The notes under the pieces: model-generated
Databases searched by the model: none
The model's input: only the letters and a program-made list of their open reading frames with translations
Told to the model about the DNA's origin: nothing
Made by a program: the position numbers and the translations under genes
NCBI GenBank assembly: GCA_043228905.1
Contig: JBHGNT010000017.1
Location: 5,828,001-5,892,000, forward strand
DNA from: Azolla caroliniana
Lineage: Eukaryota > Plantae > Polypodiophyta
Reading direction: 5' to 3'
DNA: 64,000 nucleotides
Shown here: piece after piece, positions 1 to 64,000 of the stretch
Layout of the letters: each line of letters starts with the position of its first letter
How positions within the stretch are numbered: position 1 is the stretch's first letter

Positions 1-639
1 AATTTATGTCTTCCCATTGTCTCTTGATAGAGTTCTTCAGAAGTAACCATGTTTTTTTAACCTAATTGTGTGTAGATTGTATGGCAAAGTGATCTATATA
101 AGCCGGGTCGAGTTTCTTTGGGATCACATTAGGAAAGGGCAACTTGAAGTACCGGAGTTTATTTTTTATCACGACGACCTACTCGAAGATCGCCCTTTAA
201 TGGATTACTGGTTCGAATCTGATCTATTCAAGTCGCACAATATATCACCTTTAGACCCTAATCCACCTTTGAGATGGATGCAATGATGTATATATATGAA
301 TGTATCATATTATATATATGAATGTATAGCGTATAACTTCGTGCTTACCTTTGTGCATAGTTTAATGTGAAGTCATGGTTTGTGCTTGATGAACTGCCAC
401 AAAGTTTCTTGTCAATATATCGATTTGAGTTGCAAGTAGGTTCAATGTAATGTGGGGTGTGGCAAGCTTATTGCTTGTTGGCATTGTGGTTGTAATTATT
501 TGTATGGCTATGAGCTATAGTGTTCAGTATAGGATTGTTCCTAGGCTTCTTAAAGAATATAATGTTAATTTTATACAAGGACTTCCCCCTATCTAACTCT
601 TTTTCTTTCAATGGCCCTCACAATTTTTGGGGGAATACA

Positions 640-2300
640 AGGTAAGGCTATCAAAACAAGCAGATCATGTGCTCAAAATCCCTACTTAGAACCCAGCCAG
701 AGTGTATCGAACAAACAACCTCCACACATATGACATGTCCATCTCAATTATGGCCAGATTCACATAAGACTAACTAAAGAGCAATATTCACTCCCTTCTA
801 GTTTTGCACAATATATGCGAAATGGCTTAAAACATGGAATGTGAAAAGAGTTTCTAGGTTAATCATATATGCCAACAAACATTGAATCATGTCACATCTT
901 GTGGATATATTCACATGGTACAACCACCAAATGTCAAGATGATGGAAATAATTGGAAGGTCTTGTGACATATCTCTACAATATTTGTTAATCTACAAAGC
1001 AACATTGAATGGTATCTAATCACATACATATTCCCCTTCCATATCATCTCAAATGAGGAGATCAACCTATCCTCTTTGTCCTCACACTGTTGACTTTGCC
1101 AGGAAAACATGAGGTTTTCATATGCACACTATCAAAAACAAGAGGTTGAGAACAAGTGACACTTCTAAATTAAGATATGATGCATATGTTGAAATGAGAA
1201 TGCATTTTTGGGACTTGATTACATATTGCAAACCCTACGATTTCTTGCACAAGAATATTATGTTTATTTATTTCCAAGTCTCGTACACATATGTTATGAC
1301 ATCCTTGTGAATTTAAAATATCATTACCATCATTGCCTTGACCCTTTATGCTCCTTACACATGCACCTAATGATATATTTTTGAGCACGTCACCTTTCAT
1401 ATGTTTCAAAATTAGTGTAAATACACAGACTTTTCATTTCGTATACTTGTCAAGAGAGAGATGGAGAGTTAAGAACTTTCTTCTCTAGAGTGCCTCACTT
1501 TAAATGCTCCTTCCTTTTGATAAACAAATCAATTGCATCGTTTCAATCCACATGTTTGTAAACAATAAAATCTTACCAACACATGTGAACACAAAGACGC
1601 ACTTGCCTTTAATGTAAGGAAGCTCTATACAAATTAATGGTATTCGTTTCATTGTTGCTTTTGATCAATGGAAACAGAGTCATAGAATTCCATTATTGAG
1701 CAATGCTTTCCTCAAATCTTCACGATTTATTGAATAAAAAAATATTAGAGTCCCACTTCTTAGTGAGATAAACATGAAGTCTTGGGGATATCCATGATGA
1801 CAACAAGAGTAGAAGTTTATTGAATTTGGTTTTGAAACGGTAGGTAGGCACAAAAAGTGTTCACATGTTGTCGTAAAGAGATTCACTGAGCATATAAGGA
1901 TAAATAAAAAATGAACTTTTCTCCTCGTTATAGAGCACGTAGGACCAAAACACATTGCCTTATTTGTTTCAATCATTAATATTCTAGTCTATTCGTAGTG
2001 GTGTGTCATGAACATACATGTAACATTAGGAACTCAAACTGGTGGAAATTGGTCCATCATTCCATGGTCATGAGACTTAGGTTTCATGGTTGTATGAAGG
2101 TTGGGATGTATGATTTGGTCTCACAATCATGCCCAAGGTATATGTAGGGACACCATTACTATGGTGTAGGAAACACACATGATATATGCCATTTTAAGGC
2201 AACAACTCATGCATCCTTTGTTGATACAAGATTTGCATTGAGTTTGGCAAAGTCAATAGAAAACGAACAACTTTCGCCCTTAACATCACAATGAACCTTG
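640..2300 (-). mobile_element. Highly degenerate Ty1/copia pol relic
   Basis: Minus strand near 1480-1510 reads ggagcatttaaagtgaggcactctagagaagaaagtt, resembling the copia RT motif AFLxGxLEEEV. No intact ORF; boundaries approximate. Confidence 0.3.
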
Positions 2301-2604
2301 AGATTCATCAAGAAAGATCAATGATGCAAAGTGATGTATTATAATAATGTAGACCATACCTAGCTATGCTTTTGGGGCAAATGAGTTTGCACAACACTAG
2401 CACGAAGCGAGCACCGTGTGAGTTTGTGGTGCCACAATAGTATGATATCCTATTCGATGTAGGGTAAGGGTTTTGTTTGCTCCTTGACAAAGGGGGAGGC
2501 GGGACTATCTACCCACCCATAGGGCCAATTGTGGGTTCCATACCATACCATATGGCATAGACCATAGAGTCCCATAGAACACAACATTCACATTCTTTTG
2601 CTTC

Positions 2605-2790
2605 AACATTCGTTCCTGTATGTTTTGCAAATGAATGCGTATGTTATGAAAATATACTTATGGTTGTTTTTTTAAAAAAATCTCACTTTTTTATCTTAAA
2701 AAAAGTGTTACCTCTAGTAAATAATGAATACAAAAGTATGGTATTTACTGTTAACCATACTTTGACTCTTGAGGATGAATGCGAATGCAA
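2605..2790. mobile_element. MITE-like dispersed repeat with a relative at ~27042-27260 in opposite orientation
   Basis: Shares aaataatgaatacaaaagtatggtatttac and gaatgc motifs with the reverse complement of 27042-27260. Confidence 0.5.
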
Positions 2791-2955
2791 GGCGCTAAGA
2801 TAGATATTTTTTATAGCTTCCATAGATAGATCATAGTAGATAGTAGATAGATTCTATTATGTCAAATATGACCAAAATAGGATTCGAACCCCTAACCTCC
2901 TACTCATAGCAGAAAGATCTTACCACACAGAGACAAAGAGATAGAGAGAGACATA

Positions 2956-3676
2956 TTGTTACAAGATGGTACACGCTTGTTACAGGTCACTACAAATATA
3001 TTGTATCATCATGCAATGACATCATTATCTTGGCTATCTCCTAAAGCAATGAAGTTGTGGAATGTATATAAGTCAGATGCAAGGTGGTGGAAATATTACA
3101 ACGTGGTTGGCATTCCCATCTACCATTTCGTGCAAAGGTATTTATATGGAGAGTCATGATTAGTGGGCTCCCATTAGGTTCAGCCCTAAAGAGATGAGGA
3201 CCAGGGTTTGGCACTTGTTTCTTTTGTATCATTCCATTGGAGGATAGTACACATATGTTCATTAAATGTCCTATAGCATGTAACATTTGGAAGTACTTAT
3301 CGGACATTTGGCAAGTTTTAATCCGTTGTTGTTTGAGACCTCAACAATGGGTTTTTTCCCAATATGTTTAAAATGGATCAAATGATGAGATGGAGATATT
3401 GTTCCAATTTTTACGTTATTGGGGTCTACAACACAATTGGAATATGCGTAATGCTTTCATGTTTGATAATAGACATGGGGTGAAAGCCTATATAAAGAAG
3501 CTTAAAGGTATTCTCATGTGGAATTTTTGGATGTTAGAGCATGTGGGGATCATTTCCTCAAATGCATATTCAGGTTTTTTAGTAGCATTATAGAACGTCC
3601 CTCTCCCTACATAGGCATATGATAGGTAGAGGAGACTAAGAAGTGTTGTAAGTAAGTGGATTTTACATTTTACCAA
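2956..3676 (+). mobile_element. 5'-truncated LINE (L1/Tx1-like) ORF2 3' end with zf-RVT zinc knuckle
   Basis: Translates [51 protein letters not shown] (CxxC..H..C). Homologous to 4935-5507 and 52628-52890. Flanked by GA-rich tracts. Confidence 0.75.
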
Positions 3677-3687
3677 GAGAGAGAGAG

Positions 3688-3750
3688 AGCTCAGTTGGTA
3701 AGGTTGCCCAATGGAGACCAGGTGGTCATGGGTTCAACCCCTACATTCCA
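3688..3750 (+). mobile_element. tRNA-derived SINE-like head (degenerate)
   Basis: A-box-like gctcagttggtaag and B-box-like gggttcaacccc; no cloverleaf. Similar reverse-strand B boxes at ~2878-2892 and ~3810-3824. Confidence 0.4.
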
Positions 3751-3893
3751 TAGTGGCATCTAGTGAAATAGAGAGATATATGAAGTATATAATAGAGAGG
3801 TGAGGAAATTGGGTTTCGAACCCAAGACACAATGCTTATAGTGTTATCGACTTACCGCTAGAGTAAGCTAATTACAAAGAGAAAGAGAGAGAG

Positions 3894-5749
3894 CTCTTAG
3901 GTATACGTTATGGAAGAAAAAGTCCAACATTGGTGTCTGTTGGGTTTCATGGCTTCATATATGCACCTCGAAATATTTAGGAGGAGCCGGTTTACTCAAT
4001 TTGGAAGATCATCTGGTTGCTCGAAGGTTTAGTCTCTTGAAAGAGATGTGTTCAGGTTCTCAACCATGGGCAGAGATAATTTGTTATATTTGTGGAGAAA
4101 GTGGGGATACAACATGGTAAAACAAAATTTAGAACTTCAAGGTGGCATATTATTAATAGTTGTTAAGAATTAGGTGATTAATTAAGGGTTAATTAGTACC
4201 TAATTATGTGATTAGTTGATAAGCGAAAGATTAAGTGATATGTGTGTGAGAGGAAGAGAGAGAGAGAGAGGAAGTTAACACTTATAAACAACACAAGATG
4301 GGGGATGAGTAACTATATATTAAATTAACATCAACATCATCAAATACAATAATACCCACAATGAGGTATATATACATCTCATGTGCAAAGGTGCACATGT
4401 GTGAGTAGAATATAGGTACTAAGTTGTAAGTCCTATATTAAATGTACTTAGGAGTGGAGGATCTAGAATATCCCACTTAAGTACAAGGTCCTATTTAAGG
4501 CATTATAGTCAACACTTCTAACTAGATTCTATCTAGGTAACTACAAAGTTACATGGTTGACTAACTAACTAAACTAAGTTGAGCTTGATCTCTCAACAAT
4601 AGCACTCGATCATTTAGGTGTTCAACATCTACTATTGTTCAACATTTAGTGGTCTCTTGGCATAAAAAGTTTGAAGTTGTTCAATTGGAAACCACTTGAT
4701 TGTAGAAAAGATTGCAACTCTTTGCCAACAGAGGTGATAACATCTTCAACATTAGTACAATGGGATGGAAAAGACAGTTTTAAGTTAAAGTTTAATAGAA
4801 TGACAAAACTAGGTTTGGTAATTATGGAAGATGGTATTTTAGAGTCACAGAGGCAGATGATGGCTTTTCGAACTGTGAGAAGTAGATTTCATATACCTCT
4901 TGGATATGGTTAGATTTGGCAAACAATAGTACAATTGCCTATTTTATCATCATCGATTCCACAATTGGTGGTGGTGGAATTGTGGAGAGATTGGTTTTTT
5001 GATAACAAGAAATCATTATTTGCAGTAAACACAAATGATGTTTACCACAAGTTGGTTAAGGATAGGGTTTGGGTACAGAGCAAGGTTTTGGATACATGGC
5101 ACATTATCCGTGGAAGTGAATGGTGTGCTAGAGTTTTAGATGCAGGATGGAAGTCTCATCTTCCTTTTCGTGCAAAGGTGTCTCTTTGGCGTGCTATGGT
5201 TGGTGGGTTACCTTTGGCTAGGGCTTTAAAACGAAGGCACATTGGTAGTGGTACATGTGTCTTTTGTACGACGGTTGATGAAGATTCTCGACACAGGTTT
5301 ATATCTTGCCTTGTTACTAAAAGTATATGGATAGGTATATCACAACTGTGGAGGTCATTAACTGGAAATGTTTTGTCACCTTTTCAATGGATTTTCATTG
5401 AAGGTGATAGAGTTTTACCATCCCCAGAGTATAAGTCTGTGTTTGATTATTTGCGGTACTTGGGCATGTGGTATATTTGGAACTTGCGGAATGGTTTCTT
5501 ATATTGATGGGCTTTCTGGAGTATCTCAACAAGATATGTAGGATAAGAGGAAAGTTGATTTGACAAATTTTCACAGTTATGTTGTTGTATGGGAACTTTG
5601 TCCCCAAATGAGTTACATTTGTGTGGCTTTGTATTGCGGCACCTTAGAAGAGTTGCCCTTAGACACATCGCAACCTTTCCAAAGTAGTTTTTTTGATAGC
5701 AAGGTTTTTTTGTATTATCATGTTGTTTTAATATAAACATACATTTACG

Positions 5750-5751
<2 letters not shown>
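3894..5751 (+). mobile_element. 5'-truncated LINE ORF2 C-terminal part (zf-RVT), interrupted by a solo LTR
   Basis: ORF 4935-5507 has LWRAMVGGLP..CVFCTTVDEDSRHRFISC..YLRYLGMWYIWNLRN. Starts after gagaaagagagagag and ends at (GA)n. Confidence 0.8.
4161..4598. mobile_element. Solo LTR nested in the LINE
   Basis: TGTTAAGA...TCTCAACA termini; flanks atagt/atagc (5-bp TSD with 1 mismatch). The end gttgagcttga..tctcaaca is shared with 38280-38298. Confidence 0.65.
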
Positions 5752-5793
<42 letters not shown>

Positions 5794-5880
5794 TCTCGCA
5801 AAGCACAGCCTTCTCAAACACAACAACACATAGACACAGACAGACAGACAGACACTCAGAGAGAGAGAGAGAGAGAGAGA
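5752..5880. repeat. (GA)n microsatellites in the SEH1 leader; the last tract abuts the ATG
   Basis: (GA)n at 5752-5788 and 5858-5880, directly visible. Confidence 0.95.
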
Positions 5881-6054
5881 TGACGAGGTCCATCGCAGAG
5901 GTGGAGGGGAATGAAGGTTTTGTACAGACCAGCTGGAATGAGAGTGGCCATCGCATGGCCGCCTCCTCTGCAGACGGGAGCATCCAGGTATGGGACGCTA
6001 ACGCTGACTCAGCTCAGGGTCTCAAGCTCACGGCCAAATGGAAGGTACACACAC

Positions 6055-6087
<33 letters not shown>

Positions 6088-9000
6088 AGGGCCTCTATTC
6101 ACACATTTGGAAGTCTATCTCTCCCTCCCTCTCTCGCTAGGGAAAAACCTAAAATCTTTTGTTTTTCTATCAGTATGGATCAAGCTGGACATTACTCAGA
6201 TTCGTAATCGTGATTTCTAAGTTTCAACATTTGTTCTCTCCCTCGAGTCTCTCTCTATCCCTGTCTCCCTTTATATGTACATATGTCATGGAACCTTCAC
6301 ATTATGCCAAAATTCAGTTGGTTTCTAATTTCAATTCCGTTAAGGAACTCATAGGATTCTACATCCTCAACGTTCCTACAATGAATATCTCAGAAGATGC
6401 CAAATGTAGTTCCATTCAGTGTCTAATTTAACTGTTGTGAGAAGATCCATTTATCTTGCTTCACTGCATCTCTGTCATTGGATATTCAATCTATCATGGA
6501 TATTTTCAAATTCCAAAGGTGCAAGTCTCACTTCATTGATTGGATATTGCTATAATTAATATTTTCTGTCATTACAAATGGTTTTGGGGCTGGTAGATGT
6601 CTGGCTGACCTGACCATGTGGAGGTGCTTGAAGGCACACTGAGCTGCTTTTCACATTGGAGATGTGCTCTCAATGATGATAAACATGAAAAGTGCATCAA
6701 GAATGTCTTGCACGTTCCAACTATAACTAAAAACCTTGTGATCATCAGACAAATGGTAGTTCAAGGAATGCAAGTTCAGTTCAACAGCCACCTTGTTTCT
6801 TTGAAGGCCTCAAAGATTAAGTTTGATTTGTAGCTGTCAAAAGAAGAGATGGACATATGCTTATCCTTGATTAAAACAAAATAAAATCTAATACATTTAC
6901 CAAAGGACAAATGTTCGTATTCAACATAGACATGTGGAAAAGCAGTTTGACAACATCAGTGTACAAAAGCTGTGGAAGATATAGTCTAAAGGGGTCACTA
7001 GCAAACTCCCAAATTTCAAAGAAAATTGGATGAACGGAGTGTGTTAAACATGCCAATTCGAAACGCAACACTGTTATCCATTTCTACCATAGTGGAATGT
7101 GAATAAAGGACTCTTGGATGTATGGGGGGACTTGCTCAAACAGAAACATTTGGCAAATGTAGGTACGATGCTACATTCATTTATGGCCACTCCTGTCACT
7201 TGTGGGTCGACCCTATGTATACAAAGAGTGAGCATTTAAATATTTTTGCAAGCTCAAGATCTTGGTGGAAAAGAGAAACGTTTTGACATGTGATGGATAT
7301 CTTCAGAATATGGCAAATTTCAGTGGCATCGTGAACATATGTGGCCCTGGTTAAATTTTGCGAATACCTGAATATGTTAACTGGTAGTTTTTCAGTTTTG
7401 CCATTTTATTTTGTTTATTGTTCTTGTTGATGCCAATTCAGAGGCATTGTGACTGTATACAGATCTAGTTAACTCTTGTAAACGAATATCTAACAAGCAA
7501 GATCTGAATTATCTACGAACAACAGGATTGAAAAACGAGTTAAAAATTGAGGCAGACTCCTGCGATAAGATCTTATTCGAATCTGAGGGGGGTGGATTGG
7601 TGTTCCATCCCGGGCGGGAAGTCTTTTAGGAATTGCCTTCATTCCATTTCTGTATAAAAAAAAATCCGCCTCGTTGGTACATGTAGGTTGGATTGTCCTG
7701 GAGGCAGGGAAGACTCTCCTATCTTACAAACTTATTCACAAATGAGGAATGCTTTTAATATATCAACTCATCTCTCATAAAAATTGCAAGCTTTCTAGTT
7801 TTGATTTGTCTGTCAGTGGGATAATTTCAACCCAGATTGATCAGTAAAAAGCATGTAAAACCTTCATGTTCAAATAAAGTTCTGTTTTATTAATTCCAGC
7901 AAGTTCGGATAGTTTCAATAGAGTAACTTGTAGCTCAACAAATAAGAGTCACTAGGACAAGAAAATGGATATATATCCATATATATCCATTTCTAATCAA
8001 TAGAAGTATACTTATATTGACTGTTCGTATTGAATCCCCAGATATAACTTGAAAGTTCCAGAAATAAAAAATTATATCACGGGCGATTCTAAAGAAATAA
8101 AAAGGTTTTCTGATTTTCTGCGAGACATAAATCACTACCGTTTTCCTCAGTAGCTCAGTGGTGGATTTGTCAGCTGTTAACCAATTGGTCATAGGCTCGA
8201 GCCCTATCCAGGGAGATTCATACCTCTTTGGAGGAATGAAAGAGTTTCAGAGGGTGGACATTAGGGCGTCTTCTCCGGTGAGAGAACTTGATCCACACGA
8301 GTTCTCTGCTCTGAATGAATTAATGAATGAAGAGGGAAGCGGCTGGAAAGACTGTGTCTTTACTCTCCTAGCACATTCTTTACTCATTCTATGAATGGGC
8401 ATTAAATGTTCTGGAGAGGATTCTTTGGGATGATGGTACTGACAATCAGGGCCTAAGGTTACTTCGTTTATGTGCACTCTTTACTGTAGATTTAACCAAC
8501 CTGGATGAATCAGCAATGGATTAAGATGAAGCGGCTCGTCTGATTACCATATAACGCCTGATTACTTTGTTGCAAGCTCGTGGATAGTTGGTGTATTATG
8601 ATGGGTGATTTGTTGTGTGACTACATAAGGTGGTATATAAGTTCCCCGAATCTCTGTACAGTTGGCAGCTGCCCCTCGGTTTTGGGGAGTGGTTTGATGA
8701 TTACACTCATGACAGAAGTCATTATTCGGAAAGACATAGCTACGGCTTACCAGTATCTGGCATTACATTTCCTTGACTCTGCTCATAGATATGATGAACA
8801 ATTTCATGTTGGATATTATTGTATAGTTTAGCCTCTTAGAGATGCTAATACATATTTTTTCTTTTCTTTTTCGTAAAATGTTTTATATAAACACGTTTCC
8901 CTCTCTCTATGTTTATCAGAGTATTATCAAACATTTTTCTTTGCAAATTGCGCAGGCTGATGTTGGAGGGCCTATCCCAAAAGTGGTATGGGCTCCCTCA

Positions 9001-12000
9001 GAATATGGAGATGTGTTGGCCTCTTGCTCTTATGATGGTGCCGTCTCAATATGGGAAGAAGTTGTCTTGGAAGGTGACAAACACTGATATCTATTCATTC
9101 ATTCATTTTTCTCATTTCAAATATTTTCTTTGGTGTATTAGATGTCTGCTAAATATTGATGAAGTTTGAATACTTGGTTCAAGCGATGAAGGTGAAAGCA
9201 AGAAGACTTGGAGGTTGACTTCTCGTCTCCATGATGTTCATAGTCATGTTTTAGAATTGCAATTTGGAGCCTCATCTACTGGATTGAAACTGGTGAGCTG
9301 TTTGTATATATGTAATGGAATTCTCAAAAATAAAAAAGGTACCAGGAATTTACTTTGTCTCTTTAATGTATTTCTGTTCTTCAAACTAATCCTTGCAGAA
9401 ATGTAGAAAGAAAGTTGCGATTGTTCTTTGTTTATGAGCTTGTGTGGCTGTAGTGTTGTCCTCCAACAACTTTTCCCTGTGTCTTTTGAGTTCTAGCAAC
9501 AAAAGCCCCAAGGATGTTGGTCCTCATATTCCATTACCTTGCATAGTGGGCCACACCTTGCTTAAAAAGGCATACCTCTTATTTCATAAACAAAATGGAA
9601 AGAAAGAAAGAAATTTTAGTGTCTTTGGCATATAAGACCAAACAAGAGATTACATTGTAAGCATTATCTTATCTTTGAGCACAACAAATCAAAATAAGCA
9701 TGTGTTACTGAGGAAAAAAAATAGTAAATATGAAAAATAGACCAAAGAATCTTGTTATCAGCACATGTAAGATTCTCAAGTCAAATATATTGTAATTTTT
9801 GTTTTCAAAATATCTCTAGCACAGGTTGATCCAGAATGGAGAGGTCTCTGAAGTGAGGGAAGCACTTACGATGATGGGAGATAATGGCCTTTATCTATCG
9901 ATGACAAGGGTGGTGAGATCGTGGTCCATGGGGCTGGGGCCTATGTGCACAATAAGATAGAATGACAGTTTTCCAAAATATCTAAAGGCAGAGATATAGA
10001 AACTAACAACGATTATGGAGTTTAACACATAGGAGAGATTAAAACAGCAGAATCATTTCGGCAAAACAAAAGCCCAGCTACCTGATATATCTTCAAGTTA
10101 GGAGTGCATACACACGTGCTATTTAAGATACATAGAATATGCTCTTTGAAGGAGATTTTTAAATGCTGCTGCAGTCTAGTCATGGCTCCACCTCGGCTTG
10201 TGGATGGATTCATAAATATGTTTTAAATGCCACATGGGCAGTCTTATCCAAGGATCCCATTCAGTGTATAAAATGTTATTTTGGGAGTACAATTTTGAAA
10301 TTGAGACTGTACAACTCTAACAAAAATCAGAAAACATTAAATTATATTAGAATTTTTTTCTAATTTATTAGGGGCAATCTAAGGGCCTTAAATCCCATAC
10401 CCTTGATTGTGGACAAGTTTGCATGGTACATTTCTAAGTGTAAACCTTATATTTTCTCTTAAAATTGATGATATAGTAGTAGTGACAATGTTTATCCAAG
10501 CTATATGTGATGAAGTTGATGATTTTGCGTTTATCAAGCAATGCTTCCATTGAACACATAGCAGTGCAAGATGGCTACATGCAAGAAAATTGTTTGTGTA
10601 TGCAACCATCTTACTTGCAAGCATTTATCCTAGAAAATAGGAAAGTAGGCAGGGAAGGTCATGAATTTTATCCTTCGGATGCCTTTTTGCTTTTATTAAT
10701 GTCCTAGAATATTTGGGTATTTATAATGGATTAATGTGACTATTGGATCATCAAGTTTTGAAATTTAGGATATGATAATTTCGTAGGTTGCGGTTTTTGG
10801 AGATGGGCATGCCAGGATCTATGGAACATTAGATGCTCTGAATTTGAAGGTTTGGGAGCTTCAGGTACAATTTGTTTTGTGAAGTTTTCTTTCTGGTTAC
10901 ACACACACACACACACACACACATACATGTATATTAATATTTGCATCCACCAAGCCCCATGCTGACCTCCTATCCTACCCACCTCCATTCCACTCCCACC
11001 CACCCCAACCTATCGACAACAGCTTGGTCTGCACCTACAAAGTAGCAGACACCAAGAGTCATGACTGACCAACCACAGGCCCTCACCAAGTACCTCATCG
11101 TCACTGACGCTTTCATTAAGAACCTCTGAAATGGATGATCTGGGGTGAAGGAAGCGGCTAAGGCAGTAAAGGTCTGTGAACACCTTGCGAAGAAAAGGTG
11201 CTCAAGGCAATGGGATATTAGCATGTTAAATGAATCTTACTATTCTCTTAGAAAGTTGTATCACTTTTTTTGGTCTTTGGTAGCTCTTCTTTTAGCCTCA
11301 TATCGGTTTGTTTGAGTTCTAACTAGGAAAAGTAATTCATATAAGTACCTGTTATTTCGCTTCAAAAGCAAATATTGGACATTCATGCAATCTCCACCGG
11401 ATGCAGTTTTAATGATGGATCCTGTTTGATTAACATGTTTTATCTGTATTTATTTCATTGAATGTAAAAGAACTTTGTGAGGTTAATTAATGGGATGGTC
11501 CAATATTTAAAAAAGTGGCTGAATAGCAAAAAGTGTTGATAGAACTTTATGCTGCTGATTTAAAGCATTGAGAGCTTCTTGTAGGTTCCTCTAATTAAAT
11601 TTAAACTAATGAGATATAGACATCGTAGGTTGAATGTTTCTGTATAATCCTTTATATGACCAAAAGATGCCAGCAATGCATGTTTTTAGTAACTTGTGAT
11701 TTTGGCATCCAGTAATAGTATTGTTATATACAAGTCCTATGATATGCACAATTTATATGATTAGTCCAAATATCTTGATGGAGTACATGTTAACCTATGA
11801 CCTTTGTTCATAGCTCTACCATTCGTCGTCCTCTATAATGTTGGAAACATTTACTGGTAATTGTTTGTGTTGTATTGTTCCTTCAGCTTGCAGCTTTGTC
11901 ATTTTTATCTCTTGCCAAGTACCTGTATGCTCTCCTCACTTGTATTAATTCTCGTATCTATCCATTGCTCACCTTTTTGAGCCCACAGATGCTCATGCTA

Positions 12001-15000
12001 ATTTATGAGGTAATTAGTCAAATAGGATTGAGCCTAGAAGATATATATACCTTTGTTTTCGGTCTCAAATAGATATACCAGCAACATTTGTAAATACAAT
12101 TAATAATTGTGTCCGAAGCCAGCCCTTTTAGATAAGCTTCATAATCTAGATTATAAGATTACTATTGGTCATATGACATTTCAAGATGTTTTTAATTCTA
12201 ATATATGGGTGCTCATGATGATTGATTGATTTATGCTGTGAAAAAATCCAACGAAAGTCACTGCATAGACCAAGTCCATCATAGTCTTGGCAACACAATG
12301 TTGAGACCTTGCATTACCTCTTTATATTTAACTTCACTTCCTGGGTTACTTCTGTAGTTTCTTCCCATTGTAGTAGCTTTGAAAGTATCCTATAAATATA
12401 ATAAAAACCTGAAGTTAGGTCAAATGCGTACTTTGAAAGTTCCATTCTTAAATTCTCCCATGTTTCTTAAAAAGAGAACTTCCACAAATAAGGGATCACC
12501 ATTTTTATTATGGGCAGTTAACAATGCAATTAAAGGAATCTGTACACTGTTTGTTGCATTTTAAAACTTGAGGTTTTATTTAGGATTTTGATTGATAGTA
12601 ACTGCTTACCAATTTGCAGTCTGAGTTCCAAAATACAAGAACTCTGGCAGAAAAGAATGTTACCAATTCGTTTTTTGGAGCATCTGTGTCTTGGAAGGCT
12701 TCTACGTTGATAAGTCCACATCCTGCATTCGTTTTTGGCTGCAACTCAACTTCAACTTCACTCAATATTGCTAAGGTATGGTCCTACTTCCTGATCTAAA
12801 GCAACTTCTTTAATGTTCTTACGATAATAAGATACACACTTTCAACGCCAAGAACTTATATCAGACATGAACAGCAAGATCTTGATTCTAGTGAAAAATC
12901 GGTAAATGCTATCAATGATTAAAGCAAATTAAAGGCCTTATTGGATAGATAAATAAGAGAGAAGAATTTGGTTTATGTTGTATTTGTAGGCAAAGTAAAT
13001 TCTTGATGATAAGGATTCAATGGAAATTCGTTCACACTGGCATACATATTTTGAAGAATTCTCTTTTAAGGTTCCAACTCATTCTGACATTTCTCAACAT
13101 TGGACATTTTATAATGACCCCCATGATAATTACAAATGTATATGGACAAATTTCAATATTGGACATTTAAATAATGACTCAGCTTGAGATAAAGAAATTG
13201 TATATTCTAGGTCTAATATCAGTCAGGAGATTAATAATGTGGGTAATTCATGGTGAAACAAAATCTTATAACTCTTATCAACCAAGAAGGCACCATGATC
13301 GTCATTTATTGTTATCCTCTATATAATTATAGATCAAAGGCCAAAGAGCATGGCTTATGCATATTCTGTTCAACTCTAATAAAATACTTAGTTTCACAGC
13401 TGGTCTGGGAGCTGTTTTCAACTTTATAGATTTTTCTCCCTTCTCTTTTTTGAGTATCCAGGTTTATGTTAATGCATGACATCATTGATGTGTACTTCAT
13501 ATGCAAAGGGAAAAATATAATACACAATGAGAGTAAGCAATTAAGAAGGGTTTCTCTATTGAGATGCTAATTAGTGAATGAGTGGAAGTTTAAGTGATTT
13601 TATATGTCTGCAGGACAAGATACAGTCATGCAGTACAACTTGCATAGATCAATTAATTATGTAAACCATTAATAAAGCTCGCTCTATTCAAATGCTGTGT
13701 ACTGTAAATGATTTTTTTTTATGATCTTGCATGTCTGCAGGATGAAATACATGTACACAGTACCATTTTAATAGATTAATTAATCGTTTCTGGTTCTGTA
13801 GGTTTGGGAATTTGAGCATTCCCATCAACGATGGTTTTGCACTGCTGAGCTAAGACACATCGATGAAGAAGATAATCCAGTCAAACATGTTTCGTGGGCT
13901 CCTAACATTGGGAGGTGATTTTCTGAGGCATTTTGATCAATTTAAAGAAAAGTGCATCTTACATTGTCTCCTCCTTTGTTCTGTTTTATTGTTCTGTTTT
14001 TTATACTTCCATGTTTAGGTGTCTTGGTATTGGAAATGAAGGATTGTGATTGCACTAAATGCATTTCTACTGTTTGAAGGTCATATGAAATGATAGCAGT
14101 GGCTTCAGGTAGTGGAATATCCATTTGGACTCTTAAGTTCTCAGCTACAGATCAAGAACGAGTTTTAACACAGCGAGTTGCACGGTTAACAAGTTTAAAT
14201 GAAGAGGTGAAATTTCACACTTATTTTTCAAATGCTATAATTTTTAAGACTAATCCTGTGTGTTTATGTATGATGCATATTCATCAGTCAGCCATTTTAT
14301 GTTAATTGAGCAATGTTCACTCGTTTTTGCATAGAAATTGAAGAATTCATGAAAGAGAGATCATGATATATGCTAGACTACAGTTTGTCATGTAGAAAAA
14401 CTGGGAGAGGAATGTCTTTGGAACCTCTGGATCAGCAGCTGCTAACACATTCCATGTGTTCACTGTTGACAACCTATTGTGATCCATCTGTGTACATGGT
14501 TAAAGAACACGTATTTTATGTTTAGTCTAGAACTACCATTTAAAATATTTCACATATTCAATGTATTTAACAACTTACAAAAAGTTCAAAACAAAAAAGT
14601 TAAAATTTTTTTTTAAAACTTTGAAATTTAAGAAGTAAATAAATATTTAACGTATTGTACATGTACTTTACGTATTTAGCATTTTTTATTTTAATTTGTT
14701 TTTTTAAACTTTGAAATTTAAGAAGTAAATAAGTATTTAAGGTATTGTACATGTACTTTACGTATTTAGCATTTTTTATTTTTAGAATATGCATTCTAAG
14801 TATTTTAAACAAAGGTAGAATACTTTTACATTACTTAAGAGTATGTATTCTATGCGTATTGTATACCAAGTATTCGACAACTATGGTGAATACAACGGTT
14901 ACCTCTCGTAGTTACTGAAACATTTGACCATGTTTTGTGAAACAACAGAAGGGAGAATACCTCTGATCTTGGCTCCTGTTTCTCGTAAATGTTTTCTTCT

Positions 15001-15195
15001 CTTCCAGCATTTCTAATCTTTCCTTCAATTCTATTATTTTATGATTTGCTTGACTGTATGTTACAGATCTGGCAAGTTGAATGGGACATGACTGGTATGA
15101 CGCTAGCATCTTTGGGGAGCAGCGGCATTGTTAGACTATGGCAAGCAAACTTGAAAGGAGAATGGGAAGAATGCACACAATATCATCGTTTCTGA
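5880..15195 (+). CDS. SEH1: Nucleoporin SEH1 (Sec13-like WD40 protein), about 8 exons
   Basis: Exons approx 5880-6044 (TSWNESGHRMAASSADGSIQVWD), 8955-9073 (KVVWAPSEYGDVLASCSYDG), 9184-9292, 10787-10864, 12620-12776, 13802-13915 (HVSWAPNIGR), 14080-14206 (SYEMIAVAS), 15068-15195 (IWQVEWDMTGMTLASLGSSGIVRLWQANLKGEW). GT-AG boundaries. Confidence 0.92.
6560..7270 (+). mobile_element. Copia pol relic (protease / GAG-pre-integrase / integrase start) in SEH1 intron 1
   Basis: KNVLHVPTITKNLVIIRQMV matches the copia VLxVPxxxKNLxS motif; degraded downstream. Confidence 0.6.
7450..8400. other. Nuclear copy of plastid DNA (NUPT): ycf2-5'-like fragment (-) plus trnN-GUU (+)
   Basis: Contains a clear plastid-type trnN copy. 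Minus strand 7460-7650 gives RQFLKD / FLTRFSILLF / VRYSFTR, loosely like the Ycf2 N-terminus. Boundaries approximate. Confidence 0.6.
8144..8215 (+). pseudogene. trnN-GUU: tRNA-Asn(GUU) pseudogene of plastid origin
   Basis: tcctcagtagctcagtggtgga..gctgttaaccaattggtcataggctcgagccctatccagggag (72 nt) aligns with plastid trnN (TCCTCAGTAGCTCAGTGGTAGAGCGGTCGGCTGTTAACCG...). GTT anticodon kept; D-stem and T-loop mutated. Confidence 0.85.
14495..14885. mobile_element. AT-rich hAT/MITE-like element in the last SEH1 intron, with an internal ~93-bp tandem duplication
   Basis: Ends catggtt / aactatg. Internal tacgtattta motifs resemble 28382-29209. Duplicated block at ~14605-14785. Confidence 0.45.
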
Positions 15196-16873
15196 AGATT
15201 GTCATATTTAATGCATAACAAAAGCGTGAGGGTGTGTCCATTATATGATTCATGAATGTGCTATGTATTAAACTGGGAATACTGATGATGTGATATCAAG
15301 CTCTCTTTAATTCGGATCCATTTCAAGCATAAATATTTGTTGCTTCCTTGTTTAGAAATTTGAATGTGTATCATCTCAATCAACAAAAAAAACATGCTAT
15401 GAATCAATGTCGTCACTTTCATTAATAGAAATCAAACCTGTCACTGAAAATTTCTTGCTTTGTGTAGAAATTTAAATGTTTATCATGTCAATCAACAAAA
15501 ATGGTGTCATGAGTCGAATGTTAAATCAACAAATAAGTGTTACAAATCAATTGCCTTTACTTCCATTATGAGAAGAGAAATATCAATTGTATTTTCTTGA
15601 GAACAAGGAATTGAAGCTTTAACTTCAATTCTGTAACCAAATCCTGGCAGACTATGGTAACATTGGTATCATAAGATCACTTCTTAACTCTTGTGACGGT
15701 GACTAGTTTGAAAGATAAAATGATAATTAAGTACTCAACATATGATAATATCACTTGCAAAATGCTATGCAGAATTTGAGCCACTTATTGAATCTTTGAG
15801 GTCACTAAACTCTGTCAAAGTGAGTATGATTGAAACCTTTTCACAAGTAATCTCTACTTTAGTCTTACAGGCTATTTTGGCTTCTTAGGAGTAAGATATA
15901 CGTTCATTTCTTTCTTTCAATGCCTATTCCCATCTCATGAGGATACATGATACTCTAGACAAATTAGTTTAGTTAAACACTATATGCAATTACATGCATT
16001 CACAATGGCGAGATTAATTTTTACTTTCATAGGATGGTTATGATTCCCATAAGTTACTTCATACTCTTCAAATTTATTTGGGTTAAGTCTTAATAGTCAT
16101 GATTATAATCAAAATACAAATAATGAAAACTGCATTAATTTCGTCCACATGATTGAAATAAAGATATGTTTGATTTGGGTTGGTCTTGACCATCATGATT
16201 AAATAACAAACCTATATTAATTTCATCCACATAATTGAAATAAAGATAAATTTGATTGCACAATAATCACATGGTACAACTTTTTGGGTAGGATGCTGAA
16301 CGTTTGGTGTTTGGTAACTGCACGCCTTCCATATATGCATATCAGTCAACCCAGAAAAATAAGACATATTGACCTTCTGGAGCAGGCATTTTTCAAATGC
16401 CCCCAATGAGATTTTGCATGACCGAATTGTTCTGTTAACTAATCAACAAATACAAAGTTTTTGATAGGGTGCTGAACATTTGATGTTTAGTAACCACACC
16501 CCCTCGTTTCTATTCGACCTCAGGTTCATAAATGTGAAGAGGGAGTGAATCTAGGGCTTGGACGGCCTTGAACTCATCTCGGGAATCTCGGATGATCAAG
16601 GCCGTCCAAGCACAAATAAAAATAAAAACAAATAAAAACAAATAAGAAAAAATAAAAAGCAAAAAAACATTAAAAAACAAAAATGAAAAGTAAGAGAGAG
16701 AAAACTATTTTGGGGTCTATTTGGGGGAAATTCAAAATCGTGAATTTTTGTGTCTTCTTCTCTCTTTCCTCGCTTCTCTGTTTCCTCGTCGAGCACCCTG
16801 ATTTCTTTATCATACGCAAGAATAACCTAATTTCTGTGTCTTCTTCTATTTATCACAAGCAAGAATCACAGGT

Positions 16874-17848
16874 GTGCAAATAAACTTTTCTCCACTTATG
16901 AACATGATGGATTTCTATTTTACCCCATACATATTTATGCTTTTTTCTGTTTTTTCATTTAGGGTTCAAAATCGACATATTCTGTGTCTTCTTCTCTCTT
17001 TCCTCGTCGACCACTTCTCTATCGCAACTTGCAAGCAAGAACTTGATTATGCATGTAAATGCAAGCACTTGATGTGTATTAGATTATTTATTGAACAACA
17101 CATGCCTGACTCAAGAAAGGAGCTACATCTTATTGATGATGCATTAGAAATGCGTGGTCAAGATGCAAATGCCAACTTTGAGGGTAGCCATGATGAGTCT
17201 ATATTTGCAACTATTTCTCTTGTTAAGGAAACAATAAGGAATTTTGAAGAGTGTCTACATTCTATGTCTAAAGAGGATGTTAATGTTTGGAATGAAAGAA
17301 TGCTTGCATTTTGTCAGCAAATGAGGTCTGATATTTCTCCTTTGATGAAAGATCTGCCTCAAAATGAGAGTATTAGAGGTTTGCAACAAAATGTTATTGA
17401 AAACCCCTATGGCAACAAAAGGCCCATTGTTAGCAATGTAGTAGCTTTCGAAGATATCGGGGTAGCTCCTAACAATAAGGATAAAGGTACAAGAAGGCAT
17501 GGATGGGGCATACAAGGATGTCGAAAGCGAGTTCGTCTACCGAGACGTATGAAGGTTCGATGTATGCATTGTAATTCTTTGGTCCTAATATTAGATAAAA
17601 ATCAAACATCACATTGCAATCATTGTGATAGCATGTTGCCGTTAAATCATAATCATGGTGACATTTCGATCGCTATGAAGGGAAAATGTATATTGATTGA
17701 TGATGGGGCAGAGTGCATAACAAGTGCTATGATTGTTGATGTTCATTACCCAGATAATGGGGGAGAACGATGGTTCACAATAACAAATAGCAATGGAGTA
17801 TCTACCACTAATATTTATGCTTCTAAAGTTAGAATTCTTGCTACATAG
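16874..17848 (+). CDS. Truncated transposase-like C-terminus: partial SWIM finger plus CxxC-x14-CxxC zinc ribbon (left arm)
   Basis: DYACKCKHLMCIR resembles the SWIM CKH end; CMHC..CNHC. The first ~55 codons look like translated CT-rich leader/intron (gt ~16872 .. catttag ~16961). Confidence 0.55.
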   Translation: MQINFSPLMNMMDFYFTPYIFMLFSVFSFRVQNRHILCLLLSFLVDHFSIATCKQELDYACKCKHLMCIRLFIEQHMPDSRKELHLIDDALEMRGQDANANFEGSHDESIFATISLVKETIRNFEECLHSMSKEDVNVWNERMLAFCQQMRSDISPLMKDLPQNESIRGLQQNVIENPYGNKRPIVSNVVAFEDIGVAPNNKDKGTRRHGWGIQGCRKRVRLPRRMKVRCMHCNSLVLILDKNQTSHCNHCDSMLPLNHNHGDISIAMKGKCILIDDGAECITSAMIVDVHYPDNGGERWFTITNSNGVSTTNIYASKVRILAT

Positions 17849-18360
17849 CTTTATTGTTTAAACAGATCTGTTCAGACTATGGTGTGATTCAGTTTTGCCA
17901 GGTTTGATTCTCATTCCTAAATCTATATTGTTTCTCATTTGTAGCTTTCGTATTTGTACATTGTTGACTGGTAACCTTGTTTGGTGCCTTTTGTAGGTTC
18001 ATGGGCATGAGAAAATTTGGATGCCTTTTTCCAACTCGGATATTTATCGACAATTTAAATTTTGGATTATATTGTAAATACACAAACTCTGAATAGTGTA
18101 TCTTCAGTCTCAACTTCTATAAATACACAATCTGCCATATTGTATCTTCAATTACAATTTTTGCAAATATGTCATTAACGATGAAACCATTACATAACAC
18201 TCAATACACAATATTCGAGTTTGAGTAAACAAGGTTACCAGTCAACAATGTACAAATACGAAAGCTACAAATGAGAAACAATATAGATTTAGGAATGAGA
18301 ATCAAACCTGGCAAAACTGAATCACACCATAGTCTGAACAGATCTGTTTAAACAATAAAG

Positions 18361-19335
18361 CTATGTAGCAAGAATTCTAACTTTAGAAGCATAAATATTA
18401 GTGGTAGATACTCCATTGCTATTTGTTATTGTGAACCATCGTTCTCCCCCATTATCTGGGTAATGAACATCAACAATCATAGCACTTGTTATGCACTCTG
18501 CCCCATCATCAATCAATATACATTTTCCCTTCATAGCGATCGAAATGTCACCATGATTATGATTTAACGGCAACATGCTATCACAATGATTGCAATGTGA
18601 TGTTTGATTTTTATCTAATATTAGGACCAAAGAATTACAATGCATACATCGAACCTTCATACGTCTCGGTAGACGAACTCGCTTTCGACATCCTTGTATG
18701 CCCCATCCATGCCTTCTTGTACCTTTATCCTTATTGTTAGGAGCTACCCCGATATCTTCGAAAGCTACTACATTGCTAACAATGGGCCTTTTGTTGCCAT
18801 AGGGGTTTTCAATAACATTTTGTTGCAAACCTCTAATACTCTCATTTTGAGGCAGATCTTTCATCAAAGGAGAAATATCAGACCTCATTTGCTGACAAAA
18901 TGCAAGCATTCTTTCATTCCAAACATTAACATCCTCTTTAGACATAGAATGTAGACACTCTTCAAAATTCCTTATTGTTTCCTTAACAAGAGAAATAGTT
19001 GCAAATATAGACTCATCATGGCTACCCTCAAAGTTGGCATTTGCATCTTGACCACGCATTTCTAATGCATCATCAATAAGATGTAGCTCCTTTCTTGAGT
19101 CAGGCATGTGTTGTTCAATAAATAATCTAATACACATCAAGTGCTTGCATTTACATGCATAATCAAGTTCTTGCTTGCAAGTTGCGATAGAGAAGTGGTC
19201 GACGAGGAAAGAGAGAAGAAGACACAGAATATGTCGATTTTGAACCCTAAATGAAAAAACAGAAAAAAGCATAAATATGTATGGGGTAAAATAGAAATCC
19301 ATCATGTTCATAAGTGGAGAAAAGTTTATTTGCAC
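18361..19335 (-). CDS. Identical copy of the SWIM/zinc-ribbon ORF (right arm)
   Basis: Translation identical to 16874-17848. Confidence 0.55.
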   Translation of the reverse strand: MQINFSPLMNMMDFYFTPYIFMLFSVFSFRVQNRHILCLLLSFLVDHFSIATCKQELDYACKCKHLMCIRLFIEQHMPDSRKELHLIDDALEMRGQDANANFEGSHDESIFATISLVKETIRNFEECLHSMSKEDVNVWNERMLAFCQQMRSDISPLMKDLPQNESIRGLQQNVIENPYGNKRPIVSNVVAFEDIGVAPNNKDKGTRRHGWGIQGCRKRVRLPRRMKVRCMHCNSLVLILDKNQTSHCNHCDSMLPLNHNHGDISIAMKGKCILIDDGAECITSAMIVDVHYPDNGGERWFTITNSNGVSTTNIYASKVRILAT

Positions 19336-20038
19336 ACCTGTGATTCTTGCTTGTGATAAATAGAAGAAGACACAGAAATTAGGTTATTCTTGCGTATGAT
19401 AAAGAAATCAGGGTGCTCGACGAGGAAACAGAGAAGCGAGGAAAGAGAGAAGAAGACACAAAAATTCACGATTTTGAATTTCCCCCAAATAGACCCCAAA
19501 ATAGTTTTCTCTCTCTTACTTTTCATTTTTGTTTTTTAATGTTTTTTTGCTTTTTATTTTTTCTTATTTGTTTTTATTTGTTTTTATTTTTATTTGTGCT
19601 TGGACGGCCTTGATCATCCGAGATTCCCGAGATGAGTTCAAGGCCGTCCAAGCCCTAGATTCACTCCCTCTTCACATTTATGAACCTGAGGTCGAATAGA
19701 AACGAGGCCTTCTATATACATTCTGTTCAATACAAAAAAGAGGGCACACTGGGGTTCCTATTCTCCTGGAGCAGGCCTTTCTTCAAATATCTCCAATGAG
19801 ATTTTTCATGACAGCATTTTTCTGTTAAAATTAGTCATTACCCTTGCAGTTGAAAAGTTATCACACCCCTTCTATATACATTCTGTTCAATCCAAAAAAG
19901 AGGGCACTCTGGGGCTTCCTATTCTCCTGGAGCAGGCCTTTTTTCAAATATCTCCAATGAGATTTTTCATGACAGCATTGTTCCATTAAAATTATTCATT
20001 ACCCTTACAGTTGAAAAGTTGTGTCAAGTGTCTCTAAA

Positions 20039-23000
20039 TCATACATGGAAAAGGTAGCTTATGTCACTCTCAGTCAAATGAACCAAATTGGCTTGTCCGT
20101 CCTCACCAAAGGCAGAAGCTACCATTTGACGCTTCCGTTCCTAGTTTTCCAAGTTGGTATAAAAGGAAATTGCATATAAGAAAGGTCAAATGGCATTTGA
20201 AAATGTTAAATGTATGTAAATATAAATCTCACATTCAAGTAGTACATACCTGCAAAGCCAACATGCGATCTTCAATAGTGTTTCTTACCGTGAACTGTGA
20301 CACAATAACTTGATTTTCCTGTCCAATTCTGTGGGCACGATCAATTGCTTGCTGCTCAGTGGTTGGATTCCACCAAGCATCCACAAGAAGCACATGAGAT
20401 GCCTCAATCATATTAAGACCCAGACTACCAGCCTTCAAAGACAGAAGCATAACAGTCACCTACAAAAACGTCTTTTTTGTGTGTCAAAGGAATTGCAATA
20501 ACATAATATAAAAAATCGCATTTAAATCACAAAATCTAATTATAATGTACACAGAATTGGTAATGCACTTACTAAAAAAATGATCTCACAGAGAACATGA
20601 ATATATACAAGAGAAATAATCTGTTGGTAAAACTGTGTATGCAAAAGTTAACAACTCAACTAATATGCACATGAATTTTTTTCTACTTGACAAGTAGAGT
20701 AAGCAATGACCTCTGGTAATGTCTTGAATTCTGAAAGAGCACGCTCACGGGCCTGTGTAGACATTGTGCCATCCAGCCTTCGGTAGCAAATCCCTTCTCT
20801 ACCGAGAGAAATTTCTAGCAAGTCTAACATCCTTGTCCACTGTGAGAATACAAGCGCTTTCTTTCTGCTTAAGGAAGCATTATTTTGTCTCCTGAATCGA
20901 TCTTGATCAATGTTTGTAACCATTGGCAAAGCAAGTATTGTTTTAATAACTGCGTTAATCTTTGAGGAAGATTTAGTTTGTACAACTGAAGAGATGGTTG
21001 GTAAGGCCTCCCCACTAAAATCATTTTGTGCAGAAGTCAATGAGGACCAAGAATAAATAGATTGTAGTTGTAATATTGTATCACAATCGGTATTTGGGCA
21101 GCAAATATAATCATCACGTTCCAGTTCCTGTGAAATACATTGTCTACAGAAGATATGAGCACATTTGGTCACAACTGCATCCTCTGGGATGTCCTGTAAA
21201 AAACACAGATCATGATAACTTCTGTATAAATCTGAACAATTGAGAGAAATTATTGCAAAACAATGGCATTTGCCTATTTGTTCTTGTTTTAGATAAAAAG
21301 ACTGTATATTATCTACACAGAAATCCTTCAGAGCACAAGGCATAGCACAATTGACAGCTGTAGCCAAGAACCTCAGTTATATCACTGATTTGGTGTATAT
21401 AGCCAGGTAACAATACCAAAATCAAAACTAAGAATAGGTGAAAACATTAATTAATATCCACTGCCTATATCCTTCACAACATTTTCCATTAATTAATATC
21501 CACTAACTAGGATTAATCTCTAGAATGTGGTGAGGTTGTATTCTGAGGCTCAGAATATGAGCACTTTAATAATGGTTATATAAACGCAAAATATAAAACA
21601 AAAATTGAAAACCCAAAATGAAAAGCGTCTGTTCTCACCATGCAAATAGAACACACATCCGAGTTGCTCTTCAATCTTGATATAAGAAAATGTTGTTCCT
21701 CTCGAGATAAAAGCTCAATTTGTGTACGACTCTCTCCATCCTTCAAATGATCTTTGACAAGACTCGGATCATCACATGCTTGTCTCAAACATAAAAGCAT
21801 TGATAATATATTAACATAGTTCCTGTGCACATCACCCATTGCAGCATACATCTACAACAAAATAAAGTTTTATGTTAAGAAAACAGTGATTGACAAATTT
21901 AAAAATGATAAAAAGCTACTATTAAACTGAGTTATCATATTAAAAAATGCCCTATCTATCCAATACACACATCAATTTTTACAAACTTCACATTGGAAAA
22001 CCTATCACCACTCTTGATGTCATCAAAGTTCACATGAATATTGAACCTGGACTTGGGTTCAATATGATGCGTACATGGCACATTGCTAGTATGGCTAAAA
22101 TGTCTTCACCTTTAAGAAATGTGGATTTGCTAAGTAGAACCCTAGACATGTGTAATTAGCTTAATTCTATGGACAAGCATGTATCTAATCTCTCGTGAGA
22201 AATAACAATGTTGAACTGCATAACATTAGTTATCACCAGCATCAAGAAACCTATCCAATGAAGGACTAAACTATCATTTCCCTGTTTAGCCAAAATTTGT
22301 TCATCTCCAATATTGAGAAAGATCAAAGTACTAAACATGCCTCTATAAGTTGTAATGTTCTGGATAGCAAAGCTGATCATCATGTCGTTAATACAAGGAA
22401 TTGAATTAGGAAATTAACAACTGAAATGTAAATCAATTTAGAAATGAATCACAATACAGACACCACAAACTGTACATTGAAGTCCATTACAATTCTTTGT
22501 TCCTTCAGAAGAGGGTGGTTGTTGGTCACATATGATGTGTTTCCAATGCAGTCATGTTGTAGGCTTGCGCAATGTGAAAGATGTGTTAACATCTCTAGGA
22601 GACCAAAATTATTGCCTCATTTCTGAGAACAAGGAAATATCTGAAATAGAATCAGACATTTCTCTCGTAAGGGAAATATTCACAACTTCTTGTCTAGCAA
22701 ATCCTGTGCATTTTTTTATAGAAGTATAATGTGTCAATTCCATAAATTTTCATACCAGAAATATGATACATGTCTTTCAATTTCTGTATACCTGAAATTT
22801 CTTACGATATTTGACTTCAAGTTTTGTATAGAATTCTCGTTCTGTGGGACTAAAGTCTATTTGTATCAAGCTCACAATCTTCTTTGGCAAATTTAATATC
22901 GGCTTTCCATCAATGAGAGTTTCTGTCAAAATCAGGAATAGTCTCAAAAAGCACATTCTTGCAATGCTTCCTACTGACAACAGACAGAGGAAAGTCCTAA

Positions 23001-26000
23001 ATATGAGCAAGAAACATCTTTCAAGTACTGTTTTTAGTGCTAGATACACATCCACCTATAAAGAAGCAGTCATGTGGGTAATAATGATTTTTATCTAGAT
23101 ACCATGAATTTACAAATCAAGAAACAGATCTCTTACCCTTAGTTCGCCTCAGCATGATCCTTTGTAAAACATGCTGCAACTTTCTAAAACCAATGCTTGG
23201 ATTTTCAGCCAATAAATTCTTTATTTTCAACTGAAAAACCTTATAATCTGAATATGGAGCATAATTAAGGAACCTAAAATAGCTGTACAGGTCATCAACT
23301 GCATTCTGTACAGGTGTTCCAGATAAGCACCATCTTTTTTCAGCCTTCAACATCCAGCATGCATTTGCAATTCGCGTCCTAGGATTCTTTATATTCTGTG
23401 CTTCATCTAGAACAATTCTAAACCAAAACACTTTGTATAGTGATCCAACCCTACCGTTTCTGAGAGGAACACGGCCAGACGATGTACCTTTACTTCTTTT
23501 TTTAAGATCTGTTTTTCTCAATGTAGCTATGCCACCATTACAGTCTGAGTTCTGGAGGTTGTTACCACACAATGGCTGTGTGGGAGCCTCCATAGCTATT
23601 ATTGCATAGGTTGTTAGCACAATATCATGGTTAGCTAGCTCTAATGCGTCTTTTATTCTGTTACTACCATGATAGACAAGGATGGACAACCCAGCTGCTT
23701 CCATTATTTTCCCTTTTATTTCTTGCTCCCACTGTTTCAGCACACTTGTTGGACAAACAATTAGTGTGCCACCCATCAGACTATCCATACTTGTTTGCTG
23801 GTAGATAGTAGTTCCAATTATGAGCTCCCTTTGATGCTGCTTTATTCCTTCATGTCTTATAGGCTTCTCTTTCAAAATCAGTGCCATTGTCTCAATGGTC
23901 TTTCCAAGTCCCTTCCAAGCAATAAGAAATAAACAACTAAAATTGTTTCAAAGGTTACTAACTTATTTGTTAGAGAGAGCATGTTGTCTCTCATAGCAAG
24001 GTTGCCATAACTCAAAATGTAGGAACTCAAAAAGCAAGATATCGTGTTTTAAAAAACCTGATCATCAGCTAAGATCCCTCCATTTAGTTTGTTTTCCATT
24101 TTCTCCATCCATGCAAGTGCTATTCTCTAAAAGGTAACGCAAAATCATTAGCATAACTCCTATGGAAGGCAATGAACCTCACTGATAAATCAAAAGATCA
24201 GAACAAAATCAACCAAACGTTCTCTATTTCTCTTACTGAATTATGATGAACTGGTGAATTATAACCCTAAAATGTGAGTATCCAAAAAATACATAAAAAT
24301 ATACATATCAAATAGAGAACATGTCTTGAATGCCACCAAATGAAATATTGCAGAATAATACCAGTTATCTGCAATGGAAAACCAGAGCAAATAATAAACA
24401 AATAATGAACGTCTAATCTTCCTAGTATCATTACTTGTATTTACTCCAGGACCTATAATAGAAGTATTAAGTAAAATCCATGGCTATCCATGTTAATGGT
24501 ATTGACACCCTGAAGTTTCTAAAATTGTTAAAACAGTGGATTTCCCTGAATTTAGACAGATGAAATGTAATATTTAAATATTAATCACGCAAATGCAAAC
24601 CAAGTGAAATTTACACATTTCTATCCGGCTTTCTTTCCTTAATGAATAATCTATACTGACAGGCTAAAAGTTGTACCTTTGTTTTATTGAATGGGAGCAA
24701 TTTTTTTCCTGAACACTAGTCAGTATTGGCCTGATTGTATTTATTTGTTTACACTCAATGGAATAAATGGCTACGTTAAACCAATAATTTACCTGCGACA
24801 TCAAAGGGACTTGCTGACAGAGAAAAGAGCATTTCAGAGTCTGAAAACTTATCGAAGACATTGAAAACTTAGAGAATTAAGCATGAGCTTACACAAGATT
24901 TTAAAATGACCTGGTGTTTGAGCAGTGAAATCGACATCAACCCTTCAGGTGGACTTGATTCTTCTTTGAACACCGAACTATCAAGCATCTGAACAGTGTT
25001 TCAAATTAATCAAAAGGCACAAGCAAAGCAATATCTTGCTTATACATGCTTAAAATAGCAAAGATCAAAAGAGCAAGTATGTTACTTTCTTCCTAAGGGA
25101 TCAAGATATGCAAAACAAGTAATGACAATAAGAAATGAGAGATAAAAAGAAACTGAGTCATCATGTAGTGTCCTATGTAAGAGCATTACATGGTATTCGA
25201 GTCTAAGCGAATTACTCAATGCCATGCAAAATAGGCCATGTGAGACCGGAAACTTGGAAGACCCAAAGATGAAGCACTTGATATCTTTAGAGGAATTGGC
25301 AAATTTCAAGAGCTCCACCAGTTCAGGATCAGAAAACACAGGAGATGACAAAGATATGTTCGTGCTAGCATCTTAACACCACCTCACAGGATGAGCCCAA
25401 GAATATGCCCCAAAGTCACTAGTACAAAGAGGAATGTAAAGAGATATATCAGCAACTTCCCTCAAAGGTAATATTTAGGGAGACTACATAACAAACAGCC
25501 TACACGCAAAAGAGAACCCTTGCACTCCAAAAACGGCATGCATAGCGGGATGTATAATACATGGATTTATACCACCTCTTCATAAACAAATACTTGGGCA
25601 CTGCTTGGCGATGTATCAGAGAAGCCTAGACCCTGGCCCCAATCGAGTTGCCACAATCATGGCATTCTTATGTAGGAAGAGTATATAATGTCCTCACCAA
25701 CCCCCCTTACCACAACCATCAGCATCAGAGTCTCACTCTACTACCTCCATCTTCTTCACCCCATTAAAGGTTGAGCCGGTCATGTGGCCACATGCTCACC
25801 AAACTTTATGAAATGGTGCTTGAAGCAGAACTCAATGATCAAAATTCCCTCTTAACATGATGTGGACAATATACTGGTCAAGGGTTGGTAATTAGTTAGG
25901 TGTCCAGGGGGCTATCAGGGATCGTCATAATCACCATCAATGTGAAGCAAGGATGACACTTTCTTCCTCAGACTATATATAGATGTGTTAGACAACTACA

Positions 26001-26805
26001 TCACATGTATAGGCGCCTGCGGAATCAACATATCAGAGGTCATCAGAATCACCATCAATTTGAAGCGGGGATGCCCACTCTCCCATCAATATCTCTTTTA
26101 AATTCAGTCGTTCTTTCTCTCTGGATCTTTATATTCTTGAAATAGATCGAGCCAAGAAATAACGACCTTTAGCATATTCCAGGGGGGATGAGGAGAAGGC
26201 TCTTCTGTCGTCAGAACACTTGTTGAAGGGTTGATGGTAAGCAGAGAAGCAGGAAGAAGGCGTTTGCTTCTTATTCGGGTCTTGCTAGAATCCGAAGCTT
26301 GATCAGCATCGATGTACTGATGGTGCTCAAGATGAGATACTGATCTGGTCTCACTGTTTGCTTCTTCGCGACTTTTCACAGTGCTGAAAGCCCCTGAAGC
26401 TTCCATATCAAAGCGCCGGACAGAAGGTTTTATACTTCTATCATCAACAACATCCGGAAGGAGGAAAGGAACTGATTTCCGCTCATCATCTGCAGGGGGC
26501 TTAATCTGTTCAGGTGTTAGCATAAGCTCTGTAGATGAGAATGCGGAAGGAGGAAGCATTGGCGTCTTATTGGTGGGGCCTCGCAGTAGAGGAAGGGGAT
26601 GAGGGGGTGGAGACTGAAGGACAATTACCTTCCTCCTCTTTACCTTCCAATTCTGATTCCGATTCTGATTCGGATTCGGATTCGGATTCGGATTCTTCTG
26701 AGCATAGTGTAGGTTCACCCAGCTGGGGAGCTTCCTCTTCTTCTTCTTCTTCGATGATGAAGAAGGAGAAGATGAAGTTGCTGCTGCTGCTGCTGCGTCC
26801 TCCAT
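20039..26805 (-). CDS. SNF2-RING-helicase, RAD5/16 (Ris1) group, CHR27/CHR28 (FRG1/2)-like
   Basis: Motifs GGILADDQGLGKT, TLIVCPTSVLKQW, RIVLDEAQNIKN, WCLSGTPVQN, RING (CSIC..CAHIFCRQC..CPNTDC), LVFSQWT, SLKAGSLGLNM, QAIDRAHRIGQ. C-terminus RQMVASAFGED..YLF. Multi-exon. Confidence 0.9.
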
Positions 26806-26810
26806 TGAGG

Positions 26811-26940
26811 CTAAACCCTAAACCCTAAACCCTAAACTCTTTGGGTATGTATGCAACCCTAAACCCTAAACCCTAAACCCTAAACTCTTTGGGTATGTAT
26901 GCAACCCTAAACCCTAAACCCTAAACCCTAAACTCTTGGG
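26811..26940. repeat. Interstitial telomeric (CCCTAAA)n / telo-box cluster organised as 48-bp higher-order units
   Basis: Unit aaccct(aaaccct)3aaactctttgggtatgtatgc, about 2.7 copies, starting 5 bp upstream of the SNF2 ATG. Confidence 0.9.
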
Positions 26941-27899
26941 TGGGGTATAAGATGCTGGAAGCAAGCAAGCAGGCGTGCATGCATATGTCTATTTCTCTGT
27001 CATCGTATGTATACAAGTATGTATATGTATACTTTTATGATTCATAGTATCAACCATACGTGCATTCGCGAATGGTAAAACACCCTCTGAGTATGGTAAA
27101 TACCATACTTTTGTATTCATTATTTATTATAAGATAAATTTTTTTTAAAGGTGAGAAAGTTAAGGTAATAAAGTGTGAAAAAAAAAACATACGACTGTTT
27201 TGATCATATATGCATTCGTTTGCATTCGTATAAAAAAGGAATGTTTGCCAATGCATTCGAGTATATTACATACTCTGATATATGTATATGTATATGTATT
27301 TGTATTTAAATTTAAATACGTATATGTATATGTATGTTCGTGTCCATTTGCACTCAAATCATAAAGAGGCCTTTCTTTCCTAGCGAGGGAATTGGAGGCC
27401 ACAGACGGTGCAGGGCGCATAGCTGAGGGGCACGTATGCAATCTTTATCCAAAAAACAACAGAGTGCACACCATCCAAAAAAGCGCTCGGCTCTGACCGC
27501 CTCTCCTCTATCACCCGTCACCCTCCTCTCTGACTATAGGCACATGGCTCAAATCAGATGTCAGCTAGACCGACTCAATGGCAAGCGCCAGACTCCAAAG
27601 CTTGACATCAAAAACTTGAGAAAACTAAAAGTTGTAAAGTAATATACTAATAGCTAAAAGTGAATGGTGTAGTGATTGGAACTATTCCTTGGGTTCAATT
27701 AGTGTTGAGTTTGAATCTCTATTCCTATAGGAAGTGTTGGGTTTCTTCGATTTCTTTCTTTTTTAGGGTGTCGACATTTGGTTTTAGGATAGGACGTCAC
27801 TTTGCACTTCATTTACATTTAAGGGGACACTAATAGTGGTATTGAATTCAACGCCTTAATTATTAAATGTGTTCATTTTTCACATCACAAGTTTGTAGT

Positions 27900-30150
27900 T
27901 GTCGGCATGCACATGTAGTAAAGTTTGGATGGAATTTTGAAAGAGAACTTGAGGGAAGCGGCTCAATTTGACATATTTAGAAGACATTTCCTATGTTCCA
28001 ACCTACTCAACATCATCCATTAGGTTCTTCGTACCTTCTTCTTTTTTCCAAAAGGAAGCTACTTTCCCATTAGTTAGGAAGTTCTTCATACCTATTTAAG
28101 CAATTCACTCGTCCTCTACTTTATTAATTAGATACCATACTTTTAACAAATTGTTAGACACCATGCTTTCAATGAACACCCGTAGCTCTAAATGCTCTTG
28201 CAACACTGATTCTTTGTGAAGCATTCTTGCAATTTGGGTTAGGTTCAACAATAAAGAAAAAACATAGTCGTGCATGTAAACAATCAACAACTTTGATCAA
28301 TTATGTCCTTCTCCTTTACTAAAGTGGTAAGGATTCTTTTACAAATAAGGATCCTTCAAATGCTCAATAGTTTCTCACATCCATGGTTGTTTACGTACCC
28401 GTATTTAACGTTTAAATACGTATAGTACCTCCTCATTTGTATAGTATGTACTATATCTCAATGTTGTTCAATCAAATATCATGTACATTCGTCCAATATG
28501 GTATTTAACGTATTTATTAAAAAATAGGTATAATACGTATTTATAAAGAAAATGTAAATAAAACCCCAACAAAAAGCAAAAGAAAAAAAAAATTAGTGAA
28601 AAAGAAGCCAAAGGAAGGAATGAAGAAGAATAGAAGAGATGACGATGAAGAATATGAAGAAGACGAAGAAGAAGAGAGAAAAGAAGACATAAACCTGTCC
28701 TAACTCTGAATGTGATAATCGCAAAAGATAAAAGAAGGAGAAGAAGAAGAAAACAAAGAAAAGTGAAACCTATCATGAGTGTGATAATCGTAGAGGATTC
28801 CTCAATTTATGAAGGCATAACTGTAAATAATTACAATTTGAAGTAGAACATCGTGATATACACTTACATTGATTTATAGAATAAGGGAATGTCGATATCC
28901 ATATTACTACAAGTATTTTAGGATGTGAAATGTTCAAATGTCTTATATGCATTTTAGGATGTATAACTATACTATACATCACAAAATTGTGTAAACATAG
29001 ATGTTTTTTACAATATTATAGATATTTTTTAGAAAGGTAAATAATTTTCAAATTCTAGAAGTATTTAACGTACTATACGTATTTTATAAGTATTTAACAT
29101 ATTAAGAAAATGTATTTAACATATTTTTTAATTAGGAGGTACTATACGCGTATTAATACGTTATATACATATGGTATCCGTACCGTACCTAACGTACCTA
29201 ACAACCTTGCTCACATCACAACATTATTTACAAAGAATATGATGCTATATATTGTTGACGACTTCTTCATTGATAATATTAAGATGTTGGAAAGCCTATC
29301 ATCAATGTCTTGATTATGTGTAAGAATACTCTTCATTGCCAATTAGACATGAAGCTCTTATATATATCTAAATTGTGTTGATGATATCAAGATTTTGGAA
29401 AGCCTATCATTAATATCTAAGAATACTCTCCATATTACGCATACAATTTGACATTACATTATAAGTTTCAACATAATAACGAACATTGCACACCCAATTT
29501 GACAACTAACAATTTCAAAATGGTTGTTTTCATTCATATGTATAACCGGTATGCAAAATAGTGAATTGTACAAAATCTTCCATTGTGCCCATTTCCCCAT
29601 TGTTGTCTAAATGAGGTTTACGTCTTTGTGTCTGAACCAATTCTATTTACCTTATACCCAAAGTGCTTATAAGAACCAAGATATTACTAAGCAACAATTC
29701 TGAAATCCAAATATGTGCCATACTTACAAAATCGGGAGATCCATCCATTCTTCCTTCTTCAAGTAATATATCACCATCTCATCTGCCATGAACCGCGCCA
29801 CGATTTCTGACTCGGTCACACTTCAATGTGATATGCATCACGCCACTTGACATCAAACATGTCAAAGTCTTTGGACCTAGCAACCATCTATACAAGCAAT
29901 CTGTCTACAAATAACGATTTCAACAACAATAATCTAAACCCTGGTCCCTAATACTAGATTCAAAAACATGCAAGTTTTCAATTTTCATATACAAAAATTT
30001 CATAAATGCAAGTTTGATTAAGAAACATTCCAACCATTTCCAAAGATGTTTAGAAACATTTTCATGCATCATACTAAACCCTAATCCATCCATTTTAATG
30101 TTTGTTTGACCCATGTTTGAGCGTTCGTGTCTTCTACTTATTGACAAAAA
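27900..30150 (-). mobile_element. Degenerate copia integrase/RT relic split by a hAT element
   Basis: Minus strand near 29590-29620 reads catttagacaacaatggggaaatg, resembling the integrase motif xSDNGGE. No intact ORF. Confidence 0.35.
28382..29209. mobile_element. Non-autonomous hAT DNA transposon
   Basis: TIRs catggttgtt / aacaaccttg; perfect 8-bp TSD ctcacatc at 28374-28381 and 29210-29217; subterminal tacgta/tac repeats. Confidence 0.85.
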
Positions 30151-31995
30151 CTACAACATGAAGTAATCCGTGCACCTCACAACCACTCTTCACCAACACC
30201 TCGCAACTCATCTATTTGGATTCTCTTCTAGACGAACCTCCTCGTTGGACTGTCGTCGTCTCATCGGTATCATGAATCGATTGTATGAAGTGGCTCTTGT
30301 TTTTATTAAGTGTTGATTGTTATGAAGCTAATTAGTAATCATCTCCATTTTCCTTAATTTTGTTTTTCCAAAGATGGCATGTAGCTTTAGGAGGAGGGCC
30401 AAGATTTGAACCCCTGTTCTTCAAGTTGTAAGCTCGACGAGTTGGCCATTATACTTGGAACATGGCAATGGGGGTAGTTTCATGGGGTGAATGCCTCCCA
30501 AAGAACAACAAGAAGTGCACAAAAGTAGTTTCTAATAGCTCGTGTGCGATGATACAGGATTTTCCTACGAGACTTATTGGTTGAGAAGGGTTGAAAGCTC
30601 AACGACCACAATTATCCAAGAGTCCCTTCTAAAGGGCGGTTGGTCAATGGATCAAAGGGGAAAACATGAAGATGATTCCCAAGACCCCTTACCAATGAAG
30701 TCGTTTGGCAAGTCAATGTTAGTGGTTTTATATACAAGTTTATGCTTTTTGTATTGTTTCATCATAAATAAATTTATGTTATTTGATGTTGCTATACGAC
30801 AAGGATTGTTGAGGACTCTTTTAAGTTGTGGGAATTGAGCATGTGCTATTACTAGCTTAGCTTCCACCAATTTCATCAATAAGATTTGATTACTTAATTG
30901 TGTTGTTTATGTATGACATCATTGTCGCCTTCATGCAATGTTCATTGTCACCCTCATTTGAAACAAGATTTGAAAAGTAGTTGTGTTTTAGATTAAAAAC
31001 TCATTGCAATCACATTCATAATATGACCAAGGGGAGAAAAACATGTTGGTCTACACAAAATTCTTGAATTTCCATACTCCTACTCATTCCAAGTGGAAGT
31101 GGTGCCACCCTTTTTTCATTGTTAAGAGGGTATGATGTTTGTAACCTATGGGAGAGATGATATATTTACATCCAAGGAGAGCCAATAGGACCCATGGGAC
31201 TGAGAATGGATACAAAGCACTCTCCCCGTAAGGCAGGGGAATTTAAAAATTGTACAACAAACACGAAAAGTAAAAGTTGAAATGAAAAACTAAGCTCGTT
31301 TCCTAATTTCACTTTATGGATTATCCATGAATTTAATTATTTGGTCAAGTAGATGAAAAATGAGCATATCTGGTGATGTCTCTCATGGTTTTGTTGCTAG
31401 TAAGGAGTTCATGCATGCTAATACAAACTTCCAAGGTTTTTTTCTACTCATAAATGCTCAAAAGAGATTACATTCCTCCACAACATTGTGAAAAAGAGCC
31501 TTCACATAATCAATGTATAATATACTGAGACCAGTAGCGTGTTGCAAAATCCACATTTACAAACCCATTGATAGGAATCTAGGATCTTTTTCTTTTTTCA
31601 TTTTTTTTTGTGGTGGGGCTCTTCTGGTTAGCCCTAACAAACACAATTCATGAGAGAAAACGAATCAAAGCATAACATAAACATAAATGAGAGTGTGTAG
31701 TAAATGAAGTTAGATCCTTATGAAACAATCATGATGGTTGGCATCAATGAGTTTTTTAGAGTTGATTATTCATACTAGTTTAGTTGATTTTGTATCGAAA
31801 TATTTTGCTACGTAAGCTTGAAACCTCAAATTTCAACAATTTTAATGACTTCAATAACCCTATTAGAAGTGGGATATGTAATATGAGAATATTGCAACAG
31901 TTTCATGCTATATTTCACTCCCAAATTATGATTCTTTTCACTTTTCTCTTATAATACCCAGAGTATGCACCAAAGCTAAGTATAAGCTAGAAATG

Positions 31996-31997
<2 letters not shown>

Positions 31998-32057
<60 letters not shown>
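31998..32057. repeat. (GT)30 microsatellite
   Basis: Directly visible. Confidence 0.97.
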
Positions 32058-32058
<1 letters not shown>

Positions 32059-32196
32059 TAACCCCCCTCTCCTAGGTTCATTAGAACCAACCCATCAAGT
32101 AACAAGTCAGAAGTTGTTCTCGCTTCTCCAATACCTTAAATTGTTCCTATGTCTACAATACCTTATTCTCCTGCTTATTTGCATGCAAGAAACCAA

Positions 32197-32554
32197 AGCT
32201 TCTCTCTAGTAATACATTCAATTGATCTTGAACTGCTTTCATATAATATGAGGAGTGCCTTGCTCAGAACTTCTTAAGAGCATCACCTCCATCTTCCAAA
32301 GACCCTAAACCGTGAACCCTTAACCATGAAAGGCTGCAGAATAATTTAAAAACAAACCACCTCTGAATGGTTCATAGCTTCTCTCTAGTAATACATTCAA
32401 TTGATCTTGAACTGCTTTCATATAATATGAGGAGTGCCTTGCTCAGAACTTCTTAAGAGCATCACCTCCATCTTCCAAAGACCCTAAACCGTGAACCCTT
32501 AACCATGAAAGGCTGCAGAATAATTTAAAAACAAACCACCTCTGAATGGTTCAT
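32197..32554. repeat. Exact 179-bp tandem duplication
   Basis: agcttctctctagtaatac...ctgaatggttcat occurs at 32197-32375 and 32376-32554. Confidence 0.95.
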
Positions 32555-32841
32555 GGTGGTCAATGCATTCATCACTTGTATAGACAAAGGACCCATGTCA
32601 AAAGAACAATTCAGACAGAACATCCAGATTCTCATAAAGATAAAAATTTCATAAATGATGAGTTTCTTGATATATTCACTCACGGACTAAAAAAGAATCC
32701 ATATTTATATTTCAAGGGTAGTGTCACTTATTTCAAATGCAGTCTCAAAAGTTAACTAAACAGAGATGGTGGATACGGATACATTTCTGCATGTAGTATT
32801 AACTCAAAAGAGAGAGAATTTGATTTCACTGCTCGAACGCT

Positions 32842-35800
32842 TTAAGACTGCAAATATTTTTTAAACCAAGCTTCAAATCTTGACCAAGCTAGGTTAACCG
32901 CAGCATCATTATGCGATCCAAATCCACATGCCTCCTTCCTCTTCTGGGCTTCTGGTGAACTATTGATGAATGCATGGCCCACACCTTCGTATATATGAAC
33001 TTCATTATCCACCCCTGCTGCTTTGAGCTTTTCCTCCAATGCGTGTGCAGCCTGAAAATGAAAAGCATTTGATTGTGCATTATTGCTCTGTATAACTAGG
33101 CGGGGACAAACACTACTATATCTTCTAATGTTTTCCAAAAATTAACAGCATTTCCCATCCATTTTTTGAATCAAACTTCATCAGAGCTTTTACTTACACA
33201 TATTTAGCGATCTAATCCACACCCAAATAAGATTAATGAGTTATATTGGAAATTAATAAATTGATTAATTAACTAGGAATCGATAGGCTGACTAATTTTT
33301 CAGCTTATTGATCACCATGGGCATGTTAATCTTGGAAAACAATTCCATACTTTAGAACCAAATTAATCACTGCTCAATTAATCATTGATTTAATGGGATT
33401 GGTATTTTGGTACTCATAAAGAAAATTGACACAGCTATTCAAGTAATTTTTAAACACAGAGGGGTATCCTGGTAAATATGCATAAAGCAAGGAATGTATT
33501 GATATGATTCCCCCACAAAACAATACGATTCAACCTAGACAGTGCAACAAAAATAACGAACACTTACTTTAACATCAGAGAAACCTTGAATATCGTCAAG
33601 CTCACCAAAGTGTGCTTGAACTGGAACCTTAACCTTTGAAACATCTGCTAAATCAGGTGATGGTGTACCGTAGAATGACACAGCAGCATCTACCCCGGGA
33701 ATCAATACAGCACTTGCTATTGAGAGTGCTCCTCCCATGCAAAAACCCGTCACACCAACCTTCACAACCATGAATGAATTCAAATCAGAATAAGAAAATT
33801 ATAAAGTAAGTGTTTATTAGACTGTGTTTTGTGATCACTCCATTTAGAATCCCTTCACGATGTCTGAAATATAGCCTGAGTTTTCTTGCCAGTCACATTT
33901 TGTAGTTTTCCTTCATGTCCATCTTAATAAAATTAGGCTTTCCAAAATTTTCTGGGGTATTCTTTTAGAGCTTTTAAAACCTCTATTATCATGCACAAGT
34001 AAGCGGAGAAAGTTCTATCTATGCCAGCCCAGAATTGAATTGAACCCTCACAAATAATGATTCTCTAAAACAACTGACATATGTAAAACATATGTGAGTC
34101 ACAAACCTTGGGAGATCCAGTTTCCTTTAACCATTTTACAGATTCAGCAATATCCTTGACAGCACCAGGCCAATCTAGGCTCTCCATCAAGTGCTGTGCT
34201 TCTGCTGCATCCAAACCAACCTTTCCACGGTACAAGCTACAAATCATTCACAGTTAGAATGTGCAATTCATTGATAGAATAGAAAAATAAAAGGACCTAT
34301 TCTTATATTTGGTAAAGATCAGCGTCATACTCAGGAATAAGGGTACGGAACCCCTTGCTTGCAATCAATGCAGCATTGTTTTTCACTTCATAGTCAACTC
34401 CCCACCACTCTTGCAACACCACAATACCTGGGGCAGATTGGTTTCCTGAAACATATGCATCAAAAGTCTGCAAAGTGCAAAAACGAATCAAAATGAAAAT
34501 ACTGCTCTGTCGATCTTTACAAAGTAAATATAGTTCTAAATTTAAACAGGATAAATGCCAGCAAAAGGCAAGAAGGTAGGATGGAAATGTCGCAATGTCA
34601 ACCTTTACAAACAAAACAAAAGAACTGAACAAAGGATATATAAATTTCAATTGAGCCTACACCGCTCAGAGTGTCTACAGTAAAGGAAATCATATCTATC
34701 CCATGAATCTACATTGCCTTACAAAATTCTACAATTGAAATCCCCTGTTCCAAGTTCCCATTGAACCCTGAAACTTTTCCAATGGTATAATATTGAGTCT
34801 CTTACATATCTCTACCTTGCTGTTATATTGCAAAGAAAGAAATTTATGATTTTCCATTACAATACATTGTGAAATCAAATCTATCTTATCTAAAAGTTCC
34901 TACTTGGGAGCAGTGGTTATAATCTAAGTGTGTACAAAAAGGACCAACTATATTTAATCACTCTCATGTTTGCTACCTCACACATAACTGAGGATCTTCC
35001 TCCAAAATGTGAGACATTATGTTCATTTTTCTGCCAAGCCATATGACCCTTTTCTTCCTAATCAGGGCCAAATTATAAATATTTCCGATAAATACAAGGC
35101 TGACCTTTAGATCTGTTAAATAACTAAAAATACTCCAAATGTTTCCCCACAAGATGTATCTTCACTCAAAAACATCATAGATCCATAAATGGTCAAAGGT
35201 AAGTAAGTGCACAATGTACATATCACCAGCGAGATTATATATCCATGCTTGTTTTCATACTGTTATTAGTTGCAACCATTTCCCTATATTCAGGGTCATA
35301 CAATGATAGACTCCGTGTTAAATAAGAATGCAGGTTCATAGCTGAAAAATGTGAGTTCAAGGTTAAACATGCGATGCAGAATCATAGGTGAAACAATCGA
35401 TCTTTAGTTATTGACTTATAGCATTGTGGTATTGGCATGACTAGGAGCCAGTGGAGGCTAGGAATACTTGGTTTGCTAAATTAACTTGTTAATTATGTTG
35501 GACTAGATTGATCCCATGAGAAGACATGGAAGCTTTTATTACCCCAATATGCAGTCAGTAGAGAGCAATATGGATCTGAAACCTCACAAATATTGGAATC
35601 CCAAAACGTGTAATTGTTAAAAATGGTCTATCTTTAAGAGTCCAACATAATAAGCTGACGCAAAGGAAGCAAACAGACATGGCGACCTCCATCAATTTTC
35701 TTCAAACAATTATTAGTCTAAATCAGCAGACAGTGCAGAAAAAGAAAAAGCATGAGGGTAGGCTAGCATAGATATTTTCATCGACCTTATCTGCAGATAA

Positions 35801-36026
35801 AACAAAAGAAAAGGAGAGAAAGACCGAAAAGAAGACAGTGCGGGCAGGAATGCGGAACTTCCACGGAATATTCTCCAGACAAGAAATGAATCCCCTAATT
35901 TACTCGACAGAGAGGAAACCCTAATGTCCAGAAACCCACTGACCTTCTGGAAACACGAATTACCCTAACTTACAGAGTGTGCAGGAGCCCTAATTTGCAG
36001 ACACTAATGCTGATGCAGAGAGGCAT

Positions 36027-36096
<70 letters not shown>

Positions 36097-36156
36097 TACC
36101 TCGTCTCCTCGCTTGATCTTGACTATCTGGAAGCTGCCATTTTCGGAGGTGGCCAT
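32842..36156 (-). CDS. Dienelactone hydrolase family protein (carboxymethylenebutenolidase-like alpha/beta hydrolase), 5 exons
   Basis: MATSENGSFQIVKIKRGDE / PGIVVLQEWWG / DLYRG / VGVTGFCMGG (catalytic Cys) / HFGELD / VGHAF. Exons approx 36099-36156, 34331-34467, 34107-34237, 33568-33759, 32842-33051. Confidence 0.92.
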
Positions 36157-36344
36157 GGATCTGATACGAAGGAAGGTAGAGAGCAGAAGAGACAATAAAA
36201 GCTCTGACACCCAACATACAGAAAAAGGAGAGAAGGAGGGGTATGGTATATAAATACATACCATATAGAGAAGAAGAGAGACAAAGGGGTATATGATGAG
36301 AATATGTACACAGTACAACATACATGAAATGAAAGCTCATGACC

Positions 36345-36384
<40 letters not shown>

Positions 36385-36899
36385 CTATTATTGTCTTGGG
36401 AGGTCCAATATAACCCCCCCGTGAGACCGAAAATACTGCATTTCACGTAAAACTATCTGAAAAACTGATTAGTGGCTCTCGATGTTCGAGAACTTTCACC
36501 GATGAATGTTGTGATCAGGAGTGCACACATTTTGGCCGCGGCAGAATTTCGTGTGAGGATCGGGTTCGCTCGAAGATCCGTGGAACGCATGGTCGAATAT
36601 ATGATCCCAAAGGCAGAGAGCATTGTATCGAAAGTATGATACTCGAGACTCTTGAACTTGTTTAGGGCAAAGTGTGCATATTCAACCACTCTCATCACTG
36701 TGTGCCCCCAACGCCCTGCCTCACATCGCAATGCATGTGAGCTATGTCTCGTGGAAGCAATGCTTCAAATGCCAGACAACGAGACGGGCTCTTATATGTA
36801 TTTAAGTGTACAGTTTCCCCCCTCCATGAAGAATATGGTTTTGTAGTTAGGTTCATCACGTGTAGTATAATGTGTGAAGCGTGGACCTCTAGATTTATC

Positions 36900-38298
36900 C
36901 TATGGTTATGATACATTGGCGTTGTAAAAATGTCTCATTTATAGAGGAATCTAGTGAATCATGCATCATGAAGCAAGTGTGTTGCATCCCATCTACCAAA
37001 CCATTTTTCCATATCTTAAATCAAACCAGAACACAAAAATTTGCTTTAATGCATCTTTTGGATCTTTTTGTTTACTTCTCATAGGATTCTAGAAAGTCGA
37101 TGTGAGAAACTTTTTCGAACCTTAAGTATGTATTCAACAACCCTTTCCATGGTCATGATCTCAATGAGAAGTGATCCCATCTCAATGGCGCTTGTTCCTT
37201 AACTTGAAGAAACCTTGTAAAGAAATGTTATTGGACATTTTCAAACTCTTTCCAAATAGATTTAGGTATGTTATCATCCCATACTTCCATCACATAGAGA
37301 AGCATAGGTGTCACCAAAGTGTCGAAAAGGTATTTCTTGAGGATCTAACACTTAATATCTTTATAATTGCATGTGTTCTCAAATGAATATTATGCTCACT
37401 TTCTTGCCTCTAAGTGGTGTGTAGCACATTCAATCCATCTATGATTTGAAGGAACTTCAAGGCCAAGATATTTAAAGCTTTTCACAAATTCAAGTGGCTC
37501 ATTATTATACATAATGCACGGTTTATCTGTTTTTTTTCACAAGCATAATCTTTGTTTTAGAGCTATAGACACTTAATTTAGTATGCATGCAATTTTTTTC
37601 CAATGCCTTGCTTTTGTGCATCTCCTAAAGTATTTGCAATCATATATTCACTTAGTACTTCAAGTTCTTCCATTCGTCTCCAAACATGCTCACAAGGTAC
37701 CATATCAAAAGCTTATTAAAAAGAAGCAACAATATAAACCTCCACATGTCAAGTGACTTTCCTCCATTAATACTCAAAGGGTTACAAGGTGATTAATGGT
37801 GCTATGTGTTTTCAAAAGACAACTTATCCATAAGCTCTTTGTAAAGAATCGATGATGATTCTTGTGTAACGGAAAAGATGTGTGTTATGTGTATGTGTGA
37901 GAGGAATTAGAGGAGAGATGAGAGAACACAAGATGGATAAGAGACAAAATGAAGTACTCAAGAAGAAGGAGATGTATATTAAGAAGGAGAATATGATAAA
38001 TGAAAATGTAACATTACAAGGAGTCACAACCGACTTAGTATGAAGTATAAGGAGGGTGCTTTATATAGAGTCACCCTCTCTCTTCATTAACTTTACAACA
38101 ACCACTCTCTCTCTTGGGGAATGTGAAGACTCATAGTCATGGGAATATGTAACTCATTAGTTATGTGTCAGAGAATATGATTCTATGACACATAGTTAAT
38201 GTGTAGAGAGTAGTGGTGTGACTCTTGACCTTTGAGTAATCATGGATTCTCAAAAAGTGTGTTCACATGTTGCACTATGTTGAGCTTGATTCTCAACA
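36900..38298 (-). mobile_element. Copia RT relic plus an LTR-like segment (~37860-38298)
   Basis: Minus strand ~37450-37480 gctttaaatatcttggccttgaagtt resembles KALYGLK. The terminal gttgagcttgattctcaaca matches the solo LTR end at 4598. Confidence 0.4.
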
Positions 38299-39038
38299 CT
38301 CTCTTACCATTTTTTTCAACCCATGCACTTATCTTTGATTCCATTATACATCCAAATAGTTTTGCCATTAGGGAGCCAACCATGATGGTTTGAAAGCTTT
38401 TTGGATTGGAGAGAAAAAAGGATAGATCATGTCCATATAACCAACTTTCAAAGGAGAAGAAGGAAATCTAATGGAACAATCAAAGATATTGATAAGGAGA
38501 CAAAGATGGAGGATTGCCACACAAAAAACGCGAGGGGTGTGGATAGATTTAAGACACAAAGACCAAAGGTAAGAGACAAATACCGACAAGGAAATGAAGA
38601 AAGAAGAAGAATGTCACGCTATTATCCAGAGAGTGTTGATAGATTTCTTCATTACTTGATATATGACTTTGTGTGAAAGTTGCAGAGAAGGATAATTTTT
38701 ACATGACTTGAAGAAAAATAATTACCCCCATGTATTGCAATTCATATTCAATATTCTTCCATGGCATTGCTAAATGATGTGCATCGAAATTAGAATATCC
38801 TAGATTTTGATGGTTTTGTGCTTCATAGAAGTTGTCTTACGATCATGTGAAGATGTTACATATTCGGCATATCTATTAGATTGGACACATCCATTCTGTA
38901 ATTCATAAGAAGATATAGATGGGCATGATAATGTAAGTGTTGTGTGAAATCTCCACCAAGAAGGGTGAGCAAACATGCATGCATTATTTTCACATACAAA
39001 GTTTTTACTAAGAAGGGGTCACATACAAGGTGATATAT

Positions 39039-39258
39039 TGTGAAATGCTCATAAAAGGAAACCAAACCAGCCTAGCTAGCTTCATACTTATCATTCAATA
39101 TATAGAAGATACAAAGAACCCATTTTGGGACGGCCTAGCTACACGTGTCCCAAAATGGTGTGCTAAAAGGGTGGGCTAAAATGGGTGATGTGCTAAATGG
39201 GAGTGGCTAAAAGAGTGGTGTGTTCAAATGCATGCTCTTGCATGAAAGGGACACCACA
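39039..39258 (-). repeat. 3' LTR
   Basis: Direct repeat of 42828-43047; preceded on the minus strand by the PPT gaggggggaaa. Confidence 0.95.
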
Positions 39259-39285
39259 TTTCCCCCCTCAGAAAAACAAGGAGTG

Positions 39286-41802
39286 TTACGTTATGAGAGA
39301 AGGAGGGGTGCTAGAAGATAGGCTTAGGGTAGCATATGGCTTGATACGGGCAACATGGGTTGAGGTGAATCGACCGTTGGAATCGCGTCGGAGTAAGTAA
39401 GTCGTGGACTTGATGCCACGAATTACGGTGAATGGGCTGAGGTATTTTGTTATGACAAGGATATACCTGTTGCCCCTAGAGGTTTCGGGAAAAGGTCCCA
39501 TGAAATCCCATCCGACTAGCTCGAAAGGTGACGTGACGGTGATGGGTTGGAGTGTTCCAACTGGCTTGCCCCCAGGTTTGATGTGTTGACACAAAGCGCA
39601 TTGTTTGATACAGGTAGAGACTGAGTGTCTCATGTTGGGCCAATAATACTTGAGATGTAATTTTTCAAGAACCTTGTGGAAACCCAAGTGGCCCGACAAT
39701 GGGTGGTCGTGATAAAATTGGAGATACGTTTGTTGTAGGGCATGAGGGATGTAGAGACGAGGCTCGTGATGCGCTTGAATGAAGAATACCAAGTTATCGC
39801 GGAGCATGAACCGTCGTTGTGAGGGAAACGGTTGGAGGGAGCGCAACTGATGGATTATCTGTTGGATGATGGGGCCGTGTTGTTGAAGCGTAGCGAGTTG
39901 TGGCAATGGTATCGGAAGATCGGATGTCTCAGGGAGAAATTGGACAGCCTAGTAGTCGGCGTGAGAGAGACTATCAGCGACCAAATTGGTTGCACCTTTC
40001 CGATAGGAGAGGGTAAACTGATACTCTTGAAGTGCTAGCGTCCATCGCAACAAGCGGCCTGGGGGGTGAGGTCGATGGATAAGAGAAAGCAAGGGTTGGT
40101 GGTCGGTCTCAACCGTAACTTGTCCACCATGAAGGTATGGATGAAAACGCTGGAAAGACCAGACAATCACAAGTAGCTCCTTCTCAGTGGTTGAGTAGTT
40201 GTGTTCAGCCGACGTGAGAGTCTGACTAATGAAGGCGACCGCCTTCTCTTGCCCATGGCAATCGGCTTGCAAGAGGACGGCTCCTAACCCCTGGTTTGAT
40301 GCGTCTATCTGCAACGTGAACGGTCAGTCAAAGTTAGGATGGGCGAGCAACCCCGATTCCTTGACCTTGGTTTTAAGGCGACGAAAGCTATCTTCACAAG
40401 CAGGATCCCAACTGAATGACACGCCTTTCTTCAAGAGTTGGCGAAGGGGAAAAGTGACCAAGGCAAGGTTTGGGATGCAGCGAAGGGAAAAGGTGATCAT
40501 GCCCAAAAAACGTTGCAAGGATTTGACTGAAGTGGGGTGAGGGTAGTCGTTGATGGCTGCTACCTTTGCAGGGTCCATACGGATTCCGTCACCAGAGATG
40601 ATGAAGCCGAGAAAACGGAGGCTAGTGCTTCCCCATCGACACTTCTTCCATTGGAGCTGCAAGTTATGTTGAGTTATGCAAGCGAGGACTTCGGCGAGAG
40701 TTTGTAGATGGTCCTCCCAAGTGGTCGTGTGGATAAGGATGTCATCGAGATAAACGAGGAGGACACCTTTGTTGATAAGGGCGGCAAAAATGGAGTTGGC
40801 CATGCGTTGGAATGTGCTGCCAGCATCAGACAGGCCGAACGGCATGCGGGTGAATTGGAATAGCCCGCGGCGTGTGCGGAATGCGGTCTTGTGGGCGTCA
40901 GAAGGTTTTAGGGGGATTTGCCAATATCCCGAGGCTAAGTCTAGGGAGGTGAAATAACGGGAGCCACCAATTTGATCCAAGAGGTCGTCCACGCGAGGGA
41001 GCGGGTAGAGGTCATGGATAGTCACTTTGTTAAGAGGCTTGAAGTCGATGCAAAAGCGGAAGGTGCCATCATCCTTCTTGACGAGGTGGGGTTCCGAAAC
41101 CCAATCGCTGGTGGAAGGAACGATAATACCTTTGGTGAGCATGTCGGTGACGACCGCATCAATGCGATCATGGTCGAGAGGGGAACGTCGGCGGGTAGCC
41201 ATGCGGATCGGAGTGGCCTCCCCAGTACGAATGGCATGTTGTACTGGGAAAGAGACAGTAGGAGCATGTGTGGGTTGGAGGATTAGTGATGGAAAACGGG
41301 CTAATAATTGGCGGATGGAGACCAATCGCTCTTGTGGACTAAGTGCTACCTAAACTTGGCTAAGGTGGGGGCTAGGGGAGCTATCTTGTAGAAGAGGGAT
41401 AGGGGAAGCATGTGGGACAAGAAGTTTGTGGGCCTCAAAATCAATCACAGCGCGGCGCTTGAGGAACCAATCACAACCTAGGGTGAGGGGGAAGAGTTGG
41501 TGGGGGGGCAAGACATAAAAGTGATGTGAGAAGGTGATAGTGCCTAAGGTGAAGGTGCAATGGGCTTGTGTGTGAGAGTGGTAAAGATGTTGGTGATCGC
41601 CAAAAAGGACTTGGATGGAAGGAGCAGTGGATGTGGGGAGACCTAATCGGTGTACTAAAGCGGTGCTAATAGAAGATATACTACTACCAGTGTCTAATAA
41701 GATGGTGTGGGTGCAGTGATTAATGGTGGCGAGGGCGGTGCATACCCTCGAACTAGAAGAGGCAGACGCTTGGATGTGGAGGGTTGGCTCTTCCATCAGC
41801 AC
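39286..41802 (-). pseudogene. pol: gypsy pol (protease, RT, RNase H, partial integrase)
   Basis: LLDTGSS; MPFGL..YLDDILI; IDAS..YSTTEKELL..TDH; H-x6-H..CALC. Single frame broken by 3 stops (41350, 40324, 39949). Integrase core missing between VITKYLS and PFTV. Confidence 0.93.
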
Positions 41803-41810
41803 CCCGGACG

Positions 41811-42778
41811 TCAGTTTCCCGGAAGCTCAGCCAACGATGCCGCGTCAGCCATAGTTATCTGGACTTGTTGCTTGTGAGATTGTTGTTGCAATTTCCGGCA
41901 CTGACGTCGGACGTGTCCATAATTGTGGCAGTAGAAACACCTCGGGCGCCCTTGGCTATCACAATCGGGATGGTTGCGGCGAGCCTGCAATTGCATGTTT
42001 TGGACATCAATGTCCATGGGGGCCGCGCCTTGGTATTGGGCGCGTGAGTCGGTGGCTGATGGATGGGGCCAACGAGGTTGGGTGTCAGATAATGTACAAG
42101 CTTCGATTCGTTGGGCGATGAGGATGGTGTCGTTGAATGTCTGCGTACCTTGGTCCCGAGCGCGGCGAGTGATGTCGTGGCGCAGACGAGGCCATAAGAA
42201 GAAAAGCTTCACATGCTCGGGCATGGTAGGGTCAGCGCGAATGAGGAGTTGATTGAGGCGAACACCAAATTGTCCCACGGGTTCGTGTGCTTGTTGTTGC
42301 AATGTTTCGAGTTGTTGTAACGCCGTTTGGGCTGAATTTTGATGGGCGAAGTTTTGTACGAGGAGATCCCGAAGGATCACCCAATTCTCAGTCACGTCGC
42401 TTGATTGTTGGACGTACCAAGTGGCGGCGACGTTTTCGAGCAGGGTACGAACTTCCAAAGCTTTGCGCTCGTCGGACCATCGATGGTAACTAGAGATCAT
42501 CTCAAAATGATCCAACCAAGCTAAGACATCCTGGGAAGGCAATCCGAAGAAGGACTTCGGGCGCACCTTGGAATCTGGACGATCTTGCGCGCGGTCGTTG
42601 TGAGCGGAGAGGAAGGAGAGCATAGCTTGATTCGTATGGCTGATTTGAAGCATGATGTTGGAGACGAGTTCCAGGAGCTGCTCCATTTGGAAAGGGGGAG
42701 GTCGTGCGTGAGGTTGCGAGAACTCAGGCTCCATCGGGGTATCGACGTTGGAGGCGGCGGAAGGGAATTGGGATGCCA
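41811..42778 (-). CDS. gag: gypsy gag with CCHC knuckle
   Basis: Open ORF with PMDID and CFYCHNYGHVRRQC; first ATG gives MASQFP. Confidence 0.88.
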
Positions 42779-42827
42779 TGAACAATGTAGTAGTGGCTAA
42801 AATTTGAGCCCGCTTCTCCACCAATTA

Positions 42828-43047
42828 TGTGAAATGCACATAAAAGGAAACAAAACCAGCCTACCTAGCTTCATACTTATCATTCAATATATATAAGATA
42901 CAAAGAACCCATTTTGGGACGGCCTAGCTACACGTGTCCCAAAATGGTGTGCTAAAAGGGTGTGCTAAAATGGGTGATGTGCTAAACGGGAGTGGCTAAA
43001 AGAGTGGTGTGTTCAAATGCATGCTCTTGCATGAAAGGGACACCACA
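42828..43047 (-). repeat. 5' LTR
   Basis: Followed on the minus strand by taat-TGGTGGAGAAGCGGG (PBS). Confidence 0.95.
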
Positions 43048-44321
43048 ATATTTATTTGGTCCCAAATTTAGGTCAAATTTGGTGTCCTTGTGGACAATAA
43101 AAAATCTATTCTTTTCTATATCTCCCTCTAGCTCTCCCACCACATCAATAAAACCATATTCCAAACACACTTGGCTAATTTACAAATTACCCCCAAAGCA
43201 TTTCTTGCACCATCTTATAGGGCAATTTAACTATTACAAGGCCAAACCTATTAGTCTTATCTTTACCATATTAGTCTAATCTTTACTTTGTTAATTTACA
43301 ATTTATTTGTAGCCATCTTACTTAAGAGTGACTTATAGAATGTGTCACATCCACATGGTCATGTTCCGTTCTTCTCTAAAGAGACGCCTATTACACTAAC
43401 CAAAGGGTTGGAACAACTCCAAATTTTTTCATATTGTTGGATGACCAATGAATAGTTGCAACCAATCTTCAACAAGTAAAAGAGCTTGACTGTTGATGAA
43501 GCTATTTATTTAGTAGACTCAAGCAGATGATTGTCACATTATTGTGTTGTTTCGAGTAAAACACTTCTCCGCATTTGAGCGAGGTACTTACGGCATTGTT
43601 CATGTCTAATCATGTTGAAGGATTAGAAGTTCTTCCTCATTCTTCTTCTTCTAAACTCATATTACATACAGCTTATGAAACAAAATTGATCTCAAATCTA
43701 TTTTATATATCTTTCTGATCATGAAACTTACATGTATTTGTTAAGAGATGACGAGACTTTTTATATTGTATGTATTGTAGGAAGAAAACAATGGCAAATC
43801 CACGGTTTGACACAGAATTTGGATAGATATTGAATACACAAGTCCTATTTCTTTTATGCCCATATTAGTGTTTTTATTTATTTTGTTTGTTTATCTTTCA
43901 ATGTCTATATTTTTTTTATTTGTTCATTCAGATTAGCGATTACGTTTTCCAGCATCCATAATTAGCTCTGTAGTAGATGTTAACCTTTTGTGGATGATAT
44001 ATCATTAGAGTTATCATCCCTGAATATGAAGGACGATTCAGGTTCAGATGATGGTACGATTCTGAATCCTCAAATCAAAATGATGGTGATGATGACGATT
44101 TGTGGGTTATACACTGGTGATTCTAGTAATTCTGCTAGTCGGGCTGTTTGAAGAGAATTACTAATCATACTGTTGATGATGCAGACAATGACAATGACTG
44201 ATGACGATGCAATTCAGAATCCTCAAATAAAAAAAGATGATGATGGATGGTGGGCTGCTATAAATTGTTAAGCTCATAACTCTACTAGTCAGGGGCATTT
44301 TGAAGATAGTTACAAATCATA

Positions 44322-46283
44322 TCAGGCTGCAGCAATGAATTCCACACTGGTTTTGGCTGCTGGCCTCTCTATAGGTCCTGCTGGCGATGGTCCTCTAAAA
44401 CCCACTGTTATCTTGTCCTGAACACACAAATGGAATGGTGGGGGATCAATCTTACTCTCTCGAAATTTGTAGCACAGCTGACATGATAGTCCACCACGAG
44501 CTAATGATGATGATGATGATATTGTTGCTGATGATGATGTGTGGTTTATGTTATTCTGATAGTCAGAATTAAGGCTACATACGAGCCCCCTTATTTTGGA
44601 CATATCTACTGTAGCATTCACTCCAATCTTCGAATTATATACATTTTGGTGAAGATCAGAAGAAGCTAGTGATTGTTGCTGATGAATCATACCATTCGTA
44701 TTGTAACTCCAATAATGGGTCTGAGCTTTCTGAAGATTAGGATTCTGAGTTCCTGATACCACTAAACCAGGATTCTTCAGGAGGACGATATTATTATTCC
44801 CTCCTGTGGAAGAGAAGACCGGAGATGATAGCGTTGTGTGATCATCTTTACTTAGAACATTAGGGTTCAGAAGTCCATCTCTACTCTGGATTAGAGAAGG
44901 CCTCCCTAAGAGAGCATCATTGTATCTTTCTTGGAAGTCTTCACTAGCCTTGATGGACAGGTTATGGTGGTGGTGGTGGTGGTGATGGTGATGATACAAT
45001 TGCCATGACTTACTACTATGATCATCTCTAAGGAACATATTCGGCTGATCGACATTATGATTCCTCGACCACTGTTTAGCTCCATCTTGCAATATTTGCC
45101 TTGGATAGAAGTTGCAAATACCTCGTCCACGAGACAATATATTTGCCATGTTTGCTCCTATTTGCTTCTCCATATTATACATCTTCTCATGCAATCGAGC
45201 ATTATTGATAGCTGTAGTCGATACTAATGGGCTTGAGTTCATTAATGCAGCTTGCTGTTCTCCTCTAGTCAGTAAAATTTTCTGATCTGATCTGTTGAGT
45301 AACTTTACATGATGAGACGTGATCAAATTAGCATGTGGTGCAGATGGTGAGCTCATCACGATGTTCTGATGATGATCAGGCACTACTCGAGATGATGAAG
45401 ATGAATTATCTGGAATCAGAGTTAGCCTACTTTTTCTTTCTGGAGAAGATTGCTGGTTATTAAACCCTGAATTCATCATACACTGGAGACTAGTATAATG
45501 ATCAGCTCTATGAGACCAACTATTATGTTCTTGCCTTGTCTGTGGTAACCCCTGGGATGATTGAATATTTGTTTGAGAAGAACCACGACAAATTTGTGAA
45601 TTGCAATCTCCAAATAAATTTGGTTGCTGTGGATCACCATTTAAATGCAAAAGATCCACAGATTGTTGTGTATCAACCATTCCTTTTCGGGCTGGCCGAT
45701 TATATCCCATTCCGTCCATAAGAGCTATTGGTTCAATCTTATCATCCAGAGATTTTACATCGTCCATATCTACTACATTAGTACTACTTAACATATTCTC
45801 CAAAGTAAGTGATTGCTTTGTGTTTATATGATTAACCAAATCAGTACAGCTCATATGATTCCTGTCTTTTTGTACAGGATCCAAAGAATGGCATATTATA
45901 AATTCCTCTCCATTTTCCTCTTGATCTGTGCTTCTTCTTTTTCCTGTGGTGCCTTTCCTTTCTTTCTTTGACTTCTTAGTGGTAACTAAGAAATGACAAT
46001 CTTTCTCCCACTTTGGATTATGCTGATTCAAGATGATACTGAAATTAGTGTTCTCATTGATAGGCAATTTCTGTCGACTATCACTTATAGTGTCTTTTGA
46101 TGTTCTTCTACAGACGAAAACAGCAGACATTTGTCCTGATGGAAGACCTACCTTCTGAGTCAGAAGGCTTTGAAATCTTTTGAATGTTAGCACAGAATGT
46201 ACACCAATGTATCCTTTATCATGCTCCTTCTCTCCATCATGGAAGACCACAGGATATGGTGTAGCAAAGGTTTCCATTGTCAT
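44322..46283 (-). CDS. Intronless plant protein, DUF7138-type N-terminal domain, long low-complexity middle, conserved Cys/His C-terminal motif
   Basis: 653-aa ORF. YPVVFHDGE..FKRFQSLL..KLPINENTNF at the N-terminus; CQLC..PPFHLCVQD..GFRGPSPAGPIERP at the C-terminus. Family assignment from memory. Confidence 0.8.
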   Translation of the reverse strand: MTMETFATPYPVVFHDGEKEHDKGYIGVHSVLTFKRFQSLLTQKVGLPSGQMSAVFVCRRTSKDTISDSRQKLPINENTNFSIILNQHNPKWEKDCHFLVTTKKSKKERKGTTGKRRSTDQEENGEEFIICHSLDPVQKDRNHMSCTDLVNHINTKQSLTLENMLSSTNVVDMDDVKSLDDKIEPIALMDGMGYNRPARKGMVDTQQSVDLLHLNGDPQQPNLFGDCNSQICRGSSQTNIQSSQGLPQTRQEHNSWSHRADHYTSLQCMMNSGFNNQQSSPERKSRLTLIPDNSSSSSRVVPDHHQNIVMSSPSAPHANLITSHHVKLLNRSDQKILLTRGEQQAALMNSSPLVSTTAINNARLHEKMYNMEKQIGANMANILSRGRGICNFYPRQILQDGAKQWSRNHNVDQPNMFLRDDHSSKSWQLYHHHHHHHHHHNLSIKASEDFQERYNDALLGRPSLIQSRDGLLNPNVLSKDDHTTLSSPVFSSTGGNNNIVLLKNPGLVVSGTQNPNLQKAQTHYWSYNTNGMIHQQQSLASSDLHQNVYNSKIGVNATVDMSKIRGLVCSLNSDYQNNINHTSSSATISSSSSLARGGLSCQLCYKFRESKIDPPPFHLCVQDKITVGFRGPSPAGPIERPAAKTSVEFIAAA

Positions 46284-46988
46284 GATGGAATATATAGTCT
46301 CCGATTTTTATAGCATGTGACTTTAGGAATTTCTGCCGTGAATTTGCCTCGTTTTGAAGGAGATTTGAAGCAAAACCTCTGATGTAAATATCTTACAGCG
46401 CCATCATATAATACATGCTGAGATAGACCCCCAAACAGAAGAAATATTAGTCAGATATGAAACTTTAAACAGATTCGAATAGATACAATGCAATACAAAA
46501 CGAAACTGAAAGAAGATAATCAAGAAGAAAAAGATCCTATTGTTTACACTGTTCGCCAAAATGTGGTTAAAAAGAATGGATTAATGGCATCTGAGTTGTA
46601 CAATTTTAAGTAGCAAGAAGAAGACAGAGGAGCGAAATATACGACAGGAAAATCAAACTGTAGCAGAACGAATAGGTTAAAAGGAGACAACCAAGTTCGG
46701 CAGAAGGAAATTTAGTTACATAATTAGAGATTCGTGGGATGAAGCGATCAAAGAACAAAAGAACGAAAACAAAAGGGAGGATTGATAAATACTTGTTCAT
46801 CTGCGTGCGGTGTGCAGTACTGATTTCTCGGCAATGCGCTTGGCGATGGGGATGGAGATGGGGATGGCGATGGCGATTTTCTGTTTTATTTCCTCGCGTT
46901 TCGATTATATACCGTCAGAGAGAGAGAGAGAAAGAGAGACAGGCTTTTTAAAGTCTATTTACACCGACTCTCCATCAACACATACAAA

Positions 46989-47016
46989 TACATACATACA
47001 TACATACATACATACA

Positions 47017-47046
<30 letters not shown>
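46989..47046. repeat. (TACA)n microsatellite
   Basis: Directly visible. Confidence 0.95.
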
Positions 47047-47048
<2 letters not shown>

Positions 47049-47299
47049 ATTATCATCTTAATGTCATCCTAATTAGCCACCTTAATCACTCAATCTCCTC
47101 GTGATGTTCTAGAACAGACTGATCTATATCTCTCAATACTCGGTTTATTTTACATTTCGTCACGATTATTGACAGCCATCTGTTGGCCATTCATTGTACA
47201 CGTCCTGCCCCTCTTGGACTCCCAACTCCCTGGCTCGGACATCATTCGAGACCAACGTACCCTTAACGTTCATACATTGGCTCCTTGAAATCCCCCGAA

Positions 47300-48200
47300 T
47301 GCTTTAAAATAAAGTGAAGACGTAATTTGCATTGGGTAACACCCGAGGTCTTGAGTCTTTTGATAGCATGGATTGAATGAATCGAACATAGTGGGAATAA
47401 CACTTTTTAAACCTCTTGTCGTTCATCCGAATGTTTAAACATGTGATGTGATATTGCCATGACTAATAAGAACGGGCAGTTATAATGAGCTTACTTGAGA
47501 GGAGCAAACATCACAAGTCACGATATTTAAAAGGAAAGCAAACAAGTTGCTTGGATCTATTGGTAGCAAACCATTGATTTGGATGCACTCGAATTGATTG
47601 TTGTATTGGAATTGAGGATTGTAGAGTTATATATTGGAACCTAATGCCCTTTCAAAACTTATATGGCGGTATGTGCATTCATATTATGTGCAATTTGTGT
47701 TACAATGTTTGACATGCAATCATGAAATATGTTCAAGTATGGTAGAGAGCAGATAATGAGATAAAATGTTATAGCTAATATAATCTTGAACATATTACTT
47801 TGTGGACAACAACGTGATGCTCTTATTATGGTCAAGAAATACACTTGCACATAGGGAGATGACCTTCCATTGAAAATCTCGATCATCATAGACACTGCAA
47901 CTAAGATAGGTTCAACTTGTTTACATCATTTGAAGAAGAAGGAAAACTCTACAATCTCATTAGATCATCCCATTATGTTTTGTATAGTGTCATCTTTTAC
48001 AAATGAAGAGTGATCCTAATTAAAAGAACATGAAAATGTGAAGGGCATATTTTACACTTAAAACATAAAAAAGCTTCGTGACATAAATATACAAATGGTA
48101 GTTGTGATCGTCAATATACGTGCCTACCAACATCTACCAATGTAGTTTGCTTCCATGATGTGAATGATACTTAGGTTTGATCTCACATATTTGCAATTAT
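47300..48200 (-). mobile_element. Very degenerate copia RT/RNaseH relic
   Basis: Minus strand near 47860-47880 IFNGRS resembles AFLNGDL; no ORF. Confidence 0.25.
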
Positions 48201-50985
48201 GAGAGTGGAATATGAGGGGTTGAAAAGACAAGAAGACATTGAAATATTGAAAACTATACTCGTGTTACAATACTTACATGCAATCATACATTAATGGACA
48301 CAAAAAGTCAAATAGTGTGGCCATTGGCTCATGGATGACCATTTGGTCATCCACCACCTACATATAGGTAGAAGGTTAACTTGCATAAAGAAGGTTAACT
48401 CATATAAATAAGGTTCATAATCCTATCATATACTTCTTCTCATGACCTTGGGTTAACTTTGCATAAAGCTCTCATGCTCAATAGTTAAATAAGAAATGAT
48501 TATGAATATGAATGTAGAGATGTACTCTTATGTCAATGTTTTTGCCACATAATACATCAAGAAAAAGGTTCATGTGGAAACCCCCCTTCATAACACAATT
48601 TAAGGAGTGTGTAAATTAGGTCAAGTAAAAATTGCCCTATTTGAGGAACCAACGCAAAAGCAAAAAGTGTGTACAAATGCAACCATATGTTAGGTCATGT
48701 CATCAATTAATAACCACACGTGTTAGACAAAGATTAAAATATATAGTTTGGATTCCTTAATTGGAACTAAAGAAAGACAAACTCTAAACTTGAATCAATG
48801 GAAAACATCATGGAAATTACAAGTTGAATTTCATATAGGGATAAAACTATAGTACAATGGCATTGATTCTCATCCTTGAAATGAAATGAGGAGGACTTTG
48901 CTTTATAGTAGTTGTCAATCATCATAATTATATTATGATTGACAAATACACCATTACCTTACCATCACCTCCACAACTTTACTACATGCCACAATATATT
49001 CTAGGGATTGAACACACGAGCTTCAAGATCCCCATCCGACAATCGTTTCATCGAAGTAGCAACCACATGGGTTATCTCTCTCAATTATAATAATGGAATG
49101 CTAGGGTACAACCAAATACACATTGACATCCCCATACTCCATTTGAAAGAAGACATGATGTGATACAAATTCGATCGGGATTTCAAACTTGCTCAACAAT
49201 TTCATCATCTTCCCTTGATATACATTTTACACATGGACTAAGTGCTACCATTGGACAAACACACGATTCTTTATATCAACTTCCAATAAACACAAGTGGA
49301 TGGTAAAAAGTGACAAATTTAAATTACACTATTCTAATTACATGACAGGGAAATAGTGTTAGAGTAGCATTATAATATAGTAAGTGTATTGTATGCTATG
49401 ATATCTAAAACAACAAAAGTGATTATTGATACTCTTGGAAAAGTCCCCTCACCATTAATCATTTCGAGTACATAGGGGATGTTTGTTGGCACAACATCCC
49501 AATTTCTTTTTGTCTTGGGTTCATTCATGCTAAGCCATAGTCCCACGAGTGTGCTAGGTGTTGGTCATGCAACAAGCTTTTGTAATTGAGCAGACCTTGC
49601 ATTATAAAGGGTGTAGTGTGTAATTAACCAATGATAAGCAACATGTAATCGTCATTTCCTAGAACAGTAAAAAACTAGTTGAATGAGATATTCAACGTGT
49701 GCTCATTAAAGAGGCAAATCAAAATAAATAGAGATTATATGAACATAGTGGGCATGATCACTCTACATCACCCACACCTATAAAAGCTTTGTAATGCACC
49801 CCACTTGGAAGGTCAAAAGAAGGTGATTAAGGGAACTATTGACGCAATATGACACCATATTTATAAAGACTACTTGTTAAGTGCATTACTAATCTATATT
49901 GACTCGTCTCCCCTCTCACTCTTAAATGGTTAATTCTTCAACATTGATTGTTAATTAAACCTACGCAATTAAGCACATTGCCAATTCAGTCATGTTGCGT
50001 ACAAACTCAATGTTTTATCTTACAGAAAAATGGAGTTTACATATTCAACGTAACATTGTCTTTCAAAAGGCAATGCAAATAATAGTTTTATCAATTGACA
50101 TTTCCAATTTGAGGTACAACCAACATACTATCTTTCAAATGGAATTGCTTGACTATGTTACACTATATAAAGGGCATTTTGACCATGTGTAGCTAGCTAG
50201 CTAGCTTCTTTCATACTCGTGTATACAAAGGGGAATATGCCATATTAATATCTCAACCATCCCCATCTATCATTGTAATGTACATCTCATGATCTAGACA
50301 AGGGGACACCATACACAACTTCCCCAACCTGGATGCACAATCGCAGAAAATACTAAGTTATGGAACTTCAAACGATGAAATAATGATGTACACATACTCA
50401 ATTAGGGTTTGGGGAACACCCTACACTTTCTCCTTGTATAAGTTATTGATTGCAAATAATGACACAAAATTATGGAACTTCAAAAGATGAATGGTAATGT
50501 GCTAGTAATCAAGTAGAATTCCAGCCTATGCAACATAGAAGTCACAATATTCACTATCATAAACCTAAACAACTTACTATCATACATATAAGAGAGACAT
50601 GCCTCATTGTCTACATGAGATTGTTTTTTAATGGGGCGAGCTGGGGAGGTTTGATTTCTAGCCTAGAATTTCTGCCAGGGGATGTTTTGGGGTTTAATGG
50701 GAAACTACAACACTGAAATGGTGAGGCGGTGCCTGCCTAAACTAATCCAAAATCATTACACAAATTTAGGTAAGTGTAGAATTTCCAAACAAAATGTCAT
50801 AAAAACCAAGGTACCATGCATATATAAGCACAAAGACGCTTTCATTTCATTCTAGCATAGATTTCAAAATCACATCCAATTGCGGATTGTCACAACTCTG
50901 GGATCTCACTTTTAATTCATAAGCTATTGAGAGTTTGGTTTACAGCATTTACAATATTTACAAGTATGTGCCAATCTCGACTGGT

Positions 50986-52372
50986 CTATGCTAGTTTGTA
51001 GATCGAGTGCTTTCGATCACAACCTTGAACTACAAGCCCTTGGTCATGCGCGTAAATGTTGGTAACCAGTTCACCATCTTCAGGCTCGGGCAATTGTTTG
51101 GCTTTCATTAATGCGTCACCAACATGTTGTTTGATTTCTTTGTTGATTGTCTTAAGCTCCTCTTCTGAAAACACATCTTCCTGATAACATGAATCTGTTT
51201 TAGAAACTTAACACTGACTCCGTTCAGATAACTTTATGAGAAAAACACAATACCTTCAAGATAATCTTTCGCAAGTGATCAATCGGGTCTCTGGCTTGCC
51301 GAACACTCTTGATTTCATCACGAGACCGATACGAACTGCCAGGGTCCGACATACTGTGACCATGATACCGGTATGTATCACATTCGATCACTATTGGGCC
51401 CTGAAGACATGCAAAGAGTTTTTTTAAAAGAAAAATTCAGAGCTGACAGTTCGAAGTTTGACATGATCACTGTGGGCTCTAGAAACTATGTTTGACTAGT
51501 TTGGCCTTGATATTCGAGGTAAAAAAGATGAGTTTTCTTTCTGTCACATATACAGCATACACATACAAATGGTTAATGCAAATGAGAGACCACGGGAAAT
51601 GATTTATCAACAGTTTGGAATAACAAATAGACAATAAACTAGAAGGAAACAATACTAAAAACCCAAAGAAACAAATGTCTGGGACAATAATAAATGATAA
51701 ACTTGAAGGCAATGCAGAAGGAAATTTATAGGATTATGGAGCTACTACAATCTTGAGATATGTTACTGAGGGAGAAACTGTATTTTTGCATATAATGTTT
51801 TCAGTGGAAGAATATGGGAAATGGCAAGTTAGTTTTTCACACTTGAGTTTATATAATCAAAGAGATTGCAAGTTTAATAAACAGGACAATGCATGTGGCA
51901 TAAAATATTTCAACAGGAGAATACTATAAACGAGATTCTTCAAGAATGTTATAGTGGAATTTTCTTGCCTTTCCTCCTAAACAATGTTCTTTGCAGAAGA
52001 GCACGCCTTCTTTCACTGCAAAAATATCCATCCCATCAACCTGTTGATTACATCAATCCCATTATTTCTCAGGCAACCAATTCTAGTTTGAACATCAGAT
52101 TGCTTTAGCCACCTTTATCCCTGGTAAGTAAGAAACTCGATCAAAGTATGTTGTCTTTTTTGATGCTCTCCATTCCGCAGTTCCCATGCCATACTGATTA
52201 ATGATAATAATAATAAAAATAATAAAGACATCTTATCAATTCCGAATTGACTTCAAGCTATGGAAATGGATATACATGATAGATCATACATGGTTGTTTT
52301 CTATCAACAGAATAAGGGGAAGATTCCACAAAGCTGCCATATTCTTAATCTCGTATACTTGACCCTGCCAGG

Positions 52373-52411
<39 letters not shown>

Positions 52412-52891
52412 GGTGAAAACACACAATTATATTAATAAATGTGTGTGAAAAACACTACTTACAATACGTGTGACAATGGAGTATGGTCACACACTAACCA
52501 CACTACACTACATGGGTAGTGGAACATGTTGAATTGCCAATAGGCAAGACGAACACTCCACCGAGGAAAGAATTTCCACCACTTGTTCCGATAAAGAAAA
52601 TTGCCACATTAGTACTCCCTTTAACTTTCATAGATATGCTTTCACTCCATGTCTACCATTGAATACAAAAGCGTTGCGCATGTTCCAATTATGACGCAAT
52701 CCCCAATATCTCAAAAATAGGAAAACAATCTCCATCTCTGATTTTGGGTCAGCCTGTGTAAATTGTGCAAACACCCATTGTCTAGGTGTCAAATAACTCC
52801 GTGATAAAACTTGCCAAATTTGAGAAATGTAACTCCAAATTTGACAAGCAATTGGACATTGTATAAATCGATGAGTACTATCTTCTATCTG

Positions 52892-52942
<51 letters not shown>

Positions 52943-54842
52943 AAACAAGAAATTTTCCTCGACCGAAGGCTTGACACATGTGAAACAACTAACTATGCAT
53001 GAAGGGCGAGAGACTCATGACTGACGTGCTTCTTGGATATACATGAAATCTTTTGGGTATAAGGGGCTATTGAATTGCATGAAAATAGTTCAAAATGGTA
53101 AAGCTACAACAAGAAACAAATCATTCCCTAGGCACACAATTCCTGAAGTGGATTGGCCCACTGCCTAAAGAATGGATACACACTTTATGCAAATCAGTCA
53201 ATAGCATAGGATAAATTATTCAGCACAACGTGGTCTTAATTTATGAGAAAGAACAGCTTACAATCGAAAGGAAAAGATAAGAAAACCAAAATGATTTTGA
53301 AGAAGAGTACTTTAACTATTGTATGGAAGGATAAAAAAAGGCTTGCCTGATTATCTGCCCCATCTCCACAGATTGCAACAGCCACATTTTCTTGTTTCGA
53401 ACATTTCAGGGCCAAAGCAAGTCCAGCTCCAAGAGGCGGTGTAGTGCCTACGATGCCCCAGCCACCAAAGAAATTGTTTTCCCTCTTGTAAAGATGCATG
53501 GAACCTCCTTTCCCACCAGAACATCCTGCCTTCTTACCCATGAGTTCAGCAAACACTTCCTAAAACAAAAATGCAATAACATTCTTAATACAAACAAACA
53601 CACTGCTCAATCTTATAAAAAGATGTAGAATTTAAAAGAGAAAGTATGTATATCACTACACAGATTCCACAGTAACTTTACCCTATAAGATCAAAACATA
53701 CAGATACTAAGAAAAAAAACATACAAATACAGAGCCACCTCTCGCCAGAAAAATTCCATGGTCTCTGTACGCTGTTATCACTGGATCCTGCATAGTGAGA
53801 GCAGCCTTCAAACCTGCTGCCACTGCCTCCTGCCCATCATAGAGGTGGCAAAATCCTCTAACCTTCTGAGACTTAAATAACTAGAGAAAATGACGGACAA
53901 TTATCAGCAAAAGAGAATTCTAGGATAAATGTTTTAAAGAACAAAATAATAATGGTCTTTTAACCGAATCAGATTCTGCAGAGGAGTTTAACTGTCAACT
54001 TCTGCAAAAACAAATAGCAAGTGAAAGAAATGCAACGCTTTGCCATTACAAAGGAGAAGTATCAAATAAAGTTCTGGATATAAATTTGTTCTTTTTCTGT
54101 TTTTAGATATGCTTATATGTAAGAGAGATTGAGAAAAAGCACGCTTTCTTATTAACAAAATTATCCATGTATCCTTTGTCAAAGCTGAGAATACTAATCA
54201 CATCAAGTTAAAGAGTGAATCCACAAATTATACCCTGGATGCGTAATTAGGAAATGGTTCTAGTTAATTAAAAGAGCACCACAGGTGAATAGGATGTCCG
54301 ACATTGGTAATATAGATAATGCTGGAAATAAGCCAGCATAAATTTATGATTTTCTCATAGGTATAAGCATATTTAGGTGAATCTCACTTGTTTTTTTTTG
54401 TGTGTGCGATGTTGAAGGGCACCATTGAAGCATAGAAGTCACGAAATGGGAAAAAACCAAATATGGAATCTGTAAGAAGATTATGATCTTGTACCTGGTC
54501 TGCGCTAATCTCCATGATTCGGATAGTAACCATATCTGTATACATTTGAAGCAATTCCTCTTTATGAGTGAGGGAGGTCGAAGACGGGGGTCCATTGGGC
54601 AGGAGATGTGTGGAGAAAGGAATCTGTATCTGCACACGATACTCATGATCTGTCGTGTTGGTAGTAGGCGAATATACTGATGATGAGGATGAGGATGAGG
54701 ATGAAGATGAGGAGGAGAAAGATTTCGATCTGAAGCTGAAGTGGTGACGAAGGCGATGGCAGGAATTGAAGAGAAGCAGGGGTTTCTGCAGGGTTAGTCT
54801 CTTCGTGGATGGAAGAGACAGTCTTGATGAGAAGCTGGGCAT
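50986..54842 (-). CDS. PDHA: Mitochondrial pyruvate dehydrogenase E1 alpha subunit (divergent), 8 exons
   Basis: Ser/Arg-rich presequence; [33 protein letters not shown]|GQ, ENNH|[23 protein letters not shown]. Exons approx 54495-54842, 53725-53880, 53347-53559, 52290-52364, 52113-52193, 51969-52040, 51254-51400, 50986-51181. Confidence 0.93.
52408..52892 (-). mobile_element. 5'-truncated LINE 3' end inside a (GA)n tract in a PDH intron
   Basis: [34 protein letters not shown], close to 2956-3676. (CT)n on both sides (52377-52408, 52893-52940). Confidence 0.85.
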
Positions 54843-54944
54843 GGCGGAGAGATGTCGGCGTTTCTTCTCTTCTCTTCTCTTCTCTTCTCTGTGTTTCTGT
54901 GTTTCTTCTGATCTGTTGGCAGAGGAGGAGGAGGAGACACACAG

Positions 54945-57900
54945 AGATTCGAATGGAAGGAGAAGCTGAAGGTTTCTAAACTTGAATGGCGGTTTCACAC
55001 TTGGCTCATCCAAGAAAAAGCCTTTTGTCCGGACAAAAGGAATGGCTAACTGGCCATCTGCCCGGACAAAGATCCGGGTTCCTTCCAGCCCCACAGATTC
55101 GAATGGAAGGAGAAGCTGAAGGTTTCTAAACTTGAATGGCGGTTTCACACTTGGCTCATCCAAGAAAAAGCCTTTTGTCCGGACAAAAGGAATGGCTAAC
55201 TGGCCATCTGCCCGGACAAAGATCCGGGTTCCTTCCAGCCCCACAGATTCGAATGGAAGGAGAAGCTGAAGGTTTCTAAACTTGAATGGCGGTTTCACAC
55301 TTGGCTCATCCAAGAAAAAGCCTTTTGTCCGGACAAAAGGAATGGCTAACTGGCCATCTGCCCGGACAAAGATCCGGGTTCCTTCCAGCCCCACAGATTC
55401 GAATGGAAGGAGAAGCTGAAGGTTTCTAAACTTGAATGGCGGTTTCACACTTGGCTCATCCAAGAAAAAGCCTTTTGTCCGGACAAAAGGAATGGCTAAC
55501 TGGCCATCTGCCCGGACAAAGATCCGGGTTCCTTCCAGCCCCACAGATTCGAATGGAAGGAGAAGCTGAAGGTTTCTAAACTTGAATGGCGGTTTCACAC
55601 TTGGCTCATCCAAGAAAAAGCCTTTTGTCCGGACAAAAGGAATGGCTAACTGGCCATCTGCCCGGACAAAGATCCGGGTTCCTTCCAGCCCCACAGATTC
55701 GAATGGAAGGAGAAGCTGAAGGTTTCTAAACTTGAATGGCGGTTTCACACTTGGCTCATCCAAGAAAAAGCCTTTTGTCCGGACAAAAGGAATGGCTAAC
55801 TGGCCATCTGCCCGGACAAAGATCCGGGTTCCTTCCAGCCCCACAGATTCGAATGGAAGGAGAAGCTGAAGGTTTCTAAACTTGAATGGCGGTTTCACAC
55901 TTGGCTCATCCAAGAAAAAGCCTTTTGTCCGGACAAAAGGAATGGCTAACTGGCCATCTGCCCGGACAAAGATCCGGGTTCCTTCCAGCCCCACAGATTC
56001 GAATGGAAGGAGAAGCTGAAGGTTTCTAAACTTGAATGGCGGTTTCACACTTGGCTCATCCAAGAAAAAGCCTTTTGTCCGGACAAAAGGAATGGCTAAC
56101 TGGCCATCTGCCCGGACAAAGATCCGGGTTCCTTCCAGCCCCACAGATTCGAATGGAAGGAGAAGCTGAAGGTTTCTAAACTTGAATGGCGGTTTCACAC
56201 TTGGCTCATCCAAGAAAAAGCCTTTTGTCCGGACAAAAGGAATGGCTAACTGGCCATCTGCCCGGACAAAGATCCGGGTTCCTTCCAGCCCCACAGATTC
56301 GAATGGAAGGAGAAGCTGAAGGTTTCTAAACTTGAATGGCGGTTTCACACTTGGCTCATCCAAGAAAAAGCCTTTTGTCCGGACAAAAGGAATGGCTAAC
56401 TGGCCATCTGCCCGGACAAAGATCCGGGTTCCTTCCAGCCCCACAGATTCGAATGGAAGGAGAAGCTGAAGGTTTCTAAACTTGAATGGCGGTTTCACAC
56501 TTGGCTCATCCAAGAAAAAGCCTTTTGTCCGGACAAAAGGAATGGCTAACTGGCCATCTGCCCGGACAAAGATCCGGGTTCCTTCCAGCCCCACAGATTC
56601 GAATGGAAGGAGAAGCTGAAGGTTTCTAAACTTGAATGGCGGTTTCACACTTGGCTCATCCAAGAAAAAGCCTTTTGTCCGGACAAAAGGAATGGCTAAC
56701 TGGCCATCTGCCCGGACAAAGATCCGGGTTCCTTCCAGCCCCACAGATTCGAATGGAAGGAGAAGCTGAAGGTTTCTAAACTTGAATGGCGGTTTCACAC
56801 TTGGCTCATCCAAGAAAAAGCCTTTTGTCCGGACAAAAGGAATGGCTAACTGGCCATCTGCCCGGACAAAGATCCGGGTTCCTTCCAGCCCCACAGATTC
56901 GAATGGAAGGAGAAGCTGAAGGTTTCTAAACTTGAATGGCGGTTTCACACTTGGCTCATCCAAGAAAAAGCCTTTTGTCCGGACAAAAGGAATGGCTAAC
57001 TGGCCATCTGCCCGGACAAAGATCCGGGTTCCTTCCAGCCCCACAGATTCGAATGGAAGGAGAAGCTGAAGGTTTCTAAACTTGAATGGCGGTTTCACAC
57101 TTGGCTCATCCAAGAAAAAGCCTTTTGTCCGGACAAAAGGAATGGCTAACTGGCCATCTGCCCGGACAAAGATCCGGGTTCCTTCCAGCCCCACAGATTC
57201 GAATGGAAGGAGAAGCTGAAGGTTTCTAAACTTGAATGGCGGTTTCACACTTGGCTCATCCAAGAAAAAGCCTTTTGTCCGGACAAAAGGAATGGCTAAC
57301 TGGCCATCTGCCCGGACAAAGATCCGGGTTCCTTCCAGCCCCACAGATTCGAATGGAAGGAGAAGCTGAAGGTTTCTAAACTTGAATGGCGGTTTCACAC
57401 TTGGCTCATCCAAGAAAAAGCCTTTTGTCCGGACAAAAGGAATGGCTAACTGGCCATCTGCCCGGACAAAGATCCGGGTTCCTTCCAGCCCCACAGATTC
57501 GAATGGAAGGAGAAGCTGAAGGTTTCTAAACTTGAATGGCGGTTTCACACTTGGCTCATCCAAGAAAAAGCCTTTTGTCCGGACAAAAGGAATGGCTAAC
57601 TGGCCATCTGCCCGGACAAAGATCCGGGTTCCTTCCAGCCCCACAGATTCGAATGGAAGGAGAAGCTGAAGGTTTCTAAACTTGAATGGCGGTTTCACAC
57701 TTGGCTCATCCAAGAAAAAGCCTTTTGTCCGGACAAAAGGAATGGCTAACTGGCCATCTGCCCGGACAAAGATCCGGGTTCCTTCCAGCCCCACAGATTC
57801 GAATGGAAGGAGAAGCTGAAGGTTTCTAAACTTGAATGGCGGTTTCACACTTGGCTCATCCAAGAAAAAGCCTTTTGTCCGGACAAAAGGAATGGCTAAC

Positions 57901-58960
57901 TGGCCATCTGCCCGGACAAAGATCCGGGTTCCTTCCAGCCCCACAGATTCGAATGGAAGGAGAAGCTGAAGGTTTCTAAACTTGAATGGCGGTTTCACAC
58001 TTGGCTCATCCAAGAAAAAGCCTTTTGTCCGGACAAAAGGAATGGCTAACTGGCCATCTGCCCGGACAAAGATCCGGGTTCCTTCCAGCCCCACAGATTC
58101 GAATGGAAGGAGAAGCTGAAGGTTTCTAAACTTGAATGGCGGTTTCACACTTGGCTCATCCAAGAAAAAGCCTTTTGTCCGGACAAAAGGAATGGCTAAC
58201 TGGCCATCTGCCCGGACAAAGATCCGGGTTCCTTCCAGCCCCACAGATTCGAATGGAAGGAGAAGCTGAAGGTTTCTAAACTTGAATGGCGGTTTCACAC
58301 TTGGCTCATCCAAGAAAAAGCCTTTTGTCCGGACAAAAGGAATGGCTAACTGGCCATCTGCCCGGACAAAGATCCGGGTTCCTTCCAGCCCCACAGATTC
58401 GAATGGAAGGAGAAGCTGAAGGTTTCTAAACTTGAATGGCGGTTTCACACTTGGCTCATCCAAGAAAAAGCCTTTTGTCCGGACAAAAGGAATGGCTAAC
58501 TGGCCATCTGCCCGGACAAAGATCCGGGTTCCTTCCAGCCCCACAGATTCGAATGGAAGGAGAAGCTGAAGGTTTCTAAACTTGAATGGCGGTTTCACAC
58601 TTGGCTCATCCAAGAAAAAGCCTTTTGTCCGGACAAAAGGAATGGCTAACTGGCCATCTGCCCGGACAAAGATCCGGGTTCCTTCCAGCCCCACAGATTC
58701 GAATGGAAGGAGAAGCTGAAGGTTTCTAAACTTGAATGGCGGTTTCACACTTGGCTCATCCAAGAAAAAGCCTTTTGTCCGGACAAAAGGAATGGCTAAC
58801 TGGCCATCTGCCCGGACAAAGATCCGGGTTCCTTCCAGCCCCACAGATTCGAATGGAAGGAGAAGCTGAAGGTTTCTAAACTTGAATGGCGGTTTCACAC
58901 TTGGCTCATCCAAGAAAAAGCCTTTTGTCCGGACAAAGATCCGGGTTCCTTCCAGCCCCA
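54945..58960. repeat. Tandem array of 26 identical 150-bp units plus one internally deleted terminal unit
   Basis: Exact 150-bp period. The last unit lacks 33 bp between two ccggacaaa motifs. Followed by a C17 tract. Confidence 0.98.
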
Positions 58961-59129
58961 GAGACCCCCCCCCCCCCCCCCTTCATGCAATACATGCACA
59001 TATGTGATGTTCCAAACACTTTCCAATATATGTGTGCCATGTTCTTCTCATATACATAATATGGTGTCTCTTCCTCAACGTTCTATTATTGCATATACCA
59101 ACAGTAAATTTGCAAACAATATTCATAGC

Positions 59130-59870
59130 CTTCGGAGGAATTCTGTGAGTTCATCGAAGAAGTAGTCTCCGCTATCATCAAATATGAGGCAATGGATCTT
59201 CTATTCGATCTCTTTTTCCACTATAGGCTTCATGAATACACTAAAGTATGTGAAAAATTATATCCTATTTATGGTAGGCAGGTGTACACATGGGGAAGAT
59301 TGGCTAAGGAAATTCAAAACTATGAAAAGGAGTATGGTGAGTTCCTTCTCCTCTCCGATGGGAGACATGTATTGGAGATCTCGGATATTACATCAGATCG
59401 TTGTTTGGAAGAGGGTATGGTATGGTCTATGATATCTTCTCTAGTCGTTTGGGTATTGTGGAAGGCTAGATGTAAATGTGTATTTCAGAAAGTTAAACAA
59501 AATGCGGTTGACTTAGTCAAAGAGGTATGGTTAATGCTCGTACACACTTTAAGAGGTCAATATGATGCAATAACTGGTGAGCCTAAGGTTGTGATTTGTA
59601 GACAACAACAGTTTCAAGAAATTTGGAAAAACGCTGAGGTTTTCATCTCTTTTGGAGAAAGAATAAAGTGGAGATATGCTCCACCAAGATGGCTTTTTCC
59701 ACCCCCCATCTTGGAACAACTTCCATGAGGGCTTGTGATACTTGGCATTCTGGTTGATGTGGATATAACGGTTGTAATATATTGTATGAATTCGTTGTAG
59801 CCTTTTGGCATCTTTCCATTAATACCAAGGTGAACCTTCTTTAATAAAAAAGAAAAAAAGAAAAAAGAAG
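59130..59870 (+). mobile_element. LINE 3' fragment with A-rich tail
   Basis: VVWVLWKARCKCVF..RYAPPRWLFPPP ORF end, followed by aataaaaaagaaaaaaagaaaaaag. Confidence 0.7.
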
Positions 59871-59899
59871 TATGTGAAAACTTCATTATTTTGTTGCAT

Positions 59900-60450
59900 A
59901 GAATACAATACACAAGTATGACAAGAGTGATCTTCAATGGAGGTGACATATTATCTACATCCGTCAAATGTTGTAGATTTAGTGAGTTTTGTCCAAGTGA
60001 ATGACATCTACGACGTCATTGCATCAATTCCACTCTTGTGGAAGTGGATGACAATGTTTCTTCTCGGATTGGCATGCTTCATTGATTTTCTTTGAAAATT
60101 GGGAGTTCGTTGGCAACTCCCTTTGATTGCATGTTCCGAAATTTTGTAGGTTAACTTGGCCGATTCTCTTGTGCCACATCTCAATGTTCTGAAATGTCCT
60201 TTCTTCCTTTTGAGTACATGGCAAGTTTTATCTTTTCATCATCTTAAATGAACATCCACCCTCCTCCCAAGCCAAATATGTATGTCATTTGCCTTTTAGG
60301 TTCTCAATGAAAAAATTGTGTGTTGAATTGGACTTACCTTATTCCATTATTATCTAATGGGCACACTATTTTTGGTGATAATGCCAACATGAAATACATT
60401 ATTGATGCATTTTCTATGCCTTGAGTGACCATCCTGATGTCTCTGACAAA
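59900..60450 (-). mobile_element. Copia GAG-pre-integrase relic
   Basis: MWHKRIGQVN..EACQSEKKHCHP matches WHxRLGH..CxxCxxGKxHRxPF. Confidence 0.6.
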
Positions 60451-61525
60451 TTGATCTATTTGAGATTAACTAGGGTTGACCCTTTTCATACATTATGGTT
60501 GTACAAATGCATGAACTATATATGCCATCACAACCTCACATTTGTCAAGACTCTACACAACTCATAAGGGACTTTACAATATACGTTTGCAATCTACAAA
60601 TTTGGAATCATTCACCCTTGACAAACCATGCTCTTTGTTTGAATATGATTGGATTTCTTTGAGCCATAAATACAAACCCTATTTCACAAAGCCCACAAAT
60701 AATAATGTCCTTTAAGAAATGTTTGGAAGAATACCTTCTACCATAATGTATCGTTTGACTTTGTAAACTTCTAATAATTTATTATAAAATCAAGCTAAAA
60801 AAAACATGCTCACAATAGAGAATAGGTTTCCAATGGAGCCGAAAGACAACAATTAGCCTTCACCAAACAATGGTCGTCCTCTACCTTTCTCGAGTCTAGG
60901 ATTATAAGATGGAAAGATCGAGTCCCTTCAATGATTTGAATATAACATTCTTAGTTATAAAATTTTATAATTTATAACTAATGGAAGGGGTATTGTTTTG
61001 GAAAAAAATAAAAATAAAAGTGTAGTTTGCAATGGTTCCCCTTAAAAATGTATATTGGAAATGTATTACAAGAAACAAATGTATATAATATACCTATTCA
61101 AATGGTAGGATGGACCATCCTCCTATGACACAAAGTTACATTAAACAGTATCTATACATCCATAGAAAATAATACAATGGCGATAGCATAAAAGACCACT
61201 TTCACAACATAATCATCAACTAAACAAGAGCGGAAGATTTACTAACCTACAAAACTAGATCATCAAATATAATAAAAAATTTATATAGAAAAATCTCAAA
61301 ACATAAACATTTGTCCTGATCAAAACACAATCCATAACATAGTATTATATGGTATGGTTATACGTAAAACACTATCCATAACATAGTATATGGTATGGTT
61401 CCCGGGGGAGAGCAAAACTCATCCCTTCCTGTATACTCTTGAAATTTTGTAAAAAAAGATCCAAGATTATCATCGAGCATCATCAACTTTAAGCATATAT
61501 ATGTATATGCGTATATATATACGTA

Positions 61526-63966
61526 TCACAGCTTGTCCTCATACTCGGAGAGAGGAGTCATCTGCTCCTTAAGTCCCTTCCTCTTGCGAATATCAATAAC
61601 CAACTGATGTGCTTGAGAACCGATATCATTCGGATCACTATTCATCATGTCCCAATGATCAAACACACATTGTGGAAAAGCTTGCCCCGATGTCGCAGCA
61701 CGAAGAGTACTAGAGAATCCAAACGATTCTATAACAGGAAGATACGCTTTAATGTTATACAATGGTGTACCAGGTCTCTGAATTTCTTCAAACACGTGCC
61801 CTCTCTTCTGATTAAGAACTCCATATATACCACCCAAAGCTTGTTCCGGTGCTTGTATCTCTACAAGGTAAACAGGCTCTAAAAGCCTGGGTTTTGCAGT
61901 TAGCTGAGCAGCATACATTACTCTTCTTGCCGTTGGAATCACCTGCCCACCTCCTCTATGAATAGCATCAGCATGCAACACAACATCACAAACCTCAAAT
62001 GCTATCCCTCTCATATTCTCCTCAGCTAGAGCACCTTCCTTGGTAGCCCACTGGAACGCCGCCACAACAGAATCCTTTATCTCATTCAAGTATTGCACTC
62101 CCTTACACATGTCAACCACCAAGTTTGGCCCAGTAGTCTCAGGGCCAAAACACCATATCTTCTTAGCCAGATCTTTATCCCAACCAAATTCCTCGGATAA
62201 GATTTTGCTGCGAACTTTAGGATCATCTCTTGGGCCAATCCGCCCTTCGTCAATCGCCTCAGGGAGCCCATCTTCTAAAGGCCTCGCCTCAAAATACAGA
62301 CGATTATGCTTGTTGGGCGATTTGCTCATAACTGTGTGGTTGGATTTCTCAAGGACAGTCTCCCTAAATGAAACAACAGGATCCGATACAGCAATTTCAG
62401 CACCACCCATGAAATCCTCTTGCAAATCCTTGAGACAAATCTCTAAATGTAGCTCACCAGCACCAGCAATAATATGCTCACCAGACTCTTCAATTGTACA
62501 GACAACCATGGGATCTGACTTAGCTAGTCTCTTCAGCCCCTCGACTAACTTGGGAAGATCAGAAGCAACTTTGCATTGCACAGCAACTCTCACCACAGGA
62601 GAAACAGAAAATTTCATTGCACGTATAGGATGAGCATCCACCTCCTTTTCATTGGTAAGGGTCGCATTCTTGGTTATAAATTGATCCAAGCCAACCATGG
62701 CCACGGTGTTACCACAAGGTACATCCTCTACAGACTCTTGCCTTCTTCCCATCCAAATAACTGTTCTTTGAACACTCTTGGTGTACAAGTCCTTCTTTTG
62801 ACCAGGAACAAAATTAGGGCCCATTATACGAACCTTCAAACCAGTAGACACCTTTCCAGAAAACACACGGCCAAAAGCAAAGAATCGACCCTTATCAGAG
62901 GCAGGAATCATTTTAGAGACATAAAGCATAAGGGGACCATCAGGATCACAGTTTCTAATTGCATTTGCATAAACATCATCCAACGGCCCTTCATATAAGT
63001 TTTCAACACGGTATTTTTGTGCCTTTGCTGGAGACGGAAGGTGAAAGACCATCATTTCTAACAGTGCATCACTTGCTGGGAGCCAAGATTGCATTACTCG
63101 TTTCATCAAGGGTTTACCCCTGAGCTCTTTCTCATCAGCCTTCATGGTAACTCCAAGTTTCTCCAGCATAGGCCACAACATCTCTTTCTGGTCATTCATA
63201 CATATATTAATGATTTGCTTGATTGGGTTGTAAATGAACTGAACAAAACCCCTCTGACACGTTGCAGACCCGGAATTTTTTGTGGTCCACTTCTTTGTAG
63301 CAGAATCAAAGTAATTTTCTCCCCAGAGACGTTCCATCATCTTTGATTCATCAACACGAAACTTGCTAGCATACATCTTTGCAAAATTAGTGAGCGTAAA
63401 AGCCCATCCATGCAATCCAGCTGAGAATGCAACAGTGCCTTTCTCTGGATAGACTTGAACATCACCAAGGAGTGGATCCTCATATGTGGCCATGATAACA
63501 TTGGCATTCTCAATAACCCTCTGAAATGTCTGATAAGCTTCTTCCCCGTCTACCTGAAGCTCAAGGAAGCATCGATCCATTTTGTTGACAGTAAGAACAG
63601 GCCTAATCCTCTCACCAAGGGCCTGACGCAATACAGTCTCCGTTTGAACACAAACACCTTCAACACAATCAACCACAACCAAAGCACCATCAGTAATACG
63701 CAAAGCTGCAGTGACTTCTGATGAGAAGTCAACATGGCCTGGAGAGTCGATGAGATTAATAAGATAATCATTTCCATCCTTTTCTCCCTTGAAGTCTTTT
63801 AAAGAGGCATCTGTCATCTCATAATAGAGGGAAATCCCAGTAGATTTAATTGTAATGCCACGTTCAGCTTCATCCTGTCTCGTATCAGTTAGCCGCACAT
63901 CGCCCGCCACTTCTTGAGCAATGATACCAGCCGCAGCCACAAGGGAATCCGTCAATGTAGACTTAC
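61526..63966 (-). CDS. EEF2: Eukaryotic translation elongation factor 2, large last exon (5' exons lie outside the window)
   Basis: [35 protein letters not shown], diphthamide motif [11 protein letters not shown]. Splice acceptor ctaag immediately upstream of 63966. Confidence 0.98.
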
Positions 63967-64000
63967 CTTAGAGAAAGAAAAAAGCCACAATAAATTCCAT

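What the first reader, a model, noticed from the sequence alone, without database searches (positions are those of the whole stretch)
16502..19707. 3.2-kb palindromic element whose two identical 1.48-kb arms each carry a SWIM/Zn-ribbon ORF
Seen: arms 16502-17982 and 18227-19707 are reverse complements with no difference visible, around a 244-bp spacer. Both ORFs point inward, and there is no 8-11-bp TSD (at most C/CC). Inference: this is an internally deleted transposon end (terminus, leader with intron, then the 3' part of a SWIM-type MULE or Zisupton-like transposase) that was mirror-duplicated into a mobile unit with two identical ends. Inverted repeats making up over 90% of the element and containing the coding sequence do not fit ordinary TIR families, so it could be an undescribed foldback element class.
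Basis: partly seen in the sequence, partly recalled or inferred. Interest (0 to 1): 0.85.

Follow-up and report, generated by a model that had tools for sequence, protein, structure and literature searches.

The report
Mu killer-like mirrored Mutator remnant
This 3.2-kb DNA palindrome is a broken copy of a young Mutator-type jumping gene, likely in a fern, whose left half was likely mirrored in place by faulty repair; it has the layout of maize's Mu killer and would be able to silence its intact parent if it were transcribed, which was not tested, so it is not a new class of transposon.

Summary
The palindrome is real: two identical 1,481-bp arms around 244 bp. It derives from a young Mutator-like (MULE) family. 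The genome holds an intact 6,804-bp parent with a 1,045-aa MULE transposase, and every left-right copy has a 9-10-bp target-site duplication (6 of 6). The window's element has two LEFT ends, lacks the catalytic domain, keeps only half of the SWIM finger, and has no duplication. The empty allele in two other samples implies a net gain of 1 bp. Two more left-left elements occur in this lineage, also without an adjacent duplication (0 of 3). So these look like dead-end products made in place by abortive transposition and inverted-microhomology repair, not a mobile foldback class. The layout matches maize Mu killer; transcription and silencing were not testable. None of the six laid runs bridges the centre or outer junctions, so an artefact is unlikely but not formally excluded. 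The scan noted Mu killer-like palindromes before in other genomes, none for this sequence.

The parts
16502..19707 (.). Whole palindromic derivative (3,206 bp) of a MULE; both tips are left-type (5'-CCTCG)
16502..17982 (+). Left arm, 1,481 bp; carries variants absent from the sibling copies (4 substitutions and a 9-bp deletion), shared with the right arm
18227..19707 (-). Right arm, exact mirror of the left arm
16502..17041 (+). Parent left end, bases 1-540: TIR (first ~214-240 bp, ~80% like the parent's right TIR), subterminal repeats and leader
17042..17043 (+). 2-nt filler at the internal deletion that removes the parent's start codon and whole catalytic domain (joins parent base 540 to base 3366 of the intact copy)
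   Evidence: the junction is bridged by one contig of run X6
17045..17848 (+). 3' remnant of the transposase gene, residues 776-1045: second half of the SWIM-like finger, CxxC...CxxC zinc-ribbon-like motif, stop codon
18361..19164 (-). Mirror copy of the transposase remnant
17983..18163 (+). Spacer part 1: parent bases 4314-4494 (3' of the transposase stop), continuing the left arm
18164..18226 (-). Spacer part 2: parent bases ~4563-4500 inverted; inferred fold-back loop (6 of 7 bases can pair at the switch), followed by a 185-bp skip with 1-nt microhomology
16499..16501 (+). Left junction C run; with 19708-19709 it gives five C where the empty allele is inferred to have four (net +1 bp, no flank loss)
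19708..20020 (+). Two local ~160-bp tandem units (94% alike); an older unit lies at 16326-16501, so the register runs on across the element
15052..15195 (+). Last coding stretch of a SEH1-like WD40 gene; stop 1,306 bp from the left tip, pointing at the element
20039..20140 (-). Likely last exon of a RING/SNF2 (RAD5-like; family name recalled) helicase gene; stop 331 bp from the right tip, pointing at the element

Best explanation
The element is a non-autonomous, two-left-end derivative of a young MULE family that was likely made in place by an abortive transposition and is likely a dead end rather than a mobile unit. Steps: (1, shown) an intact parent with 9-10-bp TSDs exists, and the arm is its left 540 bp joined to the last third of the transposase gene. 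(2, partly shown) This internal deletion likely came first, because the same junction stands in another sample without the palindrome's centre junction being seen. (3, inferred) The transposase cut off the right end, and the broken end folded back, or met a sister copy, through a few bases of inverted microhomology about 390 bp behind the stop codon, giving a mirror copy of the left half. (4, inferred) The new left tip was cut exactly, by the transposase, and joined to the trimmed flank, so one copy of the TSD was lost to within 1 bp. (5, inferred) A 185-bp skip in one arm widened the spacer from ~70 to 244 bp. (6, untested) Read-through from either convergent neighbour gene, or from the element's own left-end promoters, would give a 1.48-kb perfect hairpin RNA whose small RNAs match the intact copy, as with Mu killer.
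For: Parent: 6,804 bp, 1,045-aa ORF without stops, Pfam MULE 36.8 bits against a cut-off of 27.6, nearest named relatives are Adiantum proteins about 50% identical over the searched region. TSDs: 6 of 6 left-right pairs have 9-10 bp, 0 of 3 independent left-left elements have an adjacent one. Empty allele: contigs of runs X1 and X2 follow the window to 16502 and carry 22 further letters, exactly what a four-C empty site predicts and what three-C or five-C sites do not. Centre: 6-of-7 pairing at the window's switch and 5-nt microhomology at the centre of the second palindrome on C11, like the 5-bp repeat with a 35-bp spacer used for fold-back in yeast (PMC10622511, passages). The older left-left element L075 keeps an 11-bp flank repeat behind an 18-bp perfect palindrome at its right tip, the footprint expected if a flank hairpin was opened; a MULE transposase makes such flank hairpins in vitro (PMC5499845 section 12). 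1,252 of 1,461 21-mers of the arm match the intact copy exactly.
Against: No contig of the six runs laid (X1, X2, X4, X6, X7, X8) bridges the centre or either outer junction (the tables are cut). No precursor with a full TSD was seen at this site. The C11 palindrome has a 100-N scaffold gap in its middle and its empty site is unknown. The arms of L075 are only 87-89% alike, about as far apart as from other copies of that subfamily, so it may be a fusion of two elements; its footprint lies in low-complexity DNA. n = 3 left-left elements. In X6 the contigs carry parental letters at the arm's private variant sites. Nothing here shows transcription.
Confidence: 0.72

Rival explanations
1. A hairpin-capped fragment of an excised element (left end cut precisely, right part folded back and copied to the tip) was inserted at a fresh site by a one-ended strand transfer or by end joining at a break. 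Replication then made it a palindrome with no TSD.
For: It explains both exact tips, unbroken flanks and a net gain of 1 bp without any trimming. Single-end joining by a MULE transposase is seen in vitro (PMC5499845 section 13). No precursor was seen at this site in X1 or X2.
Against: It does not explain the displaced 11-bp repeat and the palindromic filler beside L075. No in vivo case turned up in the paper searches.
Confidence: 0.13
2. One reading: a mobile foldback unit with two identical ends, possibly a new class.
For: Both tips are intact and perfectly matched. Two of the seven young copies found are left-left. Long TIRs built from internal sequence exist in mobile Galileo copies (PMC3573991, passages).
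Against: Single copy among scored hits (lower bound). No TSD in 3 of 3 left-left elements against 6 of 6 for left-right copies. The three C22 copies of L075 share their flanks, so they spread by segmental duplication, not by transposition. The parent is a standard MULE.
Confidence: 0.05
3. Assembly or read artefact (fold-back read, or a mis-join of two left ends).
For: Arms are 100% identical. No laid run bridges the centre or outer junctions. The C11 case contains a gap.
Against: The flanks are not mirrored and continue each other to within 1 bp of the empty allele. The centre has two template switches, not one. An artefact would also have to remove a 9-10-bp TSD. The private deletion junction exists in an independent run. 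The flanks are single-copy.
Confidence: 0.06
4. Two copies inserted tail to tail within a few bases of each other, or one inside the other, and the middle part with both right ends was later deleted.
For: The C11 arm holds a right end joined in inverted orientation to the middle of the transposase gene. Inverted neighbours of one family are known (Antirrhinum New Stabiliser, passages; VANDAL21 pair, passages).
Against: It needs the second target to overlap the first TSD by exactly one base, and both copies to share five private variants.
Confidence: 0.04

Closest known systems
Mu killer (Muk) of maize (PMC3440606, passages; bioRxiv 2020.01.09.900282, passages; the original 2005 paper is not held)
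   Same: Derivative of an autonomous MULE with two copies of the transposase-side TIR, an internal deletion with a private junction, and an inverted partial transposase gene of similar size (1.3 kb into mudrA per arm). It lies between two host genes.
   Different: Muk keeps the 5' part of mudrA, while this arm keeps the leader and the 3' 270 codons. Muk is recalled to sit at a flanking deletion; here the flanks are intact to within 1 bp. Muk transcripts, small RNAs and silencing are shown; here none is. The host is likely a fern, and the form recurs in the lineage.
Ac killers p1-ww-id1 and id4 of maize (bioRxiv 2020.01.07.897926, passages)
   Same: Inverted repeats of one transposon end made by aberrant transposition, with broken ends fused in inverted orientation.
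   Different: hAT superfamily. They need two nearby elements, carry perfect 8-bp TSDs and come with 0.3-3.2-Mb duplications; none of that is seen here.
Galileo copies with extended TIRs (PMC3573991, passages)
   Same: Non-autonomous copies whose inverted repeats grew to over 1 kb by taking in internal sequence, including a TIR1-F1-F1-TIR2 form.
   Different: P superfamily. Most copies keep TSDs, and the longest-TIR copies lack transposase sequence.
Canonical MULEs such as Muta1 (PMC5499845, passages and sections 12-13)
   Same: The parent has TIRs over 100 bp, long TSDs, a MULE domain with a CxxH motif, and subterminal repeats.
   Different: The window's element has lost the catalytic domain, the right end and the TSD.

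Membership tests
MULE superfamily (parent family) | MULE-type DDE transposase | tested here: met
   Pfam PF10551 36.8 bits, cut-off 27.6; conserved D458, D525, C562-x-x-H565 and E655 in alignment A1, triad assigned by inference
MULE superfamily (parent family) | TIRs longer than 100 bp | tested here: met
   ~214-240 bp at ~80% identity
MULE superfamily (parent family) | Long TSD (8-11 bp; range partly recalled) | tested here: met
   10 bp in five left-right copies and 9 bp in one
Transposed non-autonomous MULE / foldback element (the window's element as a unit) | TSD of the family's length at both tips | tested here: not met
   Net +1 bp against the inferred empty allele
Transposed non-autonomous MULE / foldback element (the window's element as a unit) | Further copies at independent loci | tested here: not met
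   None among scored hits: 40 of 101 candidates, 37 of 37; lower bound
Mu killer-type locus | Two copies of the same (transposase-side) TIR | tested here: met
   Both tips CCTCG; the parent's right tip is GCTCG
Mu killer-type locus | Inverted duplication of part of the transposase gene | tested here: met
   Residues 776-1045 in both arms; 3' part, not 5' part as in Muk
Mu killer-type locus | Cognate autonomous element in the genome | tested here: met
   L033, open 1,045-aa frame, 10-bp TSD, about 99% identical over the shared body; activity itself not shown
Mu killer-type locus | Transcribed into hairpin or antisense RNA | not testable with these tools
   Only contigs of DNA runs were laid
Mu killer-type locus | Small RNAs and heritable silencing of the parent in trans | not testable with these tools
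   Needs small-RNA, methylation and segregation data
   The Pfam scan of the parent at E <= 1 returned only MULE and a weak ZSWIM1-3 RNaseH-like hit

The most novel reading that the evidence does not exclude
This MULE lineage repeatedly makes its own silencers: abortive transposition swaps the right end for a mirror of the left half without a TSD (three independent cases of different age), and the youngest one, facing two convergent host genes, is a working Mu killer that targets the 3' end of the transposase RNA and is shutting down a burst with a single intact master copy. That would show the killer route in a fern and give a natural, polymorphic test system.
Probability: 0.3. Interest if true: 0.62.

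Novelty: new member of a known kind. Interest (0 to 1): 0.36.

Why it matters
How an active transposon is first recognised for silencing rests on few natural cases, and those in our paper searches were from flowering plants (Mu killer, Ac killers, Antirrhinum Stabilisers). Here a young family has one intact master, four deletion copies and two mirror derivatives among seven copies found, and the insertion is absent in at least two other samples. Carriers and non-carriers could be compared directly for hairpin RNA, small RNAs and methylation of the master. The contrast in TSDs also suggests how such palindromes form and that they do not spread. Without RNA evidence it is an ordinary by-product of transposition.

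Tried and rejected
Pfam on the arm ORF gave only weak zinc-ribbon-like hits below cut-off. A search for longer relatives of the arm peptide found one near-identical family member. Flank searches found no dispersed paralogue that shows the empty site, for the window or within reach of the C11 junctions. No RNA holder was listed among public runs; this says nothing on expression. Six runs laid on the two halves showed no contig across the centre or outer junctions; contigs show presence, not absence. 25 older loci were screened for inverted repeats: besides ordinary TIR pairs (L039, L040) and short unrelated repeats, only L075 showed long arms. For the TSD count, one search examined 45 loci and found tip pairs in 12. 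L080 and L081 were merged with L075 (shared flanks), and L039 (557 bp, degenerate right tip, no TSD) was left out. Rejected: Zisupton/KDZ (MULE hit, 9-10-bp TSD); a functional protein from the arm (no parental start codon, no catalytic domain, half a SWIM finger; a C-terminal peptide from an internal Met is possible but unsupported). Structure prediction was not run, because the parent settles the identity. The same-genome notes returned concern a different transposon. Supplements of the bioRxiv papers (Muk and Ac killer junction sequences) were not seen and could bear on the comparison of footprints.
Full report
Observation. The arms 16502-17982 and 18227-19707 are exact reverse complements over 1,481 nt around 244 nt, 92% of the element. 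Each arm has an inward 340-aa stop-to-stop frame. There is no 8-11-bp TSD. The element lies between two genes that point at it: a SEH1-like gene (stop 1,306 bp away) and a RING/SNF2 helicase gene (stop 331 bp away). The flanks are single-copy.

The parent. Searches of the genome with the left end, the body and the right end (in only 40 candidates were scored, of 101 and 76, so counts are lower bounds) gave seven young copies. L033 is 6,804 bp with an open 1,045-aa frame that passes the Pfam MULE cut-off. Its closest named relatives are Adiantum proteins, about 50% identical over the searched region, so the host is likely a fern. Alignment A1 shows conserved acidic residues, a CxxH motif, a CxC...CKH motif and a CxxC...CxxC motif. 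TIRs are about 214-240 bp and about 80% alike; the left tip starts CC and the right tip GC. L031, L032, L034 and L035 are internal-deletion copies with both ends. All five left-right young copies and one old copy (L040) have 9-10-bp TSDs.

Anatomy of the window's element. Each arm is parent bases 1-540, a 2-nt filler, then parent bases 3366-4313. The deletion removes the start codon, the whole catalytic domain and the first half of the SWIM-like finger; residues 776-1045 remain. Both arms share four substitutions and a 9-bp deletion that the siblings lack. The spacer is parent 4314-4494 forward, then about 4563-4500 inverted, then a skip of 185 bp back into the mirror arm. Read on the minus strand, this is a fold-back at about 4564 onto 4494-4500, where 6 of 7 bases can pair, plus a deletion near the centre of one arm. 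Fold-back on a 5-bp repeat with a 35-bp spacer is reported in yeast (PMC10622511, passages).

The insertion site. Contigs of runs X1 and X2 follow the left flank to 16502 and have 22 letters left over. An empty site with four C predicts exactly these two numbers, through a 30-letter word shared with the next tandem-unit junction; three or five C do not. The letters were not printed, so this is an inference. The filled site has five C: a net gain of 1 bp and no loss of flank.

Other left-left elements. L036 on C11 has 2,371-bp arms, a 5-nt microhomology at its fold-back junction, a scaffold gap in the middle and no TSD; its empty site could not be found. L075 on C22 is an older sister-subfamily element with two left-type tips and arms 87-89% alike; its three copies share flanks. 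Beside its right tip lie an 18-bp perfect palindrome and an 11-bp repeat of the left flank. This is what an opened flank hairpin would leave, and a MULE transposase makes flank hairpins (PMC5499845 section 12), but the DNA is low in complexity and the element may be a fusion of two copies. Of 45 loci examined, 12 had tip pairs. After merging the three C22 copies and leaving out degenerate L039, 6 of 6 left-right pairs and 0 of 3 left-left elements have an adjacent 9-10-bp TSD (p = 0.012).

Is it real? No contig of the six runs laid bridges the centre or outer junctions (tables cut). X6 bridges the private deletion junction with a 136-nt contig without differences, but carries parental letters at the private variants and an unbroken parental contig across the centre positions. 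It probably holds a precursor and not the palindrome. Against an artefact: unmirrored flanks that continue each other to 1 bp, two template switches at the centre, and a missing TSD that no mis-join explains. I put an artefact at about 6%.

Mechanism. Most likely (72%) a deleted copy sat here; the transposase removed its right end; repair mirrored the left half through inverted microhomology, by fold-back synthesis or by joining to a sister copy; and the new left tip, cut exactly, was joined to the trimmed flank. The sequence cannot tell these sub-routes apart. Precise loss of one TSD copy is the usual outcome of Muta1 excision in yeast (PMC5499845, passage). The main rival (13%) is insertion of a hairpin-capped fragment at a fresh site by one-ended joining, which is seen in vitro (section 13). 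In neither case has the palindrome moved as a unit.

Comparison. Mu killer has two copies of the transposase-side TIR, an internal deletion and an inverted partial transposase gene of 1.3 kb per arm, between two host genes (PMC3440606, passages; bioRxiv 2020.01.09.900282, passages). Ac killers arise by alternative transposition and have TSDs (bioRxiv 2020.01.07.897926, passages). Galileo copies extend their TIRs with internal sequence (PMC3573991, passages). The structural tests for a Mu killer-type locus are met; the functional ones could not be run. If transcribed through, the arm would give a perfect 1.48-kb stem, and 1,252 of its 1,461 21-mers match the intact copy. The listings of five paper searches showed no fern case, but most subscription papers are not held. 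Earlier notes of this scan report Mu killer-like palindromes in other genomes and none for this sequence; I reached this reading before those look-ups and did not check the notes.

Verdict. This is a new member of a known kind, a Mu killer-like inverted-duplication derivative of a young MULE. Interest 0.36. It would be about 0.6 if RNA data show that it silences the single intact master, which I put at 30%.

Noticed in passing
L036 = G000:C11:20630580-20636673: Second left-left palindrome of the same family: 2,371-bp arms (2 substitutions, one 10-bp indel), each with left end 1-2133, an 18-bp filler copied from the TIR, and an inverted right end; 5-nt microhomology at the centre, a 100-N gap, no TSD.
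   Followed up: partly
L033 = G000:C4:11994790-12001593 (minus): Intact 6,804-bp MULE with a 1,045-aa open frame and a 10-bp TSD; the only full-length young copy found.
   Followed up: yes
L075:6123-8310 = G000:C22, with segmental copies L080 and L081: Older 2.2-kb element of a sister subfamily with two left-type tips and ~680-bp arms; an 18-bp perfect palindrome and an 11-bp flank repeat lie beside its right tip.
   Followed up: partly
L031-L035, L040: Canonical copies are asymmetric at the outermost base (left 5'-CC, right 5'-GC), also in an old copy; this might matter for paired integration.
   Followed up: no
L031, L032, L035, element bases ~625-821: A ~180-bp self-inverted stretch (93-94%) in the leader of the left end, removed or altered in several derivatives.
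   Followed up: no
window 54942-58990: Array of about 27 perfectly identical 150-bp units, open in one minus-strand frame; young minisatellite or assembly expansion.
   Followed up: no
window 39289-42824 (minus): Broken LTR-retrotransposon-like gag-pol frames in several pieces (identity from recalled motifs).
   Followed up: no
window 61529-63967 (minus): Long uninterrupted frame that looks like elongation factor 2 (recalled).
   Followed up: no
runs X6 and X7, near window 16967 and 19185: Loose ends show other internal-deletion junctions of the family that differ from the window's, so the family varies between samples.
   Followed up: no
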